Origin: Candidatus Nomurabacteria bacterium | GTDB lineage: Bacteria; Patescibacteriota; Minisyncoccia; Phycocordibacterales; UBA9973 | Direction: 5' to 3' | Length of the DNA stretch: 64,000 bases | NCBI GenBank assembly: GCA_052035405.1 | Contig: JBPOHQ010000004.1 | Coordinates: forward strand, 70,687-134,686 | Shown: piece after piece, positions 1 through 64,000 of the stretch | Numbering within the stretch: the stretch's first letter is position 1 | Layout: each line of letters starts with the position of its first letter | The notes under the pieces: generated by a model | What the model saw: the letters and a program-made list of their open reading frames with translations, nothing else | Told to the model about the DNA's origin: nothing | Databases searched by the model: none | Position numbers and translations under genes: made by a program

Positions 1-200
1 TTTTTTGTATTTTCTAGAAGTGTTGCATTTTCTTTACCGCTCAAAAGACCAGTGGTTATTTCTTCTGTTCTCTCTTGTATTAATTTCTTCAAAGGCTTGG
101 CTGCTAATAAATAAAAAGCACAAAAAACCAACCCAAAGTTGATTACTTGTGCAAGCATTAACTTCCAATCTATGTGAAATGTTGAGATAAGACCTTCCAT
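1..200 (-). CDS. atpF: ATP synthase F0 subunit b, N-terminal part (5' partial, runs off window start)
   Basis: Reverse strand opens with ATG at 198-200 and reads MEGLISTFHIDWKLMLAQVINFGLVFCAFYLLAAKPLKKLIQER..., one TM helix then a charged helix, typical of the b subunit; it sits 14 nt downstream of atpE in canonical atpB-E-F order. Confidence 0.6.
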   Translation of the reverse strand, partial: MEGLISTFHIDWKLMLAQVINFGLVFCAFYLLAAKPLKKLIQERTEEITTGLLSGKENATLLENTK

Positions 201-214
201 TATTTTAATACTAC

Positions 215-481
<267 letters not shown>

Positions 482-524
482 CTAATTTTTATAATTTTGA
501 CCTTTTTATTAATAATTTAATAAA

Positions 525-1463
525 CTAAATGTGTGATAACTGACCTTCGTTCTCTTTGTGGTGACTATGCTCATGCTCTTCGTGTTCAGAATGATCTTGT
601 GCTGCTATCGTAAAATACACCGTCGTCAGTAAACTAAATATAAGTGCCTGAATAAGGCCAATAAACACTTCTAAAAATAGAAATGGTGTAGGCAATACAA
701 AAGCAAGTATCGCTGCCATAGAAGACAACAACACTTCCCCAGCAAAAATATTTCCAAACAAACGGAATGAAAGTGAAGCAATTTTTGCTAGTTCTCCAAT
801 AAATTCTATAATACCTACAAAGAACGAAATGGGTGCGACAACAAGCACACTTGGGTCTTTTCTAACTTTCGTAAAAATAGAACCAAGCTCTTGTAGCTTA
901 ACATATTTATTAATCGTTTTCCAGATTCCTAAAGTAATGATCCCAAATATGTTTGAACCAACCACCGCAACAATACCTAAAGTAAGTGTCATATTTATAT
1001 CAGCTGTACCACCCCGAAAGAGTGGCACAAAAATAGAATGACCTTCTTCCATCATATAAAAGCCCATTGAACCAATAAACGGCAAAATACCCAGCCAATT
1101 ATTTATTAAAATAAATATAAAAACACTAAATACTACCGGAAAAATCTTATTTGATATTTTCCGGTCGTTCGTAACTTGATCTACAAGTGACAACGCCCCA
1201 TCTAAAACTATTTCAAATACATGCTGAAGTTTTCCAGGTATCTTTTTTAACTTAAGACGAAGGATAAGAGAAAAAACAATAATAACAAGGACAGCAAGCC
1301 ATGAGGTTAACAGTGAGTTAGTGATTTGAAAGTCTCCAATCTTAAAAAGTGGCTCAGCATAAATTGTAACCTCGTGAACCGGTTGTTCGGATGTCTCGTG
1401 CCCCACTTCCGTAGTGCTTACATTTTCTATTTCTTGTATGTTATTTGTTGTCATTTTTTTCAA
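525..1463 (-). CDS. atpB: ATP synthase F0 subunit a
   Basis: 312 aa polytopic membrane protein with the subunit a signature SLSFRLFGNIFAGE; position in atp operon; unusual His/Glu-rich C-terminal tail. Confidence 0.88.
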   Translation of the reverse strand: MKKMTTNNIQEIENVSTTEVGHETSEQPVHEVTIYAEPLFKIGDFQITNSLLTSWLAVLVIIVFSLILRLKLKKIPGKLQHVFEIVLDGALSLVDQVTNDRKISNKIFPVVFSVFIFILINNWLGILPFIGSMGFYMMEEGHSIFVPLFRGGTADINMTLTLGIVAVVGSNIFGIITLGIWKTINKYVKLQELGSIFTKVRKDPSVLVVAPISFFVGIIEFIGELAKIASLSFRLFGNIFAGEVLLSSMAAILAFVLPTPFLFLEVFIGLIQALIFSLLTTVYFTIAAQDHSEHEEHEHSHHKENEGQLSHI

Positions 1464-1692
1464 TATCTTTTTTGTATTTTTTTATTTCCTTGTAAATTCC
1501 ATAACAGCTAATTATAAAACCCAAGAACATCAGAACAAAGAACAAGGTTTGATTTCCTCTAAGAAAGTATTTTGAAAACATTAATGCAACTAAAACGGGA
1601 AAAATTATCCAAGATGTTACTTTTGCATAAAAAAACATGGCAGGCTTCCACCATGGGTTATTTTCACTGAATTGGTTTTCTTCGTTTTTCAT
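1441..1692 (-). CDS. small two-TM membrane protein, possibly ATP synthase protein I (AtpI/AtpZ-like)
   Basis: 83 aa hydrophobic ORF immediately upstream of and overlapping atpB by 23 nt, the position usually occupied by atpI; no sequence signature beyond topology. Confidence 0.4.
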   Translation of the reverse strand: MKNEENQFSENNPWWKPAMFFYAKVTSWIIFPVLVALMFSKYFLRGNQTLFFVLMFLGFIISCYGIYKEIKKYKKDIEKNDNK

Positions 1693-1808
1693 AAAACAAA
1701 CCTTTGTACATGATACTGGTGGTCACACATAAAATTTTGCTAAATTTTTGTGCGACCCCGCCTCGGAACCGTCGTTCCTGCGGCTCTCACAAAGTACCCC
1801 GTACTTTG

Positions 1809-1880
1809 TGAGCGTGGATGGAATCGGACCATCGACCTCTGTCTTATCAGGACAGCGTTCTACCACTGAACTACACGCTC
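1809..1880 (-). tRNA. tRNA-Ile (anticodon GAU)
   Basis: Reverse complement GAGCGTG-TA-GTTCAGTGGTAGAAC-G-CTGTC-CTGATAA-GACAG-AGGTC-GATGG-TCCGATT-CCATC-CACGCTC-A folds as a canonical cloverleaf with a 7-bp acceptor stem; anticodon loop CTGATAA; no encoded CCA. Confidence 0.8.
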
Positions 1881-2001
1881 ATACTTAAAACTATATTTTA
1901 TTGTATAAAAAATATAACAGAAATAATTTTTTTAAGCAAACAAAAACCCCACAATGTGTGGGGTAATTGTTTCAAAATTTAATTTAAGTGTAAAGAATAG
2001 A

Positions 2002-2325
2002 TTAGTATTCTCGGCGTCCACCTGAGCGTCCACCTCCGTATCCACCACCATTTCCACCTGTTCGTGGAGGGCGAGCTTCCATTGGACGAGCTTCGTTAAC
2101 TGTGAGTTTTCTTCCTTCGAATTCTTTGTCGTTAAACATTGCAATAGCATTTTGTGCTTCTGCATCAGATGACATTTCTACGAATCCGAATCCTTTTGAG
2201 CGACCAGACATCTTGTCCATAATAATAACAGCAGATGTTACTGAACCTGCTTGTGCAAAGTACTCACGAAGAGCATCTTCACCTGTTGAGTAAGGGAGTC
2301 CCCCTACATATAGCTTTGTAGCCAT
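2002..2325 (-). CDS. RNA-binding protein with RRM domain and Gly/Arg-rich C-terminal tail
   Basis: RNP-2-like KLYVGGLPY and RNP-1-like KGFGFVEM motifs; C-terminal GGNGGGYGGGRSGGRREY. Confidence 0.85.
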   Translation of the reverse strand: MATKLYVGGLPYSTGEDALREYFAQAGSVTSAVIIMDKMSGRSKGFGFVEMSSDAEAQNAIAMFNDKEFEGRKLTVNEARPMEARPPRTGGNGGGYGGGRSGGRREY

Positions 2326-2514
2326 ACTATATACTTCTCCTGTTTTTAGAAAAACTCAGGCAAAAACTAATTATAATACCGTAGAGAAGAGTCGCTCAAT
2401 GTAACAAAGGCCCCCCAAAACTACTTGCTTGTAGTATGACACAGTAAACTGCTAAAAGCAATAAAAAAGGGCGACCCGTGAGGGTGCCCTTAAAAATACT
2501 ACTAAACAAGAAAA

Positions 2515-2889
2515 CTAAACAATCCTAAATCCTCCAGGATTGGAGCACGGAGATGCTGGCTCTATTAGTAGAGGTATTTGTTGTTTTTCTTGCTGTTGCT
2601 TTTCTTGCTGTTGTTTTTCTTGCTGTTGCTGTTGCTGTTCTTGTTCGAGTTGGCTTTGATCTTGGTTTTGGTTTTGGGCAACGACGAGCAATACTTCTTC
2701 TACTGGCATACAAATTAAATTTGAAAAATCAAAAAATACATGACCCACATTGGTCACGTTTATCTTTACCCGACTGTGTGTATCGGGAACAAAGGTATAC
2801 AGGCTTGTAAAACAAACCAACATAACTTTGTTTCCGAATCTCACTTGAACACAAACAAAACCAAAAAATTTTAAAGAACTAAACTGCAT
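2515..2889 (-). CDS. hypothetical protein with Gln/Glu-rich pentapeptide repeat (EKQQQ)x3; coding status uncertain
   Basis: ORF spans a 15-nt tandem DNA repeat; no recognisable domain. Confidence 0.25.
   Translation of the reverse strand: MQFSSLKFFGFVCVQVRFGNKVMLVCFTSLYTFVPDTHSRVKINVTNVGHVFFDFSNLICMPVEEVLLVVAQNQNQDQSQLEQEQQQQQQEKQQQEKQQQEKQQIPLLIEPASPCSNPGGFRIV
2570..2665. repeat. 15-nt tandem repeat (TTGCTGTTGCTTTTC-like, ~3 units plus degenerate copies; CAA/CAG-rich on the other strand)
   Basis: Direct reading: ttgctgttgcttttc ttgctgttgtttttc ttgctgttgctgttgctgttc. Confidence 0.7.
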
Positions 2890-2938
2890 TAAATATGCAG
2901 GGTTATTATTGTACCCTGCATAAAATCATAAGTCAACT

Positions 2939-3943
2939 TTACTCCTCGTCTGCGTCACCAGTCTCTCCTGATTCAAGTGCATTAAAAATATCATCTATCT
3001 CTCCTTCTAGGATTTTAGGTAGATTATGCCAAGACTTTTTGATACGGTGGTCAGTGATACGATCTTGGGAAAAGTTATAGGTACGAATCTTTTCACTTCT
3101 ATCCCCCGTTCCAATTTGATTTTTTCGGACACCTGCGTACTTCTTTGCCTCCTCTTCTTCTTTGAGCTGTTGAAGCTTAGCTACTAATATCATCATCGCT
3201 TTTTCACGGTTAGCGAGCTGACTTCGTTCATTTGTAGAACGTACATCGAGCCCTGTAGGTTTGTGTATAATACGCACAGCAGTCTCCACCTTATTCACGT
3301 TCTGCCCCCCTTTTCCTCCAGAGCGAGAATACTCCATATCGAAGTCCGCAGGATTTACTTCAAAATTAACTTTCTTCTTTATAGGCAGCACTGCGACAGA
3401 CGCAGTCGACGTATGGACACGGCCGTTTTTCTCAGTCGCAGGAATTCTCTGAACTCTATGCACACCAGTCTCGTAACGCATTAAACGATACACATCCTTG
3501 CCTTTTACCTCAAAACTAGCTTCTTTGTATCCTCCGATATCATTTTTTGATTCGTAGTTTACTTTCCATTGCCATCCTCGAACCTCAGCAAACCTCTCGT
3601 ACATATGAGCGAGCTCCCACGCAAACAATGCAGCTTCATCTCCTCCTGCTCCAGCACGTACTTCGAGCACTATTTCATTTGGAAATTCTTCTTCCTCTTT
3701 CTCTTTATCTAAAATTTCTTGAATTTGTTTTTCTGTAGCATCTCTCTGCTCTTGGATTGACTTGAGTTCGTTTGCTGCTAATTCGTGCAGCGTATCATCT
3801 GAATCAAGCATCTCTCGTACTTCAGCTTCTTCGCGAGCAAGACGCTCTAAAATAAGAGCAAGGTAACTCGTCTGATTATTCTTCTTTAATTCTTCTATGT
3901 CAAAAGATGCCATATAAACAAAAACATGAGAGTCTTTAAGCAA
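2939..3943 (-). CDS. prfA: peptide chain release factor 1
   Basis: GGQ motif (SGGKGGQNVNK) and RF1-type PAT tripeptide (RVQRIPATEKNGRVHTS); true start probably the internal MASFDIEEL. Confidence 0.85.
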   Translation of the reverse strand: MLKDSHVFVYMASFDIEELKKNNQTSYLALILERLAREEAEVREMLDSDDTLHELAANELKSIQEQRDATEKQIQEILDKEKEEEEFPNEIVLEVRAGAGGDEAALFAWELAHMYERFAEVRGWQWKVNYESKNDIGGYKEASFEVKGKDVYRLMRYETGVHRVQRIPATEKNGRVHTSTASVAVLPIKKKVNFEVNPADFDMEYSRSGGKGGQNVNKVETAVRIIHKPTGLDVRSTNERSQLANREKAMMILVAKLQQLKEEEEAKKYAGVRKNQIGTGDRSEKIRTYNFSQDRITDHRIKKSWHNLPKILEGEIDDIFNALESGETGDADEE

Positions 3944-3993
3944 ACAAGTTATGTATTCGTTTGCAGAAATTCTCTCATGTTTATGATATTAAT

Positions 3994-4206
3994 TTATTTT
4001 GCGGTAGCTTTTGCTCGACGCTTATTAAATCGGTCTACGCGTCCTGCAACGTCCATAATCTTTTCGTTACCAGTGTAGAAAGGGTGGCATTGGCTGCAGA
4101 TTTCAACTCTAATCTCTGCGAGGGTTGAACCTATTTCATAGGTAGCACCACAAGCACAAGTAGCTACTGTTTTATTATTATATTTTGGGTGTATGCCTTT
4201 TTTCAT
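3994..4206 (-). CDS. rpmE: 50S ribosomal protein L31
   Basis: 70 aa; MKKGIHPKY start, CxxC...CxxC zinc ribbon (CACG...[10 protein letters not shown]). Confidence 0.85.
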
Positions 4207-4229
4207 CGTTTTTACAGAATATCACGACT

Positions 4230-5591
4230 TTAATTTGAAAGCAAGTCTATGTCTGCTTGCATTTTTTCTCTTAAAGCCATAACGTTGTTACCATAGCTGA
4301 CTATCTCTTTCTCTCTTTTTGATTTAGGATTCTTAGGACAAGAAGATCCAGAATAATATTTACATGCTGCATTACGTTCAGCTGTATATGTACCAGCATT
4401 TGCGCCTAATTCACCCATATAAGTTGAAGTTGCCGTAATAGCATGAAATGGATCCCATGGATTTGGCATGCCAGATATACCAACAGCTTTTGCTATCTTT
4501 GAAGCGAAGAGTTCCCAAGTAGAAGGTATAAATTGTGAAGGACCCATCGCTCCACCATATCCAGATCCTTGTGGGCAAGATAGTGGTGTACCAGCGAGAG
4601 GTAAACCTAGATCTGCCATGATTCTTTTGTATGGTTCAGTATCTCTAGGAGATTTCATTATATTTTCCCAAGATTTTGAAGCAGGGTCTGTCGACCTATT
4701 ACAAGTTCCAACATTAGCTCCTAGATTTGTCTCTTGTCTTAGAATAGCGAGAGTAAGTGCCGGATGTACGCCCGTAGCCTTTTCTGCTTTTTCAGCGTAC
4801 GATACTGCTGTTCCAAAAGGTATTGCTTTTGTATCACGAAGGGTAAACAATGCTGCTCGTATTTTATCTGCTTGTGCTTTTTTAGTAGCGGCAAGTTTCT
4901 GATATTCGGCTTCTTTGTTTTTACTTATAGATAATAACTTCTTTTTTTCAGCTTCGGTCTGAGCTACTTTTTTCTGACTTAGTTCTAATTCTATTTTTGC
5001 ATCAGTTTCTGCATCTTGTTTTTTTTCAAGGTCCTTTTTTTCTTCTTCTGTTTCAGACTTTACCCCTTTAATTTCATCTACCGATCTTTTTATGGCCTCT
5101 TTTAACGAAGAATAGGATTCCAAATCTCCATAAAAACCAGATAAATTTTCACCGGAGAGTAATAAGTGTACCAAGTTTTCATTATCAAAATCATTAGTAT
5201 TTCTAATAAGTTGTCCAAGTGACTCATACTGATTTTCAATTTTATCAGATAGGTTTTCTATCTTTGAATTTTTTTCTTTTATAGATACTTTAAGCTGAGC
5301 AATGACTAAAGCTCGGGCTTTAACTTTTGTCTTGAGTGCATTTATTTGAGCGTTTAAATATTTAACATCTCCAGTAAGAGTACCAGTGTTCTTTTGTTGC
5401 TCTTTTTGTTTATTCAAAAGATCAGCAAGTTCGGCTTCAATATTTCCAAGTTCGATTTTACAATAATCTTTATCCGCTTGAGAAGAAGCTGTGGTTAAAG
5501 TTAGACAATCAAAAGCTGCCTCTACTTTTTTGAAAGGTAGATGAATGAATAATCCGAGTATGAAAATAAAAACTATGGCTTTTTTGTCCAT
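4230..5591 (-). CDS. secreted coiled-coil protein with C-terminal lytic transglycosylase (MltB/SLT_2-like) domain
   Basis: N-terminal signal peptide; ~250 aa heptad-rich K/E region; C-terminal GPSQFIPSTW motif matching the MltB-family G(P)MQF(M)PSTW signature. Confidence 0.6.
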   Translation of the reverse strand: MDKKAIVFIFILGLFIHLPFKKVEAAFDCLTLTTASSQADKDYCKIELGNIEAELADLLNKQKEQQKNTGTLTGDVKYLNAQINALKTKVKARALVIAQLKVSIKEKNSKIENLSDKIENQYESLGQLIRNTNDFDNENLVHLLLSGENLSGFYGDLESYSSLKEAIKRSVDEIKGVKSETEEEKKDLEKKQDAETDAKIELELSQKKVAQTEAEKKKLLSISKNKEAEYQKLAATKKAQADKIRAALFTLRDTKAIPFGTAVSYAEKAEKATGVHPALTLAILRQETNLGANVGTCNRSTDPASKSWENIMKSPRDTEPYKRIMADLGLPLAGTPLSCPQGSGYGGAMGPSQFIPSTWELFASKIAKAVGISGMPNPWDPFHAITATSTYMGELGANAGTYTAERNAACKYYSGSSCPKNPKSKREKEIVSYGNNVMALREKMQADIDLLSN

Positions 5592-5622
5592 AGTTTTTAT
5601 TGTAACATATTTTTTATTTTTT

Positions 5623-6270
5623 TTATGCCTCAGGTGCTTCTTCTTCTTTCTTACCCTTCTTTTCTACTTCAATAGCAGATAAATCAACTGGCATTTCTTC
5701 TTTCTCTTCTTTCATTACTGCAACAGAAGCAATTATTTCAGTTTCTTTTGTAACCAAGGTAACACCTTTTGGTAATACTATCTCTGAAGCAGATATTTGA
5801 CTGTCTAGATCAACAAGAGAAGATATATCAACTGAAATAGATTGAGGTAAATCTTTAGGAAGAGCTGACACTTCAATTTCATGAAGTACCTTTACAAGAA
5901 CCCCTAGCCCAGCTTTAACAGCAGGAGCTACACCAATAAATTCTAGTGGAATGGATACCTCTACAGTCTTATTTGCATCAATAACCATGAAATCAACATG
6001 GATAGGTTCACCTGTGATTGGATTAACACTCACATCATGAATAAGCACATCAAGATTAGACCCTGTCATAGTAAGTTTAACAGCAGAAGACTCCCCAGCA
6101 TGCTTCCAGACTTTTTTAAATTCATTAGTTGGTATAGAGATAGGAGTAGTCTCTTTACCCATGCCGTAAAATACAGCAGGAATCTCACCACCTCTTCTCA
6201 AGGCTTCTAAATTTTCTTTTAAATCTCTCTTTTTAGCTTTAATATCAAACATGGATTTTATTATATACAA
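5623..6270 (-). CDS. rplY: 50S ribosomal protein L25 / general stress protein Ctc
   Basis: L25/Ctc-type N-terminal beta-barrel (RRGGEIPAVFYG...) followed by an acidic C-terminal extension. Confidence 0.8.
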   Translation of the reverse strand: MYIIKSMFDIKAKKRDLKENLEALRRGGEIPAVFYGMGKETTPISIPTNEFKKVWKHAGESSAVKLTMTGSNLDVLIHDVSVNPITGEPIHVDFMVIDANKTVEVSIPLEFIGVAPAVKAGLGVLVKVLHEIEVSALPKDLPQSISVDISSLVDLDSQISASEIVLPKGVTLVTKETEIIASVAVMKEEKEEMPVDLSAIEVEKKGKKEEEAPEA

Positions 6271-6324
6271 AAAACTTAAAAAAGCAACTATCTTATAAAT
6301 ACCGTCGGCAATCTTTAATTAGAA

Positions 6325-7992
6325 TTACTTTTCCACTGTAATGTGAGCTATCATGTATTCTTTTGTACCCTGTTTACCTTCTCTTACAACCTTCTTCCCA
6401 GGATTAAATATATATAGTGGATCAAAAATTTCTTTTATCTGTTTAAAGATATTGATAATTTGATTGTTATACATTTTAGATAGATATGCTGTACGTATAA
6501 GACCATCGTTGTGTTCAGCTGTGATAGACCCTCCAAGTCGTACTACCAAGTCATACACTCTGTCTGAGACTTCCATAATCATCTCTTTTAATTTCTTATC
6601 TTTGGGATTAACTAATGTGTAGATATGTAAATTTCCATCTCCCGCATGTCCGCCTACAGCAAAAGTCATGCGTTTCTTGTAATCCCCTAATATCTTGTAT
6701 AACACTGGGAAAAATTCTGGAAGTTTTTCAGGACGAACAATCACATCATCTATAAATGGTTTTGATTTTACTTTTTTCAAATGGTAACGAATCATATTAA
6801 ATGCTTCATGACGGATGGTCCAATACTTCTTCGCTTCGAAAGCATCACGAGTAAGTCTAATACCAATCTTTTTAGTATTCTTTAAATCTTCATAAGCCCT
6901 CTGCGCTTCACTATCCGCCTCAGCTTGAGTCTCTCCTGTAAACTCAACTAGCAGGATGAGTTTTGGGAAACCATGTTGTAAGGTCATCATCGTCTCTGGA
7001 CCAAAAGAGAAAATGAGTTTAAATAAATTTTTTACCCCTAACAGTTTTGTGAAATCCTTTATGTATTTTAAAACTAAGAAAAAAGTCTTATCATCATATG
7101 ACTCGAGTGTCTGCGGGTTGTATTTTAATATTTTATTTACAAGATCTGGCACGATACTCATATCTCGCAAGAAGATAACAAGAAGTTTTGTGTACTTTGG
7201 GTCTACTACGAGCTTGTAAGTGATCTCTGTTGCTATGCCGAGTGTACCCTGAGAACCTACGAGAAGTCTGTTTAGATTAAAAATCTTTTTCTCTTCATCC
7301 CAGACATTCCAAATAGAATATCCAGCAGAATTTTTGTGTACATTTGGCTTGGCTTTTTGTATTTCTTCCTTGTTGGTTTGTATAAGTTCAAAAATACTTT
7401 TATAAATATTTCCTTCATAATCCCCTTGTGAAATTTTTTGCTTCAATTCTTCTTCATTAAGAGGCTTTACTGTATAGACATTACCGTCGTTAAAAACAAC
7501 TTTTGATTCCATCACATATTCCTCAGTTTTACCGTATTTTAAAGTTCGCTCTCCTGCAGAATTATTTCCAAACATTCCTCCAACAGCATTTAAGTTTTTT
7601 GAAGCAGTATAACAAGGTAATATTGTTCCCTTTTCTAGGGTAACTTTTTCAAAATCTCTATAAAACATTCCAGGCTGCACTACTATTTTGAGTGGATCTT
7701 CGAAGGAAAGGACTTGGTTCATGTATCGAGTAAAGTCCAGTATAATAGACTCTCCTACTGCTCCTCCTGACATATCAGTACCTGCGCAGCGTGCTGTAAT
7801 AGAAAGTCCTTCGTATTTATCTTTATTCTCATTTACCCATTTTACAAGATTCTTTACATCCTCAGTGTCTTTTGGAAAAAGAACAACTTTAGGACGAATC
7901 TCAAAAACACTCGCATCATGCGAATATTTAACCAATGTCTCCTCACTATCATCTACATCTCCTTTAAATATTTTTTGTATGTCTTCTTTCAT
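6325..7992 (-). CDS. FAD-linked oxidase (GlcD/D-lactate dehydrogenase-like FAD-binding PCMH protein)
   Basis: 555 aa; N-terminal FAD_binding_4-like region (RCAGTDMSGGAVG...) and C-terminal FAD-oxidase_C-like region (HAGDGNLH). Confidence 0.6.
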   Translation of the reverse strand: MKEDIQKIFKGDVDDSEETLVKYSHDASVFEIRPKVVLFPKDTEDVKNLVKWVNENKDKYEGLSITARCAGTDMSGGAVGESIILDFTRYMNQVLSFEDPLKIVVQPGMFYRDFEKVTLEKGTILPCYTASKNLNAVGGMFGNNSAGERTLKYGKTEEYVMESKVVFNDGNVYTVKPLNEEELKQKISQGDYEGNIYKSIFELIQTNKEEIQKAKPNVHKNSAGYSIWNVWDEEKKIFNLNRLLVGSQGTLGIATEITYKLVVDPKYTKLLVIFLRDMSIVPDLVNKILKYNPQTLESYDDKTFFLVLKYIKDFTKLLGVKNLFKLIFSFGPETMMTLQHGFPKLILLVEFTGETQAEADSEAQRAYEDLKNTKKIGIRLTRDAFEAKKYWTIRHEAFNMIRYHLKKVKSKPFIDDVIVRPEKLPEFFPVLYKILGDYKKRMTFAVGGHAGDGNLHIYTLVNPKDKKLKEMIMEVSDRVYDLVVRLGGSITAEHNDGLIRTAYLSKMYNNQIINIFKQIKEIFDPLYIFNPGKKVVREGKQGTKEYMIAHITVEK

Positions 7993-8909
7993 TTTTTAAT
8001 TATAACAGATTTATTTAATTTAATTATTTTCTCCCGAATTTCTTTTCTAAGCCAAAGTTTTGATGTTACCCCTATATACCCTTCAAATTTTATATCAATT
8101 ATTTCTTGAAGTAAGTTTTTTAATTTATCACTTTCAGTATAAATATAATTAACACCCTCACTAATGCTAGGGACAGAAAGCATCCAGTCTTCTTTACCAA
8201 AACTTTGTAAAGCCTTTTTTGCATTTTCTTTATTATTTTTAATAAAAGAAGAACCGTCCCATATCTCAACTTGTCCAAAAACAATATTATCTAGAATAAT
8301 CTTTGTATCTTCTTTAATGGCTTTTTCTGGATTTTCTTCGATGTATTTTGCCTGCTCATTAAAATATTCTTCTTTCCAGTTTTCAGGCAAATCTATAAAT
8401 TCTTGCAATTCATTAAAGGCATTAACATCTCTTTCATTATTTACCGATGATTTAAAATCTAAAGTATTTGAAACAATAGCTATTATAAGCAAATTAGCAT
8501 TTATAGAATCTATCATTACTCCAGACTTTTTATATTCCTCCCAAATCAAAGTCGCACAAGAACCAACCATTTCGATTTTAGATTTATTTCCAAGTAAAGT
8601 TTCGTAATGTTCTTGAAAACCATATCTATGATCAAATAATTCTATTATATTATTATCATTAGCAACTTTTGCAACATGGGAAGGCTCAGAAACATCTACT
8701 ATAACAAAACGATCACTCTCGACTGGTTTAATTTCAGTTTCAAAAGAAATATTCCAGGATTTTATGTTATCGGTTATGCTTGCATTTAATGGACCAGGTA
8801 AATAAACCTTATTATCAAATCCTTTTTGTTTTAATAAGTATCCATAAGCAACAGCACAAGCAAAAGCGTCGATGTCCGTATATAATTCTCCTGCCGTAAT
8901 ATAAATCAT
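7989..8909 (-). CDS. DHH-superfamily phosphoesterase (degenerate family II pyrophosphatase / NrnA-like)
   Basis: DxD-type motif TDIDAFACAVAYGYL near the N-terminus and a DHR variant of the DHH motif (ELFDHRYG); assignment is tentative. Confidence 0.4.
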   Translation of the reverse strand: MIYITAGELYTDIDAFACAVAYGYLLKQKGFDNKVYLPGPLNASITDNIKSWNISFETEIKPVESDRFVIVDVSEPSHVAKVANDNNIIELFDHRYGFQEHYETLLGNKSKIEMVGSCATLIWEEYKKSGVMIDSINANLLIIAIVSNTLDFKSSVNNERDVNAFNELQEFIDLPENWKEEYFNEQAKYIEENPEKAIKEDTKIILDNIVFGQVEIWDGSSFIKNNKENAKKALQSFGKEDWMLSVPSISEGVNYIYTESDKLKNLLQEIIDIKFEGYIGVTSKLWLRKEIREKIIKLNKSVIIKK

Positions 8910-8915
8910 TTCTAT

Positions 8916-9782
8916 TTACTGCATCATATTAAAAAGTTTTAATCTACTTTCTACTACTTTTTCTATTGCGTCCACTGCTGGTTGAAGTATCTTTGATGGA
9001 TTTATTTCTCCCGGAAGATCTTGAAGGGATTTTTCTATAGCTTCACGAAAGGCAAGACGTATCTCACTATTGATATGAACCATGTTTACCCCTGCTTTTA
9101 TAGCGTTAGTAAAATCTTCATCTCGTAGACCTGAGCCACCATGAAGGACGAGTGGAATATTTGTTATCTCTCTAATTGCTTTTGTAACTTCTATGTTTAT
9201 ATGAGGCTTACCACTTTTTATAAGTCCATGAATAGAGCCTATTGAAGGAGCGAGTAAATCAATACCCGTCTCATCGACAAATCTCTTTGCTTCTTCAGGG
9301 TTTGTAAGTATACCTGCACCTTCTGGAATAGAGTCTTTAATATTTGATCCAGAACCTATGTATCCTATCTCGGCTTCAACTAGAATATCTCGGCCAGTCA
9401 TAGCCTTCACCTCATGAGCATAATCTACGCATTTCTTCGTGAGTGCGACATTTTCTTCGAAAGGTAATTTTGCTGCGTCGATAATAACAGAATCAAATCC
9501 TGCATCAATGCATTTCTTTACACTTTCAAAACTCGCATGATGATCTGCATTTAAGAATATTGGGAAGTTGTCTCTCTCTCGGAGCATCTTTACTAGTACT
9601 GCGACTTCATCTATACCCACGAAAGCTTCTTCTCCTTCTGAAACTCCTATAACTACAGGCACGTTGAGCTTCTTTGCAGCATTATATATGCCGTGCAATG
9701 CCTCAAGATTAGAAATATTAAAATGCCCTACCGCTACCCCCTTCTCCCCAGCTTCTTTAATACATTCACGTAGTGTTTTCAT
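8916..9782 (-). CDS. fba: class II fructose/tagatose-bisphosphate aldolase
   Basis: Class II aldolase hallmarks: HFNISNLE, DHHAS metal site, HGGSG. Confidence 0.85.
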   Translation of the reverse strand: MKTLRECIKEAGEKGVAVGHFNISNLEALHGIYNAAKKLNVPVVIGVSEGEEAFVGIDEVAVLVKMLRERDNFPIFLNADHHASFESVKKCIDAGFDSVIIDAAKLPFEENVALTKKCVDYAHEVKAMTGRDILVEAEIGYIGSGSNIKDSIPEGAGILTNPEEAKRFVDETGIDLLAPSIGSIHGLIKSGKPHINIEVTKAIREITNIPLVLHGGSGLRDEDFTNAIKAGVNMVHINSEIRLAFREAIEKSLQDLPGEINPSKILQPAVDAIEKVVESRLKLFNMMQ

Positions 9783-9796
9783 AATATAACTTAGAT

Positions 9797-11239
9797 TTAT
9801 TTTATTAACTCTTTTAGTAATTTAATAACAACTTGAGGGTTTGCTGAGCCATTTGTTTCTTTGATTATTTTACCAACGAGGGACATGATAGCGTTTTCTT
9901 TACCACCCTTGTATGTAGTCACAACTTCAGGATTTTCAGAAATTATTTTTTCTACTATGCCCTTGAGTTCACCTTCGTCATTTTTCTGTAGAAGGTTTTT
10001 CTCTGTTGCTATCTTCAGCGGAGATTCATCGTTTAATACAATCATAGCGAGGATATCTTTTGCTCCACGAGAAGATATAGTGTTTTCTGAAAGCATATTT
10101 GCTAGCTCTGCAAAGTTTGTAGCACTTGGAAGTTTTACTTCGCTGTTTGCTTTTTTCAATCCCAAAAAGTCTGTCGTTATATAGTTTGACGCTACTTTTA
10201 TTTTTTCTGCATTACCGAGAATTTTAGCAACTTCTTCAAACCATAAAGCTAAAGACAAGTCATTTATATAACTCTCAATATCCTCATCTTTAATTCCAAA
10301 ATCTTTTCTGTAGCGTATTCTCTTTTCTTCTGGTAATTCCCCTAAGCTTTCTTTTAATTCTTTAAATTCTGGGCCACCAAAAGCTTCATAAAGTTTCATT
10401 TTAGCAAGGTCTGGATCGGGGAAATACCGGTAGTCCTCACTAGACTCCTTTTTCCTCTGAGACATTGTTTTCTGTTTTGCTTCATCCCATCCACGAGTTT
10501 CTTTGACTATTTCATCTTGCTTCCCTTCTTCCCAGAGTTCGATCATTCGTTCTACCTCATATTTGATAGCTTTTTCTACAGTCTTAAAAGAGTTTAAGTT
10601 TTTAACCTCCACATAACCTTTCCATAATTTGTCTTTCTCTGGAGACACAGAGACGTTCGCCTCTACACGCATCTCACCCTTTTCCATATTCGCTTCTGAG
10701 GCACCGATGTATTGCAAAAGTAGCTGATACTCCTTTGCAAAATTACTTGCCACCTTTGCTGCTTCATTAGGGTCTTCAAAAGTATGCGGTTCGGTCACAA
10801 GCTCCATCAGCGGAACTCCAGCACGATTAAAATCAATTAAAGAAAAATCTCCTCTATCATGCTTGTTATTTGCAGTATCTTCCTCTAGGTGAATCCGAGT
10901 CACATCCATATTTGCAAGTCGTCCACCAGAGACTATTGGGTATTTGAGCTGAGAAATCTGATACCCTTTTGGAATATCAGGATAAAAATAGTTCTTACGA
11001 TCAAACTCTGAGAAGTCAGCAATCTTTGCTCCTATAGCAAGACCTACACGGATAACTTGCTCTATGGCCTTTTTATTAGGAACTGGTAATGCTCCTGGAT
11101 GTGCCATACATACAGGACATATATTAACGTTTGGTTTTGTTTCGTCCGGATCGTTCTTGCAAGCACAGAACATTTTTGTCTTGGTCTTGAGCTCCGCGTG
11201 TATTTCAAGTCCGATGGTTGTGTAATATTTTTTCTCCAT
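9797..11239 (-). CDS. gatB: Asp/Glu-tRNA(Asn/Gln) amidotransferase subunit B
   Basis: 480 aa; N-terminal GatB core (TIGLEIHAEL, cysteine cluster CPVCMAHPGALP) and C-terminal GatB/YqeY domain; no gatA or gatC adjacent. Confidence 0.88.
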   Translation of the reverse strand: MEKKYYTTIGLEIHAELKTKTKMFCACKNDPDETKPNVNICPVCMAHPGALPVPNKKAIEQVIRVGLAIGAKIADFSEFDRKNYFYPDIPKGYQISQLKYPIVSGGRLANMDVTRIHLEEDTANNKHDRGDFSLIDFNRAGVPLMELVTEPHTFEDPNEAAKVASNFAKEYQLLLQYIGASEANMEKGEMRVEANVSVSPEKDKLWKGYVEVKNLNSFKTVEKAIKYEVERMIELWEEGKQDEIVKETRGWDEAKQKTMSQRKKESSEDYRYFPDPDLAKMKLYEAFGGPEFKELKESLGELPEEKRIRYRKDFGIKDEDIESYINDLSLALWFEEVAKILGNAEKIKVASNYITTDFLGLKKANSEVKLPSATNFAELANMLSENTISSRGAKDILAMIVLNDESPLKIATEKNLLQKNDEGELKGIVEKIISENPEVVTTYKGGKENAIMSLVGKIIKETNGSANPQVVIKLLKELIK

Positions 11240-11256
11240 TGTTTTATTATTATAGC

Positions 11257-12267
11257 CTAAATCTTTTTTAAAATCTTAGTAAGTTCATCTTTGAATTCTT
11301 TAGTACTTTTGTCGTCAAATAGTGATATAGTAAAGACCTTTTTACCGAGTTTTTCAAACTTAGCTTTTTCTTTTTCAATAACTTTCTCTAGTTTTGCTCC
11401 TTCTAATGGTATTACATCAGTCTTTGTTAGTATTATTATCTCATCTTTTTCTGCTAAGCCTTCAGATCCAAGACCTACGGACTTATCATACTTCTCTAAC
11501 TCCTTACGTATCTCTTTATAACTCTTCATCATATTTGGATTCTCAAAAGATACAAGATGAGCCAAAACTTTTGTCCTTTTAATATGTCGCAAGAATTTTA
11601 TACCAAGTCCCTTGCCTTCTGAGGCACCTTCGATAACTCCTGGAATATCAGCGATAATGTATTTATAAAACACTCCGAGGTTTGGATCTAGCGTAGTAAA
11701 AGCATAGTCTCCTACTTTTGCATCAGCGTTTGTAAGTACATTCAAAAGGGATGACTTGCCAGCGTTTGGCAACCCTACAAGTCCAAGATCAGCAAAAAGT
11801 TCGAGCTCTATTTGAAAATTTCCTTTTTCTCCTTCAGCTCCTTCATTTGCTTTAAGTGGAGTCACATTCGTAGAGCTTTTAAAATGCTCATTCCCAAACC
11901 CTCCATACCCACCCTTGAGTAGTAATACTTTTTGTCCTTCTTTTTCGAGTCTATACACTTCTTCTGTATCTAAGTTTGTGATGACTGTTCCTACAGGAAC
12001 TTCAAGCATAAAATCCTCTCCGCTTTTTCCATGAAGACTTTTTCCCCCACCGTCTTCACCTTTTTCTCCAATGAACTTCTTTTTTGCTTTATATTTTGAA
12101 AGTATATTTACATCTCTTACAGCAACAGCATAGAAGTCTGCTCCACGACCTCCATCTCCTCCAGCAGGACCACCTTTCGGTATAAATTTTTCTTGTCGCC
12201 AGCGTACAACACCGTTTCCACCACGTCCTGCTTCTGCGTATATTTTTAATTCGTCAGTAAATGCCAT
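11257..12267 (-). CDS. obg: GTPase Obg/CgtA
   Basis: N-terminal Obg fold with Gly-rich loops (GGPAGGDGGRG) followed by G-domain (GLPNAGKSSLL, DIPG). Confidence 0.88.
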   Translation of the reverse strand: MAFTDELKIYAEAGRGGNGVVRWRQEKFIPKGGPAGGDGGRGADFYAVAVRDVNILSKYKAKKKFIGEKGEDGGGKSLHGKSGEDFMLEVPVGTVITNLDTEEVYRLEKEGQKVLLLKGGYGGFGNEHFKSSTNVTPLKANEGAEGEKGNFQIELELFADLGLVGLPNAGKSSLLNVLTNADAKVGDYAFTTLDPNLGVFYKYIIADIPGVIEGASEGKGLGIKFLRHIKRTKVLAHLVSFENPNMMKSYKEIRKELEKYDKSVGLGSEGLAEKDEIIILTKTDVIPLEGAKLEKVIEKEKAKFEKLGKKVFTISLFDDKSTKEFKDELTKILKKI

Positions 12268-13196
12268 AAATTTTTCTTTGTTTTTATTGATAAAGACTTT
12301 TGAGCTATTGCCATAGCACCCTCTTTAGAATGTGCTGTTATCAAAAATCCACCCCTGTGAGCAAATAATGCATCAGGCACACCGGTGAGCTCTTTGAGTC
12401 TTGGATCATTATTTACCCCAAGTCTCCAACTCTCTGGAAACATCTTTCTACTTTCAAATGTAGTACGATTTTTAGCTATTGCCTCAGCTTTCCAGTTTTT
12501 ACCAAATATACCAGGGTATACTGTGTAAATAGGCTCAGGTAGCTCGGAAAGAACTCTTTGAAATAAATATCTAGGAAAAGATATGTCCATCTCTACAATT
12601 CTTTTATCTTTTGAATTGTTGTAAAATTCTAGAATTTTCTTTTTACCTTCTACATCGTCTGTTGCTACCTTTATCTCTCTTTTCAAAATTTCAACTGCCT
12701 TCATCACTTGATCCATAAACACCTCATCTATGTTTACATTGTTTTCTTCTTTCCATGTTGGATGATAAGACATGAGCATCTGGTCAGCAGTATATGGGTA
12801 AATATTTTTATATTTTATATTGACTAAATCTATACCGTTATCAACTGCATCTATAGGGGAAACAAGTTTTCTTTCTATTTCATCAGCTGCTTCTTTGTCT
12901 CCACATATTTGTTCTCCAAATTTTTTCCAAACCAACCCAAAAGAAGCATACTCTATACCGTTTTCATGCATACCCGCACCACCTTGCTGATGATGGTCAA
13001 ACCGATCTGTTTCCTCATCATATACCCCACCAACATCAAACACAACATCTGCTTTTTCTATAAGTTCGGTCTCCCGAGTACGAGTGACTCTTATACGTCC
13101 GTTTAGTAGTACATAAAGAGTTGCACACGCAAAAACATCATCGGCATGAAATGATCCATTGTGAGTAACTAAATTGTTAATTCCTTTCGTTATCAT
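12246..13196 (-). CDS. MYG1-family metal-dependent hydrolase (UPF0160)
   Basis: HNGSFHADDVFA motif near the N-terminus and overall ~316 aa MYG1 architecture; overlaps obg by 22 nt. Confidence 0.8.
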   Translation of the reverse strand: MITKGINNLVTHNGSFHADDVFACATLYVLLNGRIRVTRTRETELIEKADVVFDVGGVYDEETDRFDHHQQGGAGMHENGIEYASFGLVWKKFGEQICGDKEAADEIERKLVSPIDAVDNGIDLVNIKYKNIYPYTADQMLMSYHPTWKEENNVNIDEVFMDQVMKAVEILKREIKVATDDVEGKKKILEFYNNSKDKRIVEMDISFPRYLFQRVLSELPEPIYTVYPGIFGKNWKAEAIAKNRTTFESRKMFPESWRLGVNNDPRLKELTGVPDALFAHRGGFLITAHSKEGAMAIAQKSLSIKTKKNLWHLLTN

Positions 13197-13242
13197 AAAA
13201 TCATTCAGATCTAAAGAACATCCTTATTAGATATTTCGTATT

Positions 13243-13692
13243 TTAAAACAAAGAATCTACCACTTCTTTTACGACCGTTCCATCTGCTTTACCTTTGAGG
13301 TCTTTCATAAGCCCTGCCATCAGTATTCCTTTTTTTGTAGCATCAGTTAGACCAAGTTCTTCTTTTTTTATTTGTGCAATCTTCAGGACTTCATCTCGTT
13401 CCATCATTTTTGGTAAATATTTTTCTAAAATCGCAAGCTCTGCTTCTTCTTCTTTTACTAAATCTTCCCTACCTCCTTTTTTAAATTGCTCTATTGAATC
13501 TTTTCTTTGTTTTGAAAGTTTTGTAATAACAGCTAAGGTCTCCTCATCCGTTAGGAACTCATCAGGCTTACGGCCTTTTACCATAACTTCACTCATAAAA
13601 GCTGCAACCATATTACGAAGTGCCTTAAGCAGTACAGCATCCTTAGCTATCATCGCTTCTTTAATTCCTCCTTTTATTTGTTCGTGTAACAT
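13243..13692 (-). CDS. GatB/YqeY-domain protein
   Basis: 149 aa; YqeY-like ...KEAMIAKDAVLLKALR... and C-terminal GatB_Yqey fold similarity. Confidence 0.75.
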   Translation of the reverse strand: MLHEQIKGGIKEAMIAKDAVLLKALRNMVAAFMSEVMVKGRKPDEFLTDEETLAVITKLSKQRKDSIEQFKKGGREDLVKEEEAELAILEKYLPKMMERDEVLKIAQIKKEELGLTDATKKGILMAGLMKDLKGKADGTVVKEVVDSLF

Positions 13693-13851
13693 ATATAAAA
13701 ATTTTATTTCTAAAAAGAAATATTATTATTTATGGAGTCTTTCACAGGACGACGGTCCGAGAATAAGCAAAAATTCAGCAGAATTTTATGCGACTCCAGA
13801 AATGATGATATTTCTTTTTCTATTATACTAACAACATGCTAAAATAGCTAT

Positions 13852-14568
13852 ATGAAAAAAATCATATTTTTTGACACAGAGACCACTGGAAATGAAACCA
13901 AAGACTTTCTCTGTCAGATAGCATACAAGACAGATAATGAGACTTTTAGTGGTCTCTACAAACCTCCTTTCAAAATTCCACCAGAGGCATCAGCAGTGCA
14001 CCACATATCAAACAAAATGGTTGAGGATAAACCTGCATTTAGTGAAAGTCCTGATAGTAAAAAAATCAAGGATTTGTTTGAAGATGCAAATTCTGTCGTC
14101 GTGGCCCACAATGCACCTTTTGACTTGATGATTATTAAAAAAGAAGACATCACTCCAGCAAACTTTATCTGCACCCTCCGAGTCGCTCGACAATTGGACA
14201 CAGAAGAAAAGATAGAAAAATACAATCTCCAATACTTGCGATACCTACTCGACATAGAAGTAGAAGCTCAGGCTCATGATGCACTTGGTGACGTCCTCGT
14301 ACTCGAAAAACTTTTTGAAAGGTTAAAGAAAAAAATAATAGACACAGACGGCGTAAATGAAGAAGAAGCTATAAATAAAATGATAGAGATATCTTCACAC
14401 CCTTCTATATTTACCAAGCTAAACTTTGGAAAACACAAAGGCAAGAGAATTGAAGAAGTCCTCCAGACAGACCGCGGATGGCTCCAGTGGTTACTCGACG
14501 AAAAGACTAAAAGTGAAGTTCCGGATGAAGATTGGATATATACACTCAAACACTATTTACAAAAATAA
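13852..14568 (+). CDS. DEDDh 3'-5' exonuclease (DnaQ-like) with C-terminal extra domain
   Basis: Exo I motif IFFDTETTG, Exo II HNAPFD, Exo III H-x4-D (AHDALGD); C-terminal ~70 aa with FGKHKGKRIEEV...WLQWLL, reminiscent of exonuclease X-type C-terminal domains. Confidence 0.75.
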   Translation: MKKIIFFDTETTGNETKDFLCQIAYKTDNETFSGLYKPPFKIPPEASAVHHISNKMVEDKPAFSESPDSKKIKDLFEDANSVVVAHNAPFDLMIIKKEDITPANFICTLRVARQLDTEEKIEKYNLQYLRYLLDIEVEAQAHDALGDVLVLEKLFERLKKKIIDTDGVNEEEAINKMIEISSHPSIFTKLNFGKHKGKRIEEVLQTDRGWLQWLLDEKTKSEVPDEDWIYTLKHYLQK

Positions 14569-14597
14569 AACCCCTGCACTTTTGCAGGGGGATTTTA
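14567..14597. terminator. rho-independent terminator hairpin (CCCCTGCA-ctttt-TGCAGGGG + T-run)
   Basis: Perfect 8-bp GC-rich stem followed by GATTTT directly after the exonuclease stop; convergent with the 14612..15103 gene. Confidence 0.7.
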
Positions 14598-14611
14598 AAA
14601 TTTAAAAAAAA

Positions 14612-15103
14612 TTATTTTTTGGTTCTGATTATAGGAAAGATTTTCAGACTAATCAAAACAGCCACTACAAATCCTCCCAATAAAAAAATTGCTGTTTGAT
14701 GGTTTTCATACCAAACAACAACTCCGTCCCACCACTCTAAAAAAGGAAGCCAGACTTTTAAATAAAACAAATACCCAAAAAAACAGATTAAACCAAAAAT
14801 TATCGCTCTCATTCCTAGCCAGGCAACAAAAAAGTTTATTCGAATCTTTTTTTCCTTTTCTTGTTGCTCTGCAGAACGAGCATTTTCTTCTGCTTCCTTT
14901 GCTTCTTGGTAGGCTTCAGAATTTTGAGAAATTTTTTCCCAGGCTTTTGATATATCAAAAGGTGTTCCTTCTCCCCACAAAGCAGCATTTATTTTTTTCC
15001 ACAAGGAAATACGTTCCTCGTATGTCCCCGTAGTTACACTGTTACGGCAAGTATCCAAAATCTCATCAGAAATTTCTGGATAAGTTTTTTTCCTGTATTC
15101 CAT
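14612..15103 (-). CDS. hypothetical membrane protein
   Basis: 163 aa; soluble N-terminal half, 3 predicted TM helices in C-terminal half; no recognised family. Confidence 0.5.
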   Translation of the reverse strand: MEYRKKTYPEISDEILDTCRNSVTTGTYEERISLWKKINAALWGEGTPFDISKAWEKISQNSEAYQEAKEAEENARSAEQQEKEKKIRINFFVAWLGMRAIIFGLICFFGYLFYLKVWLPFLEWWDGVVVWYENHQTAIFLLGGFVVAVLISLKIFPIIRTKK

Positions 15104-15169
15104 GAATATGAATATTTTTTAAGTGAACAAATTTATTTTTCAATCATAGTTAACAATATTTAGATAGGA

Positions 15170-15198
15170 TTGTCAACACATACAAACTCTTGTAATAT
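15170..15198 (+). promoter_or_regulatory. sigma70-like promoter with extended -10 (TTGTCA-N17-TGnTAATAT) upstream of rmuC
   Basis: ttgtcaacacatacaaactcttgtaatat read directly, ~15 nt before the rmuC start codon. Confidence 0.45.
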
Positions 15199-15213
15199 TG
15201 CTAAAATCATACT

Positions 15214-16275
15214 ATGCAGAATATTGAATCTATTATTATCGCATTGCTTGTAGGCGGGATTGTCGCTTACTTTATTTTTGGTAGAAAAAAGGAGGCTCAG
15301 ATCGAAGAAAAGAAAGACGACATAGGCTTAAATCTAATACTCACTCAGCTCAATGAGCTTAGCAGAACTGTAGACAACAAGCTCGGCGAGAGTCAAAAGC
15401 AGGTAAACGAAAGCCTCAAATTCCATTCAAGTGAATCCAACAGAATTATCCAAGATGTAACAGAAAAGCTCACAAGACTAGATGAGACGAACAAGCAAGT
15501 CATATCTTTCGCAGATCAACTCCAAAGTCTGGAAAACATTTTAAAGAATCCAAAACAACGCGGTATCCTCGGCGAATACTATTTAGAGACAGTGTTAAAA
15601 AATGTTCTTCCTCCAGGCAGCTATCAGATGCAATACCCTTTTCCTGATGGGACTATCGTCGATGCTGTTGTGTTCGTTAAAGACAAAATAATTCCAATAG
15701 ATTCCAAATTCTCTCTCGAGAACTATAACAAAATGATAGAGGCGATAGATACGACAGAGAAGAAAAGGCTCGAGACAGTATTCGTAAATGATTTAAAAAA
15801 TAGAATAGTAGAGACTTCTAAATACGTGCAGCCCGGACAGAGAACAACGGACTTCGCTTTCATGTTTATCCCTCACGAAGCTATATATTATGATCTAATT
15901 ACAAACAAGATTGGTGGGCTTAAGGATGAAGAAAATGAAAATCTGATCCAAAGAGCAAGTGGTAAATACAAAGTCATTATCACTTCCCCTACTTCTTTCT
16001 TAGCTTATTTACAGACAGTATTACAAGGTTTGAAAGCGTTACAAATAGAAGAATCAGCAAAAGAGATAATAAAGAGAGTCGAAGAACTCGGTAAGCATTT
16101 AAAGAGTTATGATGAATACCACAACAAGCTCGGGACTTCCCTCTCTACTGTGGTAAACCATTACAATTCTTCAAACAAAGAACTGAAGAAAATAGACAAA
16201 GATGTACTTCGTATTGCTGGTACTTCTCCGGAACTTAGTTTACTTGAGATAACAAAACCTGAAATACATGACTGA
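15214..16275 (+). CDS. rmuC: DNA recombination protein RmuC
   Basis: N-terminal TM plus long coiled coil, C-terminal RmuC nuclease-like region (DFAFMFIPHEAIYYDL). Confidence 0.75.
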   Translation: MQNIESIIIALLVGGIVAYFIFGRKKEAQIEEKKDDIGLNLILTQLNELSRTVDNKLGESQKQVNESLKFHSSESNRIIQDVTEKLTRLDETNKQVISFADQLQSLENILKNPKQRGILGEYYLETVLKNVLPPGSYQMQYPFPDGTIVDAVVFVKDKIIPIDSKFSLENYNKMIEAIDTTEKKRLETVFVNDLKNRIVETSKYVQPGQRTTDFAFMFIPHEAIYYDLITNKIGGLKDEENENLIQRASGKYKVIITSPTSFLAYLQTVLQGLKALQIEESAKEIIKRVEELGKHLKSYDEYHNKLGTSLSTVVNHYNSSNKELKKIDKDVLRIAGTSPELSLLEITKPEIHD

Positions 16276-16900
16276 AAAAGGACTTAGAAAGAAAATAGAA
16301 AATACAGCTAAAAGGGTTACCGAACTTGGTGCAGACAAGTTGATATTTTTTGAAGGTAAACCTGAAGAAACAGAAACAGCGAAAATTGTTAAAAATGAGA
16401 CCTTACCCATTACAGAAACCCCTAAAAAGGAGACAATAGACAACAAAAGGATAAACATTCCAAATGATCCAAATTTTGTAAAAGGATATTCTATTCCAAA
16501 AAATTCAGTGGGTAATACTTTGCCAGATTTTAACTTTGAAAAAATACAAGTATTGGGTTCTGTCGTTGGTTCGTTAGAAAATGAAGACGTCGTTCGAATC
16601 GAATATATAGGACATGGGGCAGTTCTTCGTACAAATGGATCGGGATTTGATCATGTTTTTTATTTTAAATCTCAAATAAGAAATCCTAAAGGAAAAATAA
16701 TAGATACAAATTACTATCCTTCTCATCGTGAGAGCGGACATATTACATCTAAAGGTAGCAATAGTACTTTTTATGGGTGGTTTTTAAATTTACTTGAACT
16801 TGAAATAAAAAGTTTAAAAATAGAACAAACAGAATGGGTACCCAATACTCGTAAAAATGGGTTCTATAGTTTTAGGTGCTTTGCACCAAAAGAAATATAG
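16268..16900 (+). CDS. hypothetical protein
   Basis: 210 aa; overlaps rmuC stop by 8 nt (coupled); no recognised domain. Confidence 0.5.
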   Translation: MTEKGLRKKIENTAKRVTELGADKLIFFEGKPEETETAKIVKNETLPITETPKKETIDNKRINIPNDPNFVKGYSIPKNSVGNTLPDFNFEKIQVLGSVVGSLENEDVVRIEYIGHGAVLRTNGSGFDHVFYFKSQIRNPKGKIIDTNYYPSHRESGHITSKGSNSTFYGWFLNLLELEIKSLKIEQTEWVPNTRKNGFYSFRCFAPKEI

Positions 16901-16961
16901 ATAGTACCCTTACCTGAGTGGTATCTAATATTTTTCTTGCTTATACCTCTCTTAAAATAGT

Positions 16962-17053
16962 GGTGAGCGTTCAGCAGATAGAACTAAACGATTCCTTACC
17001 CCACAAGGTCGGTTTGGTGGATTTTAGTAAAGTAAAACGACCCTTCTCGTGCG
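16962..17053 (+). ncRNA. element X copy 1: conserved ~91-nt structured intergenic element (unknown ncRNA family; strand uncertain)
   Basis: Shares a 5' block GGTGAGCGTTCAGCAGATAGAAC and a 3' block ACGACCCTTCTCGTGCG with copies at 39291 and 40373; internal hairpin CCTT-N8-AAGG covaries between copies. Confidence 0.55.
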
Positions 17054-17740
17054 TCAATTATCTAAATCAATCTTGTCTAGAGAAATTTGTTCTTTAAAAG
17101 TTTTTCCTGTTTCTTTTTCCGCAATGTATGCCATTAGTAGAAGTAAACCTGTGGTATATCCAAAAATTAAAGCGTATAGAGATTCATCCAGTTTCTGTTT
17201 AAGTCCTCCATCGTCATTATATACATTAGCTTCAACTCGATACTTCTTATCTTTCACATATATAAAAACATTTGCCGTCTTATGTACCGAAGAATCTCTT
17301 AAATTTCTTAGGTCAGAAAAAATTTTATTATCAAGATGTTTTCTAAATTTTTCTTCAATTTCTGGATATTCACCTGATTGAACCTTCTTAAGAAATTTAT
17401 TAAAACTTTTTTGCTGGACACCATATTGATCTTTGAGAAAAATGAGTAGGTAGTCATAAATAGATCTTGCTAGAGTTAAATAGCTTTCAAATAACCCTGC
17501 CAATATCTCATGGTTTACATCATGTTTCGCATCATTTATTTCTTTTTCACCAGCTTTGTATAAAATGTCCCCAATTATTCCAGTCCTAAAAAGACGAAAA
17601 AAGATTTGTGATGAAATTTGACCTTTCTTTTTATGGAGTACATTTTTAACAAAATAATTCTGAGATAATGCATGAAAAGCATATGAGGATGGTTTATCAA
17701 AACTAAATTTAAAATATTTATTTGTAAGCTCTAATGACAT
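17054..17740 (-). CDS. hypothetical protein
   Basis: 228 aa, no recognised motif; bracketed by element X copy 1 and tRNA-Glu. Confidence 0.5.
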   Translation of the reverse strand: MSLELTNKYFKFSFDKPSSYAFHALSQNYFVKNVLHKKKGQISSQIFFRLFRTGIIGDILYKAGEKEINDAKHDVNHEILAGLFESYLTLARSIYDYLLIFLKDQYGVQQKSFNKFLKKVQSGEYPEIEEKFRKHLDNKIFSDLRNLRDSSVHKTANVFIYVKDKKYRVEANVYNDDGGLKQKLDESLYALIFGYTTGLLLLMAYIAEKETGKTFKEQISLDKIDLDN

Positions 17741-17785
17741 ATACCAATATCATATACAGCACCTTCTCGTGCGCGCTGTTGACGG

Positions 17786-17857
17786 TGACCTCACGGAGAA
17801 TCGAACTCCGATTAGCGGATTGAGAACCCGCTGTCCTAACCGTTAGACGATGAGGCC
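17786..17857 (-). tRNA. tRNA-Glu (anticodon CUC)
   Basis: Reverse complement GGCCTCA-TC-GTCTAACGGTTAGGAC-A-GCGGG-TTCTCAA-TCCGC-TAAT-CGGAG-TTCGATT-CTCCG-TGAGGTC-A(CC) folds as a cloverleaf. Confidence 0.75.
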
Positions 17858-17980
17858 AATATAACTAAACTACACTAAAATACTAACAAAATAAAGTTTT
17901 TTTGCAAAATAAAAATAAAAAAGCTCAGGCCCTACAAATACATGTAGTTCCTGAGCTTTAATTATTATTACAAAGTTGTT

Positions 17981-18466
17981 TTAGTATAACATAGCAACCC
18001 TGCAAGTGTCAGAACAAAAATAAATACTATCTGCTTTTATAAAGACCTTTTCAGGTAGCCATGTAAAATAAACTTTTCTTCTAAAGAAAGTATCATTTTC
18101 TGCTGTAAGCACATGTATCATACCTCCATCACTAAAAATAGCCACTTCTTTTTGTTCTATTTGTTCTATTTTTATTTTTGTAAAGTTAACTTTTGATAAA
18201 GTTGTTATAGGAACAAGCCCCTTGTCTACAGAAAGTAAATTAAGTGTATAAAAACCATAATTAGATATAGCAAAAACAATAAACTTTTTTTGAGAGTCGT
18301 ATAAAATTTGTGAAAAATCAAGATTATTATTGTTTTCAATCCTACAAAAACCATGGTCTTTTTGACAAGGAACAATATAATAATCTAAAGAATCATGTAA
18401 TAATTGTTCCCGCAAAAAAATCCCAAGAAAAACCAAAATAAGAACTATGAACAGCTTACCTAACAT
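17981..18466 (-). CDS. hypothetical secreted/membrane-anchored protein
   Basis: 161 aa with N-terminal hydrophobic signal/anchor (LGKLFIVLILVFLGIFL); followed by a 10-bp-stem hairpin at ~17921-17962. Confidence 0.45.
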   Translation of the reverse strand: MLGKLFIVLILVFLGIFLREQLLHDSLDYYIVPCQKDHGFCRIENNNNLDFSQILYDSQKKFIVFAISNYGFYTLNLLSVDKGLVPITTLSKVNFTKIKIEQIEQKEVAIFSDGGMIHVLTAENDTFFRRKVYFTWLPEKVFIKADSIYFCSDTCRVAMLY

Positions 18467-18646
18467 GAAAAAAAAATTTAAAGGTGAAGGAAAAAAATAA
18501 TTTATTTAAAATTCCATTCTTTCGTCATCTTTAAAACAAATTTTTTAAAGAACAAATTAGTTACCTTTTTAACCTAACACGACTAAACAAAAAAGTCAAT
18601 AAAACTACAAGAGCATTTGTAGAACATTCAGAGTATAATTACCTAC

Positions 18647-19291
18647 ATGGAAAATCTTCCTTTAGCAAATATCCCCTTTGAGCATTTGTCCCCCATTTGG
18701 TTTGTTTTGATTGCTATCGTAGCAAATGCATTCCCTCCTGTACCTGAAGAAATATTTCTCTTGTATTTTGGCTACCTTGCGAACATTCGACCTGACATCA
18801 TATCTTTCTGGCAGATAAACCTTTTTCTCATTATAGGATTCTTACTTATAGACTCGCTCGTATACCACCTCGCATTAAAAGGACACAAGGTAATACACTT
18901 TATACTTAAAAAGATTTTAGACGTAAACCTAGACGAGAAAGAAGAATTCTTAAATAAGCATATCTATAAAATAATATTCATATCTCGTTTCCTCGTTCAA
19001 CTCAGAGCATTGGGCCCTATTACAGCTGCACGACTCAAACTCCCTTTTAAAAATTTTCTGAAAATGGACTTTTTAGCACTTGTGGTATATGTGCCGACAG
19101 TCATGGGTATCGGATACTACTTTGCTCATAGCGTAGAAAAGATATTTTCTGGAACAAAAGTCATAAACAACATCATGTTTTCAGGGGTTATTATCCTCAT
19201 TTCTTTAATCATCTTAAAAAGATTAAGAAAAATACTTCTAAGTGAATTCAAAGGAGAGACGAACCACATAAAATCATTTCTAAAAATGTAA
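18647..19291 (+). CDS. DedA/VTT-domain family membrane protein
   Basis: 214 aa polytopic; motifs AFPPVPEEIFLLYFGY and SRFLVQLRALGPITAARLKLP resemble the DedA F/PxPGE...G and RF(L)P.R...G signatures. Confidence 0.5.
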   Translation: MENLPLANIPFEHLSPIWFVLIAIVANAFPPVPEEIFLLYFGYLANIRPDIISFWQINLFLIIGFLLIDSLVYHLALKGHKVIHFILKKILDVNLDEKEEFLNKHIYKIIFISRFLVQLRALGPITAARLKLPFKNFLKMDFLALVVYVPTVMGIGYYFAHSVEKIFSGTKVINNIMFSGVIILISLIILKRLRKILLSEFKGETNHIKSFLKM

Positions 19292-19312
19292 TTTTTTAAT
19301 TTATATGATAAA

Positions 19313-19696
19313 GTGGTGTTTATGGATTTAATCAATAAATTTGATGAAAGTGGCCACATGATGAGCCCTGAGCTTCCAAAAGAAGTCAGAAATTATTTAA
19401 TAGATATAGACGGTACTGTCTGTGAAGACATCCCAAATGAAGAACCAGAACGCATGCTCACTGCAAAAGAGATAGATGGAGCAAAAGAAGCGGTAAATAC
19501 ATTTTTTGATCAAGGACACAAAATAACCTTTTTTACTTCTCGCACTGAAGCTCATAGAGTGAACACTGAAACGTGGCTTAAAGAACATGGATTCAACTAC
19601 CATGGAATAATTTTTGGGAAACCTCGTGGTGGCAACTACTATTTTATAGACGACAAGCTAGAGAAAGGGATAAAATTTAAAGGCTCTTTTGAATAA
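19313..19696 (+). CDS. HAD-superfamily phosphatase-like protein
   Basis: 127 aa; DxDxT nucleophile motif (IDIDGTV), FTSR (motif II Ser/Thr), C-terminal GKP...DD resembling HAD motifs III/IV. Confidence 0.5.
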   Translation: MVFMDLINKFDESGHMMSPELPKEVRNYLIDIDGTVCEDIPNEEPERMLTAKEIDGAKEAVNTFFDQGHKITFFTSRTEAHRVNTETWLKEHGFNYHGIIFGKPRGGNYYFIDDKLEKGIKFKGSFE

Positions 19697-19718
19697 TTTA
19701 TGAAAAACATGGATTAGA

Positions 19719-20723
19719 TTGTATAATATAAGGATGGAAAAACTTATAGAAAATTTTAGTGCTCACATACAAGAAGCAATTACTATAGGGGAAAATGCTT
19801 CCTTGTCACAACCAACAACAACTTTAAAAAATGTATTAATCACTGGTATGGGAGGCTCAGGCATAGGCGGTACAATAGCTTCAGAAATAGCCTCTGTTGA
19901 ATCATCTCTACCCTTTTCAATTAGTAAAGGATATTCTATCCCCCAATTTGTCAGTAAAGACACTCTTGTCATTGTATCCTCATACTCTGGAGGCACCGAA
20001 GAAACAATTAGTGCCATGAAAAAAGCACAAGCAAAGGGTGCAAAAATAGTGTGCATTACTTCAGGTGGCGAAGTAGAGAAAATTGCAAAAGAAAACAACA
20101 TTGACCACATCATAATCCCAGGGGGTATGCCACCTCGATCAGCACTTGGATACTCACTCGTGCAAATGTTTTTTATCTTTAATTATTTTGGACTCATACA
20201 AGATAGTTTTAAAAACGATTTACTTGCTGCTGTAGAGTTATTAAACAAAGAACAAAATAATATAAAAGAATCAGCAAAGAAAATAGCTGAAAAACTCTAT
20301 GGTACTCTGCCTGTCATCTACGCCCCTTATGGCTCAGAAGGTATAGCCGTACGTTTCAAACAACAATTAAATGAAAACGCAAAAATGCTCTGTTGGTACG
20401 GTGTTGTTCCTGAAATGAACCACAACGAACTCGTCGGCTGGGCTGGTGGCAATGAGCACATCTCAGTGGTTATTTTTAGAAATGACGGAGACTACCTTCG
20501 TATCGCAAAAAGAATAGATATTTCAAAGGAAGTAATCTCAAAGTATACTCAAAATATCATAGAAATATACTCAAAAGGAGCTTCCCTTATAGAAAAGGCT
20601 CTCTATCATATACACACAGGCGACTATATTTCTTTTTACCTTGCACAGATGAAGGAAGTTGATGTGACCGATATCAAAGTTATTGAATATTTAAAGGCTT
20701 CTTTAACAGAAGTAAAAGATTAA
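19719..20723 (+). CDS. bifunctional phosphoglucose/phosphomannose isomerase (SIS-domain PGI/PMI family)
   Basis: 334 aa; two SIS-like halves, GMGGSGIGG sugar-phosphate binding loop, archaeal-type PGI/PMI length. Confidence 0.65.
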   Translation: MYNIRMEKLIENFSAHIQEAITIGENASLSQPTTTLKNVLITGMGGSGIGGTIASEIASVESSLPFSISKGYSIPQFVSKDTLVIVSSYSGGTEETISAMKKAQAKGAKIVCITSGGEVEKIAKENNIDHIIIPGGMPPRSALGYSLVQMFFIFNYFGLIQDSFKNDLLAAVELLNKEQNNIKESAKKIAEKLYGTLPVIYAPYGSEGIAVRFKQQLNENAKMLCWYGVVPEMNHNELVGWAGGNEHISVVIFRNDGDYLRIAKRIDISKEVISKYTQNIIEIYSKGASLIEKALYHIHTGDYISFYLAQMKEVDVTDIKVIEYLKASLTEVKD

Positions 20724-20762
20724 AAATTTGTAATATATTAGGCGTTTGCTTCGTCTACTAGT

Positions 20763-21272
20763 ATGGAAGAACATAAAAAACAATTCGAGGAGTGCTACAA
20801 CTTGCATGCAGATGCGATATACAGATTTTGTGTATATAAAGTCAGCGACAGCAAGCAAGCCGAAGATCTCACATCCGAAGCCTTTATAAGGCTTTGGGAA
20901 TATATGGTTGATGGTAAAAAAATAGACAACCTTAAGAGTTTTTTATATCAGATAGTTAGGAATTTGATAATAGATTTTTATAGGAAGAAAAAATCTAGTT
21001 CGCTTGATAAGATGCAAGAAGAAGGATTTGAGCCTTCGAACGAGGATTACGAGAAAATACAGAATCTTTCTGAGATTCGTATAGCTAGTGAAATCATAAA
21101 TACTTTAGAGGATAAATACAGAGACATCATTTACATGAAGCTCGTTGAGGAAATGGATTTAAAAGAAATTGCAAAAACATTACATATAACGATAAATAAT
21201 GCAACCGTAAGACTTCATCGAGGGTTAAAACACTTACAAAGAATTATTCAAAATAAAGAAAATGAAAACTAG
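20763..21272 (+). CDS. RNA polymerase ECF-type sigma-70 factor
   Basis: 169 aa; sigma-70 region 2 (ADAIYRFCVYKVSDSKQAEDLTSEAFIRLWEY) and region 4 HTH (DLKEIAKTLHITINNATVRLHRGLKHL). Confidence 0.8.
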   Translation: MEEHKKQFEECYNLHADAIYRFCVYKVSDSKQAEDLTSEAFIRLWEYMVDGKKIDNLKSFLYQIVRNLIIDFYRKKKSSSLDKMQEEGFEPSNEDYEKIQNLSEIRIASEIINTLEDKYRDIIYMKLVEEMDLKEIAKTLHITINNATVRLHRGLKHLQRIIQNKENEN

Positions 21273-22134
21273 CAAACAAGAACAATTTAATAAAGGTATA
21301 GAAAGACTTAAAAACACTCATCTATCTTTAGATGCAAAAAACTCCATCAAAGAACGTCTCTCTATTCACACAAAAACTTATATTCCAAAAATAAAGACTC
21401 CGTATTTTACCCATATTCATTTTTCATATAGAGCTGTAATCATATCTTTTGTTTTAGTTTTTTCTTTATCTATAGGCACAACGTATGCTTCTTTTAGTAG
21501 CCTACCAGGGGATGTACTCTACCCCATCAAAACAAATTTTACAGAACCGATGATAAAATTTACCAAAAAAACAAAAGAAGAAAAAGAGGCCTTCGATTTA
21601 GTTTTAGCTGACACGAGAATCTCTGAAATTGAAGAACTCATAAAAAAAGACACAATAACTGAAGCTAAACTTGATGCAAATTTAGCATTATTTGAAAAAC
21701 ATTTAGACGAAATAAAGAGAGACAGAAGTGAAAAAGAAAAAACAAAAGAAAGTAACGAAAAAGAATCTTTGGATACAGCAGTTTTACTTAAAGTGGACTT
21801 AGGTTCTGAAGAAGAAAAACAAAACGACTCAGACTCTCGTATCAATAAATATAGAGATATAATACTTTCAAAACCAAGCTTGAATGATTTTTACGAAAAA
21901 AAAGCCAAGACAAAATTAGATTCTAGACGAAATAAAAGTGAACAGAAAGAAGCTGAAGAAAAGACAAAAACAGTAGAGGAAAAAGGAGGGAAAGAAATTA
22001 GAAATTCAAAAGATGATAAAAGTTCAGAAAACAAAGAAAAAAATAATAATATCCACGAAACAGAAATAGAGTCAGAACACGAATTAGAGCTTGAAGATGA
22101 TGATATATTAGATATCAATATTCTAAATAGATAA
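21262..22134 (+). CDS. membrane-anchored protein coupled to the ECF sigma factor (DUF5667-like / candidate anti-sigma factor) with highly charged K/E-rich C-terminal half
   Basis: Start overlaps sigma stop by 11 nt; single TM (VIISFVLVFSLSIGTTYA) ~60 aa from N-terminus; C-terminal 150 aa almost entirely K/E/D/S. Confidence 0.5.
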   Translation: MKTSKQEQFNKGIERLKNTHLSLDAKNSIKERLSIHTKTYIPKIKTPYFTHIHFSYRAVIISFVLVFSLSIGTTYASFSSLPGDVLYPIKTNFTEPMIKFTKKTKEEKEAFDLVLADTRISEIEELIKKDTITEAKLDANLALFEKHLDEIKRDRSEKEKTKESNEKESLDTAVLLKVDLGSEEEKQNDSDSRINKYRDIILSKPSLNDFYEKKAKTKLDSRRNKSEQKEAEEKTKTVEEKGGKEIRNSKDDKSSENKEKNNNIHETEIESEHELELEDDDILDINILNR

Positions 22135-22142
22135 AATATGTA

Positions 22143-23453
22143 TTAGTACTTTTCCAGCCACTCTTTCTCTTGTCTCACTAAAAGATTTTTCTTCTTTTTT
22201 TGATCTTTTAATAATACCTCAACGGCTCGTTCCATACGCATACCCTGAGAACCTTTAACTAGCACAACGTCACCTTCTCGTATTGTATTTCTTACAAATT
22301 CACCTGCGTCACGTGCATTAAAAAATTCAAAAATATTTTCCTCTGGCATACCAGCATTTTGTGCACCAGTCTTGATAAAATGTGCCCTAGATCCTACAAC
22401 CACCAAAATAGTACAAATTTCTTTAGCAATATTCCCTATTGCAACGTGAGCCTCTTCTGTGTGTTTACCGAGCTCAAGCATGTCGCCCAAAACCGCTATT
22501 TTTCTCCCAAAGGTATTCACTTCTTGCAATCTTTTTAGGGCTGCCTCACAAGCAAATGGAGAAGAATTATACGTATCATCGATGATTGTAGAATATTTTG
22601 CACCCTCCAGCAATCTCATTCTACCTTTTGGTACATCGTAATTTTTCAATGCGTCTATAGCTTCTAAAATATTTATTTTAAATTCACTAACCACAGCGAG
22701 AGAAGCGATAGATGCGTATAAATGATTTATTCCAAAAGCACCATTTATAATGACAGGAAGACTTTTACCATTTTCATTTAATTTGAAAGATATACCTAGA
22801 GGAATATTTTTTTTATTAGTATCCTTTGTACCATAAAATATATTTTCACTTGAAGCAACAAAATCTGCTTCTGAATTAAATCCATATGTTATTACCCGAC
22901 ACTTTGTTTTAAATTTCATCTCTAAAACACTCTCGTCATCAGCATTTAAAACCAACAGACCTGTTTTTTTTAAAGTTTTTATCAGAAGACTTTTTTCTTC
23001 AATAAGATGTTTTTTTGAATTAAAAAATTCTATGTGTGGAGGTATCTGTCCTATCGCTGTGATTATAACAATATCAGTACTAAGCCATGAAGCCGTTTCC
23101 TTCATATCTCCAGGCCTACCTACTCCTACTTCCAAAATAAGCCATTCTGGATATTCATGCGGCCAAATAATAAGCCATAATCCTTTTAGGATATTTTTAA
23201 TCCAAAGAACAGAGTCATTCCATCCATTTGGAATTCCTAACACAACTAATGGTAAACCTATCTGACTGTTATAACTTTTTTCAGTTTTACGTACATAACA
23301 AAAAGGAGACAACACATTATACAATGCATCTTTAGTTGAAGTTTTACCAATAGAACCTGTAATAGCTACAATTTTTGGTTTATACTTTTTAAGTACAAGC
23401 TGTGACTCTGTTTTTAAAATCCAAATAAGGATTTTTTTGAATATATTTTTCAT
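22143..23453 (-). CDS. murF: UDP-N-acetylmuramoyl-tripeptide--D-alanyl-D-alanine ligase
   Basis: Mur ligase architecture with P-loop GSIGKTSTK, DxxYNSSP motif (DDTYNSSP), dcw cluster position after ftsI. Confidence 0.8.
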   Translation of the reverse strand: MKNIFKKILIWILKTESQLVLKKYKPKIVAITGSIGKTSTKDALYNVLSPFCYVRKTEKSYNSQIGLPLVVLGIPNGWNDSVLWIKNILKGLWLIIWPHEYPEWLILEVGVGRPGDMKETASWLSTDIVIITAIGQIPPHIEFFNSKKHLIEEKSLLIKTLKKTGLLVLNADDESVLEMKFKTKCRVITYGFNSEADFVASSENIFYGTKDTNKKNIPLGISFKLNENGKSLPVIINGAFGINHLYASIASLAVVSEFKINILEAIDALKNYDVPKGRMRLLEGAKYSTIIDDTYNSSPFACEAALKRLQEVNTFGRKIAVLGDMLELGKHTEEAHVAIGNIAKEICTILVVVGSRAHFIKTGAQNAGMPEENIFEFFNARDAGEFVRNTIREGDVVLVKGSQGMRMERAVEVLLKDQKKKKNLLVRQEKEWLEKY

Positions 23454-23455
23454 AG

Positions 23456-25168
23456 TTATCTATCTGGAGGTAGTTCGTAATAGTTAATTAAAAATTTAAC
23501 AACACGGAGAAATGGATCAGCCCATGTTTGTGCAGCATACGGAACACCTTTTGGATTGACTGCGTATAAAAAGACAATAAATTTAGGATCATAGGCAGGA
23601 AGATACCCAAAAAATGAATGAGTGTTCCTGTCTTCATAGTAGCCCCCAGTAACATTATTCGCAACTTGAGCTGTTCCTGTTTTAATGGCAATACTATAAT
23701 TATCAATTTTACCAAGCCCTCCTTTAAGTGATTTATCCATCACAGTTACCAACATACGAGTAATTTCTTCACTGGTTTCTTTAGAGATTTTAGTTTGTTT
23801 TGTAGGATATATTAAATCTTCCTCTGTACCATCGTCATATTTTATTTTTTTTCCTAAATGAGGTGTCACTAATATTCCACCATTAGAAAGTGCCGAGAGT
23901 GCCCTCACTAACTCTACTGGAGTCAGAGCGATTCCTTGACCGAATGCAGCATTTGCATATTCTAGCTCACGTGGACTATTCAAGTTCGCCACAAGACCAC
24001 TAGTTTCGTTTGGTAAATCAATTCCTGTTTTTTCTTTAATACCAAAAGAAAGCATATAATCTCGCATCCGTTCTTTACCTAATTTCTGATATGCAAAAAC
24101 CATACCGGTATTCAAAGATTGATTAAGCACGTCTTGCATGCTTGTACCTGGACCACGTCCCTTTTTGTCGAAATTAAATATTTCTCTCTTCTCAACTATA
24201 ACAGAACCAGTATCAGTGTATGTCGTGCTTGCCTTAAGTACTCCAGCATCAAGTGCACTTGCCATAACGATCGGTTTTACGACAGAACCAAACTCCAACA
24301 CATTTTCAACCAATGGGTTTGAAAACAATTTTGGATTTTGAACTTGTGAAAAGTTGTTTAAATCAAAACTAGGCAATGAAGATAAAGCATATATAGAGCC
24401 GTCGGTAGGGTTCATAATAATTCCTCCTATAGAATCTGCATTATATGTATCTCGTACATTTGCTAATTCTTTTTCTAAAAAACTCTGAACGCTTGGCTCA
24501 ATGGTCGTAACGATATCTCCTCTTTTTGAATCTCCTTTAAATAAAGTTTTATTTATATTAGAAAATACTTCTGCAAAGAAATTGACGTAAGGATTATCTT
24601 TATCCCGGGTCAACTCTTTATTGTAGGTTCTCTCTAATCCATACCGTCCTGCGAGCGAATCTCCACTATAGGCCACAAAACCGAGCGTATGTGCTGCCAT
24701 GGAGTTACCTGGATAAAATCGCCATTTCTCTTTAAAAATTTTTACTCCCGTTAGGTCAAATGCTGAGATGGCATCTGCTTGTGTTTTCGTCAGATGATAA
24801 GCTAACTCTTCATATGGATCTTCTTTTTTAGCAACTTTTTTGAAAAATTCTTCTTCGTCTAAGTCTACAATAGTAGACAATTTTTGATATACCAATTTTT
24901 GATCTTTTATATCTTTTGGTGTGATCGCAAGTTTAAAACCAGAAGCTTGAGTCGCTCCAGAAACAAGGTTTCCATCTTTTTTGGTAAAAAAAATGGTTCC
25001 ACGCTCAAATATGTTTGAAGCTGGTGTTACGTACTGCCGAATCGCTTCATCAGCATAAAAATTACGATGAACGATCTGTGTCAAAAACAACTTGCCAATA
25101 AGAATCAGTGAAAATAGCAAGACTAAAATGAGTAGTATATTTGTTCTAAAAGAAAACTCAGATTTCAT
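23456..25168 (-). CDS. ftsI: penicillin-binding protein 2 / FtsI-type transpeptidase
   Basis: N-terminal TM anchor, PBP dimerisation region, transpeptidase motifs SVVK (SxxK), SLN (SxN), KTG (AIKTGTAQV). Confidence 0.85.
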   Translation of the reverse strand: MKSEFSFRTNILLILVLLFSLILIGKLFLTQIVHRNFYADEAIRQYVTPASNIFERGTIFFTKKDGNLVSGATQASGFKLAITPKDIKDQKLVYQKLSTIVDLDEEEFFKKVAKKEDPYEELAYHLTKTQADAISAFDLTGVKIFKEKWRFYPGNSMAAHTLGFVAYSGDSLAGRYGLERTYNKELTRDKDNPYVNFFAEVFSNINKTLFKGDSKRGDIVTTIEPSVQSFLEKELANVRDTYNADSIGGIIMNPTDGSIYALSSLPSFDLNNFSQVQNPKLFSNPLVENVLEFGSVVKPIVMASALDAGVLKASTTYTDTGSVIVEKREIFNFDKKGRGPGTSMQDVLNQSLNTGMVFAYQKLGKERMRDYMLSFGIKEKTGIDLPNETSGLVANLNSPRELEYANAAFGQGIALTPVELVRALSALSNGGILVTPHLGKKIKYDDGTEEDLIYPTKQTKISKETSEEITRMLVTVMDKSLKGGLGKIDNYSIAIKTGTAQVANNVTGGYYEDRNTHSFFGYLPAYDPKFIVFLYAVNPKGVPYAAQTWADPFLRVVKFLINYYELPPDR

Positions 25169-25532
25169 TTTGAGCTAATTGTATATTTCTTTCTTTAAGT
25201 GTATTAAATCCTAGAGGTTGACGTACAGCAAATGCAGGTTTTGCCTCTATAAACCCAAGAGAATGTGATAATTCAAGATCAACACCAGAGGTCATAGATA
25301 GGTAAGTTAATTCCAACTCACTGATATCAGTAGCCAATGCTCTAGAATCATTTTCAAATCCTTTTCTTTCAATAACAGCAAGAATCATAGTACTCAAAAC
25401 TATCACATAAAGAACTGCTAACACCCCAAACGATACCAAAATAGCACGAAACATACGCTCTCGAAGATTGCTGTTGTCTACAATAGACACTCCCCTTTTA
25501 TAATTTTTTACTCTTTGTTGAATTTCTTTCAT
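25158..25532 (-). CDS. cell division protein FtsL-like (small bitopic protein)
   Basis: 124 aa, single TM then coiled-coil; located between rsmH and ftsI as ftsL is in dcw clusters; overlaps ftsI start. Confidence 0.5.
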   Translation of the reverse strand: MKEIQQRVKNYKRGVSIVDNSNLRERMFRAILVSFGVLAVLYVIVLSTMILAVIERKGFENDSRALATDISELELTYLSMTSGVDLELSHSLGFIEAKPAFAVRQPLGFNTLKERNIQLAQNEI

Positions 25533-25536
25533 GTTA

Positions 25537-26442
25537 TTATTTTATTTTTTCTATGATTCTTAATTTTGCACTTCTCGACCTGTTATTTTTTTTTAATTCT
25601 TCTTCTCCTGCTATAATTGGCTTTTTTGTTATTAAAATCGCATCACCATCATCTTTCTTTTTTTTATAAAAATTTTTTACAATTCGGTCTTCCAAGCTAT
25701 GAAACGCTATGACTGACATCCTCTTATCTTTTTTTAAAATTTCAAAACCTCCCTCAAGCCCTTTTTCCAAACTGGTCAACTCGTCGTTGACTGCTATACG
25801 TAGGGCCTGAAACGTTCTTGTAGCAAAATGAATCTTACCCTTTGTATACTTTGCTTTAATGGAATTTCGTATTACCTCTACTAATTCAAATGTTGTACTT
25901 ATCTCTTTTTCTTCTCTTGCGAGAACTATGCCTTTTGCTATTCTGCGTGCTAGTTTTTCTTCACCATATCCATAAATAATATCCGCAAGACTTTCTTCAC
26001 TCCACGTATTCACAATTTCCTTTGCAGTGACGTCGTCTTCATTTGGATTCTCTTTCATGGTCATATACAGCGGTTCATCTTTCATAAAAGAAAAGCCTCT
26101 TCCTGCATTTTCTAATTGATCAGAGCTCAATCCTAAATCCAAAACAACACCATCTACCCTTTCGATTTCCAACCCACGAACAAGTAGTTGTATATCTCTA
26201 AAATTTCCGTTAAGAAAAGTTATTCTATCCTCAAAACCCTTAAATTTAGCTTCTGCTTTACTCCATGCACTGTTGTCTTGATCTATGGCAATTACTTTTG
26301 CCTTTGGAAAATTCTTTAATATATAGATGCTGTGACCCCCTCCTCCAAAGGTACCGTCTACAACGATACTTTCTTCTTTAGAATTTAAATCTAACCCTTC
26401 TATTGTTTCTTTTAAAAGAACTGTCTTATGAACTGTTTGCAT
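25537..26442 (-). CDS. rsmH: 16S rRNA (cytosine1402-N4)-methyltransferase
   Basis: HKTVLLKETIEGL..VDGTFGGGGHS SAM-binding start typical of RsmH/MraW; follows mraZ. Confidence 0.88.
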   Translation of the reverse strand: MQTVHKTVLLKETIEGLDLNSKEESIVVDGTFGGGGHSIYILKNFPKAKVIAIDQDNSAWSKAEAKFKGFEDRITFLNGNFRDIQLLVRGLEIERVDGVVLDLGLSSDQLENAGRGFSFMKDEPLYMTMKENPNEDDVTAKEIVNTWSEESLADIIYGYGEEKLARRIAKGIVLAREEKEISTTFELVEVIRNSIKAKYTKGKIHFATRTFQALRIAVNDELTSLEKGLEGGFEILKKDKRMSVIAFHSLEDRIVKNFYKKKKDDGDAILITKKPIIAGEEELKKNNRSRSAKLRIIEKIK

Positions 26443-26886
26443 CTAATTACTGTTTTTACTTAACTTTTCTGCTAATGCATCTGCTTCTTTTTCAACTTTC
26501 TCTTTATATACAGTCCATGCTTTTTCATTCCAGATTTCAACTCGGTCTTCGACTCCCACTACTGCTGCAGAATTCTTCAGGTTAATTCGTTCCTTTAAGA
26601 AAGGAGGTAGAAGAATTCTACCAATCGAATCGACTTCAACTTCCGCTGCACGTCCAAACATGAATCGATTAAAACTTCTCTTGTCTGCAGACAAAAATGA
26701 AAGATCACTCTCAGAATTTGATAATCTCTTTGAGACTTTTTCCCATTCCTTCACTGTAAACACAAACAAACACTGATCAAGTCCAGGTGTAATAATAATT
26801 TTCTTACCCATTTCCTTGCGGAATTTTGAAGGCAAAGACATTCTGTTTTTTTCATCTATGGTATGTATGTATTCGCCAATTAACAT
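26443..26886 (-). CDS. mraZ: transcriptional regulator MraZ
   Basis: 147 aa; two MraZ/SpoVT-AbrB halves, N-terminal LIGEYIHTIDEKNRMSLPSKFR. Confidence 0.88.
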   Translation of the reverse strand: MLIGEYIHTIDEKNRMSLPSKFRKEMGKKIIITPGLDQCLFVFTVKEWEKVSKRLSNSESDLSFLSADKRSFNRFMFGRAAEVEVDSIGRILLPPFLKERINLKNSAAVVGVEDRVEIWNEKAWTVYKEKVEKEADALAEKLSKNSN

Positions 26887-26920
26887 ATGTTTAAGAAATA
26901 ATTATTACAACTTTTCTAAT

Positions 26921-26970
26921 TTCCCACTTTTTCCCACTTGTATTACATTATAAACCACCCTCCCCCACTA
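26921..26970 (-). promoter_or_regulatory. candidate MraZ operator: direct GTGGG repeats upstream of mraZ
   Basis: On the mraZ strand AGTGGGAAAAAGTGGGAAA (two GTGGG with 10-bp periodicity) plus a third GTGGGGGAGGGTGG ~30 nt further upstream, 35-85 nt before the start codon. Confidence 0.5.
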
Positions 26971-26979
26971 CGCAAATTA

Positions 26980-27016
26980 AAAAACACCTTTCTGTGGATA
27001 ACAGAAAGGTGTTTTT
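26980..27016. terminator. rho-independent terminator (AAAAACACCTTTCTGT-ggataa-CAGAAAGGTGTTTTT)
   Basis: Perfect ~14-bp stem flanked by A/T runs on both sides, between the holin-like gene and the mraZ promoter. Confidence 0.7.
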
Positions 27017-27048
27017 AGCTTTTTAAATAAAGGTTAAATACAATATAT

Positions 27049-27399
27049 CTAGTCGTTTTTATCGTGAATCAAAAGTTTATTTCCAACCCAAGTTAGGATT
27101 GATACTACTAACGCTCCTAATACTGCTGGAATGAAACCATCTACACTAAATCCTTCTATAAACGAAGCCACGAACCAGAAGAGTAACCCATTTATCACTA
27201 GAGAAAATAACCCTAGCGTAAGTATTGTGATTGGTAATGCAAGAATATGGAGAATTGGTTTTAAGAAAAAACTCACAAGTCCCCATACGAGTGCAACAAT
27301 AAGTGCGATATAAAAACTAGCGACCGTTATACCAGGTACAAAATACGCTGCACCAAGTACTGATAATGCTACAATTAACCATTTTAATATAAATTTCAT
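27049..27399 (-). CDS. phage-holin-4-2 / YvlD-like small membrane protein
   Basis: 116 aa, 3-4 TM helices, overall resemblance to the DUF360/holin_4_2 family (FVPGITV...GLFSLVINGLLFW). Confidence 0.45.
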   Translation of the reverse strand: MKFILKWLIVALSVLGAAYFVPGITVASFYIALIVALVWGLVSFFLKPILHILALPITILTLGLFSLVINGLLFWFVASFIEGFSVDGFIPAVLGALVVSILTWVGNKLLIHDKND

Positions 27400-27425
27400 A
27401 AATATACGTTAGTTAAAATTAATAA

Positions 27426-28892
27426 TTATTTATCTTCATTTCTTGGTTTCATCAGTGGGAAAAATACGGTCTCACGAATAGATTCACCTGCAAGCACTGC
27501 AAAAAGTCTTTCTCCGAAACCGAAGCCACAAGTCGGAGGCATACCGTGTTCGAGCATCTCGACGAATTCCCATTCAGGCATCATTGCTTCATCATCCCCT
27601 CGTTCTATGAGACTTTGTTGTAATTCAAATCTCTCTCTTTGGTCAACTGGGTCATTGAGCTCAGAGAAACCATTACCGAGTTCAGATCCTGCGATGAGTG
27701 GCTGAAATCTTTCTGTTAGTTCTGGATTACTTGGTAAAGACTTTGAAAGTGGAGACACGATCTTTGGATGATGCACTAGGAATGCTGGTCCTGAGATAGT
27801 CTTTCTGCAGTATTTCCAGAGTGTATCTATGAGTCTTTCTTTGTTTGCACCATCGTATTTTATTCCTAATTCCTGTGCTTTCTTTTCCATTTCAGGAAGA
27901 GTTGCAGACAAAATATCAATACCTGTTTTTTCAAGTACAGTGTCTCGATAATCAATCCTAGGCCAAGTATCAGCTAAATCAAACTCATGTCCTCGAACTG
28001 AGAATTTTGTAGTGCCAAAAACTTCTTGTGCAATGTACTTATACATTTTCTCTACAAGTTCCATACCGTCTTTATAATTCGCATATGCCCAGTAGAATTC
28101 CATATTGGTAAATTCTTGTAAGTGATCAGGGCTAGACCCTTCGTTTCTATACACTCGTCCGATTTCAAAAGTCTTTGGAAGGCCTGCAGCCATTAACCTC
28201 TTTTGCCATAGTTCTCCTACAGAGATGCGAAGATACACAGGCATGTCATAATCATTGTGATGAGTTTTGAATGGTCTTGCTTCTGCTCCACCTGTGGTCA
28301 CCTCAAGGGTTGGAGTTTCTACTTCTAGAAATCCTTCAGAGAGCATGAAGTCTCGAGTTGCTTTCCAGAATTTTGATTTCTTTTCTAAAATCTCTCTCAG
28401 TTTTTCATTCGTCAAAATATCTAGATATCGCTTTCTGTATCTCTCGTCGTCGTCAGTAATTCCATGCCATTTTTCTGGAAGAGGGAGAAGTGTTTTTGTG
28501 AGCATTCGCCAATCACGAGCCTCACATGTTTTCTCACCTCTCTTAGTTGTAAAAAAAGTACCTTGTATTTCAATAAAATCTCCTATGTCTACCGTTTCAG
28601 AAAATAAATTTAATTTCTCTTCGCCTATAACGTCTAATTTAAGTAGTCCTTGGAAAGAAGCTGTACCATCATTAAGAGTCACAAACACAATAGCACCCTG
28701 TCCACGGATAGACATAATACGTCCAGATATCCATTTTAAAGATGTTTCCTTTTCTAGTTGTTCAAAATTCTCGACAGCTTGAGTGAGAGATAACTCTCTT
28801 TTTGACTCAGCAGGAAAAGGATTAATACCTTTTTCCTGTAAAAGATTTAATTTTTTAAGTCGAGCGTCTTTAATTTCATCTATTGAAGACAT
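27426..28892 (-). CDS. lysS: lysine--tRNA ligase (class II)
   Basis: 488 aa; N-terminal OB anticodon-binding domain, class II motifs (FEIGRVYRNEG motif 2, GFGFGERL motif 3). Confidence 0.9.
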   Translation of the reverse strand: MSSIDEIKDARLKKLNLLQEKGINPFPAESKRELSLTQAVENFEQLEKETSLKWISGRIMSIRGQGAIVFVTLNDGTASFQGLLKLDVIGEEKLNLFSETVDIGDFIEIQGTFFTTKRGEKTCEARDWRMLTKTLLPLPEKWHGITDDDERYRKRYLDILTNEKLREILEKKSKFWKATRDFMLSEGFLEVETPTLEVTTGGAEARPFKTHHNDYDMPVYLRISVGELWQKRLMAAGLPKTFEIGRVYRNEGSSPDHLQEFTNMEFYWAYANYKDGMELVEKMYKYIAQEVFGTTKFSVRGHEFDLADTWPRIDYRDTVLEKTGIDILSATLPEMEKKAQELGIKYDGANKERLIDTLWKYCRKTISGPAFLVHHPKIVSPLSKSLPSNPELTERFQPLIAGSELGNGFSELNDPVDQRERFELQQSLIERGDDEAMMPEWEFVEMLEHGMPPTCGFGFGERLFAVLAGESIRETVFFPLMKPRNEDK

Positions 28893-28924
28893 ACGTTATA
28901 AATCGCATTTATGCGAATAAAGAT

Positions 28925-29392
28925 TTAGAAAACTTTTATAATTTTATATTTAACTGATCCTTTTGGTGTTTCAAAAATAACGGTATCTCCTTTTTTCTTA
29001 CCAAAGAGAGCTCCTCCAAATGGAGAACGGTTTGAAATTTTTCCTTCTGCCATACTTGCCTCTTCAGACCCGACAATGTTATAGGTAATTTCTTTATCAG
29101 TTCCTTCTTTAATGACAACAACTTTAGAGCCCACAGAGACCGTATCTCCACCGCCGCCAGTTACCACAGTTGCGGATTGTAGAATTTTTTCTACTACTTT
29201 TATTCTTTCTTCAAGTTTTCCTTGATCTTCGCGAGCATTGTGATATTCTGCGTTTTCTGACAAATCACCAAGCGACTTCGCGTATTCCAAAATTTCGATT
29301 ATTTCTCTTCTTTTTGGGCCTCGTAAATCTGCTAATTCTTTTTCTAAAGCAATCTTTTTTTCTTCTGTTATGTAATCTCCTGTTTTATCCAT
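28925..29392 (-). CDS. greA: transcription elongation factor GreA
   Basis: 155 aa; N-terminal coiled coil with acidic tip and C-terminal FKBP-like domain (TYNIVGSEEA...SPFGGALFGKKKGD). Confidence 0.85.
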   Translation of the reverse strand: MDKTGDYITEEKKIALEKELADLRGPKRREIIEILEYAKSLGDLSENAEYHNAREDQGKLEERIKVVEKILQSATVVTGGGGDTVSVGSKVVVIKEGTDKEITYNIVGSEEASMAEGKISNRSPFGGALFGKKKGDTVIFETPKGSVKYKIIKVF

Positions 29393-29499
29393 TTAATGAA
29401 TAGTACCTTTTTTTTGCTTAAAAATCAATTATACTTAAAAGTAGCTTATTCTTACTTGATGGACTTGCAATACGTATAAGTTATGCTAATATATACCAC

Positions 29500-29727
29500 A
29501 TGGCAAAAACAGTAATAGAAGTGAAGAAAAACCCAAACGAAAACAATATGAGTATATTGCGTCGTTTTTCTCGTAAAGTTCAAGAATCAAATATAATACA
29601 AAAAGTGAAAGGCTCTCGCTATAATGAAAGAAAAGAGTCTAAGATTAAAGTAAAAAAAGGAACCCTAAAGAGACTCGGTAAAAGAAAGGAAATGGAAAAG
29701 CTACGAAAGCTCGGTAAAATTAAATAA
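29500..29727 (+). CDS. rpsU: 30S ribosomal protein S21
   Basis: 75 aa very basic; ...LRRFSRKVQESNII...RYNERKESKIKVKKG... fits the S21 pattern. Confidence 0.7.
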   Translation: MAKTVIEVKKNPNENNMSILRRFSRKVQESNIIQKVKGSRYNERKESKIKVKKGTLKRLGKRKEMEKLRKLGKIK

Positions 29728-29740
29728 GACTAAAAATGGT

Positions 29741-30193
29741 ATGGAAAATAGTATCTCTATTTTAAACCAAACAAAAGGCACGTTGCCCAACGTGCCTTTT
29801 GTTCTATTAAAAGATGATATCCTAGGAAAAAAATATTCTCTGTCTATAGCGTTTATCGGAGAAAAAAAATCTAAAGAAATTAATTTTAAATATAGAGGTA
29901 AAAATAATTCTACTAACATACTCTCTTTTCCTCTATCTAAAACAGAGGGTGAAATTTTAATTTGCCCAAATGTAGTCAAAAAACAACTAAAATTATGGAA
30001 TAAAAATTACAGAGATTTTACAGGATTTCTAGTTATCCACGGCATGCTTCATTTGAAAGGAATGGAACATGGGGCTATAATGGAGAAAGCAGAGAAAAAA
30101 TATGATCAGAAATATTTCTATAGGAATAGACGTCGGAACAACCACGACCAGAATAATAGTTGGAGAATTACTAAAAGGACAACAAAATCCTAA
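29741..30193 (+). CDS. ybeY: rRNA maturation endoribonuclease YbeY
   Basis: H-x3-H-x5-H zinc motif (HGMLHLKGMEH); 3' end overlaps ftsA by 92 nt. Confidence 0.75.
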   Translation: MENSISILNQTKGTLPNVPFVLLKDDILGKKYSLSIAFIGEKKSKEINFKYRGKNNSTNILSFPLSKTEGEILICPNVVKKQLKLWNKNYRDFTGFLVIHGMLHLKGMEHGAIMEKAEKKYDQKYFYRNRRRNNHDQNNSWRITKRTTKS

Positions 30194-31265
30194 TATTATT
30201 GGAGTTGGTGAATATCCTACGACAGGCATGAGACACGGATATGTCGTGTCTTTTTCTGATGTTACTAAATCGATACGTAACGCAGTTGCTATGGCTGAAA
30301 AAACTTCTGGAATAAAAATAAAAAAAGCTTTTGTTTCTATTAGTAGTGTTACCCTACGTGGAGATGTGAGTACTGGCTCTGCTATTATTTCTAAGGCTGA
30401 TAATGAGGTAACAGTTCTTGATGTTAATAAAGCACTTTCTGAATGCGAAGAAAACTTACATCTGGGAAACAAAAAATTAATCCACACATATCCAATAGCA
30501 TTTAAATTAGATGGAAAAGAAGTGCATGGCCGAGTTGAAGGAATGCGTGGCACTAAGCTTGAAGTTAAAGCACTTATGGTAACTTGTTCAAATCAACATT
30601 TTGAAGACCTCATCAGTGCCATTGCTGAAGCTGGTATAGACATATTGGATGTCATTGCTTCTCCTATTGCAGGTGCTCATATCGCCTTATCTAAAAAGCA
30701 AAAAATGGTGGGTGGGGGCTTGGTGAACATAGGCTCGGAGACCATGTCTACCGTCATATTTGAAAACGAAGTCCCCATAGCATTACACAATTTTTCTATC
30801 GGTGGTTCGGATATTACCAACGATCTCGCTCTGGGTTTTAAGACCACACTCGAGCAAGCAGAAAGTATAAAACTTGGAAATAACACACAAGCTTTTCCAA
30901 AGAAAAAAGTAGACGAGATAGTGGGAGCACGACTAACTGATATGTTTGAGCTCGTTGAGAATCATTTAAAGAAAATAAAAAGGTCAGAACTCCTTCCCGC
31001 AGGAGTAGCCTTCATTGGCGGTGGAGCAAAAACTTCTGGACTTGAAGAGTTATCAAAAGAATACTTAAAACTTCCTTCACGTATTGGGGACACTGATTTT
31101 TTTGGAACTGCAAAACCAAAACTTCGCGATCCAATGTGGTTCGTAGCACTCGGACTTATCTTGGTTGGTAAAAATAACACGAATTACTACGAAGGAACAT
31201 TTTCAAATTTCTTGAAAGATTTAAAACACATACTCAAAGGGAGCCTTAAGCAACTTTTGCCATAA
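30102..31265 (+). CDS. ftsA: cell division protein FtsA
   Basis: Actin-fold start ISIGIDVGTTTTRIIVGE, 387 aa, directly upstream of ftsZ. Confidence 0.85.
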   Translation: MIRNISIGIDVGTTTTRIIVGELLKGQQNPNIIGVGEYPTTGMRHGYVVSFSDVTKSIRNAVAMAEKTSGIKIKKAFVSISSVTLRGDVSTGSAIISKADNEVTVLDVNKALSECEENLHLGNKKLIHTYPIAFKLDGKEVHGRVEGMRGTKLEVKALMVTCSNQHFEDLISAIAEAGIDILDVIASPIAGAHIALSKKQKMVGGGLVNIGSETMSTVIFENEVPIALHNFSIGGSDITNDLALGFKTTLEQAESIKLGNNTQAFPKKKVDEIVGARLTDMFELVENHLKKIKRSELLPAGVAFIGGGAKTSGLEELSKEYLKLPSRIGDTDFFGTAKPKLRDPMWFVALGLILVGKNNTNYYEGTFSNFLKDLKHILKGSLKQLLP

Positions 31266-31386
31266 AATAATCACCTAGAAAGGGTATTTGTCAAGGATTT
31301 CCCTTTTTTTGTTTTCTGATATGATTATACCTATATAAGTTTAACGTTTTTATTATTTAACATATGCCAGAACACCTTTACGGTCT

Positions 31387-32640
31387 ATGGCTGAAATCAA
31401 CATTATGCCCAAAGTAAACCCAGAAATAGAGAGCTTCGCTCGTATCGTCGTCATCGGAATTGGAGGTTCTGGAAAGAACGCTGTAAACCACATGATCAAC
31501 TCCAAAGTTAAAGGAGTGACTTTCATTTCAATGAACACAGATACTCAAGACTTACACAATTCACTTGCTGAAAAGAAAATTCATATTGGAAAAAATTTAA
31601 CTAAAGGTCTTGGTGCTGGAATGAATCCTGAAATCGGCAAGAAAGCAGCCGAAGAAACAAAATCAGAAATTCAAGATGTTATTAAAGGTGCAGATATGAT
31701 ATTCATCGCATGTGGTATGGGAGGAGGTACAGGTACTGGTGCTGCTCCTATAGTCGCACGATGTGCAAAAGAACAAGGAATACTAACTGTCGCCGTAACT
31801 ACAAAACCATTTTTCTTTGAAGGTAATCACCGAACAAAACTAGCAGAAAAAGGTATTGAAGAATTAGCAAAAGAAGTAGACGCTATTATCGTAATACCTA
31901 ACGACAAACTTCTTCAAATGGGAGATAAAAATACAAACTTCAAAGATGCTTTTGCTACTTGCGATAATGTACTCCGTGAAGCTGTAGAAGGTATCTCTGA
32001 TTTAATTACTACCCCTGGAATCATTAACGTAGACTTTGCAGATATTAGAGCCATCATGTCTGATGCAGGGTCTGCACTCATGGGTATCGGTATTGCTTCA
32101 GGTGAAAATAGAGCTGAAAATGCTGCAAGACTCGCTATCAATTCCCCACTTCTTGAAGTATCTATTCATGGAGCAAAAGGAGTGCTTTTCGCTATTTCAG
32201 GAGGGGATGATATTACTATAAATGAAATTCAAGAAGCAGCAAAGATAGTCACCGAATCAATAGATAAAGATGCAAAGGTTATCTTTGGGACTATTCATGA
32301 TGAAAAAATGAAAAAAGGTGAAATAAAAATTACTGTAATAGCCACAAACTTCCCTACTGATATGCATAGAAAAAATCTTTTTAGTTCCGTAGCTCAACCT
32401 ACTCAAGCACAAAAAGAAATAGTAAGGGAAGAACCAATTATTCCTGTAACAAAAAAAGAAATTCACAACTCAATACCTACAATGAGTTTAAATAACACAA
32501 ACAGTACCGCTACCCCAATCAACAACGACTTCATGAAAAGGATGGAAAAGAAGCCAGAACCAGTAGAAGAAGTAATTATAGACGACGACACAGAAGACTG
32601 GAGTGCTGTTCCAGCATTTCTCAGAAGAAACAAGAAATAA
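31387..32640 (+). CDS. ftsZ: cell division protein FtsZ
   Basis: Tubulin signature GGGTGTGAAP, T7 loop NVDFAD, extended C-terminal linker and conserved C-terminal peptide. Confidence 0.92.
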   Translation: MAEINIMPKVNPEIESFARIVVIGIGGSGKNAVNHMINSKVKGVTFISMNTDTQDLHNSLAEKKIHIGKNLTKGLGAGMNPEIGKKAAEETKSEIQDVIKGADMIFIACGMGGGTGTGAAPIVARCAKEQGILTVAVTTKPFFFEGNHRTKLAEKGIEELAKEVDAIIVIPNDKLLQMGDKNTNFKDAFATCDNVLREAVEGISDLITTPGIINVDFADIRAIMSDAGSALMGIGIASGENRAENAARLAINSPLLEVSIHGAKGVLFAISGGDDITINEIQEAAKIVTESIDKDAKVIFGTIHDEKMKKGEIKITVIATNFPTDMHRKNLFSSVAQPTQAQKEIVREEPIIPVTKKEIHNSIPTMSLNNTNSTATPINNDFMKRMEKKPEPVEEVIIDDDTEDWSAVPAFLRRNKK

Positions 32641-32661
32641 TCTCCAAATATTTGACGTATA

Positions 32662-33606
32662 GTGTATAATACATACATGAAATACGATTTAATTATTATA
32701 GGTGGTGGACCTGCAGGAACTGCCGCTAGTGTGTATGCTGCACGAAAAAGACTTAAAACATTACTCATACTCGCTGAATGGGGCGGACAAAGTATTGTTT
32801 CTGAACAGATCTACAACTGGATCGGCTCTCCTTCTATTTCTGGAAATGAATTAGCTGAGAACTTTAAAAAGCATGTGCTTGCAAATGTGGGTGCGGATTT
32901 AGAAGTTAAAGAAGGAAGCAAGGTCACAGATATCTCAAAAAATACAGAAAGTACCTTTACCATATCTACTGATACGGGAGAAACTTTTCAAACCAAAACA
33001 ATACTCATCTCTGCAGGATCTGGACGTAGAAAATTAGTTGCAAAGAATGCTGATACACTTGAACACAAAGGACTCACCTATTGTGCTTCTTGTGATGGCC
33101 CACTTTTCTCTGATATGGATGTAGTAGTTATTGGCGGAGGAAATGCTGGTTTTGAATCAGCATCTCAACTACTCGCATACTGTAAGTCTGTGACCCTTTT
33201 ACATCGAAGTGACACCTTCCGTGCAGATGAAGTAACTGTAGAGAAGATATCTAAGAATCCAAAGTTTAAAGCCATAAAAAATGTAGACATACTTGAAGTT
33301 CAAGGAGATAAATTTGTCGAAGGTATAGTCTACAAAGATAAAATCACAGGAGAAGAACACACTCTTCCCGTCTCTGGAATATTCGTAGAAATAGGACAAA
33401 TACCAAATACAGATTTTGCAAAAAATGTACTTACATTAGACGACATAGGACGCATCAAGATAGATCCATGGACAGGCAAAACAGATGTACCTGGTATCTG
33501 GGCTGCTGGAGACTGTACTAATGTGCTCTATCATCAAAACAACATCGCTGCTGGTGATGCTGTACGGGCACTCGAAGACATATATCTTGCGATACACGCA
33601 AAATAA
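32662..33606 (+). CDS. trxB: thioredoxin-disulfide reductase
   Basis: FAD motif IIGGGPAG, redox-active CASCDG, NAD(P) motif VIGGGNAG. Confidence 0.85.
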   Translation: MYNTYMKYDLIIIGGGPAGTAASVYAARKRLKTLLILAEWGGQSIVSEQIYNWIGSPSISGNELAENFKKHVLANVGADLEVKEGSKVTDISKNTESTFTISTDTGETFQTKTILISAGSGRRKLVAKNADTLEHKGLTYCASCDGPLFSDMDVVVIGGGNAGFESASQLLAYCKSVTLLHRSDTFRADEVTVEKISKNPKFKAIKNVDILEVQGDKFVEGIVYKDKITGEEHTLPVSGIFVEIGQIPNTDFAKNVLTLDDIGRIKIDPWTGKTDVPGIWAAGDCTNVLYHQNNIAAGDAVRALEDIYLAIHAK

Positions 33607-33612
33607 TACTAC

Positions 33613-34767
33613 TTACACGTGCGTATGATTAGCATGCGAAATAGAAGCAACTCCTTTATAATTTTTCAATACATATACAGCAAGTAATGTTGTAATTGGA
33701 ACAGTTAAGATCAAACCGATACTGCCTACTACTGTTCGTATTATTTCAGTTGCAAAAATTTCTTGATTAATTACACTCACACCTAAAGAATTTGAAGAAG
33801 AAAATAGTAGGAGCAAAGGGAGTGAGGCTCCTGTATACGCAAGTGCTAATGTGTTTACCAACGCTCCTACATGCTCTTTACCTACACTGAGAGCCTTTTT
33901 ATATACTTCTTTTTTTGAAAGATTAGGAGCTGAGTTGTATAGCTCCCGTACAACTGCAGCTTGAGTGACAGCTATATCGTCTAGAACCCCAAGAACTCCA
34001 ATCATTATGCCACCAAGGAGGAGCCCGGTAAAATCCAGTGTACCTCGAGTATTTAAGTTTAAATAAAAAGCTTCTTCTGTAGCAAAACCTGTAAAACGAG
34101 CCAAGGTCACACCAAGGTACGCAAGAATTCCAGTTAAAGTCACTGCAATCACTGTACCCGTAAACGCAACCGTTGATACTCGATTAAAGCCATGGGTAAG
34201 GTAGATAGCAAGGAAAAGAATAACGGTAGCCACAAAGACACTCGTAAGAATAGGAGGATACCCGTGCAAGAGGGCTGGAATCAAGAGATACACAATAACG
34301 AAGAAACTTCCCAAAAGTCCAAGAAGTGATCTTACTCCTTGCTTACCAGAAAACAACAAAACAACACCTATAAATAAAGCAATAAAAAATAGTATTACAG
34401 GTATACGATTAACATCTCTGACAGAGTAAATCTCTCTACCATCGATACCATCAATGCTATGATACAAGAAAAAAGTATCTCCTTCTTCAAGGGAAACATA
34501 ATCATTTTCCAAGGTTACTTCTAACCCCTTCTGCTCGCCTTCTAAAATTTCTACTTTGATAGTTTGATTTAAACTTTCTATGCCTGTATTTACGATATCT
34601 TCTGTGCTTTCACTCAAGACATCTATAACCCTTGTCTTTACAATCTCGGTTTTATCTTGGACAAGCTCTTGTGAGTAAACCAACGGTGCCACAAAAAAAG
34701 CACTTAAAAGTAATATAGCGAGAGAGAATAAAATTCCTTTTCTTTGAGACATTAGTTTTTTGAACAA
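33613..34767 (-). CDS. YibE/F-family polytopic membrane protein
   Basis: 384 aa; N-terminal signal/TM, extracytoplasmic ~110 aa region, then 7+ TM helices; overlaps fur by 16 nt. Confidence 0.5.
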   Translation of the reverse strand: MFKKLMSQRKGILFSLAILLLSAFFVAPLVYSQELVQDKTEIVKTRVIDVLSESTEDIVNTGIESLNQTIKVEILEGEQKGLEVTLENDYVSLEEGDTFFLYHSIDGIDGREIYSVRDVNRIPVILFFIALFIGVVLLFSGKQGVRSLLGLLGSFFVIVYLLIPALLHGYPPILTSVFVATVILFLAIYLTHGFNRVSTVAFTGTVIAVTLTGILAYLGVTLARFTGFATEEAFYLNLNTRGTLDFTGLLLGGIMIGVLGVLDDIAVTQAAVVRELYNSAPNLSKKEVYKKALSVGKEHVGALVNTLALAYTGASLPLLLLFSSSNSLGVSVINQEIFATEIIRTVVGSIGLILTVPITTLLAVYVLKNYKGVASISHANHTHV

Positions 34768-35183
34768 GCATTACAGATCCCAAATAAATCGAAAGAGTGA
34801 TGTTTGATTAATTTAAAATCCTTAACTTGTTTTAGTGCTTTAGTAATTAAAATATCAGCATCACAACCCGTAAAGTCAGATATCTTTTTGCATGAGAGAC
34901 ATATAACGTGATGATGATCCTCTATATGATCTGCTATTTCATATTGAGCTTCTCGCTCTCCGGTATTTACTCTTTTGATTAAACCTTTTTTCTCTAAAAC
35001 ATCCAATGTTCTATATACAGTCACTTTGTCTGCTTTATCTTTTTTTAATTTTTCAAAAAGAATGTTCGCTGATATTGGTTTTTTTGATGTTAGAAGCAAC
35101 TCTAAAAGAGCCACACGTGGCAACGTTTTTTTCAATCCAGCCTTATTTAATATAGCTTCAGTTTCATTTAGTTTATCTTTCAT
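34752..35183 (-). CDS. fur: Fur-family metalloregulator (Fur/Zur/PerR)
   Basis: 143 aa; winged-helix VTVYRTLDVLEKKGLIKRV, HHHxxC metal site, two CxxC pairs (CLSCKK..., CNACSK). Confidence 0.85.
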   Translation of the reverse strand: MKDKLNETEAILNKAGLKKTLPRVALLELLLTSKKPISANILFEKLKKDKADKVTVYRTLDVLEKKGLIKRVNTGEREAQYEIADHIEDHHHVICLSCKKISDFTGCDADILITKALKQVKDFKLIKHHSFDLFGICNACSKN

Positions 35184-35284
35184 ATATAAATACTAGTCTT
35201 TTTGGAGGTAAATGTAAAATACCTGTACAACATTAAATGCAATTTACTTGCGTTTATATACCTATATGTTATATTAAATATAAA

Positions 35285-35299
35285 TGCAATTTTATTGCA
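35285..35299. promoter_or_regulatory. perfect 6-3-6 palindrome TGCAAT-TTT-ATTGCA (candidate Fur-family operator) in the fur divergent promoter region
   Basis: Read directly; a related half-site repeat AAATGCAATTTACTTGC lies 35 nt upstream (35236-35252). Confidence 0.45.
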
Positions 35300-35336
35300 A
35301 TTGTTCATTTACAGTTTAACAAAAAATTCATAAGTC

Positions 35337-36137
35337 ATGTGCAAAAAATGCGAAATTCAAGGAATTACTATGGAGTTAGAATTCTTAACCATCCCCTCTT
35401 TAAAAAAGATGGAACAAAAACTTTCCCAAATAAAAGCATGGGAAAATCTTTTTAAATCAGGTTGGCACGAAGAAGATTTAATCCAAAGGGCTTATGCTCA
35501 CCTGGTGTGGACTATGCGAGAAGCAGAAAAATGCAACCAACCTCATTGGGTAACCAACGCTCGAGCGTTTTTATCAGCGATGGCAAAAGGTTTTTTAAAC
35601 CCTTTTAATCCAGAACAATTCAAACCCAAATCAGGAGATCCGAACTTTTCTTTCAAAATGGCTGTGGTGTCCGCAATTTCTGAGGCGTCAAATTTCTACG
35701 GCAACAGATGCCCTTCAGTTCTCTGGAACTCATTTGTCTACTTGGGTACACGAGAAGATCCAGAAGAATCGCGTTCGATCCTGAAAGAAGCCTCAGAACT
35801 CCCCCACCACTATGCCATAGTGGATACCATGCTTCATGCTAGTGCAAAATGTTACAAACTCCTACTTACAGTGCAGAGTTTTATGTACAAAAAAACGGGT
35901 ATGGTTATTGACCACAATTGCGATTGTAACTGTTCTCTGGTAAATTTACTCACTGGTACTGGTGAAATGGCTGTGATGTTCAAAATCAAACCCGAACAAA
36001 TTTTTGAAGCAACGCAAAGTGCTTTCACGCACATGCTTGCAGAATCGCATTTGATTTTGAACTGTAAGCTTCCTTTTGAATACACAGTCACAAAAGAAGC
36101 GGGGTTGCTTGAAGGAATTAGTGTAAGGGAAAATTAA
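35337..36137 (+). CDS. hypothetical Cys/His-rich protein
   Basis: 266 aa, no known family; CKKCE near N-terminus and DHNCDCNCS cluster near C-terminus; divergent from fur. Confidence 0.45.
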   Translation: MCKKCEIQGITMELEFLTIPSLKKMEQKLSQIKAWENLFKSGWHEEDLIQRAYAHLVWTMREAEKCNQPHWVTNARAFLSAMAKGFLNPFNPEQFKPKSGDPNFSFKMAVVSAISEASNFYGNRCPSVLWNSFVYLGTREDPEESRSILKEASELPHHYAIVDTMLHASAKCYKLLLTVQSFMYKKTGMVIDHNCDCNCSLVNLLTGTGEMAVMFKIKPEQIFEATQSAFTHMLAESHLILNCKLPFEYTVTKEAGLLEGISVREN

Positions 36138-36215
36138 TATTCCCTTCGAACAATTTTAGCTCCGCGACCTCTCAAGGACGCGGAGCATTTTATTAAATTA
36201 ATTATTTTAAATATT

Positions 36216-36551
36216 ATGGAATTACTTTTTACAACTTCTGCTATAGCGGGAGGCTCAGTCTTATGGCGTAACTGGCTAGAGCATCACGAAGGTTGGAAAA
36301 ATTACATAAAGAAAGCTCTAGGATCCTTGGATAAGGTTCTTTTATGTGGTTCATGTTTTACCTACTGGCTATCTTTATTTGCTTTATGTTTTATTAATCC
36401 CTTTCTTGAATTTTCAGAACAATTCAACTCAAAAACTATTTTCTTTATAGCTTCTTGGATGGCACTTTCTTATCTTTCTGTATTCTTACGTTTTGTTTAT
36501 ATTTTAATTCAAGAGACAGTTAGTGAAAAAGTACATAAACATACACATTAA
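36216..36551 (+). CDS. hypothetical small membrane protein
   Basis: 111 aa, 3 TM helices, His-rich C-terminus (KVHKHTH). Confidence 0.4.
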   Translation: MELLFTTSAIAGGSVLWRNWLEHHEGWKNYIKKALGSLDKVLLCGSCFTYWLSLFALCFINPFLEFSEQFNSKTIFFIASWMALSYLSVFLRFVYILIQETVSEKVHKHTH

Positions 36552-36820
36552 TCTGAGTAAAAATAACTTCTCCTAAAATTATGACTTATATCGAGTTGGA
36601 GAAACTGACACAATACATGTATTCTTTTTCTTATTCCTGAAATTGAACAGCGTATTTTGCCCGACTGTTTTCAGCAAAATTAATCCATTTTTGATATCCA
36701 TCACCTAAATACATGAACTTAGCAGGAGATTCCGCTCGAGAGTCTAAAGCAGAAAGCAATTCAAGTTCCTGGATTTTATTTAAAGCATGGGGCATGTTTT
36801 TATTATATATTTTCCAAATA

Positions 36821-37759
36821 CTAAAACAATGTTGCATCGCACTTCGCCTGTAAAGCGGTAATGTCATCAACTGTGAGCTCTAACCGATCTCCACTATTCA
36901 ACCGATACATAATTGCTTCTGGATTTTCTACGTGGTTCAGTCCCAATGCGTGACCAAGCTCATGAGTCAACACTCGTATCAACTTATCTTTACTTTCAAA
37001 TTGATAAATATCTATCTTTTGACCTTCAGGACCCGTGTGATAAATACCTTCATTAAATTCTTCCCCATTTTCTTTACTTATCTCGTTATATTTATTTACA
37101 TCGATATGAAGTGTTCGAGCAAGAGCGTTTAATTCTTCTGCTAAAGCATTCAGTTCTATCACTTGGGCATTTACAACATCTTGTTTTTTATTGATCTGAT
37201 CTGCTTCTTCTGTGAGATATGTCCTTTCTTGACTCAATCGAGCATATTCTTTCTGAGTTGCTCCACCGTGAGCATTCCAATATGAGACATCTTTTTCATA
37301 TGCACTCTTACGAGTTTCAAAAACAGCAACCCGCTGCTCATACTGGGCTTTAATTACCTTAAAAGTGGCTTGAGCGGCATCGTATTTTGATTTTAGAGTT
37401 TTATATGATGCTTCATTATTATCTAACACAGCGTCAATTTTCTGAAGTTTTTTTGTAGCTTCTTGTCTGTTGTCATAAATTAAATTTACCTTAAGACTTC
37501 CGTCATCTTCGTATTTAAATAAATCTTTACCACTTGGAGTCTCCCAGATCTTTTCTGCTTTTTGTAAAATTTCTTTAAATTCTTCTTTTGAAATATTAAA
37601 TTCAGTATCAAAGGTACCGATACTGTATGCAATGGGTGCAGTACATGGAAAATAATGATTCCTATTTTGTTCCCAAGCAGTACTTATTGGATCTTGAAAA
37701 TAAAAAATAAATCCACCTAAAACAGCTAAAGCAAATATGTTGTATAAAAAATTCTTCAC
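36821..37759 (-). CDS. membrane-anchored zinc metalloprotease, matrixin (M10)-like metzincin
   Basis: N-terminal TM, long coiled coil, C-terminal HELGHALGLNH zinc-binding consensus (HExxHxxGxxH). Confidence 0.65.
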   Translation of the reverse strand: MKNFLYNIFALAVLGGFIFYFQDPISTAWEQNRNHYFPCTAPIAYSIGTFDTEFNISKEEFKEILQKAEKIWETPSGKDLFKYEDDGSLKVNLIYDNRQEATKKLQKIDAVLDNNEASYKTLKSKYDAAQATFKVIKAQYEQRVAVFETRKSAYEKDVSYWNAHGGATQKEYARLSQERTYLTEEADQINKKQDVVNAQVIELNALAEELNALARTLHIDVNKYNEISKENGEEFNEGIYHTGPEGQKIDIYQFESKDKLIRVLTHELGHALGLNHVENPEAIMYRLNSGDRLELTVDDITALQAKCDATLF

Positions 37760-37828
37760 TTATAAATTATACCAGAATATGCATAATATTTTTGCAGTTT
37801 ATTTTAAAATACGATACGATTAAGACAT

Positions 37829-38254
37829 ATGTTTCTCTTCCGCAGGCATCCATCTTGGTTTATTGTCACCTCTAATGTATTTTTGTTGTTCCCTCTCTTT
37901 GTCGCTTTCTTTAAAAAAGAATGGGTATATTTCGGCATTACTCTTGGAATTTTTGTCGCTTCTATTGGATTCCATTATGGATATGAATTCCATAGGAAAA
38001 ACCCTTTGACTCAAAAATTTAGAATCCTAGACTGGCTTCTCGCAATGCTTGGAACATTGTATGTTTTTTATTTTATAACTCAATCTGATGCAAGGATGAG
38101 TATGAAAGTCCTTTTTGCTGCTCTGTTCATGATAACTCTCACTTTTTTCTGGTACAGCTATATTTTAAAAAATTATGAGGGATACAAAAAACTCCACCCT
38201 TGGTTTCATGTATTTTCCCCTATAGTTTTAGGATTTATTGTTTTGTTTTTGTAA
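37829..38254 (+). CDS. hypothetical membrane protein
   Basis: 141 aa, 4 TM helices. Confidence 0.4.
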   Translation: MFLFRRHPSWFIVTSNVFLLFPLFVAFFKKEWVYFGITLGIFVASIGFHYGYEFHRKNPLTQKFRILDWLLAMLGTLYVFYFITQSDARMSMKVLFAALFMITLTFFWYSYILKNYEGYKKLHPWFHVFSPIVLGFIVLFL

Positions 38255-38257
38255 AAC

Positions 38258-38848
38258 TTATTGCTCAATAACGACCTTTAATTTAGGCCATTTTTCTAAC
38301 CATTTTTTAGTTTTTACTCTGTCCCAAAAAAGATCAAGATTTTTATATTGTGGAGCGGTGGGTCTGATGATTAAATTCACTAAGTCGTCTATACCGTGGG
38401 GAGCTATTATCCTCGGTTCACCATTTTCAAGAGTTACGGCCACACACGTCGGCGTCTCTACCCATTCAGAAAGTCCTTCTTCTGCATTTCGGTAATGCTC
38501 CGTCCTGTCATGCTTAGTATGCATATATGCTTGATTTCTTATCTCCCATTCGAGCCCCAGGAGCCCGGACATCTTTTCTGAAAGCTTTTTATCTGCCTCT
38601 TTATCAGGATTATTCATATCAAAATATATTAAATCGATATCTCTCGTATCAGCAACTTCCCTTTTTATATCATGAAGATGATCCCAAACTTTATTCCTCA
38701 AAAATCCTGCACCAATCATCCAATCAGGCAAGTTTAACTTCTCCGCTTCATGAAGCACGTCCATCATCCATTTATCACTTTTTACTAAGTTTATTATTTC
38801 TTCTGTTTTCATTGGTGTGTTTAAATTAGTCTTCCCAAACCTCCACAA
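38258..38848 (-). CDS. nucleotidyltransferase-fold protein (pol-beta superfamily)
   Basis: GAGF...DIDL(IYFD) arrangement matching the GS...DxD nucleotidyltransferase signature; 196 aa; overlaps queD by 23 nt. Confidence 0.5.
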   Translation of the reverse strand: MWRFGKTNLNTPMKTEEIINLVKSDKWMMDVLHEAEKLNLPDWMIGAGFLRNKVWDHLHDIKREVADTRDIDLIYFDMNNPDKEADKKLSEKMSGLLGLEWEIRNQAYMHTKHDRTEHYRNAEEGLSEWVETPTCVAVTLENGEPRIIAPHGIDDLVNLIIRPTAPQYKNLDLFWDRVKTKKWLEKWPKLKVVIEQ

Positions 38849-39191
38849 AAGATTTTGCTGTTTCGTGAAGTTTTATTTTTACAACATTAACACCCTTTGT
38901 CTTAATCCTATTAAAGCACTCAGTTGCTAGATTTTCTGCTGTTGTAGTAAAAGGTAGAATATCATTCAGATATTGATGATCCCATTGAGAAATAATCTCA
39001 CTTTCAACAATTTTTGACAGATCTGAAAAATCCATAACCATACCCTCTTTGCTACCGCTTTCAATTATTTTACCTGAAACAGTCACCTCGAGCACGTATG
39101 AATGACCATGTAAATTTTTACACTTTCCATCATGATTCGGCAAACTATGAGCTGCTTCAAATTTAAATTGTTTTGTAATCGAGGTATTCAT
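38826..39191 (-). CDS. queD: 6-carboxy-5,6,7,8-tetrahydropterin synthase / 6-pyruvoyl-tetrahydropterin synthase family
   Basis: 121 aa; catalytic Cys-x3-HGH (CKNLHGHSY) and C-terminal His/Glu. Confidence 0.8.
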   Translation of the reverse strand: MNTSITKQFKFEAAHSLPNHDGKCKNLHGHSYVLEVTVSGKIIESGSKEGMVMDFSDLSKIVESEIISQWDHQYLNDILPFTTTAENLATECFNRIKTKGVNVVKIKLHETAKSFVEVWED

Positions 39192-39234
39192 AAGTTAAAT
39201 ATACTATTAGTGTTAGTTTATTGCTAGTGACATT

Positions 39235-39293
39235 CTTCACAAAAACGCAAAAGACTGGAGCAGTCCAGTCTTTTCTTTATAAGCGTTTTTATG
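39235..39293. terminator. ~58-nt nested-palindrome terminator module, copy A (AAAAACGC-AAAAGACTGGAGCAGTCCAGTCTTTT-CTTTATAA-GCGTTTTT)
   Basis: Near-identical (one extra A) to 42478-42540; inner 10-bp stem followed by T-run, outer 8-bp inverted repeat. Confidence 0.65.
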
Positions 39294-39381
39294 AGCGTTC
39301 AGCAGATAGAACCAAACAATTCGTTACCCTGTAAGGCTATTTTAGCTAGTTTTAGATAATTTTATCGACCCTTCTCGAGCG
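39291..39381 (+). ncRNA. element X copy 2
   Basis: TGAGCGTTCAGCAGATAGAAC...TTACCCTGTAAGG...CGACCCTTCTCGAGCG; same spacing as copies 1 and 3. Confidence 0.55.
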
Positions 39382-39409
39382 ATTGTTAAAAATACTAAAT
39401 TTCTGATGA

Positions 39410-40303
39410 CTATGTTTTGATAATTGTACCAATAAATGAACTTTCTGTATCGAATGATTTGTGAGTATATTGAGCGAGTTCAGACTCAAGTGATTCCTTG
39501 GTGTATCGTAATGACTGAAACACAATCAATTTGTCACCCGACGTAATACCAATGCTTTCTAGTGCTGAATTGGTATTAATCACTAAACATGACACTCGAA
39601 ATCCGTCGTCTGCAATTCTTGGTGAGATATCAGTGAATGGATCAAGTCCGATAAGTCGAACCTTGTCATCTACTAGTCGAACAGCATCTTCTTGATAAAC
39701 TTTTTGCAATTCAACCATATCTACACGATCACGCATCTGCGCATTTATAAACACAAAACCGTTTGTTCCCACAATGTCAGTAAGAAGCTTTAATATTTCT
39801 TGTGGTGCGTAATTTGAAAACGTAAGACCAAGAGAAACAAACCGAGGAACTGTGGATTCTCCAAGAACCTCAGGTAATTCTTCAAATGAGGCTTTCACTT
39901 TTCGTACAGGAATCCCTTGTGGTGTTGCGTGTGAATCTGCCATTTCAAGAAAGTGATCACTGATATCTACAGGAACATATATAAAAGATTTACCTTGTTT
40001 TTTAAGTTCATCAAACAGGAACTGCTCCTTGTGTTCTGTGCCTGGACCAAGATCAATGTATTCAAAATTATTTGGGAGTATATCTGCAATATTTTTTGCA
40101 ATTAGTTGTAGATATTCATGTTCTGGTTTTGTGACTAGTTTGAAATACGAAGTATCTTCTTCTTGTAACTGTTCGTAAACTGCATCGCCCGAACCAATGT
40201 AAATAAGAAGGGAATCCGAAAAATCCCAAATCCCATTATCTAGTTTCTTGAGAGATTTGAAGGCTCGATCCTTAAACCATTCTTGGTTGTATTTTCCATC
40301 CAT
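39410..40303 (-). CDS. SAM-dependent methyltransferase of the EgtD / Methyltransf_33 (histidine N-alpha-methyltransferase-like) family
   Basis: Collinear with EgtD: YIDLGPGTEHK (cf. ELGSGTSEK), YVPVDIS, SLGLTFSNY (cf. FLGSTIGNL); 297 aa. Confidence 0.55.
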   Translation of the reverse strand: MDGKYNQEWFKDRAFKSLKKLDNGIWDFSDSLLIYIGSGDAVYEQLQEEDTSYFKLVTKPEHEYLQLIAKNIADILPNNFEYIDLGPGTEHKEQFLFDELKKQGKSFIYVPVDISDHFLEMADSHATPQGIPVRKVKASFEELPEVLGESTVPRFVSLGLTFSNYAPQEILKLLTDIVGTNGFVFINAQMRDRVDMVELQKVYQEDAVRLVDDKVRLIGLDPFTDISPRIADDGFRVSCLVINTNSALESIGITSGDKLIVFQSLRYTKESLESELAQYTHKSFDTESSFIGTIIKT

Positions 40304-40316
40304 GTCTCAATTGTAT

Positions 40317-40347
40317 CACAAAAACAGCTCCCTTCGGAGCTGTTTTT
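40317..40347. terminator. rho-independent terminator (AAAAACAGCTCC-cttc-GGAGCTGTTTTT)
   Basis: Perfect 11-bp stem with flanking A/T runs between element X copy 3 and the methyltransferase start. Confidence 0.65.
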
Positions 40348-40372
40348 GTATGCTTCTCGTGCTAGCCCGAAA

Positions 40373-40463
40373 TGGTGAGCGTTCAGCAGATAGAACCTTT
40401 TGATTCATTGCCCAGTAAGGTCATTTACTACTTTTCATGATATCAGAACGACCCTTATTGTGC
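40373..40463 (+). ncRNA. element X copy 3
   Basis: GGTGAGCGTTCAGCAGATAGAAC...CATTGCCCAGTAAGG...ACGACCCTTATTGTGCG; preceded by an extra CTTCTCGTGC motif at 40351. Confidence 0.55.
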
Positions 40464-40478
40464 GACCTAGTAAAAAAG

Positions 40479-41516
40479 CTACGAAATTTCTTTTGCATGC
40501 TTCAGATATTCTAGGAAGGCAATCTTCATCTCCTTATTACTACCACTCTTGTTTATATCCGAACGGCTTCCTGACATAATTGTATTCACATCAGGCAGGT
40601 TCCAGGCTGTCTGGTCACTCAATATCCACCTATCATGGGTATCTCTAATAAGAGTGCTGTCGATTTTGAGCCATTCTAAACTAATACCCTTACTAGATAG
40701 CTCTTTTTTTAGATCCCGGTACTCCTTCAAGACCTTTGGAGTTATATGAACATCAAGCCCTAAGGAAAGAATTTTAATATCTTTGATTTTATTCGCATCA
40801 GCAGTCTCCCATATGTATTCAAGGCCAGCAGAAGTGAAATGCTTATCGAGCCAATAGATATTACCTTTACAGCCTGACAATACCCGTTTAAGCCACATCT
40901 TATTTCCATACGGACGTGTTGGATCAATAAATATACTTGATGGTATCTCCGTTTCTTCTGCTGTCTGATTGAAGAGAACTTGAATTGTCTTGAATTTCTT
41001 TGAATATGTAATCAAGCCGACCGAGTTCATCATCAACAGAAGATTTGTAAGAGGACTCTCATCCATATAACACCAGAAACCCCTACTCTTCAAAATCGAC
41101 AAGGCGTTCTCTTTTTTTGGATTTTTTACTCCGTAAAGCAACTGAAGTATTGCTTCACATGGAGGAAATTGGAGTAACCCTTTCTTGAGTGCTTCGTTAG
41201 CCCTATCTACCTCAGAACGAATATACCTACCGTGATAATAAGAAGTTCCAAGTTCAGTAAGACTGTCTGAGGTAATCTCCATAAATCCTAGTGACCTTAG
41301 AAAATCAATGTCATCGTTGGATCCATCGGAATCTTCATCTTCAGCAATCGCCTTCAATATTTTTTCGTAAGAACTCCAAGTTCTCTGAGGAAGAAGATGC
41401 TCTTCGTTGTTATTCTCCTGTAGATTCTGTGTCTCCATTTTCATTTGAACCATTGGTTTTAGAGTACTTGTCACTGAACCCCGTAACGGAAGAAATAAGT
41501 GCCTTGTAGTCATCAA
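40479..41516 (-). CDS. hypothetical protein (unknown family), gene A of an overlapping pair
   Basis: 345 aa, no recognisable catalytic signature; annotated start overlaps upstream gene by 107 nt (a later Met would cut this to ~29 nt). Confidence 0.5.
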   Translation of the reverse strand: MMTTRHLFLPLRGSVTSTLKPMVQMKMETQNLQENNNEEHLLPQRTWSSYEKILKAIAEDEDSDGSNDDIDFLRSLGFMEITSDSLTELGTSYYHGRYIRSEVDRANEALKKGLLQFPPCEAILQLLYGVKNPKKENALSILKSRGFWCYMDESPLTNLLLMMNSVGLITYSKKFKTIQVLFNQTAEETEIPSSIFIDPTRPYGNKMWLKRVLSGCKGNIYWLDKHFTSAGLEYIWETADANKIKDIKILSLGLDVHITPKVLKEYRDLKKELSSKGISLEWLKIDSTLIRDTHDRWILSDQTAWNLPDVNTIMSGSRSDINKSGSNKEMKIAFLEYLKHAKEIS

Positions 41517-42141
41517 GAAGACCTATATTCGTAAGAATATCTTTTGGAAGAATCAAACTGATACCACTTTTCCCAAATGGGATTACGGTGTGTTCTGAGT
41601 CTGTCGCAATAGTAGTTTTAGAACCTGGTCTGGTAATCTGCGCTTTTGCAACTGGCTTTCTTGTGGGTGTATTTGATGGAATTCTTGGAGTCTTTATCTG
41701 AGCGGAAACCTCTCGAAGACCTGCTTGTTCACAAAGATACACAAATGCTGGTACGGCACCCGTAGCAACTCGTGAACTTATCTTGTATACATGCATGAAA
41801 TCGTTATGCAGTTCATCCTTGCCCATGGTACATGCCTCAGGAACAACTTTGAGGAGGGCCTCATATGAGGTTTTTACCATCTCAACAAGTGCCTGTGCTT
41901 TTGCATCACCCTTATATCCCATTTTTGCCATCAAGGATGTACTATTGGAGTCGGCATCTATCAATCCAAGGAATCTCAAGGAGGCAACAGCCAAATTTGC
42001 ATCACTGCTGGAGAATGAGTGGGTAAGGAAATAATCAGGATTCAATGATGTCATACTTCTTGCACTTATCAGAGAAAGTACTTTCTCGAGTCTAGTAGCA
42101 CTCAAATACGCTGGTGACAATGGTCTTTTTTCTTCAGTCAT
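41410..42141 (-). CDS. hypothetical protein (unknown family), gene B of an overlapping pair
   Basis: 243 aa; structured N-terminal ~150 aa, Pro/Thr/Lys-rich linker, C-terminal ~60 aa; no known motif. Confidence 0.5.
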   Translation of the reverse strand: MTEEKRPLSPAYLSATRLEKVLSLISARSMTSLNPDYFLTHSFSSSDANLAVASLRFLGLIDADSNSTSLMAKMGYKGDAKAQALVEMVKTSYEALLKVVPEACTMGKDELHNDFMHVYKISSRVATGAVPAFVYLCEQAGLREVSAQIKTPRIPSNTPTRKPVAKAQITRPGSKTTIATDSEHTVIPFGKSGISLILPKDILTNIGLLDDYKALISSVTGFSDKYSKTNGSNENGDTESTGE

Positions 42142-42477
42142 AGTTTTATGTGAATTAATTTATAATGATATTATAAATCTATCATACCCATACAACTAAA
42201 TCAAGTTTTTATTAAAATAATAAAAGCCTTGTAGATAAGCATTTTTAGTGAGAAAATTTTTTATAATATAAAATTATCACTCAGTCAATATATAAATAAT
42301 GTCCATTAAACTCTAAATCCCATCTACTTGAAGCGTGTACTCAAATTAATTATAATATCCATTTTATTTAAACACTCGTGCGAGCTGTTGATGGTGAGCC
42401 ACAATAATTTGTTCGCCGTCGCTCACAAATTTTCCAGCCCCGGACTCAGCTGTTTTTCTTACTAGAAAAACATGCTT

Positions 42478-42540
42478 CCGTCTTCACAAAAACGCAAAAA
42501 GACTGGAGCAGTCCAGTCTTTTCTTTATAAGCGTTTTTGT
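42478..42540. terminator. ~58-nt nested-palindrome terminator module, copy B, abutting the tRNA-Glu(UUC) 3' end
   Basis: CGTCTTCACAAAAACGCAAAAAGACTGGAGCAGTCCAGTCTTTTCTTTATAAGCGTTTTTGTG; see copy A. Confidence 0.65.
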
Positions 42541-42611
42541 GACCCTACAGAGAATCGAACTCTGATTACCGCCTTGAAAAGGCGATGTCCTAACCGTTAG
42601 ACGATAGGGCC
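42540..42611 (-). tRNA. tRNA-Glu (anticodon UUC)
   Basis: Reverse complement GGCCCTA-TC-GTCTAACGGTTAGGAC-A-TCGCC-TTTTCAA-GGCGG-TAAT-CAGAG-TTCGATT-CTCTG-TAGGGTC-A; near-paralog of the Glu-CUC gene at 17786. Confidence 0.75.
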
Positions 42612-42758
42612 ATATGGGACATAATATAATATTTATGTTCTAATTGCAAAGGGTTTGATCTACAATATAACATTTTAACGTTTGCCTTTATATAAATAAA
42701 AAAGTAGGATACAAAAGAACAAAACCGAGCCTAGCGGTAAAACTAAGCATGATACAGT

Positions 42759-43289
42759 ATGAGACAGCTCTTTTTTATAGTCCTATTACTTGGGACTTCT
42801 AGATCATCACTCGCACAGCTGTCCCTAGAACAGATTGTGCACAACTACGAGACAGTACATGATACAATTCTTCCAGTATGTTTTTTGGAAAAAATTACAG
42901 GAATCTATAATTTTGTCGGAAGCCCTAAGATAGGCATAGACAGCAAAGGGTCAAGATTTTTCCCTGGAAAAATCTTCATTAGAGATAGTTCTGCTGTTTT
43001 TTCTCTTATAGAAGAAATGGCCCATGCATATCAATGGGAACAAAAAGGTGGTAAATTCAGAATGACTATAGCCCTAACAGGCTTGTCATTTAAAGCACTC
43101 TGGCGTACGGTCTTTTCTAAAAAACCAAAAAATTCTCGGAGTAAAAGAGGTACCGTTTGGCAACACTACACTGCATTCGCATACGAACCTATGCGAAGAA
43201 ATTTCTGGGCCTATGAATTTGAGGCTCATCATGTGATCTCTCCAGACATGCTTCAATATTTAAGTGAACCATGCGAGACAAAAAAATAA
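42759..43289 (+). CDS. hypothetical secreted protein
   Basis: 176 aa with N-terminal signal peptide (LFFIVLLLGTSRSSLA); no known domain. Confidence 0.45.
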   Translation: MRQLFFIVLLLGTSRSSLAQLSLEQIVHNYETVHDTILPVCFLEKITGIYNFVGSPKIGIDSKGSRFFPGKIFIRDSSAVFSLIEEMAHAYQWEQKGGKFRMTIALTGLSFKALWRTVFSKKPKNSRSKRGTVWQHYTAFAYEPMRRNFWAYEFEAHHVISPDMLQYLSEPCETKK

Positions 43290-43364
43290 TTATTTTATAA
43301 AAAGTAAACGCTTCTCTGCACAAAAATGCAGAGAAGCGTATTTTATTTATTTAATTTTAATAAC

Positions 43365-43925
43365 TTATTTTATCATTTCTACTAATGCCTCATAAGCTTC
43401 TGGGAGCTCGATAATACCCGCAGACCCGTTCAAGTGCCCACCGTTTGGGATTACAATAAGTTTTCCATTTGTCTCTCGTGCTATTTCTTCTCCGTCTGAA
43501 AGTGCCACATAAGGGTCATTGTCTCCATGTATCACAACTACATTTTTTATATTTTCTTTTATCTTTTCAAAGTCCGGTTCAACATTAAGAAAATTTAGAA
43601 TCTTTTCATTCTTTGTCTTATGACAAGGAGCAGAGACAAATATAGCACCCTTAATATTTTCATCATGATATCTTTCAAAATAACGAAGTAGTGTGGTTCC
43701 CCCTAAACTATGCCCTAATAAATATATTTCGTCATTTTTATTTCTATCTACTAGTCTTTTTATCTCTTCTAGCCACTCTTCGAGGATAGGCTCGCCAGGA
43801 GTTGGCATAGACAGTGAGCAAGCGTAGACATCAATCTTCCCTAGATCTGCCATGAGTTTTGTTCTCCATGCACCATTTGGAACACCTTCAAAACCATGTA
43901 TCAAGAATACTTTTTTATTTTCCAT
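43365..43925 (-). CDS. alpha/beta-hydrolase, YdeN/RBBP9-like serine hydrolase
   Basis: 186 aa; nucleophile elbow GHSLGG, C-terminal HGDNDPYV and GGHLN motifs typical of the Ser_hydrolase family. Confidence 0.6.
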   Translation of the reverse strand: MENKKVFLIHGFEGVPNGAWRTKLMADLGKIDVYACSLSMPTPGEPILEEWLEEIKRLVDRNKNDEIYLLGHSLGGTTLLRYFERYHDENIKGAIFVSAPCHKTKNEKILNFLNVEPDFEKIKENIKNVVVIHGDNDPYVALSDGEEIARETNGKLIVIPNGGHLNGSAGIIELPEAYEALVEMIK

Positions 43926-44006
43926 ATTTTAATTATAACATTTTCAGCTAAACTTTTAGAAAAATACACAGTTTTCTTTTTTTGTAAAAAGTAGTAAGTT
44001 TATAGT

Positions 44007-44768
44007 ATGGAAAAAGGAATGCACGATGTACAAATTATTATTTTAGCTGCTGGAAAAGGCAAAAGAATGGGAGGAGATGAACCAAAGGCTCTTGCGATGC
44101 TTCGCGAAAAACCTTTTCTAAAACATATCTTAGATACTGTTGAAATGCTCGACTTGCCAATCAAACCTGTTATTGTTATTGGACACAAAAAAGAACGGGT
44201 TAAAGAAGTGGTTGGACCTCATCACACATATGCAATTCAAGAAGAACAACTCGGCACAGGTCATGCTGTCGCGAGTGCAAAAGAAGTATTGCATCCTGAT
44301 TATAAAACACTGCTTGTACTTTCAGCTGATCAACCTCTCGTCTCAAAAGAAACTTTAGAAAACCTCATAAAAAAACACGAGGAAACAAGAGCGACTATCA
44401 CACTGGCTACAGTGGTACTACCTGACTTTGAAGATTGGCGAGAAGGACTTAAAAATTTCGGAAGAATTATTAGAAGCGAAAATGGTACTGTTGAAAAAAT
44501 TATTGAAAACAAAGATGCAACAGAAGAAGAAAAACAAATAAAAGAAGTCAACCCAGCACTATATGCATTCGACGCAGAGTGGCTCTGGAAAAACATTTCA
44601 AATATTAAAAATCAAAATGCACAAGGAGAATATTACCTAACTGACTTAATAAAAATGGCTTTTGAACAAGAGAGAACCGTGGCAGCGGTACCGGTCACAA
44701 ACATTTTAGAAGGATTGCAACCCAACACAAAAGAAGAACTTGAGACATTAGAAAAAATTACTATATAA
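44007..44768 (+). CDS. N-acetylglucosamine-1-phosphate uridyltransferase domain protein (GlmU N-terminal domain only, no acetyltransferase domain)
   Basis: LAAGKGKRM nucleotide loop, QLGTGHAV, ENKDATEEEKQIKEVNPA and NAQGEYYLTDLI match the GlmU uridyltransferase domain block for block; ORF ends at 253 aa. Confidence 0.75.
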   Translation: MEKGMHDVQIIILAAGKGKRMGGDEPKALAMLREKPFLKHILDTVEMLDLPIKPVIVIGHKKERVKEVVGPHHTYAIQEEQLGTGHAVASAKEVLHPDYKTLLVLSADQPLVSKETLENLIKKHEETRATITLATVVLPDFEDWREGLKNFGRIIRSENGTVEKIIENKDATEEEKQIKEVNPALYAFDAEWLWKNISNIKNQNAQGEYYLTDLIKMAFEQERTVAAVPVTNILEGLQPNTKEELETLEKITI

Positions 44769-44775
44769 TAAAGAT

Positions 44776-46002
44776 ATGAATACAAACAATCCATTTGAGA
44801 ATGCAATGATTCAGTTGGACAAGGTTGCAAAGTTGCGTAGTTTTAGCGACGAATTTATTACTCAACTTCGCCAACCAGACAGAGATATTCGAATATCTAT
44901 CCCGGTAAAGATGGATAATGGATCTATCAAAATATTTGAAGGCTACCGTGTACAGTACAACAATACTATGGGGCCGTACAAAGGAGGTATTCGTTTTCAT
45001 CAAGATACAGAAATAAATGAAGTTAAGGCACTCGCCTTTTGGATGACTATAAAATGTGCTGTAGCAGGTATCCCTATGGGTGGAGGAAAAGGCGGCATCA
45101 CAGTAAATCCAAAAGACTTATCTAAAGGTGAACTTGAGAGACTTTCTCGTGGATGGATAGAAAGACTTTCGGATGTTATAGGCCCTAAAAAAGACGTTCC
45201 TGCTCCTGACGTAAACACTACTCCTGAAATTATGATGTGGATGGCTGACGAATTTGAGAAAATTACTGGAGACAAAACTGGTGCGGTTATTACGGGTAAG
45301 CCACTTCTAAATGGCGGAAGCGAAGGAAGAGGCACAGCAACAGCCCAAGGAGGTTTTTATGTTTTTGAAGCTTTGCGAAATGATTTAGGACTTCCCGAGA
45401 AATGTAACGTGGTCATTCAAGGTTTTGGAAATGCTGGAATGCACGCAGCTACTATCTGGAGTAAAGCCGGACACACCATCACAGCTGTATCAGATTCCAA
45501 AGGAGGAACTTGGAATGAAAATGGATTAAACGTAGATGATCTCATCGCTTATAAAAAAGAAAAAGATACCTTAGCCGGATTCCCAGGAGGGACTGACGTA
45601 ACGAATGGAGAAATGTTAGAAGCACATTGTGATCTCCTTATCCCTGCTGCATTTGAAAATCAAATCACCGACACAAACGCATCTAAAATAAAAGCAAAAG
45701 TAGTTCTCGAACTTGCAAATGGTCCGACAACGCCCGCTGCTGACGATATACTCTCTAGTATGGGCATATATGTGATTCCCGATGTACTTGCAAACTCTGG
45801 TGGAGTTACTGTCTCTACTTTTGAATGGGAGCAAAATTTAAAGGGTGAACACTGGAGTGAAAAAGAAGTTTTTGAAAAGCTTCAACCCTTACTAGCCGAT
45901 GCAGCAAAGAAAATATTTACCATTTCGCAAGAATCAAAAACAGACCTCCGTCGCAGTGCATTTATCTTGGCACTTGAAAGAATCCAGGAAAAGATGTTAT
46001 AG
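44776..46002 (+). CDS. gdhA: Glu/Leu/Phe/Val-family dehydrogenase, most likely glutamate dehydrogenase
   Basis: Catalytic GPYKGGIRFH lysine box, GGGKGG, NAD(P) Rossmann GFGNAG. Confidence 0.85.
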   Translation: MNTNNPFENAMIQLDKVAKLRSFSDEFITQLRQPDRDIRISIPVKMDNGSIKIFEGYRVQYNNTMGPYKGGIRFHQDTEINEVKALAFWMTIKCAVAGIPMGGGKGGITVNPKDLSKGELERLSRGWIERLSDVIGPKKDVPAPDVNTTPEIMMWMADEFEKITGDKTGAVITGKPLLNGGSEGRGTATAQGGFYVFEALRNDLGLPEKCNVVIQGFGNAGMHAATIWSKAGHTITAVSDSKGGTWNENGLNVDDLIAYKKEKDTLAGFPGGTDVTNGEMLEAHCDLLIPAAFENQITDTNASKIKAKVVLELANGPTTPAADDILSSMGIYVIPDVLANSGGVTVSTFEWEQNLKGEHWSEKEVFEKLQPLLADAAKKIFTISQESKTDLRRSAFILALERIQEKML

Positions 46003-46016
46003 TCAAAAGACTATAC

Positions 46017-46092
46017 GCGCGGTTAGCTCAGTTGGTAGAGCGACCCCTTGACGTGGGGTAGGCCAGGGGTTCGAATCCCTTATCGCGCACCA
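46017..46092 (+). tRNA. tRNA-Val (anticodon GAC), CCA encoded
   Basis: GCGCGGT-TA-GCTCAGTTGGTAGAGC-G-ACCCC-TTGACGT-GGGGT-AGGCC-AGGGG-TTCGAAT-CCCTT-ATCGCGC-A-CCA. Confidence 0.85.
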
Positions 46093-46146
46093 TAAATAAG
46101 CACATATTAACTTTTAAAAAATCATTTAAAATGGTATATTTTTCCT

Positions 46147-48312
46147 ATGGAGATAAATGAAAAATTACTTAAACCGTATAGTCCAAAAGACACAGAAGAC
46201 CGTATTTATAAGGTCTGGGAAGACTCTGGACTTTTTAATCCGGACGTATGTATTGAAAAAGGAGTAACAGATAATAACGCAGAACATTTCTCGATAGTAC
46301 TTCCCCCTCCAAACGTGACCGGCAGTCTCCATACTGGTCATGCTCTTATGCTTGTCATTCAAGATATTATGGTTCGTCATGCTCGCATGCAAGGCAAACG
46401 TACGCTTTGGCTACCCGGTACTGATCACGCTGCAATCGCAACTCAATCAAAAGTAGAGAAAATCTTAGAAAAAGAAGGTGTGCGGAAGAATGACCTAGGA
46501 CGTGAAGAATTTTTAAAACGAGTTGAAAAATTCGCAAGTGATTCTCATGACACGATAGTCAACCAAGCAAAAAAAATGGGAGCGTCCATGGATTGGTCGC
46601 GTGAAGCTTTTACCTTAGACGAAAAAAGAAACCTCGCAGTTCGCACAACATTCAAAAAAATGTATGATGACGGACTCATTTACCGTGGTTATAGAATAGT
46701 AAATTGGGATCCAAAAGGACAAACAGTTATATCAGATGATGAGACATTTTCCGAAGAAAGAAAAAGTAAACTCTATACATTTAAATACGGCAAGAACTTC
46801 CCTATCTCTATATCAACTACTCGACCAGAAACAAAAGTTGGTGATGTAGCGGTAGCAGTACATCCAGAAGATGAAAGATATACTGAGTTTGTGGGTAAAG
46901 AATACGATGAAGTATTTTGCGGAGTGCCTATTCATATAAAAATAATTGCTGATGAACACGTAGAAAAAGATTTTGGTACTGGAGCACTCGGAGTGACCCC
47001 AGCCCACAGTCAGATAGACTGGGAAATGGCACAAAAACATAAACTTCCTGTAATACCAGTTATTAATGAATACGCAAAGATGATGGTCGGAGATGAAAGA
47101 ATTTTGAATAAAAAAACAACTGAAGCTCGAGCTACTATAGTCGAGTGGCTCCAGACTGAAGGGCTAATGGAAAAAGAAGAAGACATTGTACAAAATGTTC
47201 CTACAGCAGAACGGACAGGTGCTGTCATAGAGCCAATACCTAAACTACAATGGTTCATCGACGTAAATAAAAAAATAAAAGACCGAGGAAATAAATCTCT
47301 AAAAGAACTCATGCTTGGACCAGTACGTGAAGGTACTATCAACATCATGCCTGATAGATTTGAAAAAGTGTATTTCAACTGGATTGAGAACCTTCGTGAT
47401 TGGTGTATATCTCGTCAGATATGGTACGGGCATAGAATTCCTGTATGGTACAAAGGTGAAGAAATATATACTGGAGTAATAGCACCAGATGATGAAGGTT
47501 GGGTACAAGATGAAGATACATTAGACACATGGTTCTCTTCTGGACTTTGGACTTTCTCTACTCTTGGTTGGCCCGAACAAACTAAAGACTTAAAAGACTA
47601 CCATCCTACTACAGTCCTCGAAACAGGACACGATCTTATTTTTTTCTGGATTGCTAGAATGATACTTATGTCTCAGTATTTAATTGGTGAAATACCCTTC
47701 GAAACTGTTTACTTCCATGGTATGGTTCGTACAGCTGATGGTAAAAAAATGTCTAAGTCTCTCGGAGAAAAAGCTACTGACCCATTAGACATAATCGCAA
47801 AATACGGTAATGATGCCCTTCGTATGGCGATGATTGTTGGAAACACTCCAGGAAATGATTTAAAACTAGACGAAAACGATATTCGCGGTTACGCAAAATT
47901 TAACAATAAAATCTGGAATGCTTCCAGATTTGCACTAGAACAAACAAAAGATTTAGATTTAAGCAATCTCCCCTCTTTAGACGAAGAAGACAAAAAAGAC
48001 CATGAAGAGCTCCAAAAATTAATTGGAGAAATTTCAAAGGAAATGAATGAATATCGTTTCTCTCTTGTTGCAGAGAAACTTTATCATTACTTCTGGCACA
48101 CATTTGCAGATGTGATTATTGAGCGTTCAAAGAAAAAAATATTAGAAAATAATAATGCAAACTCAGCTAAAGCACTACTCTATACACACCTTATTACTTT
48201 AATCACCTTACTGCACCCATTTGTACCTTTCGTAACAGAAGAAATCTGGTCAATGTTACCTAATAAGAAAAATCTATTATTAATAGAAAAATGGCCTACC
48301 ATAAATGACTAA
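46147..48312 (+). CDS. valS: valine--tRNA ligase (short form, 721 aa)
   Basis: Class I HIGH (GSLHTGHAL) and KMSKS motifs, CP1 editing region; lacks the long C-terminal coiled-coil of ~880 aa ValRS. Confidence 0.9.
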   Translation: MEINEKLLKPYSPKDTEDRIYKVWEDSGLFNPDVCIEKGVTDNNAEHFSIVLPPPNVTGSLHTGHALMLVIQDIMVRHARMQGKRTLWLPGTDHAAIATQSKVEKILEKEGVRKNDLGREEFLKRVEKFASDSHDTIVNQAKKMGASMDWSREAFTLDEKRNLAVRTTFKKMYDDGLIYRGYRIVNWDPKGQTVISDDETFSEERKSKLYTFKYGKNFPISISTTRPETKVGDVAVAVHPEDERYTEFVGKEYDEVFCGVPIHIKIIADEHVEKDFGTGALGVTPAHSQIDWEMAQKHKLPVIPVINEYAKMMVGDERILNKKTTEARATIVEWLQTEGLMEKEEDIVQNVPTAERTGAVIEPIPKLQWFIDVNKKIKDRGNKSLKELMLGPVREGTINIMPDRFEKVYFNWIENLRDWCISRQIWYGHRIPVWYKGEEIYTGVIAPDDEGWVQDEDTLDTWFSSGLWTFSTLGWPEQTKDLKDYHPTTVLETGHDLIFFWIARMILMSQYLIGEIPFETVYFHGMVRTADGKKMSKSLGEKATDPLDIIAKYGNDALRMAMIVGNTPGNDLKLDENDIRGYAKFNNKIWNASRFALEQTKDLDLSNLPSLDEEDKKDHEELQKLIGEISKEMNEYRFSLVAEKLYHYFWHTFADVIIERSKKKILENNNANSAKALLYTHLITLITLLHPFVPFVTEEIWSMLPNKKNLLLIEKWPTIND

Positions 48313-48997
48313 CGATCCTAAAATTTTAGGATTGGCTCTTTTGGGTGGTATAATCCCCTCTCTTTTATGGTTATGGTTCTGGCTTAAAGAAGACAAAAAA
48401 GCTGAGGAACCAAAAGGATTACTCACAGTTATTTTTATACTTGGCATGGTCTCTGTGATACTTGTTATACCAATACAAAAATTAATTCAACAAAACACAA
48501 CAGATCATCAGTTAGAATTAACTCTTTGGGCTACCGCAGAAGAAATAATAAAGTATTTAGCTGTTGTACTTATTTTATACAAAACAAACTATGCAGACGA
48601 GCCTGTAGACTGGCCAATATATCTCATGACTGCAGCTCTCGGTTTTGCTGCATTTGAAAACACTCTTTATCTTATCAAACCACTCTCCCTTGGAGACACG
48701 ATTGTCGGACTACTTACGGGTCAATTAAGGTTTTTAGGTTCAACACTGCTTCATGCCGTATCTAGTGGTATTGTTGGTATATTTATCGGACTCTCGGTGC
48801 ATTTTGGAAAATTTATAAAAAAAATGTACCTTTTGATTGGATTATTTTTTGCAATTGTCTTGCATACTGTCTTTAATTTTTTTATAATGAAATACGAAGG
48901 AACAGGATTCATAAAAGTGTTTGCGTTTTTGTGGGTCGTTACTGTTATTATCATGTTACTCTTTGAGAAACTAAGAAGAATGAGTAGTAAAAATTAA
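48305..48997 (+). CDS. PrsW-family intramembrane metalloprotease
   Basis: EExxK (AEEIIKYLAV), FxxxE (FAAFENTLY) and H-x3-... (HAVSSGIVG) motifs in successive TM helices; overlaps valS stop by 8 nt. Confidence 0.7.
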   Translation: MTNDPKILGLALLGGIIPSLLWLWFWLKEDKKAEEPKGLLTVIFILGMVSVILVIPIQKLIQQNTTDHQLELTLWATAEEIIKYLAVVLILYKTNYADEPVDWPIYLMTAALGFAAFENTLYLIKPLSLGDTIVGLLTGQLRFLGSTLLHAVSSGIVGIFIGLSVHFGKFIKKMYLLIGLFFAIVLHTVFNFFIMKYEGTGFIKVFAFLWVVTVIIMLLFEKLRRMSSKN

Positions 48998-49019
48998 TAT
49001 TTAAAAAATAAAAATTATT

Positions 49020-49484
49020 ATGGAAAATAAAAAAAGAAGTTTTTTTGAAAGAATCACAGGAAGTATGAGAGCAGACGATGATATAGAAGTAGAACACCAG
49101 GCAGTAGAGCCAGATAAAAAGAATACCAATGCTTGGATGGAAGAGGAAAACGAAGAAGCAGAACTCACAGTAGATGTATTTCAGACATCTACTGATATAT
49201 TCCTACAGACTATGGTAGCTGGAGTAAAACCTGAGGACCTAGACTTAACTATAGGACGAGATATGATAACTATTAAAGGAAAAAGGGAGAATGATCAATC
49301 CGTACCTGATGAGAATTACTTTACCAAAGAACTCTACTGGGGCAAGTTCTCTCGAACCATTCTCCTCCCCCAAGAAGTAGAACCAGATCAGTCAGATGCA
49401 ACAGAAAAACATGGGTTGCTTACCATTAAGCTTCAAAAAGTAGATAAAGAAAAGAAAGCTAATGTAAAAGTAAAATCTATATAG
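49020..49484 (+). CDS. Hsp20/alpha-crystallin family small heat-shock protein
   Basis: 154 aa; alpha-crystallin domain core (DLTIGRDMITIKGKRE...FSRTILLPQEV...GLLTIKLQK). Confidence 0.8.
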   Translation: MENKKRSFFERITGSMRADDDIEVEHQAVEPDKKNTNAWMEEENEEAELTVDVFQTSTDIFLQTMVAGVKPEDLDLTIGRDMITIKGKRENDQSVPDENYFTKELYWGKFSRTILLPQEVEPDQSDATEKHGLLTIKLQKVDKEKKANVKVKSI

Positions 49485-49492
49485 TAAAAAAT

Positions 49493-49518
49493 AAAAAACC
49501 TCCACATGGAGGTTTTTT
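49493..49518. terminator. bidirectional rho-independent terminator (AAAAAACCTCCA-ca-TGGAGGTTTTTT)
   Basis: 10-bp stem with A6/T6 flanks between hsp20 (+) and tRNA-Phe (-). Confidence 0.75.
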
Positions 49519-49524
49519 ATTTTT

Positions 49525-49600
49525 TGGTGCCGAGACCCAGGGTCGAACTGGGGACCTATCCCTCTTCAGGGGAGCGCTCTACCAACTGAGCTATCTCGGC
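49525..49600 (-). tRNA. tRNA-Phe (anticodon GAA), CCA encoded
   Basis: Reverse complement GCCGAGA-TA-GCTCAGTTGGTAGAGC-G-CTCCC-CTGAAGA-GGGAT-AGGTC-CCCAG-TTCGACC-CTGGG-TCTCGGC-A-CCA. Confidence 0.8.
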
Positions 49601-49607
49601 AAATAAG

Positions 49608-49886
49608 TTACTTCTTAAATTTATTTATAAATTCTTGAAATGCGTTAGAGTGTATATCTACCTTTTGTTCAAAAGTAGATATTGAATTATACGCATTTAT
49701 AACCTTATCAAAATATGGTTCCAGATATACAAAGGCTCCGTAAGATAAACCAACAACAACCAACAACTTAATAATAGAAAATAAAGCTGTACGTTTCTGT
49801 ACTGCCCGTACCTTATGCAACATTGCATTGTTTTCTTTTGCTATTTCAAAGGTTGCCTGTAATAACTTTTTGGATTCTGGGTCCAC
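49608..49886 (-). CDS. hypothetical small membrane protein
   Basis: 92 aa, one central TM helix. Confidence 0.35.
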   Translation of the reverse strand: MDPESKKLLQATFEIAKENNAMLHKVRAVQKRTALFSIIKLLVVVGLSYGAFVYLEPYFDKVINAYNSISTFEQKVDIHSNAFQEFINKFKK

Positions 49887-49966
49887 AGGAATATTCTATC
49901 ATAAAACTAAGCTAAATCAAATATATATTTATTGCAATAACAGCAATTTATAGTAATATAAATTAC

Positions 49967-50485
49967 ATGCATTTTATTACATCTGGACGCAAAAATCACT
50001 CTTCTGGTTTTACGTTATTAGAATTACTTGTAGTTATTGCCATAATAGGTATTTTCTCCAGCATTATATTGGTTAATATTAATTTAAACAGAAAGAAAGC
50101 AAGAGATGGAGCAATCAAAACTCAACTAAAACAATTTCAAAATATTTTAGCTCTTGAATACAATGATACAGGTAGCTATGCAAACCTACAAACCGATGTA
50201 TGGTCTCCTGAAACTCCTTGCAATACTGCTTTTGCGGGTAATTATGCTACTCAAGCGACACAAATATGTAATGAAATAACTAAATTAGCAGGAAGTTGGG
50301 GTGTTTGGGGTGCTCCATATAAATTATATGCTGGAAATGCCGTTGATCCAGCAACAAAATATTCGATTATGGTACCTTTAAATTCAAAAAATACTTTTTA
50401 TTGCATAGGAAGCAGTGGAAGTTCTGACACTGAAGACACCCTTGATGGAGTGTTAGACACTATTGGCTGCGAAGAGAATCCTTAA
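49967..50485 (+). CDS. type IV pilin / pseudopilin (prepilin-type N-terminal cleavage/methylation domain)
   Basis: G-F-T-L-L-E-L-L-V-V-I-A-I-I-G class III signal motif after a short leader; C-terminal Cys pair. Confidence 0.8.
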   Translation: MHFITSGRKNHSSGFTLLELLVVIAIIGIFSSIILVNINLNRKKARDGAIKTQLKQFQNILALEYNDTGSYANLQTDVWSPETPCNTAFAGNYATQATQICNEITKLAGSWGVWGAPYKLYAGNAVDPATKYSIMVPLNSKNTFYCIGSSGSSDTEDTLDGVLDTIGCEENP

Positions 50486-50586
50486 AGATTTCTTGTCTTT
50501 TCTGTAATTCTATGGTTTAATAAAAAGAATCGGGCATGAGGCTCGATTTTTTTGTTCTTTCCACAATTTAAAAACTTTTACACAGG

Positions 50587-52281
50587 ATGAAGAAGTTACC
50601 TATTCCACTTATTATCTTTCTATTTTTGGCAGCTCAAAGCCTGGCACAAACATGGAATCCACTTAGCGATACTCTTAACGGGTTTGTTACCTGTGGAGTA
50701 AACACTGGCACACCAAACAATCTTTTACCTGAAGCACTTCTCGGTGGAACTTTCACCCAAACCAAAAACGGTATTACGTCTCCTTTAGTTATCAAATACG
50801 ACAACTGGACGCACGATTTTACACAAGTAACGGGCTTTGATCAAACAACCGACAAAGTAGTAGGATTTTTTAAAAGAAACGGTTCCTGGTATGCCTACGG
50901 TAAATTTAAAGTCGGAACTAATCTGTATTACGGTGCAATGGAATTCAACAGCGACAATACCGTAGCCACGCCAAATGCTCAGTTTCAATTCAAAGGGGCA
51001 CTTGCGAGCACAGGAAAAATTGAATCTCTGGGTATAGACACACTAACTAATGAAGTTATCTTTTACGGCAACACCTTGGCCCGCATGGGTCCAGGTAGTG
51101 GCGTAAACCTTGCAGCAAAAGTCGGTAAAATGACCCTTGACGGTACAGTAACAGCTCTTGGAGCACTGACACCCACACATGCATCTGAAAATCCAACGAT
51201 CCTAACAATCGGCTGGAAAAATTCAGAATGGTCCATCCTCGGCAACTTTGAAATGCTTGGTGGTACTTCAGTAAACGATCTTGGTACGTGGAACGGCACA
51301 AATGTAACTGCGATAAATACAAACACGAACACAGACGTACGATGCAGCGGATATTCTAACGGTTATTTAGGTTGGAATGGGTTTATTACCGACCTCGGAG
51401 TTAATTCGCCTGGTGGATTAAAATTAAACAATGGCAATCTTGAGGCACTTGGTGGTGGATGGAACATTGCAACAAAGCATGTGATCCAGCGAAACAACTT
51501 TGTATGGTTCTCTGGTGCAAAGCAAGCATCGGGTTCGAGATTAGCGACTTTCGATGTTCTCACTTCTAGTTGGACAAACAGACAAACCAATCTACTTACG
51601 GTGGATAATGATACAATTATTCTGAACGGTATCGTTCATTTCCCTGGAGACAGTCTGATGGTGTTTGGAAATTTTAATTCAACAAACTCTTCCATCCCTG
51701 GCGGCCTTGCCGTTGGCAAAGTCGCTTCGATTGCTTTACCGGTAGAATTAACCTCCTTCACGGGACGGTTAATAAACGGCAAAGTTTTACTACAGTGGCA
51801 TACTAAAACCGAGCACAAGAATCGTGGATTTAAAATCGAAAGAGCAAATGCTGAATTTCAGTGGACCGAAATTGATTTTATTGCAGGAAACGGAGATAGC
51901 GATTTGCCACAAGATTATTCTTACTGGGACAATAGACCGTTAGACGGTTTAAGTTACTATCGTTTAGTTCAAATGGATGAAGACAGTAAACTGACTTACC
52001 TACCCGCAATCAAAATTGAAAAAATTATTACAGGTATTAAGGTATCTCCGAATCCAGCATATGAAAGTATCCTAATTGAAATTGAAAGCAATCAAGAAAC
52101 AAGCGGATCAGTTGATGTTATAACCATTATTGGCAAAACGATATGCACAATACCTATTACTATTAATTCCGGGATGAACGAGACATCCTTAAGTCTCCTG
52201 GGCATTCCGAGTGGAAATTACATATTGCAAATTACTACGGAAAATCAGATTTTCAGAACACAGTTAATTATTTCGAACTAA
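50587..52281 (+). CDS. secreted beta-rich protein with Bacteroidota-type C-terminal sorting domain (T9SS/Por_Secre_tail-like); compositionally foreign
   Basis: Signal peptide (LIIFLFLAAQSLAQ); Asn/Gly/Thr-rich body; C-terminal ~75 aa VSPNPAYESILIEIES...GKTICTIPI...LGIPSGNYILQITTENQIFRTQLIISN resembles T9SS CTDs; preceded by an ELTSF...YYRL-type domain; GC ~41-51% in hand-counted samples versus ~31% for neighbours. Confidence 0.6.
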   Translation: MKKLPIPLIIFLFLAAQSLAQTWNPLSDTLNGFVTCGVNTGTPNNLLPEALLGGTFTQTKNGITSPLVIKYDNWTHDFTQVTGFDQTTDKVVGFFKRNGSWYAYGKFKVGTNLYYGAMEFNSDNTVATPNAQFQFKGALASTGKIESLGIDTLTNEVIFYGNTLARMGPGSGVNLAAKVGKMTLDGTVTALGALTPTHASENPTILTIGWKNSEWSILGNFEMLGGTSVNDLGTWNGTNVTAINTNTNTDVRCSGYSNGYLGWNGFITDLGVNSPGGLKLNNGNLEALGGGWNIATKHVIQRNNFVWFSGAKQASGSRLATFDVLTSSWTNRQTNLLTVDNDTIILNGIVHFPGDSLMVFGNFNSTNSSIPGGLAVGKVASIALPVELTSFTGRLINGKVLLQWHTKTEHKNRGFKIERANAEFQWTEIDFIAGNGDSDLPQDYSYWDNRPLDGLSYYRLVQMDEDSKLTYLPAIKIEKIITGIKVSPNPAYESILIEIESNQETSGSVDVITIIGKTICTIPITINSGMNETSLSLLGIPSGNYILQITTENQIFRTQLIISN

Positions 52282-52403
52282 TCGCCTGGTAAAATTTACC
52301 AAAAAATCATTAGCCCTAACACTTTACAAAGGAAGAGTGTCAGGGCTTTTTTATTTTCTACTGATTTTGGAATAGTATTTTTATATGGTAAATTATACAC
52401 ATT

Positions 52404-52475
52404 GCCCTCATAGTTCAATGGATAGAACAGTTCCGTCCTAAGGAATAGATCCCCGTTCGATTCGGAGTGAGGGCA
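52404..52475 (+). tRNA. tRNA-Arg (anticodon CCU)
   Basis: GCCCTCA-TA-GTTCAATGGATAGAAC-A-GTTCC-GTCCTAA-GGAAT-AGAT-CCCCG-TTCGATT-CGGAG-TGAGGGC-A; one mismatch in T-stem. Confidence 0.65.
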
Positions 52476-52519
52476 CAATATAAAAAATCTTCCAAAAAGG
52501 AAGATTTTTTATATTGTGC
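52473..52519. terminator. long perfect palindrome/terminator (GCACAATATAAAAAATCTTCC-aaaaa-GGAAGATTTTTTATATTGTGC) overlapping the tRNA-Arg 3' end
   Basis: 21-bp perfect stem read directly. Confidence 0.7.
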
Positions 52520-52532
52520 TTTATAGCTTTAA

Positions 52533-52769
52533 TTATTTAATTCCGAGGAGTTCAACTATCTTTGGTTTGTTAAAACCTACAACGACATTATTACCTATGA
52601 CTATTACAGGTACGCCCATTTGACCACTCTTTTCAATCATTTCCTTTCTTTTATCTGTATCTACACCAACATTAAAGTCAGTAAAAGCTACGTTGTTTTC
52701 TGTAAAAAAGTCTTTTGCCATATGACAGAAGTGACATGATTCAGTTGAATATATAGTTACATTTTCCAT
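52533..52769 (-). CDS. glutaredoxin-family small redoxin (NrdH/YruB-like)
   Basis: 78 aa; CHFC active site near the N-terminus, GVPVIVIG motif. Confidence 0.75.
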   Translation of the reverse strand: MENVTIYSTESCHFCHMAKDFFTENNVAFTDFNVGVDTDKRKEMIEKSGQMGVPVIVIGNNVVVGFNKPKIVELLGIK

Positions 52770-52823
52770 AAATTTTTTATTATTATCTTCTAATTACTTT
52801 AATTATATCACACCCGTCAACCT

Positions 52824-53621
52824 CTACAAATTATTGATTTGAATGTTTTCTACGTGAGACGCTGCTTCTGTAATACCCCTCCGCATCATAGTGACCACTT
52901 CTACTGGATACTTCCCCACGGTAGTCTCTTCAGAGAGCATAAGAGCGTCAGCTCCGTGCAAAACAGCAAAAGCAATATCAGTCATCTCAGCACGAGTAGG
53001 TGCAGGGTTCTCAGTCATTGAGAGTAATACTTGCGTAGCAACTATTACAGGCTTACCTGCTACCTTACATTTATTTAAAATATCCTTCTCGACAAAAGGG
53101 ATCTGTTCAAAAGGAATTTCATTTCCCATATCACCTCGGGCAATCATAATAGCATCAGCTACTGCTATAATGGAATCGATATTTTCCACCGCAATAGTGC
53201 GTTCGATTTTTGCAATAATAGGAATACGCTTACCTAATTTATCCATTTCTTCTTGTAATTGTAAAACATCCAGAGCTTTCCCTACATATGATAATGCTAC
53301 ATAATCTACTTCTTGCTGTATACCAAACGCTAAGTCCTCTAAATCTTTTTTTGTTATTACTTCTAAAGAAGATTTATCAAACTCATGACCATCGTCATTG
53401 GTCATTCTTGGTCCAGATAAATCTTGTATTATTGGAATTTGAAGGTTGAGTTCTTTACTCGCTTCTCGTATATTATTTATAAGAATTCCATGCTCTTCGT
53501 GTGTTCCATGAGAAAAGTTCAACCTAGCTAAACTCATACCGGCTTCCATTATTTTTTTAAGAATCTCTTTTTCTTTTGTGGCAGGACCGATGGTTGCTAC
53601 TATCTGTATTTGTTTACTCAT
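52824..53621 (-). CDS. pyk: pyruvate kinase, minimal form (A-domain barrel only; no B-domain lid or C-terminal domain)
   Basis: IVATIGPA...LARLNFSHGTHEEH N-terminus, MIARGDMGNEIP, and PK signature ...ATQVLLSM...PTRAEMTDIAFAVLHGADALMLSEETTVGKYP; only 265 aa with ~15 aa where the ~100 aa B domain normally sits. Confidence 0.65.
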   Translation of the reverse strand: MSKQIQIVATIGPATKEKEILKKIMEAGMSLARLNFSHGTHEEHGILINNIREASKELNLQIPIIQDLSGPRMTNDDGHEFDKSSLEVITKKDLEDLAFGIQQEVDYVALSYVGKALDVLQLQEEMDKLGKRIPIIAKIERTIAVENIDSIIAVADAIMIARGDMGNEIPFEQIPFVEKDILNKCKVAGKPVIVATQVLLSMTENPAPTRAEMTDIAFAVLHGADALMLSEETTVGKYPVEVVTMMRRGITEAASHVENIQINNL

Positions 53622-54841
53622 ATATTTGTTTCTTTTTTAATTTGAATTAATCTCTTATACTTAACCATTCTTTCTATTTTTCTAGGCGATCCAGACTTTA
53701 ATCCAAAAGCTCCGGTTGCATAAGCAAGGTCTGCTATAAAATCATCTTCTGTCTCCCCGCTCCTATGGCTGATTATTAGTTTTACATTGTTTTGGATTGC
53801 TAATGTTATAGTATCTATCATTTCAGATACAGTACCAATCTGATTGGGTTTAATAATGATTCCATTTATACTTTTACTATTTATAGCTTTTTCTAAAAGG
53901 CTTTTATGAGTTACGGTAAGGTCATCACCTACTACAATCAAATCTTTATGTTTTTCTCGTAACTTTGCAAAACTTTCGAAGTCTTCTTCGTGAAAAGGGT
54001 CTTCTATAGAAATTAATCTGAATTCTTGAATAAGTTCATCATAAATTTTTGCAAGTTCTTCTTTTGAAATACTTTTTCCATCCACCACATACACACCGTC
54101 TTTATAAAAAGAAGAAGCAGCGACATCTAGTGCAAGTCTTACTTTATCCTCACAATCATTTTCTATGATAGCCTCTCTCAAGAAAACCAAGGGTGTTCTT
54201 ATATCAGTAACTTTTGGAGCAAAACCTCCTTCGTCTCCTAAAACAATTGAATCTTCTCCAAGTTCACGGATAATAATATTCTGTAATGAGTCTTGAATCT
54301 TTAGACTCATAGAAACGGCTTCTTGTATGTCATCTACGAGTGTCACTATATGGTACTCTTGGAATGCTAGACCATTCTTCGCATGCTTGCCGCCGTTGAT
54401 TATATTTACAAATAAATGAGTTTGAACTCTTTGATTTACTTCTATAATTCTACTCAGATATTGATAAAGTGGGATACCTAAAGCTTGTGCTCCTAATTTT
54501 AGGGAGGCAATACTTACTCCTATCAGAGAATTAGCTCCTAAATAATCTTTATTTAACGTACCATCAAGAGCAATCATTTTTTTATCAATACTTGCTTGAT
54601 CGACTACAGACATACCAACAAGAGCATCTTTAATAAGAGTGTTTATTTTACCAATAGCATTATCTACCCCTTTGCCATCGGCATCACGAAGTTCGTGTGC
54701 TTCATGCACACCAGTTGACGCACCACTTGGTACTGAAAAACTAGCAGAAAGATTACCAGAAGATACGGTAACTTTAATCGTAGGATTCCCCCTTGAATCA
54801 AGTATATGGATTGCTTCAATTGTATTTATTTTATTTTCCAT
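53618..54841 (-). CDS. eno: enolase
   Basis: ILDSRGNPT N-terminal motif, ~407 aa, catalytic-loop and metal-ligand regions conserved; 4-nt overlap with pyk. Confidence 0.88.
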   Translation of the reverse strand: MENKINTIEAIHILDSRGNPTIKVTVSSGNLSASFSVPSGASTGVHEAHELRDADGKGVDNAIGKINTLIKDALVGMSVVDQASIDKKMIALDGTLNKDYLGANSLIGVSIASLKLGAQALGIPLYQYLSRIIEVNQRVQTHLFVNIINGGKHAKNGLAFQEYHIVTLVDDIQEAVSMSLKIQDSLQNIIIRELGEDSIVLGDEGGFAPKVTDIRTPLVFLREAIIENDCEDKVRLALDVAASSFYKDGVYVVDGKSISKEELAKIYDELIQEFRLISIEDPFHEEDFESFAKLREKHKDLIVVGDDLTVTHKSLLEKAINSKSINGIIIKPNQIGTVSEMIDTITLAIQNNVKLIISHRSGETEDDFIADLAYATGAFGLKSGSPRKIERMVKYKRLIQIKKETNI

Positions 54842-56126
54842 GTCTTCTTAAGAATATCATTAGATCAGAAACATTAGCCCCTGTTGCTCCTGTGTGAATA
54901 ATATCATTTGTTTTTTTAAAAAAATTATACGCATCATAATTTTCTAAATACTCATCAATATTCAGGTTTTGTTCTTTTACTTTTGAGATAGTGTATTCAT
55001 CTATGACCACCCCCGCAGCATCGCTATTGTCCATGCCATCGCTTGCTAATGGGATAAATACGGATCCTGGTGGTACTAACCCTAGTTTTAAAGCACGTAG
55101 GCCCATGTATAGGTTTCTTCCCCCGCTCCCACCTCTCTTTTTTACTTCAAGTACTGGTTCACCCGCAGCTAAGATAAAACAATCTTTATGCGACTCAGTA
55201 TCCAAAATTTTATGCAAAGAGGCATCGACTTCATCGTAGAGCTCAGTCGAAACTATTTTAGTATGAAATCCTAGTTCTTGTGCTTTTTTTAGCATAGCAG
55301 AAACAGCGATATCATTAGAGACCAGGACAAAGTTGTGTACTTTTTCAAAATATTTATCTTCTTTTGGTGTTTCAGTTAAATCAAATTCACCGAGCTGATG
55401 ATTTTGTATGATAGTTAAAGCATCGGTGACAGTAGTCGTATCTTTATAGGTAGGACCAGAAGCAACGTCCTCAAAGTGATTTCCTGGTACATCAGAAAAT
55501 ATAAGTCCAATGACCGTAGCTGGATAGGCTGTCTTTGCTAGTCCGCCACCTTTGAGAGCTGAAATATGCTTTCTCACGGTATTTAATTCTATGGTTGTTT
55601 TACCTGACTTCAAAAATGAATCATATAAGACTCTACCTTGCTCGCACTCTGTTTCTGGATAACATAAAAGAGCTGAACCTCCTCCAGACACAATAGCAAT
55701 GATTAAGTCATCCTCATCTGCATTATCACAAATTTGAAAAATTTTTTCACTTGCTACTGAATTTTCTTCCGATGGACGCGGGTGTGTACCTGCAAATGTT
55801 TCAATATACGTACAGGTTACTGTACGTAATCCAATAATGACACCTTCGTGAATCTTATTACCAAGTATTTTTTCAAGAGCTAATGCCGCATCACATGACG
55901 CCTTACCGAAACCAACAATCTTTATTCTTTTAAATAAAGATAGATCAAATTTTGTTTCAAAAACATGCAAGACATTACCTTCCAGTTTTATTGCGTTTTT
56001 TACAACAACATCTGTTGCGATGCCTTCAAGACCTGCTTCAGCTACAGCGAGTGCAAGCCTGCGATTTTCAATATCTAAGAGCGTTGGCACAAGCACATCA
56101 AAATTTTTAATCCATCTATCTTGCAT
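54831..56126 (-). CDS. glycerate 2-kinase (MOFRL / GckA-TtuD family)
   Basis: N-terminal DUF4147-like region with GFGKASCDAALALE, VSGGGSALL loop, C-terminal MOFRL-like region; 11-nt overlap with eno. Confidence 0.65.
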   Translation of the reverse strand: MQDRWIKNFDVLVPTLLDIENRRLALAVAEAGLEGIATDVVVKNAIKLEGNVLHVFETKFDLSLFKRIKIVGFGKASCDAALALEKILGNKIHEGVIIGLRTVTCTYIETFAGTHPRPSEENSVASEKIFQICDNADEDDLIIAIVSGGGSALLCYPETECEQGRVLYDSFLKSGKTTIELNTVRKHISALKGGGLAKTAYPATVIGLIFSDVPGNHFEDVASGPTYKDTTTVTDALTIIQNHQLGEFDLTETPKEDKYFEKVHNFVLVSNDIAVSAMLKKAQELGFHTKIVSTELYDEVDASLHKILDTESHKDCFILAAGEPVLEVKKRGGSGGRNLYMGLRALKLGLVPPGSVFIPLASDGMDNSDAAGVVIDEYTISKVKEQNLNIDEYLENYDAYNFFKKTNDIIHTGATGANVSDLMIFLRRHGK

Positions 56127-56127
56127 A

Positions 56128-57138
56128 TTATTTTAATACATTAACTGGCGTACCTTTTATAAAACTTTTAATATTTTCTACTGTTGTTGTGATAATTTCT
56201 CCCTCAGCTTCTTTTGAATAAAAAGCGATGTGTGGAGTGACAATAACATTTTTCATATTAATAAGGACTCTATCTTCAAGTAACGTTTTATAATCAGTAA
56301 CCTTGTCTCTTTTTTCTGGGTTGCCTAATATTTCAACCTCTTCTTTTAATTCTCTTTCACCTTCCAACACATCGAGTCCTGCTCCAGCAATGATGCCTTG
56401 ATTTAATGCAGAAACAAGCGCATCTGTATCAACTAATTCACCCCGGGCGGTATTAATCAAATACATACCTTTTTTCAAAAGACTAATATTGTCTTTATTA
56501 ATTAAGTGATGGTTTTCTTTTGTGTATGGAGCATGTAAAGAGATAACATCTGAAAGCGTAAAAACTTCATTTAAAGATTTATATTCAATACCGACTTCTG
56601 TTGCAAAACTCATGTCAGGATACAAGTCATACGCAACAACACGCATACCAAAACCTTTTGCCATTTTTATAAAATTCTTTCCAATCTTTCCTGTTCCTAT
56701 AACACCCATGACTTTGTCTTTTAAGTCAAAACCTCTGAATGAATAAATAGAAAAATCAGCGTTTTCTTTCAGTTCTTGGTTTGCAAGATATACTTTTCTA
56801 GAAAGGTTTAAAAGTAAAGCAAAAGCAAATTCAGCAACCGTAGAAGAACCATACGCAGGAACGTTTGATACAAGTATGTTTTTAGAACGTGCATACGCGA
56901 CATCTATATGATCAAATCCTGTAGAACGAGTGGTTATGTATTTTAGAGTAGGTATGGCATCTATAATGCTCGAGCTAATCATTGAGTTTATAAAGATAGA
57001 GATAACTTCCGCGTCTTTTGTAAGAGCGACATTTTCTTCCGTTAATTTTTCTTGATAAAAAGAGACTTGATCTTCTGGGAAAAACTGCTTAAGCATTTCC
57101 TGTTCGACAGTCGGCACTTCAAAAAATATGATTTTCAT
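56128..57138 (-). CDS. D-isomer-specific 2-hydroxyacid dehydrogenase (glycerate/hydroxypyruvate reductase or D-lactate dehydrogenase-like)
   Basis: NAD Rossmann GVIGTGKIGKNF...VVAYD, catalytic R/E/H triad context (NTARG...D, ...TPHIAF). Confidence 0.8.
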   Translation of the reverse strand: MKIIFFEVPTVEQEMLKQFFPEDQVSFYQEKLTEENVALTKDAEVISIFINSMISSSIIDAIPTLKYITTRSTGFDHIDVAYARSKNILVSNVPAYGSSTVAEFAFALLLNLSRKVYLANQELKENADFSIYSFRGFDLKDKVMGVIGTGKIGKNFIKMAKGFGMRVVAYDLYPDMSFATEVGIEYKSLNEVFTLSDVISLHAPYTKENHHLINKDNISLLKKGMYLINTARGELVDTDALVSALNQGIIAGAGLDVLEGERELKEEVEILGNPEKRDKVTDYKTLLEDRVLINMKNVIVTPHIAFYSKEAEGEIITTTVENIKSFIKGTPVNVLK

Positions 57139-57169
57139 GAGACCATTATATCATAAGAATACGTAAATA

Positions 57170-57553
57170 TTACTTGAAAAGTCTGTTGAAAAAAGAGAAG
57201 AAATTACTTTGTTTTTCTTGATTACCCTCTACCTCTTCATTCTTTTTTGGGTTAATAACCACAATCATGCCTTCTCCTTCCCTTGCCAACCCAAACTTTT
57301 CTCTAATAAGTGACTCTTTACCTTTGTCTGTGTTGAGGGTATTAATCTCTGTATGTAATTGGTCTTTTTTATCTAAGAGCTCAGCCACCTTGTTTTCTGC
57401 AATATCTCGAGATTTACGTGCTTCTATCATTTTACCTAAAAAAAGGATAATATTAATTGCAAAAAAAACAAGTAACAATGAGAGAATGACCAAAGAAGGC
57501 CAGGATTCTAGCAGTTTTCTCCAATCACTTTTTTTGTCTTGAAAACTATTCAT
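57170..57553 (-). CDS. septum formation initiator (FtsB/DivIC-like)
   Basis: 127 aa; single N-terminal TM followed by a coiled coil (LLDKKDQLHTEINTLNTDKGKESLIREKFGL), matching the FtsB/DivIC pattern. Confidence 0.55.
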   Translation of the reverse strand: MNSFQDKKSDWRKLLESWPSLVILSLLLVFFAINIILFLGKMIEARKSRDIAENKVAELLDKKDQLHTEINTLNTDKGKESLIREKFGLAREGEGMIVVINPKKNEEVEGNQEKQSNFFSFFNRLFK

Positions 57554-57693
57554 ATTATGTTAGTATAACACTATATGCTTTTCAATAAGAAACATCAAAA
57601 GAAAGTACAGATCGCTTGGGCAATCCTTTCAGGACTTATTATTCTGAGTATGATACTGCTGTATTCACCTATTTTTCTTACAAAATAAGGTTT

Positions 57694-59496
57694 TTAGTTT
57701 TCTCCACTACGCATCATTTTAAGAAATACATCTTGAGGGATGTTTACTGTGCCTCTTTCTTTCATCTTTTTCTTTCCTTTTTTCTGTTTTTCCCAAAGTT
57801 TCTTCTTACGAGTAATATCTCCACCGTACAAATACCCTGTAACGTCTTTTCTGTATGCAGCTACTGTACGAGATGAAATTATTCGCCCTAAAGCTTTTCC
57901 TTGAATTTTCATCACAAAAAGCTGTCGTGGTAAAATCGTGTGTAATTTTTCTACAGTTTTTTCTGCTTCTTCTTCTGCTTTTTTACGAGAAACAACTCTT
58001 GAGAAAGCAGGAACGATTTCGTCAGCCACCAATATGTCCAATCTTGTAACGTTTGCTGCACGCATTTCTCCTAGTTCATAAGAAATAGAACCATAACCAG
58101 AAGAAACACTTTTAAGTTCATCGAAGAAATTTCGCATGAGTTCACGAAGAGGCATTTTTAAAGAAAGCTGTGAACGATTGTCTCCAAAAGTCATTGTCTC
58201 CCCCACTTCTGCTTCGTGATCAAAAAGTATTTGCATGACTCCTCCTAAGTAAGGAGACGGAACTATTATTTTTGCATCTACCCAAGGCTCTAATACTTCT
58301 GTAATATTTGCATCGTCGGGGAAAAAATACGGAGAATAGATTTTTTCTTTTTTACCATGTTTAGTAGTAACTTCATAGGTAATAGAAGGAGTTGTAATCA
58401 CTAGTTCTAGATTAAACTCTCGCTTGAGTCTTTCAGTAATGATTTCCAAATGAAGCATCCCTAAAAATCCGGCTCTAAAACCTCGTCCCAAAGAACCACT
58501 AGATTCTTCCTCAAAAGAAAAAGATGAGTCAGACAATTTTAACTTACTCAATGCCATCTTCAGCTCTAGAAAATCATCCGCATCTTCTGGGAAAATAGAT
58601 GCCCAAACAATAGGAGTAGGTTTCATGTATCCAGGTAATGGGGGCATAGGATTTTTAAGCATTGTTATAGTGTCTCCAACAGAAGCTATTCCAGGTTTTT
58701 TTATACCAGTCACAATGTATCCAGTATCCCCAGCTGCAAGGAAATCTCTCGGTGTTTCTTCTGGAGAAAATGTACCAACTTCAAGTGACATAAATTTCTC
58801 ACCAGACACAGAAAAAAGAAGTTGATCATTTTTTCTAATTTTTCCGTCTAAAATACGTACAAATACTATGACCCCTCTATGATTAGAATATTTAAAATCA
58901 AAAACTAATGCACGAAGACTATTATCTTCTTCATAAGTTTTTATAGGTGGAGGGACTCTACGAATAACTTCTTTTAAAAGTTCTTCGACTCCTTCTCCGG
59001 TACGTCCTGATACAAGCAATATCTCGTCTGGATCACAATCCAAAAGTTCTACTACTTCTTCAGTGACTTCATCTACTCTAGATAACGGTGAGTCAATTTT
59101 AGATAATACGGGAATAATCTTAAGACCTCCTTCACGAGCCATGTTAAGCGTTGTAAGTGTCTGAGCCTGAACTCCCTGAGTACTATCAACTAGTAAGATT
59201 GAACCCTCTACGGCCTTAAGAGCACGAGAAACTTCATAAGAGAAATCTATGTGCCCTGGTGTATCTATGAGGTTTAAAACGTAATTTTGACCCTCAAAAG
59301 AGTACTCCATACGCACTGGCTGCATCTTAATAGTGATACCTCTTTCCCTTTCAAGCTCCATCGAGTCCAATACCTGATCACGCATTTTACGAGTCTCGAT
59401 AGTATGTGTGATTTCAAGCATTCTATCAGCCAGGGTGCTTTTACCGTGGTCGATATGAGCTATAATTGAAAAATTTCTAATGTGTTTTAATTCCAT
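57694..59496 (-). CDS. lepA: translation elongation factor 4 (LepA)
   Basis: G1 AHIDHGKST, DTPGHIDF, NKID; 600 aa with LepA-specific C-terminal domain. Confidence 0.92.
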   Translation of the reverse strand: MELKHIRNFSIIAHIDHGKSTLADRMLEITHTIETRKMRDQVLDSMELERERGITIKMQPVRMEYSFEGQNYVLNLIDTPGHIDFSYEVSRALKAVEGSILLVDSTQGVQAQTLTTLNMAREGGLKIIPVLSKIDSPLSRVDEVTEEVVELLDCDPDEILLVSGRTGEGVEELLKEVIRRVPPPIKTYEEDNSLRALVFDFKYSNHRGVIVFVRILDGKIRKNDQLLFSVSGEKFMSLEVGTFSPEETPRDFLAAGDTGYIVTGIKKPGIASVGDTITMLKNPMPPLPGYMKPTPIVWASIFPEDADDFLELKMALSKLKLSDSSFSFEEESSGSLGRGFRAGFLGMLHLEIITERLKREFNLELVITTPSITYEVTTKHGKKEKIYSPYFFPDDANITEVLEPWVDAKIIVPSPYLGGVMQILFDHEAEVGETMTFGDNRSQLSLKMPLRELMRNFFDELKSVSSGYGSISYELGEMRAANVTRLDILVADEIVPAFSRVVSRKKAEEEAEKTVEKLHTILPRQLFVMKIQGKALGRIISSRTVAAYRKDVTGYLYGGDITRKKKLWEKQKKGKKKMKERGTVNIPQDVFLKMMRSGEN

Positions 59497-59514
59497 AATT
59501 ATATTTTATTATGA

Positions 59515-61296
59515 CTAGTCTTGTTCTTCTAAAAATCCCCCAGTCTGTCTATTCCAAAGATTCGCATAAGAACCATTTTTTTCTAATAATTCTTTATGAT
59601 TCCCTTCCTCTACTATTTTACCTTTATTAAGTACGATAATCCTATCCATTTGTTGTATTGTAGAAAGTCTATGAGCTATCACAATAGTGGTTTTGCCTTT
59701 CATTAATTCATTAAATGCGTCTTGAATATAAGCTTCACTAATACTATCAAGAGAACTAGTTGCTTCATCAAGAATCAAAATAGGTGTTGGTTTAAGCATT
59801 GCACGAGCTATAGCAACACGCTGCCTCTCGCCACCAGAAAGTTTCACACCTCTCTCTCCAACCAGAGTATCATAACCTTTACTTAAATTCACTATAAATT
59901 CATGAGCATGAGCTTTTTTTGCTGCTTCGACTATCTCTTCATCGGTTGCATCGTCTTTAGAATAAGAGATATTTTCTTTTATTGATCTGTGAAATAAAAC
60001 AGGCTCTTGAGGAACATAAGAGATCGCTCTACGTAATTCATCTTGCGTCACTTTACTTATACTCTGTCCATCAATAAATATATCTCCAGAATTTATATCG
60101 GTAAAACGTAATAATAATTTTGTAATAGTAGATTTACCACTACCAGAAAATCCAACTAATCCTATCTTTTCCCCTTTTCTAACTTCTAAATTAAAATTAT
60201 TCAATACATCTACTTCTGCTATATAACCAAAAGAAACATTTTTAAATACAATATTACCTTCTTTCATTCTTGATATTTCTGGATTTATAGGATCTTTTAC
60301 ATCTATATCCCTTTCAAAAATATCAACCATTTCTTTGGCATCAGTTAAAGCTTCCATGAAATTTGTAAGACCAGAAGAAAGGTCCCATATCCTGTCTATA
60401 ATTGCAATAAAATAGACATAAGCCATCACAAAAACACCCACACTAATCTCTCCCTTAGACCACAGATGTATCATTGTATATATGATATATACATGAAAAG
60501 TTGTCATCATAAAAGACTGCAAAGCGTTTCTTCCTAGAGCAAATTTCCATGCAGCATAAATAGAATCTTTCAAAAAAGTTGAAACATTTTTAAAATTATT
60601 AAATTCTTTATCAAAAGCAGAAAATACTTTTATATTAGAGATGTTGGTTATTGTGTCAGCTAGTGTTCCTGTCATTTTTGAATCGGCTTCTGCTCTTTTT
60701 AGGTCAATTTTTATTTTGCTTTTAACAAAAATTGCCACTAATATAGAATATATAAAACACCATATTAAAAAATAAAAAGCTAGTGTTTTTGATTGGAAAG
60801 ATAAAGCGATAACGGAACTTATGATGGTGATACTCGTTGTCCAAAAATTATGAAGAAGAACACTGCTGATTGTCTCAAATGCTTTAACTAAGCGTTTTAC
60901 TCTTGCTACGATACCACCAGTAAAAGAATTTGCATAAAAATTATGTGAATGAAGAGCTAGTTTTTGGAAAGAAAAATCATATATATCTTTTATAACTTTA
61001 CTTGTAAACCTGAAGTTAACCCATTCTAAATATCTACTCAAAGTCATCGATAGAGCAAAAGAGACAGCCATTGGTATTAAATAGGAAAAAGCAATATGAG
61101 CCCTATCTTCTACCAAGAAAGCTTCGTTCCCTAAGATATCAATTATATTTTTATATGTAAGTCCCGTAAAAATATTTAAAAAGAAAACCCTTCCTGTGGC
61201 AATAAGAAAAAGCGAAAAAAAAGCAAACTTATAAGCTTTTATGAATGACCATATATATTTAAATATTTTAGAAAATGACAACATAAAAGTACCCAT
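59515..61296 (-). CDS. ABC transporter, fused permease/ATPase (MsbA-like exporter)
   Basis: 6-TM N-terminal domain, Walker A GFSGSGKST, signature LSGGERQR, Walker B ILILDEATS. Confidence 0.85.
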   Translation of the reverse strand: MGTFMLSFSKIFKYIWSFIKAYKFAFFSLFLIATGRVFFLNIFTGLTYKNIIDILGNEAFLVEDRAHIAFSYLIPMAVSFALSMTLSRYLEWVNFRFTSKVIKDIYDFSFQKLALHSHNFYANSFTGGIVARVKRLVKAFETISSVLLHNFWTTSITIISSVIALSFQSKTLAFYFLIWCFIYSILVAIFVKSKIKIDLKRAEADSKMTGTLADTITNISNIKVFSAFDKEFNNFKNVSTFLKDSIYAAWKFALGRNALQSFMMTTFHVYIIYTMIHLWSKGEISVGVFVMAYVYFIAIIDRIWDLSSGLTNFMEALTDAKEMVDIFERDIDVKDPINPEISRMKEGNIVFKNVSFGYIAEVDVLNNFNLEVRKGEKIGLVGFSGSGKSTITKLLLRFTDINSGDIFIDGQSISKVTQDELRRAISYVPQEPVLFHRSIKENISYSKDDATDEEIVEAAKKAHAHEFIVNLSKGYDTLVGERGVKLSGGERQRVAIARAMLKPTPILILDEATSSLDSISEAYIQDAFNELMKGKTTIVIAHRLSTIQQMDRIIVLNKGKIVEEGNHKELLEKNGSYANLWNRQTGGFLEEQD

Positions 61297-61338
61297 TTCT
61301 GGGCTTATTTTTACACTATATCAGAAAAGACTTAATTT

Positions 61339-63018
61339 TTAAAGCCCTTCTTCTTCTGAGATAATAATCTTTGCTTTCCAGAATTTTGTCTTTAAAGCAC
61401 GTAAGAGCACATAGAGTTGTTCATTCTTAAAGAGATAGAGGACTATACCACCCGCAATAACACCAAGGATACCAGAGATAAAACCTTCTAAAAACACTCC
61501 CCAAAAAGTACTATTACTAAAAACTCCTGAAAATGCATTTAAGCTTAAATATGAAACAAGCCCTAAGAAAAATGACGCTGCAAGACTTTGAAAGAATGCT
61601 TTTGAGATAAATACAGTGTCTTTCATAAAATCTTTTTTTATAAAAAATCCTAAGATAGTACAGTTAATGACTGTACCCACACTATATGCAAGCGGTAGCA
61701 TAAGTACCGCTGTACCAGGTATATCTGAGACCTTTAATATTGATTCTATAAAATTCTTAAATAAGGCGTACTCCTTAAAAAGAAATAAAAATAATGAAGA
61801 AAACATGATAATAGCCACAGAGGAAAGAAAGTTAACCACGAGAGGCCTCTTAGTATTACCACCAGCATAGTATGCTCTTGCAAAAAGAGCAGTTAATCCC
61901 TGAGCCACAATTGATATGGAAAAAATCGCAACTGATGCGGCGACAAGTCTTGTATTTTCCCACGAAAAAGATCCCGAACCTAGAATGACCCGGACGATTT
62001 GAGCACGAAGAACAATAAATAAAAAAGTAATGGGTAGTGACCAAAAAATAATCTGCTTTGCTCCGGCGGTTATGTAGTCTTTAAATTCTTCCAATCGTCC
62101 TGCGGAATATGACTTAGTCAGCATTGGAAACGCAGCAACTGCATATGAGAGTCCTATAATACCTAGCGGTACAGACTGAAGATTGAGAGATAAATTGAAA
62201 ATAGAAATAGAACCGCTGGTTAAATAAGAAGCAAAAGAAACAATACATATAAGTGCAATATTGTTAAAAGATAACCCAAGTGTCCTAGGTATCGACGTAA
62301 AAAATACTTGTTTTATATTCTGCCAATCTATGTGAACATTTAACTTTGGGGTAAGACCACAAGAAACGGAAGAAAAAAACTGAATCAAAAAATGCATACC
62401 CGCTCCGCCAATCACTCCTACAGCTAAACCATGTATTCCAAAAACAGGGTACAAAAATATAATTCCAGCGATAATTCCAAAATTATAAAAAACAGGACTT
62501 AAAGAATATATAAAAAACTTTTTAAAAAGTTGAGTGACCGAACCAAACAAATTAGAAAGTCCCAAGAACACAGGAGACAGGAGCATAATTCGAGAAAGTT
62601 CTACTACTCTCTGCTGCATTGCTACACTGAAGCCTGGAGCAACCCAAGGAACAATATAAGGCATAAGAACAAACACAATGATAGAGACTATCAGCATAGT
62701 TAATAGAAAGACACTAAAAACATCATTGAGAAATTTCCGTGATTCATCAGTAACCAATCCATCATTCATTCTCTGGAGAAGAAAAGGAATCAACACTGTA
62801 ATAGAAACGAGTGAAGCAATGGATATAAAAATAAGATCTGGAATTCTAAAAGCGGCATAATACGCATCAAGACTTGGCCCTGGACCAATAAAGTGAGCAA
62901 TAGCTCTGTCTCTAAACAGCCCCAAAATTTGAGATAAAAAAGCAAAGGAACCAAGCAGAAGTGCTGCTTGGTTCATGTTGCCATATTCTTTACCAAAAAT
63001 CCTGAAAATCCTTTCCAT
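61339..63018 (-). CDS. murJ: lipid II flippase MurJ (MviN/MOP superfamily)
   Basis: 559 aa, ~14 TM helices, N-terminal region with conserved Arg/Asp pattern of MurJ; proximity to cell-wall genes. Confidence 0.65.
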   Translation of the reverse strand: MERIFRIFGKEYGNMNQAALLLGSFAFLSQILGLFRDRAIAHFIGPGPSLDAYYAAFRIPDLIFISIASLVSITVLIPFLLQRMNDGLVTDESRKFLNDVFSVFLLTMLIVSIIVFVLMPYIVPWVAPGFSVAMQQRVVELSRIMLLSPVFLGLSNLFGSVTQLFKKFFIYSLSPVFYNFGIIAGIIFLYPVFGIHGLAVGVIGGAGMHFLIQFFSSVSCGLTPKLNVHIDWQNIKQVFFTSIPRTLGLSFNNIALICIVSFASYLTSGSISIFNLSLNLQSVPLGIIGLSYAVAAFPMLTKSYSAGRLEEFKDYITAGAKQIIFWSLPITFLFIVLRAQIVRVILGSGSFSWENTRLVAASVAIFSISIVAQGLTALFARAYYAGGNTKRPLVVNFLSSVAIIMFSSLFLFLFKEYALFKNFIESILKVSDIPGTAVLMLPLAYSVGTVINCTILGFFIKKDFMKDTVFISKAFFQSLAASFFLGLVSYLSLNAFSGVFSNSTFWGVFLEGFISGILGVIAGGIVLYLFKNEQLYVLLRALKTKFWKAKIIISEEEGL

Positions 63019-63026
63019 CTATTTAT

Positions 63027-63986
63027 TTAATTAGTCTTTTTATCTTCTTTTTTTTCAGTTTCAGTGATTGGTTCTGTCGTTGTACTCGGAGTTATATTGC
63101 CTCCATTACCCTTAAGTGAATTTAAGTATTGTAATACATCTTTATCCCCTGGTACTGTAGAGAGAGCTTGCTCGGCATACAGTATAGCCTCAGTATTGTT
63201 TCCCTGATTTTTTTCTAATTGAGATAAGAATATAAGACCAAGAGTGTAGTTAGGTTTTAAGGCAATAGATTCTTTTGCAAAATCTTTCGCTTCTTTTATT
63301 TTATTGTCAGCAAAGTAATTTTTTGAAATTGCTAGCTTTAATGCAGGATTTTTTGGATTTAATTTTGAAGCCTGAAGATACGCTTCGATGCTTTTAGCAT
63401 AAGCATCTTTAACTCCAAGCCCTGCTGCGGTGTTATATACAGCACCAAGCATATCATAATTTAAATAATTTTCTTTATCGTAGCTGATAGCTAAATTAGA
63501 CGCATTTACCGCTTCATCAAAGTAAGACTGTAGTAAAACTTTTTCATCCTCTGTTAAAGCAGTCTGTTTTGAAATCAATGTATTTAATTTAAAGAGATAT
63601 ATCTGGGCATAAGTTCTAAAATAGAAATCATTTTGATGTAATTGAATCGCTTTATTTATAGATGCTTCTGCTTTTTCAACTGTATCTGCAGCTAAAGCAC
63701 CTCTTAGATAAGATACTGAAGCAAAACGTTCAATGTATTTAAATGAAATTCCTGCTGAAACTATCATTAATACTACAAGCAACAATATTGAGAAGAAACT
63801 TTTTCTTGGATCTTCCAAGAAAGAAATCTCCATTACTCCATTCTCTCGAGAAGAAGCAAATATACCTATGTATATACCTAGGAAAGCGAAAGCTAGTAAA
63901 AAGAGCACAACACCTGAAGCATAAAAGAATGCAGCAACCATCAAATACAAAGCTATCAAAAAATAAAGCACTGATTCATGGTTCAT
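63027..63986 (-). CDS. TPR-repeat protein with two N-terminal TM helices
   Basis: 319 aa; repeated 34-aa helical units with A/Y/L periodicity (AIQLHQNDFYFRTYAQIYLFK..., AYAKSIEAYLQASKLNPKN...); C-terminal K/E-rich tail. Confidence 0.55.
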   Translation of the reverse strand: MNHESVLYFLIALYLMVAAFFYASGVVLFLLAFAFLGIYIGIFASSRENGVMEISFLEDPRKSFFSILLLVVLMIVSAGISFKYIERFASVSYLRGALAADTVEKAEASINKAIQLHQNDFYFRTYAQIYLFKLNTLISKQTALTEDEKVLLQSYFDEAVNASNLAISYDKENYLNYDMLGAVYNTAAGLGVKDAYAKSIEAYLQASKLNPKNPALKLAISKNYFADNKIKEAKDFAKESIALKPNYTLGLIFLSQLEKNQGNNTEAILYAEQALSTVPGDKDVLQYLNSLKGNGGNITPSTTTEPITETEKKEDKKTN

Positions 63987-64000
63987 TCTACCTTTAATGC

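Follow-up and report, generated by a model that had tools for sequence, protein, structure and literature searches.

Our analysis indicated that element X, a repeat of about 95 bases found in three copies in the window (the whole 64,000-nucleotide stretch of DNA analysed here), is probably a DNA-level boundary module: the distal (attR-side) arm of islands or cassettes that insert immediately behind the 3' ends of tRNA-Glu genes in Patescibacteria-like bacteria. Each copy of X lay downstream of a tRNA-Glu gene and in its orientation, separated from it by variable cargo. We took as the sense strand that of the upstream genes, which is the minus strand of the window, and named the first block of X on it A (GCACGAGAAGGGTCG) and the last block B (GGTTCTATCTGCTGAACGCTCAC); a 12-nt linker, A, a middle of ~55 nt and B follow one another in a conserved module of ~95-107 bp. 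The three copies shared one orientation. The 20-mer GAGCGTTCAGCAGATAGAAC occurred exactly three times in the window and never in 100 shuffles, and the 3' block CGACCCTTMTYGWGCG had three exact occurrences as well. The three-copy, same-strand repeat with two conserved end blocks that a sequence-only reading of this DNA had proposed is real, with copy 3 at 40374-40464, and each copy does adjoin a CDS end, as that reading had stated, in every case the 3' end of a minus-strand gene (Table 1). Its placing of terminators next to the copies held for copies 2 and 3, where terminator hairpins follow on the minus strand. The tRNA-like minus-strand end that it had described was ...GAACGCTCACCA in copies 1 and 3 and ...CTCATAA in copy 2. 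The window has a G+C content of 35.5% and six scattered tRNA genes (ARAGORN), and the genes tested around the islands were housekeeping in appearance.

On the tRNA strand, the islands are laid out as tRNA-Glu, TCAC, 12 nt, GCACGAGAAGG (referred to as A'), cargo and X. Island 1 runs from tRNA-Glu(ctc) through a weakly HEPN-like gene to copy 1. Island 2 starts at tRNA-Glu(ttc) and continues with the genes of the DUF5343 and 345-aa proteins, copy 3, the methyltransferase gene and copy 2; here an ordinary trailer, not linker and A', comes after the tRNA gene. The whole second island was bracketed by a ~58-nt direct repeat (42481-42538 and 39234-39290), ~90% identical over 80 nt when the flanks were included. 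Such a long flanking direct repeat was absent at island 1. Several unrelated contigs also share a conserved motif immediately past the terminator behind tRNA-Glu or X, namely GTGAAGACGGAAGCAT and then TTTTTC..GAAAAA (window 42472-42487, minus strand; L006 1793-1808; L032 845-860 and L036 1234-1249 in sense coordinates; L numbers denote loci). The motif may mark where another element ends, or be a conserved feature with a regulatory or RNA role.

Table 1. Coordinates of the X copies and of the surrounding island features in the window
Feature	Position	Strand	Description
X copy 1	16962..17053	-	Distal end of the island behind tRNA-Glu(ctc); A block GCACGAGAAGGGTCG 17038-17053; ~55-nt variable middle; B block GGTTCTATCTGCTGAACGCTCACC 16962-16985
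Island 1 cargo	17054..17740	-	Directly before copy 1; 228-aa protein; weak HEPN_Cthe2314 match of 24.2 bits, under the Pfam cut-off of 27.1
Proximal junction, island 1	17758..17783	-	(TCAC)C GTCAACAGCGC GCACGAGAAGG TGCT; 12-nt linker and A' directly after the tRNA
tRNA-Glu(ctc)	17784..17857	-	Proximal boundary of island 1 (proposed attL side)
Trailer after X copy 2	39234..39290	-	Repeats, with its terminator, the trailer of tRNA-Glu(ttc) at 42481-42538 (~58 nt)
X copy 2	39291..39381	-	Final unit of the tRNA-Glu(ttc) island; A block 39366-39381; B block 39291-39313; end CTCAT, not CTCAC
Island 2 cargo, second unit	39410..40303	-	Directly before copy 2; SAM-dependent methyltransferase (Methyltransf_33)
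Terminator hairpin	40320-40349		After the internal junction of X copy 3
Internal junction after X copy 3	40351..40373	-	(TCAC)C ATTTCGGGCTA GCACGAGAAG; 12-nt linker and A'
X copy 3	40374..40464	-	Internal unit of the tRNA-Glu(ttc) island; A block 40449-40464, degenerate GCACAATAAGG; B block 40374-40397
Island 2 cargo, first unit	40479..42141	-	DUF5343 protein and 345-aa protein
345-aa protein	40479-41516	-	Directly before copy 3; without family match
DUF5343 protein	41410-42141	-	Matches PADLOC candidate defence protein PDC-M34A
tRNA-Glu(ttc)	42539..42611	-	Proximal boundary of island 2

About 35 relatives of X were found in low-GC metagenome and MAG contigs. A gapped-pattern scan with one genome per species returned two true relatives, one in a pond MAG and one in a Candidatus Saccharibacteria MAG. 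The 18-mer scan of metagenome contigs gave 74 loci, ~23 of which were true relatives, all of low G+C and with GTGA before the 18-mer; its invariance among those ~23 loci is a result of their selection by construction. Furthermore, a profile search within the fetched loci revealed eight copies that had not been chosen via the 18-mer. Their B (sense 3') block varied, for example to GGTTCTATCTCGAGAAGGCTCACC or ...GTTGAATGCTCAC, with GGTTCTATC and (G)CTCAC retained. The ends of X were strongly conserved across genomes of 30-44% GC, and many copies appeared decayed and had variant B blocks. A scan of viral contigs found no X, and no excised circle or contiguous attP was found on an extrachromosomal contig. 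Exact-protein look-ups for strain polymorphism of the window islands yielded only short one-sample contigs with an identical arrangement, broken at repeats. L080 and L121 (4.7-4.8 kb; Logan sample SRR34217540) were the sole public contigs with exact copies of two window proteins, and their ends fall in X or tRNA-Glu repeat regions, indicating that these repeats break short-read assemblies.

The order tRNA-Glu, cargo, X recurred in the six metagenomic loci that extend far enough (L002, L006, L008, L018, L061 and L073), and tRNA-Glu-N12-CGAGAAGG at one end together with X at the other was found in the window and at least 12 other loci. When the spacing in the pattern TCAC-N12-G(C/T)(A/T)CGAG(A/T)AG was varied, a spacing of 12 appeared in 25 distinct contexts (~21 true junctions), compared with 7 or fewer for the other spacings. 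What precedes these N12 junctions is tRNA-Glu, B or a TGTCAC repeat, and inside arrays the linker and A' follow B directly (copy 3, L008 and L061). As the same linker and A' come after the tRNA and after B, the islands are chains of units, each with a left arm that ends in TCAC and with CGAGAAGG as its right arm. The A block itself is preceded by a 12-nt linker, and in at least six loci also by a TGTCAC repeat ending in GTCAC; thus X resembles a complete 'empty' unit made of right arm, ~55 nt and left arm. In L081 and L083, cargo lies between the TGTCAC repeat and A.

The TGTCAC direct repeat, TGTCACTTTTGTCAC, was observed 12 nt upstream of the A block of X or upstream of cargo genes in L003, L015 (e.g. 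4876-4890), L021, L022, L026, L056, L063, L070, L081, L083, L087 and L098, and its second GTCAC takes the same place relative to A' as the GGTCAC of the tRNA. A promoter reading of this repeat was rejected because its spacing to any -10-like hexamer was inconsistent. The cargo was variable, in either orientation and often defence-like, including HEPN_AbiU2, AAA_15/21, an AbiEii-type ATPase, DUF2726, SMODS, HamA with a helicase, methylases and PDC-M34A. Within islands downstream of a complete tRNA-Glu, partial tRNA-Glu 3' ends followed by linker and A' were also seen (CCGTAGGGTCACC, L006 1955-1997; GGATCACC, L075 1850-1878), and they suggest further, possibly different, integration events.

A large serine recombinase was associated with full-size islands of this kind. 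Those of 11-15 kb in L081, L083, L098 and L099-L101 have tRNA-Glu-N12-A'-terminator at the start and X at the end, and encode a 440-aa protein with Resolvase, Recombinase and Zn_ribbon_recom domains. The same recombinase was located upstream of X in L015 and L021, and L084 and L102 showed the tRNA side only, the L084 contig stopping before the far side. Its family had at least 8000 matches at E<=1e-20. The best 120 clusters were 76-96% identical to the query, one of them named Candidatus Pacebacteria, and this level of identity suggests an element that may have spread recently. Viral relatives of the recombinase were distant (51-63% identity) and carried no X. Within 10 kb of sub-lineage P0078 neither X nor tRNA-Glu was present, and in sub-lineage P0043 X occurred only as variants whose B block differs, tRNA-Glu being likewise missing within 10 kb. 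No member of the 440-aa family was detected in the 64-kb window by tblastn, and the window islands have no recombinase gene; the three units there would therefore be relics, or non-autonomous cassettes moved in trans.

Several gene groups were observed beside the 440-aa recombinase. A conserved module precedes it in L081, L083, L087-L094 and L098-L101, comprising an N6/N4 DNA methylase, a ~130-aa protein and mostly also a ~485-aa terminase-like protein. In L099-L101 (e.g. L099 2130-5922), HamA and a DEAD/ResIII helicase, a Hachiman-type defence pair, lie between the TGTCAC repeat and the methylase-recombinase core. In L084 (9221-10624; also in L085 and L086), a reverse transcriptase gene stands beside a bAvd-like gene inside a recombinase-bearing tRNA-Glu island, and this pair is the signature of a diversity-generating retroelement.

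A second family of serine integrases, of ~505 aa, revealed how block B is used. Its ORFs end in antisense tRNA: the tails ...LVTLQRIEL-stop and ...LVTSRRIELRLAD-stop match antisense tRNA-Glu, and, judging from the shared pattern, ...LVTLPGIEPGLPA and other tails may correspond to the antisense T-arm of other tRNAs. Antisense-tRNA tails were present in most of the 120 family members listed. In ten fetched loci (L104, L105 and L107-L114) the ORF overlapped tRNA-Glu by ~29 nt, as in L107, where the ORF at 10001-11518 meets tRNA-Glu at 11490-11564. One identical integrase (P0199) was found on 24 contigs; it sits at tRNA-Glu(ttc) as well as at tRNA-Glu(ctc), in at least three different neighbourhoods among the places shown, and its element of ~6 kb has a replication gene and a restriction-modification pair. 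These antisense ORFs indicate that the bacteria have serine integrases specific to tRNA-Glu. A serine recombinase ORF of 546 aa in L098 runs antisense through the trailer into B, ending ...LV/SVQQIEL..., and a distantly related recombinase-like ORF (23% identity) enters B in the same register in L021 and L026. Thus, at three loci B is used like a tRNA-Glu end. The 160 nt after tRNA-Glu in L073 and the 165 nt after X in L058 were 85% identical from TCAC on, these two loci being the one pair in which an occupied and an empty junction were compared. Taken with the integrase ORFs that enter B, this match places the B end and the tRNA end at the same junction. In sequence, B is only moderately similar to tRNA 3' ends and shows no preference for Glu: 13-15 of 24 end-anchored positions match, equally well for Glu, Ile and Val. 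The minus-strand end of X therefore behaves as a tRNA 3' end by position and integrase read-in, as its earlier description as tRNA-like would have it, though its likeness in sequence is modest.

These observations are consistent with the following mechanism. On the tRNA strand, one unit would consist of the tRNA-Glu end ...GGTCAC, 12 nt, GCACGAGAAGG, in some cases a terminator, the cargo, X (12 nt-GCACGAGAAGGGTCG-~55 nt-GGTTCTATCTGCTGAACGCTCAC) and the host trailer. A large serine recombinase, for which the 440-aa protein is the candidate, would join the element site (B, 12 nt and CGAGAAGG) with the chromosomal tRNA-Glu 3' end and its trailer, giving tRNA, 12 nt and CGAGAAGG on one side and X followed by the trailer on the other. 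Since B ends in the TCAC of the tRNA and occupies the tRNA-end position, the far end of each unit would re-create a tRNA-end-like landing site, and this would explain the tandem arrays (copy 3, methyltransferase, copy 2) as well as the integrase-less units, some of which may still be mobile. The joint B-CC-linker-A' is ~46 bp long, with GGTTCTATC and ACGAGAAGG placed symmetrically at 15-23 bp from the CC centre and TTCT/AGAA motifs symmetric about CC. GATTCTC of tRNA-Glu and AAGAGAGGT in the trailer of copy 1 were both 5 bp closer to that centre. In serine integrases, the zinc-ribbon-domain motif is at positions 16-24 in attP and 11-19 in attB (PMC3783163). In our reading the motif positions of the joint appear to match this reported geometry, and B/linker-A' can thus be read as the element site and tRNA-Glu/trailer as the host site, with CC as the putative crossover point.

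Some features do not fit this mechanism. The distal junctions of L081 and L083 have TCAC-A (CA) and their tRNA junctions TCAC-C (CC), which conflicts with CC as the shared central dinucleotide. Nor would serine integration be expected to leave a long direct repeat such as the ~58-nt one around island 2, where the tRNA moreover lacks the linker and A' behind it. In addition, the conserved A block (~75-90 bp from the junction) and the conserved middle positions lie outside the ~25 bp that a serine attP arm needs, and the mechanism does not account for them. The build of X as a seemingly complete 'empty' unit and the cargo between the TGTCAC repeat and A in L081 and L083 do not fit it either, and sub-lineages P0078 and P0043 depart from the usual pattern. 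A crossover inside the A motif, with cassettes inserting at GCACGAGAAGG, was considered and rejected; it predicts X beside the tRNA, an arrangement that was never seen.

It is conceivable, and we put it forward only tentatively, that Patescibacteria practise an integron-like capture of cassettes by a serine recombinase acting in trans, in which integrase-less cassettes of one or two genes, often for defence, are stacked behind tRNA-Glu. Cassettes would then start with N12-CGAGAAGG and end in X, and X would be a decoy tRNA-Glu 3' end, at which the next cassette, and also unrelated integrases specific to tRNA-Glu, could land. The A block, as a second CGAGAAGG motif in X, would be a working site of cargo exchange.

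The integrase ORFs that enter B raise a different reading, namely that X is, or is also, coding on the plus strand of the window. In the excised (attP) form, an integrase ORF would take its C-terminal tail, VSVQQIE(L/P)..SLP.K..RPFSC, from X, and integration would swap this tail for antisense tRNA-Glu codons. We consider this unlikely. In L021, L026 and L098, recombinase ORFs do enter X (the L098 ORF has 546 aa, where ~505 is usual in its family); in the integrated form, the family's tails consist of antisense tRNA, and the tRNA-coded LVTLQRIEL resembles the X-coded LVSVQQIEL. In 14 copies the B-to-A spacing was 78 nt, a multiple of three, and 9 of the 14 were open over 31 codons. However, neither sub-family showed codon-position periodicity (0.946/0.954/0.949, permutation p=0.51), the other sub-family had a 79-nt spacing with a conserved early stop, and stops occurred in many copies. 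The X-type tail was present in only 2 of the 120 family members listed, and the window has no integrase body to which the tail could be joined. A 59-aa plus-strand ORF (VVSVQQIELNDSLPHKV...) traverses copy 1 at 16918-17097; it is a relic of the frame that integrase ORFs enter in other genomes, and no gene annotation is warranted here. On the minus strand, a small ORF (EKGR..LLK..LxGKE..SIC-stop) looked codon-like in a few copies and was rejected for its frequent stops and frameshifts and for the lack of period-3 variability.

The sequence-only reading had taken X for a functional RNA whose internal hairpin was maintained by compensatory changes. If X were a structured small RNA or a riboregulator in a 3' UTR, its transcription would accompany or closely follow that of the upstream gene and stop at the next terminator. 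Such a reading would agree with the minus-strand order gene, X, terminator in copies 2 and 3 and many relatives, with the conservation of the X ends, and with the TGTCAC repeat just upstream in six loci, which could be a promoter or operator. However, the compensatory signal was apparent in three sequences and gone in thirty. Across 30 non-redundant copies, the two proposed helices scored 0.074 for covariation, below the 0.096 that shuffles averaged, and of 500 shuffles 480 reached or exceeded the observed value; nor did the named hairpins covary above slid controls. What looked 'compensatory' are two columns, one of purines and one of pyrimidines, that vary independently, with GC in 10 copies, GU in 7, AU in 5 and no pair in 8. 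The second hairpin, GTTC-N8-GAAC, described as invariant, was broken in 6 of the 30 rows and never covaried. RNAalifold found 0 consensus pairs on either strand of these copies. Single-sequence RNA folds were not more stable than those of shuffles (z -0.46 to +1.19), and X as single-stranded DNA gave no hairpin signal (fold z 0.06 to 0.67). An Rfam scan of X on both strands returned nothing credible even at E<=10, and at gathering scores only six tRNAs passed in the whole window. The statement that no copy folds as a tRNA was borne out: neither ARAGORN nor the Rfam tRNA model made a call at any copy, and an intron-containing tRNA and a tRNA-like fold were likewise rejected, no cloverleaf being found. 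Copies that look decayed, with variant B blocks, are numerous, and a strict linkage to tRNA-Glu islands is unexpected for a riboregulator of unrelated genes. We therefore regard an RNA function of X as very unlikely.

Least probable, and scarcely to be credited, is an autonomous miniature transposable (MITE-like) element or an integron attC-like single-strand recombination site, for despite the conserved ends and variable middle, the single-gene cassettes in arrays and a ~13-nt direct repeat, ACAGGTCTTG(T/A)TTG, that flanks the TGTCAC repeat plus X in L021 and L026, X has no terminal inverted repeats, no inverted repeats spanning it, no single-stranded DNA hairpin and no R''/R' core sites, no integron-type tyrosine integrase was seen beside the arrays, and X keeps a single orientation relative to tRNA-Glu and is not scattered. 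What stands of the earlier suggestion of a tRNA-derived or mini mobile element is that X belongs to mobile DNA; an autonomous mini-transposon it is not, as it lacks terminal inverted repeats and is always in tRNA-Glu islands.

As a boundary module, X can be compared with several known systems. In our reading it is similar to the attachment sites of phage serine integrases such as A118/LI, Bxb1 and phiC31 in its short arms around a putative central crossover and in its outer motifs, which appear to form an imperfect dyad ~15-23 bp out and to have a counterpart ~5 bp nearer the centre on the host side (PMC3783163); genes with Resolvase, Recombinase and Zn-ribbon domains are inside the related islands. 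It differs from them in having the very 3' end of a tRNA gene as its target, in its size of ~95-107 bp against ~25 bp per arm, and in the A block, which repeats the right-arm motif. Units of X also stand in tandem arrays, many without integrase, and one island has the ~58-nt flanking repeat. Tycheposons of Prochlorococcus are cargo-carrying elements at tRNA genes in which newer elements push older ones inward, with degenerate remnants scattered through the island; 910 of 937 use tyrosine recombinases and a minority a large serine recombinase, and their islands are flanked by partial tRNA copies (10.1101/2020.12.28.424599). X islands resemble them in the tRNA-linked accumulation of cargo by successive integrations and in the streamlined genomes of the hosts. 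In contrast, X is a distinct conserved module and not a tRNA copy, having only its position and the TCAC end in common with the tRNA, and the host phylum is different. Integron cassettes are likewise single, promoter-less or short, and form one-directional arrays at a fixed landing site, and attC shares with X conserved ends and a variable middle; X, however, lacks the attC-type imperfect palindrome, hairpin and R''/R' cores, no IntI-type tyrosine integrase is involved, and the cargo is in either orientation. SCCmec and other SCC cassettes are inserted by the Ccr serine recombinases at the 3' end of one conserved gene, orfX. With SCC cassettes, and with cis-mobilisable elements (CIMEs) beside ICEs, each insertion re-creates a usable site, resulting in tandem cassettes, some without recombinase genes. 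Their boundaries are short direct repeats of the target; the SCC target is protein-coding, and ICEs and CIMEs use tyrosine recombinases. Nothing resembling the ~95-nt X module is known to be part of SCC, ICEs or CIMEs.

A limited literature search found no description of X islands, which is weak evidence of novelty, and a paper on gene exchange in Patescibacteria did not mention tRNA or integrases. What sets X islands apart from known systems is a serine-integrase target at the very 3' end of tRNA-Glu, a conserved distal module of ~95-107 bp that does not copy the tRNA, the repetition of the CGAGAAGG half-site, and the group of hosts. For genome annotation, conserved 'structured-looking' intergenic repeats beside tRNA genes may be recombination arms, and compensation that seems present in three copies can be lost on comparison of thirty. 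If our reading is true, it would supply predicted attachment sites for two very widespread families of serine integrases, the 440-aa family and the ~505-aa family that reads into tRNA genes, and serine integrases with defined sites are in demand as genome-integration tools. It would also explain how, in bacteria with tiny genomes, a single fixed place on the chromosome serves to gather and exchange genes for defence and accessory functions.

What the first reader, a model, noticed from the sequence alone, without database searches (positions are those of the whole stretch)
17763..17790. Conserved CTCGTGCG-N9-GGTGA motif abutting the 3' ends of both tRNA-Glu genes and of element X
The block CTTCTCGTGCGCGCTGTTGAC-GGTGACC lies directly against the tRNA-Glu(CUC) 3' end. 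A near-identical block (CACTCGTGCGAGCTGTTGAT-GGTGAGCC, 42374-42400) lies ~140 nt from tRNA-Glu(UUC), and CTTCTCGTGC recurs at both ends of element X copy 3 (40351 and a variant at 40451) and at the ends of copies 1 and 2. So the tRNA-Glu genes and element X share a downstream flank (minus-strand CGCACGAGAAGG). That suggests either a shared 3'-processing/termination signal, or that element X derives from tRNA-Glu-flanking sequence (an integration site or target-site duplication).
Basis: seen in the sequence. Interest (0 to 1): 0.6.

Follow-up and report, generated by a model that had tools for sequence, protein, structure and literature searches.

The report
tRNA-Glu-anchored gene-cassette junction motif
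The short motif is real and marks the edges of small swappable gene cassettes, many of them anti-phage genes, that pile up behind tRNA-Glu genes in Patescibacteria, at the same spot where serine-recombinase mobile elements insert.

Summary
All features lie on the minus strand. It follows tRNA-Glu(CUC), a tRNA-like end I call Y, and X copy 3. The same CACGAGAAGG also forms the 5' end of each of the three ~90-nt X copies.

It is not a generic intergenic element: CTCGTGCG occurs 3 times against 0.23 expected. It is conserved well beyond this genome. A scan with the invariant X 20-mer found 17 Patescibacteria loci. In 10 of 16 distinct loci a tRNA-Glu with TCAC-N12/13-CACGAGAAG lies 0.6-2.7 kb upstream, with 1-3 unrelated co-oriented genes in between (Shedu, OLD-like, Abi-like, HEPN and others).

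X is not in Rfam, has no conserved fold and is not coding.

A large Patescibacteria family of large serine recombinases is integrated exactly at the tRNA-Glu 3' end. In three loci the same recombinase abuts the 3' end of X instead.

Best reading: motif and X are attachment or junction sequences of a tRNA-Glu-anchored cassette array. X imitates the tRNA-Glu 3' end, so the site is regenerated. No recombinase lies in this window. The crossover point and current mobility are inferred, not shown.

The parts
17784..17857 (-). tRNA-Glu(CUC); its 3' end ...GGTCACC is the left arm of the junction
   Evidence: ARAGORN; Rfam tRNA 58.2 bits
17762..17783 (-). Junction unit after tRNA-Glu(CUC): 10-nt spacer GTCAACAGCG (17783..17774) plus motif CGCACGAGAAGG (17773..17762)
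17054..17740 (-). Cargo ORF, 228 aa, weak Cthe_2314-like HEPN match; homologues elsewhere are also followed by X-like or Y-like elements
16962..17053 (-). Element X copy 1: starts CGCACGAGAAGGGTCG directly after the HEPN stop codon and ends GTTCTATCTGCTGAACGCTCACC
   Evidence: 87.3 bits, E=1e-25
42539..42611 (-). tRNA-Glu(UUC); followed directly by a terminator, so it looks like an unoccupied site
42482..42538 (-). T57 copy A: 57-nt terminator segment directly after TCAC of tRNA-Glu(UUC); identical to 39234-39290
   Evidence: (family D7)
42393..42481 (-). Y: structured piece ending GGCTCACC, a tRNA-like 3' end that serves as the left arm of the second array; its core hairpin is homologous to L107 4694-4745
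   Evidence: (z=-3.4)
42373..42392 (-). Junction unit after Y: spacer ATCAACAGCT plus motif variant CGCACGAGTG
41410..42141 (-). Cargo ORF, 243 aa, DUF5343; matches the PADLOC candidate defence family PDC-M34A
40479..41516 (-). Cargo ORF, 345 aa, no family match; same cassette as the DUF5343 gene
40374..40465 (-). Element X copy 3, with 5' motif variant GCACAATAAGG at 40463..40453
   Evidence: 77.6 bits
40352..40373 (-). Junction unit after X3: spacer ATTTCGGGCT plus AGCACGAGAAGC; this is the X-to-next-cassette junction, followed by a terminator at 40320-40347
39410..40303 (-). Cargo ORF, 297 aa, SAM-dependent methyltransferase (Methyltransf_33)
39292..39381 (-). Element X copy 2, the last unit of the array; 5' motif CGCTCGAGAAGG; ends GCTCAT and then T57
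   Evidence: 78.8 bits
39234..39290 (-). T57 copy B: the same 57 nt that follow tRNA-Glu(UUC), here following X2
   Evidence: D7; identity run starts at the junction

Best explanation
The motif is one half of a conserved junction, TCAC(C)-N10-(G)CACGAGAAG(G). This junction marks the boundaries of short gene cassettes accumulated in tandem downstream of tRNA-Glu in Patescibacteria.

On the tRNA strand, each unit reads as follows: [3' end of tRNA-Glu, or of a mimic, ending TCAC] - C-N10-GCACGAGAAG - 1 to 3 cargo genes - (G/T)CACGAGAAGGGTC...~55 nt...GTTCTATCTGCTGAACGCTCAC. The last stretch is X.

The last ~23 nt of X imitate the tRNA 3' half. Each inserted unit therefore ends with a new copy of the attachment arm, and a further unit or a recombinase-bearing element can be added behind it. 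This is tandem accretion.

I infer that the junctions are site-specific recombination sites. The most likely enzyme is the tRNA-Glu-specific large serine recombinase family found inserted at exactly this point in related genomes.

Shown: the architecture, its conservation, the variable cargo, and recombinase genes abutting tRNA-Glu and X at TCAC.

Inferred: that the integrase-less cassettes themselves move by this recombinase, and where the strands cross (at TCAC or inside the decamer).
For: 1. Specificity and recurrence in the window.

2. Conservation across genomes. The X core 20-mer found 17 real loci in Saccharibacteria, Nomurabacteria and Parcubacteria MAGs. A same-strand tRNA-Glu lies upstream in 10 of 16 distinct loci. 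The spacing from TCAC to CACGAGAAG is fixed at 12-13 nt in most of the ~20 sites listed, after four kinds of left arm: tRNA-Glu, X, Y and the TGTCAC box.

3. Cargo between motif and X is unrelated from locus to locus, always co-oriented and tightly packed: Shedu, OLD-like AAA_15+TOPRIM, AAA_21, Abi_alpha, AbiGi-like, DUF6602, HEPN, DUF5343/PDC-M34A, methyltransferases, GNAT and ADH.

4. HEPN homologues at 67-86% identity sit in four different genomic contexts, each with an X-like or Y-like element right after the stop codon.

5. X is not a structured RNA. It has no Rfam match, single-sequence folding gives z of about 0, and RNAalifold on 24 copies gives -3.3 kcal/mol with no covarying pair. 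It is not coding, because length differences between copies in the segment next to the core break any shared reading frame.

6. The recombinase link. A family of ~505-aa large serine recombinases has 1946 hits at E<=1e-20. Most of the top 120 have C-termini that are antisense read-through of a tRNA 3' half. For example, P0002 ends ...VVTLQRIEL*, which is exactly the antisense of the window's tRNA-Glu(UUC) 3' half. In L105 the gene overlaps tRNA-Glu by 29 nt. In L010, L092 and L110 the same gene abuts the 3' end of X instead, giving ...HL|VSVQQIE and ...KLVSV*.

7. X2 is followed by the identical 57 nt that follow tRNA-Glu(UUC), and the identity starts right at the TCA(C/T) junction. Of the 24 aligned X copies (A2), 15 end GCTCAC-A, usually followed by a terminator hairpin. 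Eight end GCTCAC-C, several of them running into N10 plus the motif or a degenerate copy of it; window X2 ends GCTCAT.

8. In L108 the left and right motif copies share the same variant (CCGAG), behind a tRNA-Gln.
Against: No recombinase homologue is present in the 64-kb window (tblastn), or within about 4 kb of X in most loci.

No empty site with tRNA-Glu directly joined to X was found, and no circular form. The metagenome scan for empty sites returned almost only chance hits.

Dyad symmetry around TCAC is weak, 35% against a 25% background. The best centre is the GCTAGC inside the spacer, at 39%.

Left and right decamers of one cassette are usually not identical, so the crossover point is ambiguous.

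Recombinase-bearing elements such as L105 carry neither X nor the motif, and I could not find their other end by symmetry.

X is absent from the viral contig collection.

The motif lies in a transcribed tRNA trailer, so an additional RNA-level role cannot be excluded.
Confidence: 0.6

Rival explanations
1. X is a conserved small RNA, transcribed behind tRNA-Glu or as a 3'-UTR product of the cargo genes. The decamer would then be an RNA-level signal: a processing site that releases tRNA-Glu, the mRNA and X, or a binding site for a protein.
For: X and the motif always lie on the tRNA and cargo strand. Terminators follow the terminal X copies. The 3' 22 nt of X are extremely conserved across classes. 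In three loci a conserved box precedes X.
Against: There is no Rfam family and no conserved or covarying structure in 24 copies. Folding energy is no better than shuffled sequence. The interior is AT-rich and variable, and several copies occur per genome, always at cassette ends. This reading does not explain recombinase genes abutting X exactly as they abut tRNA-Glu, nor the T57 duplication.
Confidence: 0.15
2. The conserved flanks (tRNA-Glu plus motif on one side, X on the other) act only as homology arms. Cassettes would be swapped by homologous recombination after natural transformation, with no dedicated recombinase.
For: There is no recombinase in the window or in most loci. The flanks are 75-95 nt of high identity across genomes. 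The exact 57-nt repeat flanking the second array would fit a single-crossover insertion.
Against: The arms are short and only 76-80% identical outside the 20-mer. This reading does not explain the fixed 12-13-nt spacing of TCAC and the decamer behind four different left arms. It also does not explain the repeat of the decamer on both sides of the cargo, or the precise recombinase junctions at X.
Confidence: 0.15
3. The cassettes are inert debris. They would be decayed remnants of prophages or integrative elements that once inserted at tRNA-Glu, with motif and X as fossil att-site halves that have no present function.
For: Phage genes (terminase, ParB-methylase) and recombinases lie next to some arrays. 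Some motif copies are degenerate: L004 CGTAACAAG, L017, L015, and the L055 remnant.
Against: A 20-mer is invariant and the ~90-nt length is fixed across Saccharibacteria, Nomurabacteria and Parcubacteria. The tidy stop-codon-to-motif spacing and co-orientation of all cargo are not what random decay leaves.
Confidence: 0.1

Closest known systems
Tandem accretion of integrase-less cis-mobilizable elements (CIMEs) with integrative elements at the 3' end of a target gene (ICESt1/ICESt3 model; reviewed in PMC5704250)
   Same: The units have no integrase but keep att-like ends. They sit in tandem at the 3' end of a conserved gene. An incoming recombinase-bearing element is inserted into the distal att-like site: L010, L092 and L110 have the recombinase directly behind X.
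   Different: The units here are 0.7-3 kb with 1-3 genes and share one highly conserved ~90-nt terminal element across classes. They do not look like random deletion products of a larger element. The candidate enzyme is a serine rather than a tyrosine recombinase, and no conjugation genes are present.
Tycheposon-shaped tRNA-proximal genomic islands of Prochlorococcus (bioRxiv 10.1101/2020.12.28.424599)
   Same: The islands are anchored at specific tRNA genes. tRNA snippets mark earlier insertions, integrases are specific for one tRNA, cargo is variable, and tandem junctions occur.
   Different: Tycheposons carry their own integrase (mostly tyrosine type) and replication genes and are 10-20 kb. 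Here most units carry no mobility gene. The repeated end is a fixed 90-nt element only 14/23 identical to the tRNA 3' end, not a literal tRNA fragment.
Integron cassette arrays (IntI, attI, attC)
   Same: Arrays of short, co-oriented, mostly single-gene cassettes, each ending in a conserved ~60-140-nt element. The array lies behind one fixed site, and the cargo is enriched in defence genes.
   Different: There is no IntI tyrosine recombinase. X does not fold into an attC-like hairpin and lacks the RYYYAAC/GTTRRRY cores. The anchor is a tRNA gene, not attI.
Large serine recombinase attachment sites; SCC-type composite islands (Ccr recombinases at the 3' end of rlmH/orfX) - from my own knowledge, not checked in a paper here
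   Same: Serine recombinases insert at the 3' end of a conserved gene. Composite arrays include units without their own recombinase, separated by repeated att-like sequences.
   Different: SCC units are much larger, and their repeats are copies of the target-gene end. A tRNA-Glu target and an X-like terminal element are not described for them.

Membership tests
Integron (attC cassette array) | IntI-type tyrosine recombinase next to the array | tested here: not met
   No such gene recurs near X. The only recurrent recombinases are serine recombinases.
Integron (attC cassette array) | Terminal element folds as an imperfect hairpin with RYYYAAC ... GTTRRRY cores | tested here: not met
   X folds no better than shuffled sequence. 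The consensus fold is -3.3 kcal/mol with 4 invariant pairs. The cores are absent from the alignment.
Integron (attC cassette array) | Array of short co-oriented cassettes behind one fixed site | tested here: met
   There are two cassettes in the window's second array and three in L014.
Large serine recombinase att sites | Large serine recombinase gene (Resolvase + Recombinase domains) adjacent to the site | tested here: inconclusive
   Met in L010, L092, L110 (abutting X), L105 (abutting tRNA-Glu) and L018 (two genes away). Not met in the window or in most loci.
Large serine recombinase att sites | 40-50-bp imperfect dyad around a central dinucleotide | tested here: inconclusive
   Palindromic matches around TCAC are 35% and around GCTAGC 39%, against 25 +/- 5% over all centres.
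Large serine recombinase att sites | Recombination between attP and attB demonstrated, with an identical central dinucleotide | not testable with these tools
   This needs in-vitro or in-vivo assays, or read-level evidence of excised circles.
tRNA-anchored genomic island built by serial site-specific insertion | Located at the 3' end of a tRNA gene, which stays intact | tested here: met
   Both window tRNA-Glu genes are intact. The same holds in 10 other loci.
tRNA-anchored genomic island built by serial site-specific insertion | Repeated att-like sequences delimit the units, and the distal repeat resembles the tRNA 3' end | tested here: met
   The decamer lies on both sides of the cargo. The X core matches the tRNA-Glu 3' 23 nt at 14/23 positions in fixed register (D7, 18). 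Functional equivalence is shown by the recombinase junctions.
tRNA-anchored genomic island built by serial site-specific insertion | Different cargo between the same flanks in different genomes | tested here: met
Known structured RNA family (Rfam) | Match to a curated covariance model | tested here: not met
   Only tRNAs reach the gathering score. Nothing relevant appears at E<=10 in 39200-42700.

The most novel reading that the evidence does not exclude
Patescibacteria may possess an integron-like cassette platform run by a large serine recombinase instead of an integron integrase. The platform would be anchored at the 3' end of tRNA-Glu. The ~90-nt element X would play the attC role as double-stranded DNA, by imitating the tRNA-Glu 3' half and regenerating the attachment site after every insertion. 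In that way, bacteria with tiny genomes could stockpile and exchange single anti-phage genes.
Probability: 0.25. Interest if true: 0.8.

Novelty: new variant of a known kind. Interest (0 to 1): 0.6.

Why it matters
Patescibacteria have very small genomes and few recognised mobile elements, and how they acquire and exchange defence genes is poorly understood.

A conserved, sequence-defined cassette site behind tRNA-Glu would be a simple marker for finding their variable gene pool, and new defence genes, in metagenomes. The signature is TCAC-N12-CACGAGAAGG plus the X 20-mer.

It would also point to a large, highly conserved family of tRNA-Glu-specific serine recombinases with a natural 40-50-bp target, which could be of practical interest as integration tools.

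If the integrase-less units really move, this would be a recombinase-in-trans cassette system distinct from integrons.

Tried and rejected
Group II intron 5' end (GUGCG after a terminator): considered from the sequence and dropped. The motif reads on the other strand relative to the tRNA, X and cargo, and no intron domains or reverse transcriptase are present.

Promoter or Shine-Dalgarno reading of the motif: dropped. No -35/-10 fit was found, and the motif lies 22 nt from the HEPN start codon.

Small protein encoded on the plus strand of X (MVSVQQIE...): rejected. Length differences between X copies in the segment next to the core shift any shared reading frame. The peptide is explained by recombinase read-through.

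X as a tRNA-like fold: rejected. No T-arm or acceptor pairing can be drawn, ARAGORN does not call it, and there is no consensus fold.

Known RNA family: none found.

Metagenome scan for an empty site (TCACC-N9-12-CACGAGAAGGGTC): 80 hits, almost all chance matches in GC-rich coding DNA. Only L055 and L092 were relevant.

Viral contigs: the X 20-mer gave 0 hits and a looser pattern gave 1 chance hit.

Strain variants of this genome, sought through exact flanking proteins: only fragments of the same assembly were returned.

Search for the far end (P arm) of the L105 recombinase element by dyad symmetry: nothing found.

Dyad-symmetry test of the junction: weak. I withdrew an earlier idea that the decamer is a clear inverted copy of the X core.

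Similarity of the decamer to the recombinase-gene 3' end (TAGCACCAGA in L105): not conserved in L010, L110 or L092, so I treat it as unreliable.

Literature searches for a described tRNA-Glu cassette system in Patescibacteria found none.

Full report
**What is in the window**

All relevant features lie on the minus strand.

First array:
- tRNA-Glu(CUC), 17857..17784, ends ...GGTCACC.
- It is followed by GTCAACAGCG and CGCACGAGAAGG (17783..17762).
- A 228-aa ORF follows at 17740..17054, with a weak HEPN match.
- Directly after its stop codon comes CGCACGAGAAGG again (17053..17042).
- That decamer is the first part of element X copy 1, which ends GTTCTATCTGCTGAACGCTCACC at 16962.

Second array:
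- tRNA-Glu(UUC), 42611..42539, has a promoter-like site upstream and a terminator directly downstream.
- A structured ~90-nt piece follows, which I call Y, ending GGCTCACC (42400..42393).
- Next come ATCAACAGCT and CGCACGAGTG, then a DUF5343 gene and a 345-aa gene.
- X copy 3 follows, at 40465..40374.
- Next come ATTTCGGGCT and AGCACGAGAAGC, a terminator, and a methyltransferase gene.
- X copy 2 follows, at 39381..39292.
- The array ends with a 57-nt terminator segment identical to the one behind tRNA-Glu(UUC).

This is the 3' end of a tRNA or tRNA-like piece, a spacer, and a decamer. The same decamer is also the 5' end of every X.

**Is it more than chance, and is it generic?**

- CTCGTGCG occurs 3 times against 0.23 expected.
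- The 23-nt pattern occurs twice against 0.00 expected.
- The 12-mer with up to 2 mismatches occurs 7 times against 1.33 expected, and five of those are in the contexts above.
- A sequence model of X finds exactly three copies in the window, at E of 1e-22 to 1e-25.
- The other four tRNA genes of the window lack the motif.

**Other genomes**

A scan of one genome per species with the invariant X 20-mer gave 18 loci. Seventeen are real. All but one come from MAGs labelled Saccharibacteria, Nomurabacteria, Parcubacteria, Patescibacteria or simply 'bacterium'. The exception, L013, sits in a Dysgonamonadaceae-labelled bin and is a near-duplicate of Saccharibacteria locus L016. L011 is a chance hit.

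In 10 of the 16 distinct loci a same-strand tRNA-Glu lies 0.6-2.7 kb upstream of X. Nine of these ten tRNA-Glu genes are followed at once by TCAC, 12-13 nt and CACGAGAAG (degenerate in L004). In the tenth, L007, a Y-like copy of the tRNA 3' end carries the junction.

The same spacing is kept after four kinds of left arm: tRNA-Glu, X, Y-like pieces and a TGTCAC box.

X has this consensus: (G/T)CACGAGAAGGGTC, about 30 AT-rich variable nt, CCTT-N3-GGGYAA-N-GAA, 7-9 nt, then GTTCTATCTGCTGAACGCTCAC.

**Cargo**

Between the junction and X lie 1-3 genes. They are always co-oriented, and the stop codon lies 0-15 nt from the decamer.

The genes differ from locus to locus, and many are of anti-phage type:
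- Shedu SduA
- OLD-like AAA_15+TOPRIM
- AAA_21
- Abi_alpha
- AbiGi-like
- DUF6602
- HEPN
- DUF5343 (PADLOC candidate PDC-M34A)
- methyltransferases, a GNAT and an alcohol dehydrogenase

. In the window itself only the DUF5343 protein matches a defence-family model, and the HEPN match is below Pfam's cut-off.

Homologues of the window's HEPN gene (67-86% identity) occur in four unrelated neighbourhoods. Each has an X-like or Y-like element right after the stop codon. This argues that gene plus terminal element travel together.

**What X is not**

- It is not an Rfam family.
- It does not fold better than shuffled sequence on either strand.
- It has no consensus structure or covariation in 24 copies.
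- It is not a tRNA by ARAGORN.
- It is not coding, because length differences between copies in the segment next to the core break any shared reading frame.

Conserved blocks separated by variable AT-rich DNA of fixed length look like a protein-bound DNA site.

**The recombinase link**

In L010 a 546-aa large serine recombinase ORF runs antisense straight through X (...KSHL|VSVQQIE...). In L092 and L110 a homologue ends inside the 3' end of X. In L018 a second serine recombinase family lies two genes from an array.

The L010-type protein belongs to a very large, well conserved Patescibacteria family: 1946 hits at E<=1e-20, with the top 120 at 56-75% identity and about 505 aa.

Most of the top 120 end, right after a conserved ...KSxLV, in peptides that are antisense translations of a tRNA 3' half. 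P0002 ends VTLQRIEL*. That is exactly the antisense of the window's tRNA-Glu(UUC) sequence GTGACCCTACAGAGAATCGAACTCTGA. In L105 the gene overlaps tRNA-Glu(UUC) by 29 nt.

These elements therefore sit precisely at TCAC| of tRNA-Glu. In three independent loci X takes the place of the tRNA. The X core matches the tRNA-Glu 3' 23 nt at 14/23 positions in the same register.

Relatives of the second recombinase family lie in viral contigs 1.7-2 kb from tRNA-Ser and tRNA-Gln genes at the contig ends.

**Where do strands cross?**

Two observations point to TCAC|:
- The 57 nt behind X2 are identical to those behind tRNA-Glu(UUC), starting at the junction.
- Of the 24 aligned X copies (A2), 15 end GCTCAC-A, usually followed by a terminator hairpin. 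Eight end GCTCAC-C, and several of these run into N10 plus the decamer or a degenerate copy of it. Window X2 ends GCTCAT.

On that reading the four junction types correspond to standard att sites:
- tRNA|N10-decamer is attL-like.
- X|N10-decamer is a rejoined element junction.
- X|terminator is attR-like.
- tRNA-Glu(UUC)|terminator is an empty site.

Other observations point to the decamer itself:
- It flanks the cargo on both sides.
- Units exist with cargo and without it (L009, L015, L018, L092).
- Three elements carry GTTCTATC followed by a decamer-like 9-mer in place of TGCTGAACG (L014, L015, L109).
- In L108 the left and right copies share the same variant, CCGAG.

I could not decide between these two. 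A two-level system is possible.

A direct test of dyad symmetry was weak: 35-39% against 25% background.

**What is missing**

- There is no recombinase in the window.
- I found no empty tRNA-Glu-X site and no circle.
- X is absent from viral contigs.
- No strain variants of this genome were available.

The cassettes may be mobilised in trans, carried along with a neighbouring recombinase element, exchanged by homologous recombination through their conserved flanks, or be fossils.

**Comparison with known systems**

The logic is that of tRNA-anchored islands built by serial site-specific insertion. It also matches integrase-less cis-mobilizable units accreted with an incoming element (PMC5704250), and the tRNA-specific islands shaped by tycheposons (10.1101/2020.12.28.424599).

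It resembles an integron in having short co-oriented cassettes that each end in a conserved element. It fails the defining integron tests, however: there is no IntI and no attC hairpin or cores.

Four literature searches found no description of this tRNA-Glu/X system in Patescibacteria.

**Verdict**

I rate it a new variant of a known kind. Confidence is 0.6 that these are recombination or attachment junctions of a cassette array, and interest is 0.6.

Noticed in passing
window 42393-42481 (minus); L107 4694-4745; also L002 ~420-485, L007 ~1700-1920, L015 ~2140-2270: Y is a second conserved terminal element. It is a hairpin with a conserved loop (GAGCRACGGCGA or GCGAAGCGA) and a stem that covaries between the window and L107 (TTTGT/ACAAA against TTTTT/AAAAA). 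It begins GAG..GGG(G)TCG like X and ends (G)TCAC(C). It folds far better than shuffled sequence (z=-3.4 and -4.1) and is not in Rfam.
   Followed up: partly
window 39234-39290 and 42482-42538: An exact 57-nt duplication of a terminator segment, once after tRNA-Glu(UUC) and once after X2. It brackets the whole second array.
   Followed up: yes
window ~52722-52770 (minus); L009, L010, L015, L018, L055, L092: A conserved box, TGTAAC-N19-TGTCACTT(T/C)TGTCA(C/T). In the window and in L055 it directly precedes a gene starting MAKDFF. In L009, L015 and L018 it directly precedes X. In L010 and L018 it lies next to a phage ParB-methylase gene. It could be a promoter/operator or an element end.
   Followed up: partly
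P0001-P0120; L105 10001-11561; L110 2734-4324: A very large Patescibacteria family of ~505-aa large serine recombinases whose annotated C-termini are antisense read-through of the tRNA they are integrated next to, mostly tRNA-Glu. The true stop codon, and so the protein's end, depends on the insertion site.
   Followed up: partly
L108 1253-1373 and 3057-3128: A variant of the junction follows a tRNA-Gln: 13 nt, then ACCGAGTAGGGTCGAAAGTCAC. The matching variant GACCGAGACGGGTTG starts the X-like element after aroB-HEPN. The system may therefore not be limited to tRNA-Glu.
   Followed up: no
L014:46-140, L015:2018-2112, L109 3901-3990: X variants in which the core 9-mer TGCTGAACG is replaced by a copy of the decamer (ACGAGAAGG, ACGAGAACG or CCGAGGGAG). 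In L109 the cargo starts right after it.
   Followed up: partly
window 1808-1880, 42539-42611, 52404-52476 and their 3' flanks: tRNA-Ile, tRNA-Glu(UUC) and tRNA-Arg have no encoded CCA, while Val and Phe do. For Ile and Glu(UUC) the terminator hairpin starts inside the last four bases of the tRNA (TCAC...GTGA).
   Followed up: no
L092 8479-10844: A CBASS-like pair (oligonucleotide cyclase plus 2TM effector) and a LexA-like repressor lie just upstream of the TGTCAC box, the cassette and X in that locus.
   Followed up: no
window 2569-2650: A 15-nt tandem repeat (TTTTTCTTGCTGTTG-like, 4-5 copies) reported by the repeat finder. It is probably a coding repeat.
   Followed up: no

What the first reader, a model, noticed from the sequence alone, without database searches (positions are those of the whole stretch)
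38258..42611. Repeat-punctuated, tRNA-Glu-bounded locus with two overlapping unknown proteins next to queD and an EgtD-family methyltransferase
On the minus strand, reading in transcription order (5' to 3'), the locus runs: tRNA-Glu(UUC), terminator module B, a 230-bp AT-rich gap, gene B (243 aa), gene A (345 aa, whose annotated start overlaps gene B), element X copy 3, a terminator, an EgtD-like methyltransferase, element X copy 2, terminator module A, queD, and a nucleotidyltransferase-fold protein. Genes A and B carry no recognisable motifs. Gene B has two folded parts joined by a Pro/Thr/Lys linker. Gene A has a C-terminal region with scattered D/E/K/H residues that could be a nuclease-like fold. 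An EgtD-family methyltransferase without egtB nearby is odd, because EgtD normally feeds ergothioneine synthesis. The modular repeats and the tRNA boundary fit an accessory island or a small undescribed system (modification or defence?).
Basis: partly seen in the sequence, partly recalled or inferred. Interest (0 to 1): 0.7.

Follow-up and report, generated by a model that had tools for sequence, protein, structure and literature searches.

The report
Mobile two-gene PLD-nuclease module at tRNA-Glu
Two overlapping unknown genes beside a tRNA-Glu gene in a Saccharibacteria-like genome form a rare, horizontally mobile pair: a DNA-binding protein with a phospholipase-D-type nuclease-like domain and a winged-helix partner, most likely an untested restriction-like defence module, while the neighbouring methyltransferase, queD and nucleotidyltransferase genes are unrelated.

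Summary
The described layout is real. Only genes B and A form a unit. B ends at or overlaps A's start in 24 of 25 other loci, across candidate-phyla bacteria, Actinomycetota, other phyla and an archaeon. Homologues of the methyltransferase, queD and nucleotidyltransferase occur in none of 29 loci.

Gene B is DUF5343 and matches PADLOC candidate PDC-M34A. Gene A matches no PADLOC model.

Neighbours elsewhere include R-M systems, a TIR-TM effector, recombinases and tRNA or tmRNA genes.

Here, B, A and the methyltransferase lie in a 3,248-bp segment between 61/62-nt direct repeats that start in the tRNA's 3' end. A 90-nt element, X, follows three accessory cassettes.

Best reading: an untested restriction-like or toxin-antitoxin-like defence pair carried as island cargo. 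This is a new variant of a known kind, of moderate interest.

The parts
42539..42611 (-). tRNA-Glu(UUC), the upstream boundary of the inserted segment
   Evidence: ARAGORN; Rfam tRNA 61.7 bits
42481..42542 (-). Direct repeat, copy B (62 nt). It begins in the last 3-4 nt of the tRNA and contains terminator hairpin 42496-42523.
   Evidence: 60/62 identity to 39234-39294; terminator scan; 2 matches against 0 expected
42375..42399 (-). Junction motif GCTCACCA-N10-GCACGAG, which resembles a tRNA or X 3' end followed by the X-start motif. It may mark the end of a decayed fourth X copy.
   Evidence: Pattern TCACC(A/G)-N10-GCACGAG with at most 1 mismatch occurs only at 17766, 40356 and 42375; alignment A7
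42142..42374 (-). AT-rich 233-nt leader and promoter region of B-A. A sigma-70-like TTGACT-17-TATAAA lies at 42288-42260.
   Evidence: GC 0.206. The hexamers were read directly from the sequence and were not listed by the scanner, which requires a T at position 6 of the -10 element. DNA homology to the closest relative starts only at 42205.
41410..42141 (-). Gene B (243 aa): DUF5343 winged-helix/helical N-domain (about residues 10-146), a disordered P/T/K linker (147-181), a small beta-hairpin plus helix C-module, and an acidic tail
   Evidence: Pfam DUF5343 E=1.5e-9; PADLOC PDC-M34A E=1.3e-11; AF2 model; no significant PDB fold match; family alignment A2; tail acidic in 21/24 members
40479..41443 (-). 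Gene A (321 aa from the database start; the maximal ORF runs to 41516): tandem winged helices (about 20-160) plus a single-lobe PLD-fold domain (about 165-321). Invariant motifs are W198-x-D200, E248, H270-D271-R272 and N282-x-P284.
40376..40465 (-). Element X, copy 3, immediately after gene A
40318..40375 (-). Junction (..CACCA-N10-GCACGAGAAGC) plus an intrinsic terminator with a perfect 14-bp stem. It is 85% identical to a site in another CPR genome (L008 13018-13078).
   Evidence: Inverted repeat I13
39410..40303 (-). Methyltransf_33 (distant EgtD/EasF-like) SAM methyltransferase. It is a separate cassette and not part of the B-A module.
   Evidence: Pfam E=3.6e-17 over the N-terminal half only; TIGR03438 47 bits against a cutoff of 291; PDB EgtD E=8.8e-5; absent from all 29 B-A loci
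39292..39381 (-). Element X, copy 2, after the methyltransferase
39234..39294 (-). Direct repeat, copy A (61 nt, terminator hairpin 39249-39274), the downstream boundary of the 3,248-bp segment
38826..39191 (-). queD (6-carboxytetrahydropterin synthase). It lies outside the repeat-bounded segment and is not linked to B-A elsewhere.
   Evidence: TIGR03367 111.5 bits against a cutoff of 89
38258..38848 (-). NTP_transf_6 nucleotidyltransferase. It overlaps queD by 23 nt. In relatives it is not syntenic with queD but again lies just downstream of tRNA genes.
   Evidence: Pfam E=6e-50
16964..17053 (-). Element X, copy 1. It directly follows an unknown 228-aa ORF (17054-17740) that lies downstream of tRNA-Glu(CUC) (17784-17857). 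That tRNA's own flank carries the X-start motif GCACGAGAAGG at 17762-17772.

Best explanation
The core of the finding is a horizontally mobile two-gene module, B then A. It has landed downstream of tRNA-Glu(UUC) together with an unrelated methyltransferase cassette.

Gene A is a DNA-targeting protein. Its N-terminal tandem winged helices resemble the recognition modules of type IIS restriction enzymes and would bind DNA. Its C-terminal domain is a single-lobe PLD-fold domain of the MIT_C-like 'HDR' class and is the predicted catalytic part.

By analogy with the single-lobe PLD nucleases Nuc, NucT, BfiI and Zucchini, two A subunits would pair their PLD lobes into one active site. His270 would attack the phosphodiester without a metal ion, assisted by Arg272 (in the place of the canonical Lys), Asn282 and acidic residues (Asp200, Glu248 or Glu296).

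Gene B is a non-enzymatic winged-helix protein (DUF5343). It is made in fixed proportion through translational coupling, since the genes overlap. It probably binds A through its small C-terminal module and acts as the sensor, specificity subunit or restraining (antitoxin-like) subunit.

The pair most likely works as a restriction-like or abortive anti-phage/anti-plasmid module carried as cargo of tRNA- and tmRNA-targeting islands.

Shown here: conservation of the pair, the folds, the invariant motifs, the fusion architectures, the mobile and defence-type neighbourhoods, and the repeat-bounded insertion.

Inferred only: nuclease activity, dimerisation, B-A binding, and the defence phenotype.
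For: Pair conservation:
- A B-family ORF ends at or overlaps the start of A in 24 of 25 loci that have upstream DNA. All of these join gene B by iterative search.
- The overlap is 35 nt here and in the closest relative, and 11 nt in actinobacteria.

Mobility:
- The distribution is patchy: Saccharibacteria and other Patescibacteria, Actinomycetota, Blastocatellia, Thermotogae, Chloroflexia, Aminipila and Methanococcoides.
- The family is rare, with 604 of 1.84 billion representatives at E<=1e-3.
- DNA homology to the closest relative is limited to 42205-40483.
- Gene A has the highest GC3 in the window (z=2.8).

Fold of A:
- AF2 pLDDT 92.6.
- Foldseek probability 1.00 to TrmBL2, MITD1, FAM83, NucT, Zucchini, PLD3/4 and SauUSI.

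Active-site-like motifs:
- WxD after a beta-strand and HDR before a beta-strand are invariant in the family and in all fusion contexts.
- This matches the PB-PLD1/MIT_C signature described in PMC12065111.

Effector role:
- The same domain lies C-terminal to GmrSD_N/DUF262 domains (one protein also has BpuJI_N) and to SNF2 helicase domains.

Context elsewhere:
- Type I R-M, PIN and an integrase.
- An integrative element with a PADLOC TIR-TM gene (E=1e-48) and a serine recombinase.
- N6_Mtase x4, Methylase_S x3, an EcoRI R+M pair, Eco57I x2, integrases and TrwC within 3 ORFs.
- HsdM-like genes in 5 loci and recombinases in 6.
- tRNA or tmRNA genes within 0.07-3.7 kb in 6 loci.

Gene B:
- It matches the defence candidate PDC-M34A.
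- A divergent DUF5343 protein pairs with a different partner, DUF3800, which suggests a partner-swapping adaptor.

Insertion in this window:
- 61/62-nt direct repeats start in the tRNA 3' end and bracket 3,248 bp.
Against: - No experiment exists for any member of either family, for PDC-M34, or for any MIT_C-like PLD domain. The only catalytic proposal is itself a prediction (PMC12065111).
- The canonical HxK(x)4D motif is not met. Arg replaces Lys, and Pfam PLDc models do not match. MITD1, TrmBL2, TrmB and FAM83, all among the best structural matches, are not known to be nucleases.
- Gene A matches no PADLOC model, and no family member does so consistently.
- No homologue was found in phage, plasmid or IMG/VR collections.
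- Many neighbours are housekeeping genes, and only about 10 of 27 loci show R-M or recombinase genes nearby.
- No DNA methyltransferase is conserved with the pair, so how the host avoids self-cleavage is unexplained.
Confidence: 0.6

Rival explanations
1. A is a TrmB/TrmBL2-like DNA-binding regulator or chromatin-type protein. Its PLD-like domain is non-catalytic and acts as a ligand or protein-binding sensor. B is a co-regulator. The pair controls genes of the mobile element or host and does not cleave nucleic acid.
For: - There is no canonical HxK motif. MITD1 and FAM83 are non-enzymatic as far as is known.
- B has no conserved polar residues and looks like a winged-helix protein.
- hhalign hints weakly that A's N-terminal region and B are related DNA-binding modules (probability 23%).
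Against: - An invariant H-D-R/D/N/E constellation is retained across very different architectures, which is unusual for a purely structural domain.
- The domain lies C-terminal to GmrSD_N and SNF2 domains in other proteins.
- The distribution is patchy and transfer-like, and neighbours include R-M, TIR and recombinase genes.
Confidence: 0.17
2. B-A is a toxin-antitoxin or addiction module. Its main role is to stabilise the island or mobile element that carries it. A is the toxic nuclease and B is the neutralising partner. Any phage defence is incidental.
For: - It is a compact bicistron with overlapping genes. The putative neutraliser comes first and evolves much faster than the effector. B has only 5 hits by word search against 83 for A, and B is 59% identical against 77% for A in the closest relative.
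- B's tail is acidic in 21/24 members, which is compatible with a DNA-mimic or inhibitor role.
- The pair is located at the ends of integrative elements next to recombinases.
Against: - At 243-330 aa with a large folded domain, B is bigger than typical antitoxins.
- There is no match to known toxin-antitoxin families in Pfam or PADLOC.
- This reading overlaps mechanistically with the best explanation rather than excluding it.
Confidence: 0.15
3. One reading: B, A, the EgtD-like methyltransferase, queD and the nucleotidyltransferase together form one modification or defence system.
For: - All five genes are on the same strand within 4.3 kb.
- The methyltransferase shares the repeat-bounded segment with B-A.
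- The methyltransferase start codon lies only 15 nt after the terminator that follows X3, so some read-through co-transcription is conceivable.
Against: - 0 of 29 loci carrying the pair contain a homologue of the methyltransferase, queD or NTP_transf_6.
- Neighbour scans show no recurrent Methyltransf_33 or PTPS.
- The closest relative has the pair elsewhere.
- Each cassette has its own X element and terminator.
- NTP_transf_6 relatives occur alone downstream of other tRNAs.
- queD and NTP_transf_6 lie outside the direct repeats.
Confidence: 0.03

Closest known systems
[quoted passage not shown]
   Different: Here the domain is fused to tandem winged helices in a 310-aa protein. It is paired with a DUF5343 gene, not embedded in a Menshen (NsnA/B/C) or BREX system. 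The Pfam MIT_C match is only marginal (6/44 members, best E=0.033). I could not compare directly with PB-PLD1 sequences. No member of the class has a demonstrated activity.
PADLOC phage-defence candidate PDC-M34 (two-gene cassette FAM_01148>>FAM_01657; Payne et al., bioRxiv 10.1101/2024.01.29.577857)
   Same: Gene B and its CPR relatives match the PDC-M34A model (E down to 1.2e-15; 5 of 24 family members). Both are two-gene cassettes seen next to or inside R-M-type systems.
   Different: Gene A and 44 relatives match no PDC-M34B model, so the second gene differs. Most B-family members (19/24) do not reach the PDC-M34A model either. PDC-M34 itself is untested, and its second gene is not described in the text I could read.
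Single-HKD PLD nucleases and PLD-type restriction enzymes (Nuc, NucT, Zucchini, BfiI, R.NgoAVII, SauUSI)
   Different: The motif is HxR rather than HxK, and the Pfam PLDc/PLDc_2 models do not match. There is no cognate DNA methyltransferase. The recognition module is a FokI/BpuJI-like tandem winged helix, not a B3-like domain.
TrmBL2 / TrmB archaeal regulators
   Same: The order is the same, with a winged helix followed by a PLD-like domain, and TrmBL2 is the top Foldseek hit.
   Different: From my own knowledge, not tested here, TrmB-family C-domains bind sugars or serve a structural role and lack the invariant HDR/WxD residues. The TrmB family is vertically inherited and regulatory, whereas this pair is patchy and associated with mobile elements.
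GmrSD-family type IV restriction enzymes (DUF262 N-domain plus DUF1524 nuclease)
   Same: Relatives of A's C-domain lie at the C-terminus of GmrSD_N proteins, where GmrSD normally carries its DUF1524 nuclease (that comparison is from my own knowledge).
   Different: Gene A itself has no DUF262/ParB-like NTPase domain.

Membership tests
PLD superfamily (fold level) | Alpha/beta PLD lobe fold recognisable by structure comparison | tested here: met
Canonical HKD phospholipase D / Nuc-type nucleases | HxK(x)4D(x)6G(G/S)xN sequence motif; match to Pfam PLDc/PLDc_2 | tested here: not met
   The motif is H270-D-R272, with Arg in place of Lys. The +7 Asp is not conserved in the family. No PLDc-type Pfam match was found in gene A or in 44 relatives.
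Canonical HKD phospholipase D / Nuc-type nucleases | Metal-independent phosphodiester cleavage through a phosphohistidine intermediate; active site formed by two lobes | not testable with these tools
   This needs biochemistry.
MIT_C-like 'HDR' PLD class (PB-PLD1, MITD1 C-domain, BrxL C-terminus; PMC12065111) | [quoted passage not shown] | tested here: met
   D200 sits at the end of strand 194-199, and H270-D271-R272 lie immediately before strand 273-275. Both are retained in all fusion architectures.
MIT_C-like 'HDR' PLD class (PB-PLD1, MITD1 C-domain, BrxL C-terminus; PMC12065111) | Significant sequence-profile match to Pfam MIT_C (PF16565) | tested here: inconclusive
PADLOC PDC-M34 | First gene matches the PDC-M34A model | tested here: met
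   Gene B E=1.3e-11. The closest relative's B gives 1.2e-15. Five of 24 family members match.
PADLOC PDC-M34 | Adjacent second gene matches the PDC-M34B model | tested here: not met
   Gene A, 5 diverse relatives and all 44 members of alignment A1 show no PDC-M34B hit.
EgtD (ergothioneine histidine N-alpha-methyltransferase) | Score above the TIGR03438 equivalog cutoff; full-length Methyltransf_33 match including the substrate-binding half | tested here: not met
   47.1 bits against a cutoff of 290.9. Pfam matches only profile positions 19-164 of 304. The PDB EgtD match is E=8.8e-5 over residues 57-180.
tRNA-targeting genomic island | tRNA gene at one boundary and direct repeats that include the tRNA 3' end flanking the island | tested here: met
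   The 61/62-nt direct repeats are 3,248 bp apart, and the left one starts at the last 3-4 nt of tRNA-Glu(UUC). Only those few bases lie inside the tRNA.
tRNA-targeting genomic island | Integrase or recombinase encoded in or next to the island | tested here: not met
   tblastn with two tyrosine recombinases and one serine recombinase found nothing in the 64-kb window (best E=0.14). Sensitivity was limited because the Pfam searches were exhausted.
tRNA-targeting genomic island | An empty site (tRNA-Glu directly next to queD) in close relatives | tested here: inconclusive
   Relatives retrieved through NTP_transf_6 (60-68% identity) are not syntenic at all.
Integron gene cassettes (attC sites) | The cassette-end site folds as an imperfect hairpin; an integron integrase is nearby | tested here: not met
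   Neither strand of X folds better than shuffled controls (z -0.74 to +1.41), and there is no covariation. No recombinase was found.
Known structured RNA (Rfam) for element X | Match to any Rfam covariance model | tested here: not met
   Only the tRNA genes matched. Nothing matched at the X copies, even at E<=5 over 38800-42800.

The most novel reading that the evidence does not exclude
The 90-nt X elements and the 'TCACC(A/G)-N10-GCACGAG(AAGG)' junctions may not be passive scars. They could be the recombination sites of a cassette-capture platform anchored at tRNA-Glu genes in Saccharibacteria and other CPR bacteria. In that reading, single accessory or defence cassettes (the 228-aa ORF; B-A; the methyltransferase; in another genome an unverified Mrr-like gene) are inserted one after another. 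Each would bring its own X and terminator, with the recombinase acting in trans. That would be an integron-like system with a different kind of site. The B-A cassette would then be one of its cargoes, and also the first tractable model for an active MIT_C-type (HxR) PLD nuclease.
Probability: 0.1. Interest if true: 0.75.

Novelty: new variant of a known kind. Interest (0 to 1): 0.45.

Why it matters
If B-A is a working defence or toxin module, three things follow.

1. It would add a compact two-gene system to the immune repertoire of ultra-small, host-dependent Saccharibacteria and of Actinomycetota. Gene A is absent from PADLOC 2.0.

2. It would give a small, soluble test case for whether the MIT_C-like 'HDR' PLD domain is an enzyme. 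That domain is shared with human MITD1 and with BREX BrxL, and PMC12065111 raises the question explicitly as an open hypothesis.

3. It would show DUF5343 proteins acting as adaptors that pair with interchangeable effectors.

The repeat architecture also gives a concrete example of how tiny CPR genomes pick up accessory cassettes next to tRNA genes without a resident integrase.

Tried and rejected
- **X as a structured RNA or riboswitch (for example preQ1 upstream of queD).** Rejected. There is no Rfam hit even at a lenient E-value. Folding energies equal those of shuffled sequence on both strands, and there is no covariation.
- **X as a decayed tRNA-Glu 3' half.** Local alignments to six tRNAs are not significant (p>=0.07). 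Only a generic T-loop-like GGTTC and a terminal GCTCA/TCACC are shared. I keep this as a possibility only.
- **X or the junction motif as a universal tRNA-Glu flank.** Rejected. tRNA-Glu genes in related loci lack it. X is absent from all 76 loci fetched by that point. The one exception is a relic of the junction plus terminator in L008.
- **Phage or plasmid carriage of the pair.** No hits in IMG/VR, INPHARED phages or PLSDB plasmids.
- **Sequence-level links of A to solved structures.** None, with either the single sequence or the profile.
- **Fold of B.** No significant PDB match, only weak winged-helix regulators.
- **Identifying PDC-M34B.** The paper's supplement gives only family numbers. 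The DUF3800 partner of a divergent DUF5343 protein is not PDC-M34B either.
- **Empty-site test.** Lookups with queD and the methyltransferase found only short Logan contigs of the same organism that end in the repeats. The NTP_transf_6-based metagenome scan returned non-syntenic relatives.
- **Literature.** Searches for DUF5343 and PDC-M34 returned nothing.
- **Mrr-like reading of the L008 cargo gene.** Made by eye and not confirmed by PDB sequence search.

Full report
**1. Observation**

The window is low-GC (0.355) and carries six tRNA genes. Its closest relatives in public genomes are Candidatus Saccharibacteria MAGs.

The repeats are not chance. The 22-nt X core occurs three times and the 41-nt terminator module twice, each against 0 expected.

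Precisely, the 'terminator modules' are a 61/62-nt direct repeat (39234-39294 and 42481-42542, 60 identities). It starts in the last 3-4 nt of the tRNA and brackets 3,248 bp containing B, A, X3, the methyltransferase and X2.

X is about 90 nt. Its first copy (16964-17053) directly follows an unknown 228-aa ORF downstream of the other tRNA-Glu (CUC).

Independent Logan assemblies of the same organism break at these repeats. The methyltransferase sits alone on a 1.1-kb contig, gene A on a 2.2-kb contig, and the queD contig ends 87 nt upstream of queD.

**2. What belongs together**

Gene A has 83 homologues of about 310 aa in the word-indexed search. In an exhaustive profile search of 1.84 billion representatives it has 604 at E<=1e-3, 422 at E<=1e-10 and 108 at E<=1e-30. 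It is a rare family.

A scan of one genome per species found 29 loci in Saccharibacteria, Kaiser-, Woese- and Kerfeldbacteria and other Patescibacteria, Microbacterium, Nocardioides, Terrabacter, Asanoa, Phytoactinopolyspora, Blastocatellia, Thermotogae, Chloroflexia, Aminipila and the archaeon Methanococcoides.

In 24 of the 25 loci with upstream sequence, an ORF, about 240-330 aa where complete, ends at or overlaps the start of A. All of these join gene B in an iterative search (alignment A2).

None of the 29 loci has a homologue of the window's methyltransferase, queD or NTP_transf_6. Those families also do not recur among the 133 flanking ORFs.

In the closest relative (A 77% and B 59% identical) the pair lies between T4SS-pilin and SET-domain genes and what looks like an rRNA region. 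Nucleotide homology to the window runs only from 64 nt upstream of B's start codon to A's stop codon (42205-40483, 70% identity).

The functional and mobile unit is therefore the B-A bicistron. The other three genes are neighbours by accident.

**3. Gene A**

No Pfam, PADLOC or PDB sequence match exists.

The AlphaFold2 model built on 44 homologues is confident (pLDDT 92.6, pTM 0.85). It shows a helical and winged-helix N-terminal half and an alpha/beta C-terminal domain.

- Foldseek places the protein with TrmBL2 (winged helix plus PLD-like domain), MITD1, FAM83 and the PLD nucleases NucT, Zucchini, PLD3/4 and SauUSI.

The family's invariant residues cluster in the C-domain: P178/N181, W198-x-D200, E248, H270-D271-R272-W273 and N282-x-P284.

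The canonical HxK(x)4D motif of PLD enzymes is not present. His is followed by Asp-Arg. This matches the signature that PMC12065111 (NAR 2025) gives for its predicted 'PB-PLD1' effector of Menshen systems, for MITD1's MIT_C domain and for many BrxL C-termini: an acidic residue after beta-2 and HDR before beta-5.

Six of 44 family members touch the Pfam MIT_C model weakly (best E=0.033). Membership of that class is therefore met on motifs and fold but is inconclusive at the profile level.

**4. Fusion partners of the C-domain**

The exhaustive search also found the C-domain alone (profile positions about 155-308) at the C-terminus of much longer proteins. Pfam shows these to be of two kinds:

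- GmrSD_N/DUF262 proteins (P0193, P0219, P0225, and P0233 with a BpuJI_N recognition domain).
- SNF2-family helicases (P0206, P0232, P0235).

The WxD, HDR and NxP residues are retained in all of them. K201 and H202 of the window protein are not universal.

In GmrSD-type enzymes the C-terminal position is normally held by the nuclease (established knowledge of GmrSD, BrxU and SspE). This is the strongest indirect argument that the domain is a nucleic-acid-cleaving effector and not just a scaffold.

**5. Gene B**

B matches Pfam DUF5343 (E=1.5e-9) and the PADLOC model PDC-M34A (E=1.3e-11). Only the five CPR-type members of the 24-member family reach that model.

PDC-M34 is one of 145 untested 'guilt-by-embedding' candidates. 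It is a two-gene cassette with 97 occurrences, taken from genes embedded in BREX, DISARM and type I R-M systems.

Gene A and its relatives do not match PDC-M34B or any other PADLOC model consistently. The locus therefore meets half of that definition.

B evolves much faster than A (5 against 83 word-search hits). It has no invariant polar residue.

Its model shows a confident winged-helix/helical N-domain, a disordered P/T/K linker and a lower-confidence beta-hairpin plus helix. There is no significant match in the PDB. Its last 20 residues are net acidic in 21 of 24 members.

hhalign hints only weakly (probability 23%) that B's N-domain resembles A's N-terminal module.

A divergent DUF5343 protein (P0095) is followed by a DUF3800 gene instead of an A homologue. 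This suggests that DUF5343 proteins can pair with different partners.

**6. Context elsewhere**

- In Nocardioides panacihumi the pair lies in an integrative element that splits a Mg-chelatase/ComM-like gene. The element carries a TerL-like gene and a primase. The pair sits next to a gene matching PADLOC 'TIR-TM' (E=1.2e-48) and a large serine recombinase. Terrabacter has the related recombinase right after the pair.
- In an uncultured actinobacterium the pair follows hsdR-hsdS-PIN-hsdM and an integrase.
- Within three ORFs across 24 loci, the most recurrent families are N6_Mtase (4), Methylase_S (3), HsdM_N (2), Eco57I (2), an EcoRI R+M pair, Phage_integrase (2), AAA_25 (2) and TrwC.
- tRNA or tmRNA genes lie within 0.07-3.7 kb of the pair in six loci. 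Examples are a tRNA-Gly 66 bp after A, a tmRNA gene 360 bp before B, and a tRNA-Gly followed by an integrase and then the pair.
- Many other neighbours are housekeeping genes. No phage, plasmid or IMG/VR record carries the pair.

Overall this is the pattern of island cargo with a defence flavour, but it is not an overwhelming statistical case.

**7. The insertion and element X**

Gene A has the highest GC3 of 57 window ORFs (0.433, z=2.8). Gene B has the second-highest GC.

The composite 'TCACC(A/G)-N10-GCACGAG' occurs, with at most one mismatch, at exactly three places: directly after tRNA-Glu(CUC), directly after X3, and just upstream of the B leader. X itself begins with (C)GCACGAGAAGG. Each cassette (the 228-aa ORF, B-A, and the methyltransferase) is thus bracketed by junctions that look like 'tRNA-type 3' end plus flank'.

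The 61 nt after X3 (junction plus terminator) are 85% identical to a site in a different CPR genome, L008, which encodes an A protein 55% identical to the window's. There the sequence reads GGGTCACCA-N9-GCTAGCACGAGAAGCATAC followed by a terminator with compensatory stem changes. It follows another cargo ORF, which I read as Mrr-like by eye but could not verify.

- X does not fold better than shuffled sequence and matches no Rfam family.
- X is not significantly similar to tRNAs overall.
- No recombinase is detectable in the window.

My reading is that X and the direct repeats are attachment-site-type remnants of serial insertions at tRNA-Glu genes. I could not test for an empty site, because relatives retrieved through NTP_transf_6 are not syntenic. 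Interestingly, in those relatives that gene again sits just downstream of tRNA-Glu, tRNA-Arg or tRNA-Tyr.

**8. The methyltransferase, queD and the nucleotidyltransferase**

The methyltransferase matches only the SAM-binding half of Methyltransf_33. It scores 47 bits against the 291-bit egtD cutoff. It should not be called EgtD, so the absence of egtB is not an anomaly.

queD passes its equivalog cutoff. queD and NTP_transf_6 overlap by 23 nt and lie outside the repeat-bounded segment.

**9. Mechanism and verdict**

The best-supported model (confidence about 0.6) is a restriction-like or abortive two-gene module.

- A binds DNA through its tandem winged helices.
- A dimerises through its PLD lobe and cleaves through His270, in a metal-independent reaction.
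- B is translationally coupled to A and acts as the sensor, specificity subunit or restraint.

The catalytic steps are inferred from the fold, the invariant residues and the fusion architectures. Nothing in the MIT_C-like class has been assayed.

Relative to what is known, this is a new variant of a known kind: a PLD-effector defence candidate with a DUF5343 partner. It is partly anticipated by PDC-M34 and PB-PLD1 but identical to neither. Interest is moderate.

Noticed in passing
window 16964-17857 (minus strand): There is a second X-flanked cassette. tRNA-Glu(CUC) at 17784-17857 is followed by the flank ..CACCG-N10-GCACGAGAAGG. Next comes an unknown, very low-GC (0.288) 228-aa ORF (17054-17740) with no PADLOC or PDB match, and then X1 immediately after its stop codon.
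   Followed up: partly
L037, L040, L041, L042 (relatives of window 38258-38848): Homologues of the NTP_transf_6 gene (60-68% identical) are not syntenic with queD or any other window gene. They still lie downstream of a tRNA gene on the same strand: tRNA-Glu(CUC) 1.1 kb and 3.4 kb upstream, tRNA-Arg(UCU) 87 bp upstream, and tRNA-Tyr 81 bp upstream. This suggests the gene is also tRNA-associated cargo in this lineage.
   Followed up: partly
L042 8738-8755 and 8937-8954: A perfect 18-nt duplicate of the 3' end of tRNA-Arg(CCU) lies 199 bp downstream of the gene. This is a classic attachment-site scar, in a related genome.
   Followed up: no
L008 12120-13080: A 282-aa ORF ends in a zinc-ribbon-like CxxC...CxxC motif. 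By eye it also has an Mrr-type '..GRFTKDA..LIDG..L' motif, which is unverified (no PDB sequence hit). It is followed by an X-like 3' part, a tRNA-Glu-type acceptor end (GGGTCACCA) and the same junction plus terminator found after X3 in the window (85% identical over 61 nt, with compensatory changes in the terminator stem).
   Followed up: partly
L004/L013 (Nocardioides panacihumi, locus coordinates 1-12405 of L004): An integrative element of about 11.5 kb splits a Mg-chelatase/ComM-like gene. It carries a TerL-like ATPase, a primase/AAA_25 gene, the B-A pair, a PADLOC TIR-TM gene and a large serine recombinase.
   Followed up: partly
L077 5203-6562: A divergent DUF5343 protein that matches PDC-M34A (P0095) is followed 11 nt later by a 206-aa DUF3800 protein instead of an A-family gene. 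The DUF3800 protein matches no PADLOC model.
   Followed up: partly
window 38826-38848: queD and the NTP_transf_6 gene overlap by 23 nt, which suggests an operon. No other queuosine or 7-deazaguanine pathway gene was looked for in the window.
   Followed up: no
L001/L002 8969-16020: In the closest relative, a roughly 7-kb stretch downstream of the pair has almost no called genes apart from a LAGLIDADG_2 ORF. tRNA-Ser and tRNA-Ile genes lie nearby. This is probably an rRNA operon with an intron-encoded homing endonuclease.
   Followed up: no
window 40303-40349: The methyltransferase start codon lies only 15 nt after the strong terminator that follows X3, with no recognisable promoter or Shine-Dalgarno sequence between them. 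How this gene is expressed is unclear.
   Followed up: no
window 2579-2638: A 15-nt tandem repeat (TGTTG(T/C)TTTTCTTGC, about 4 copies) lies inside an ORF region on the minus strand.
   Followed up: no
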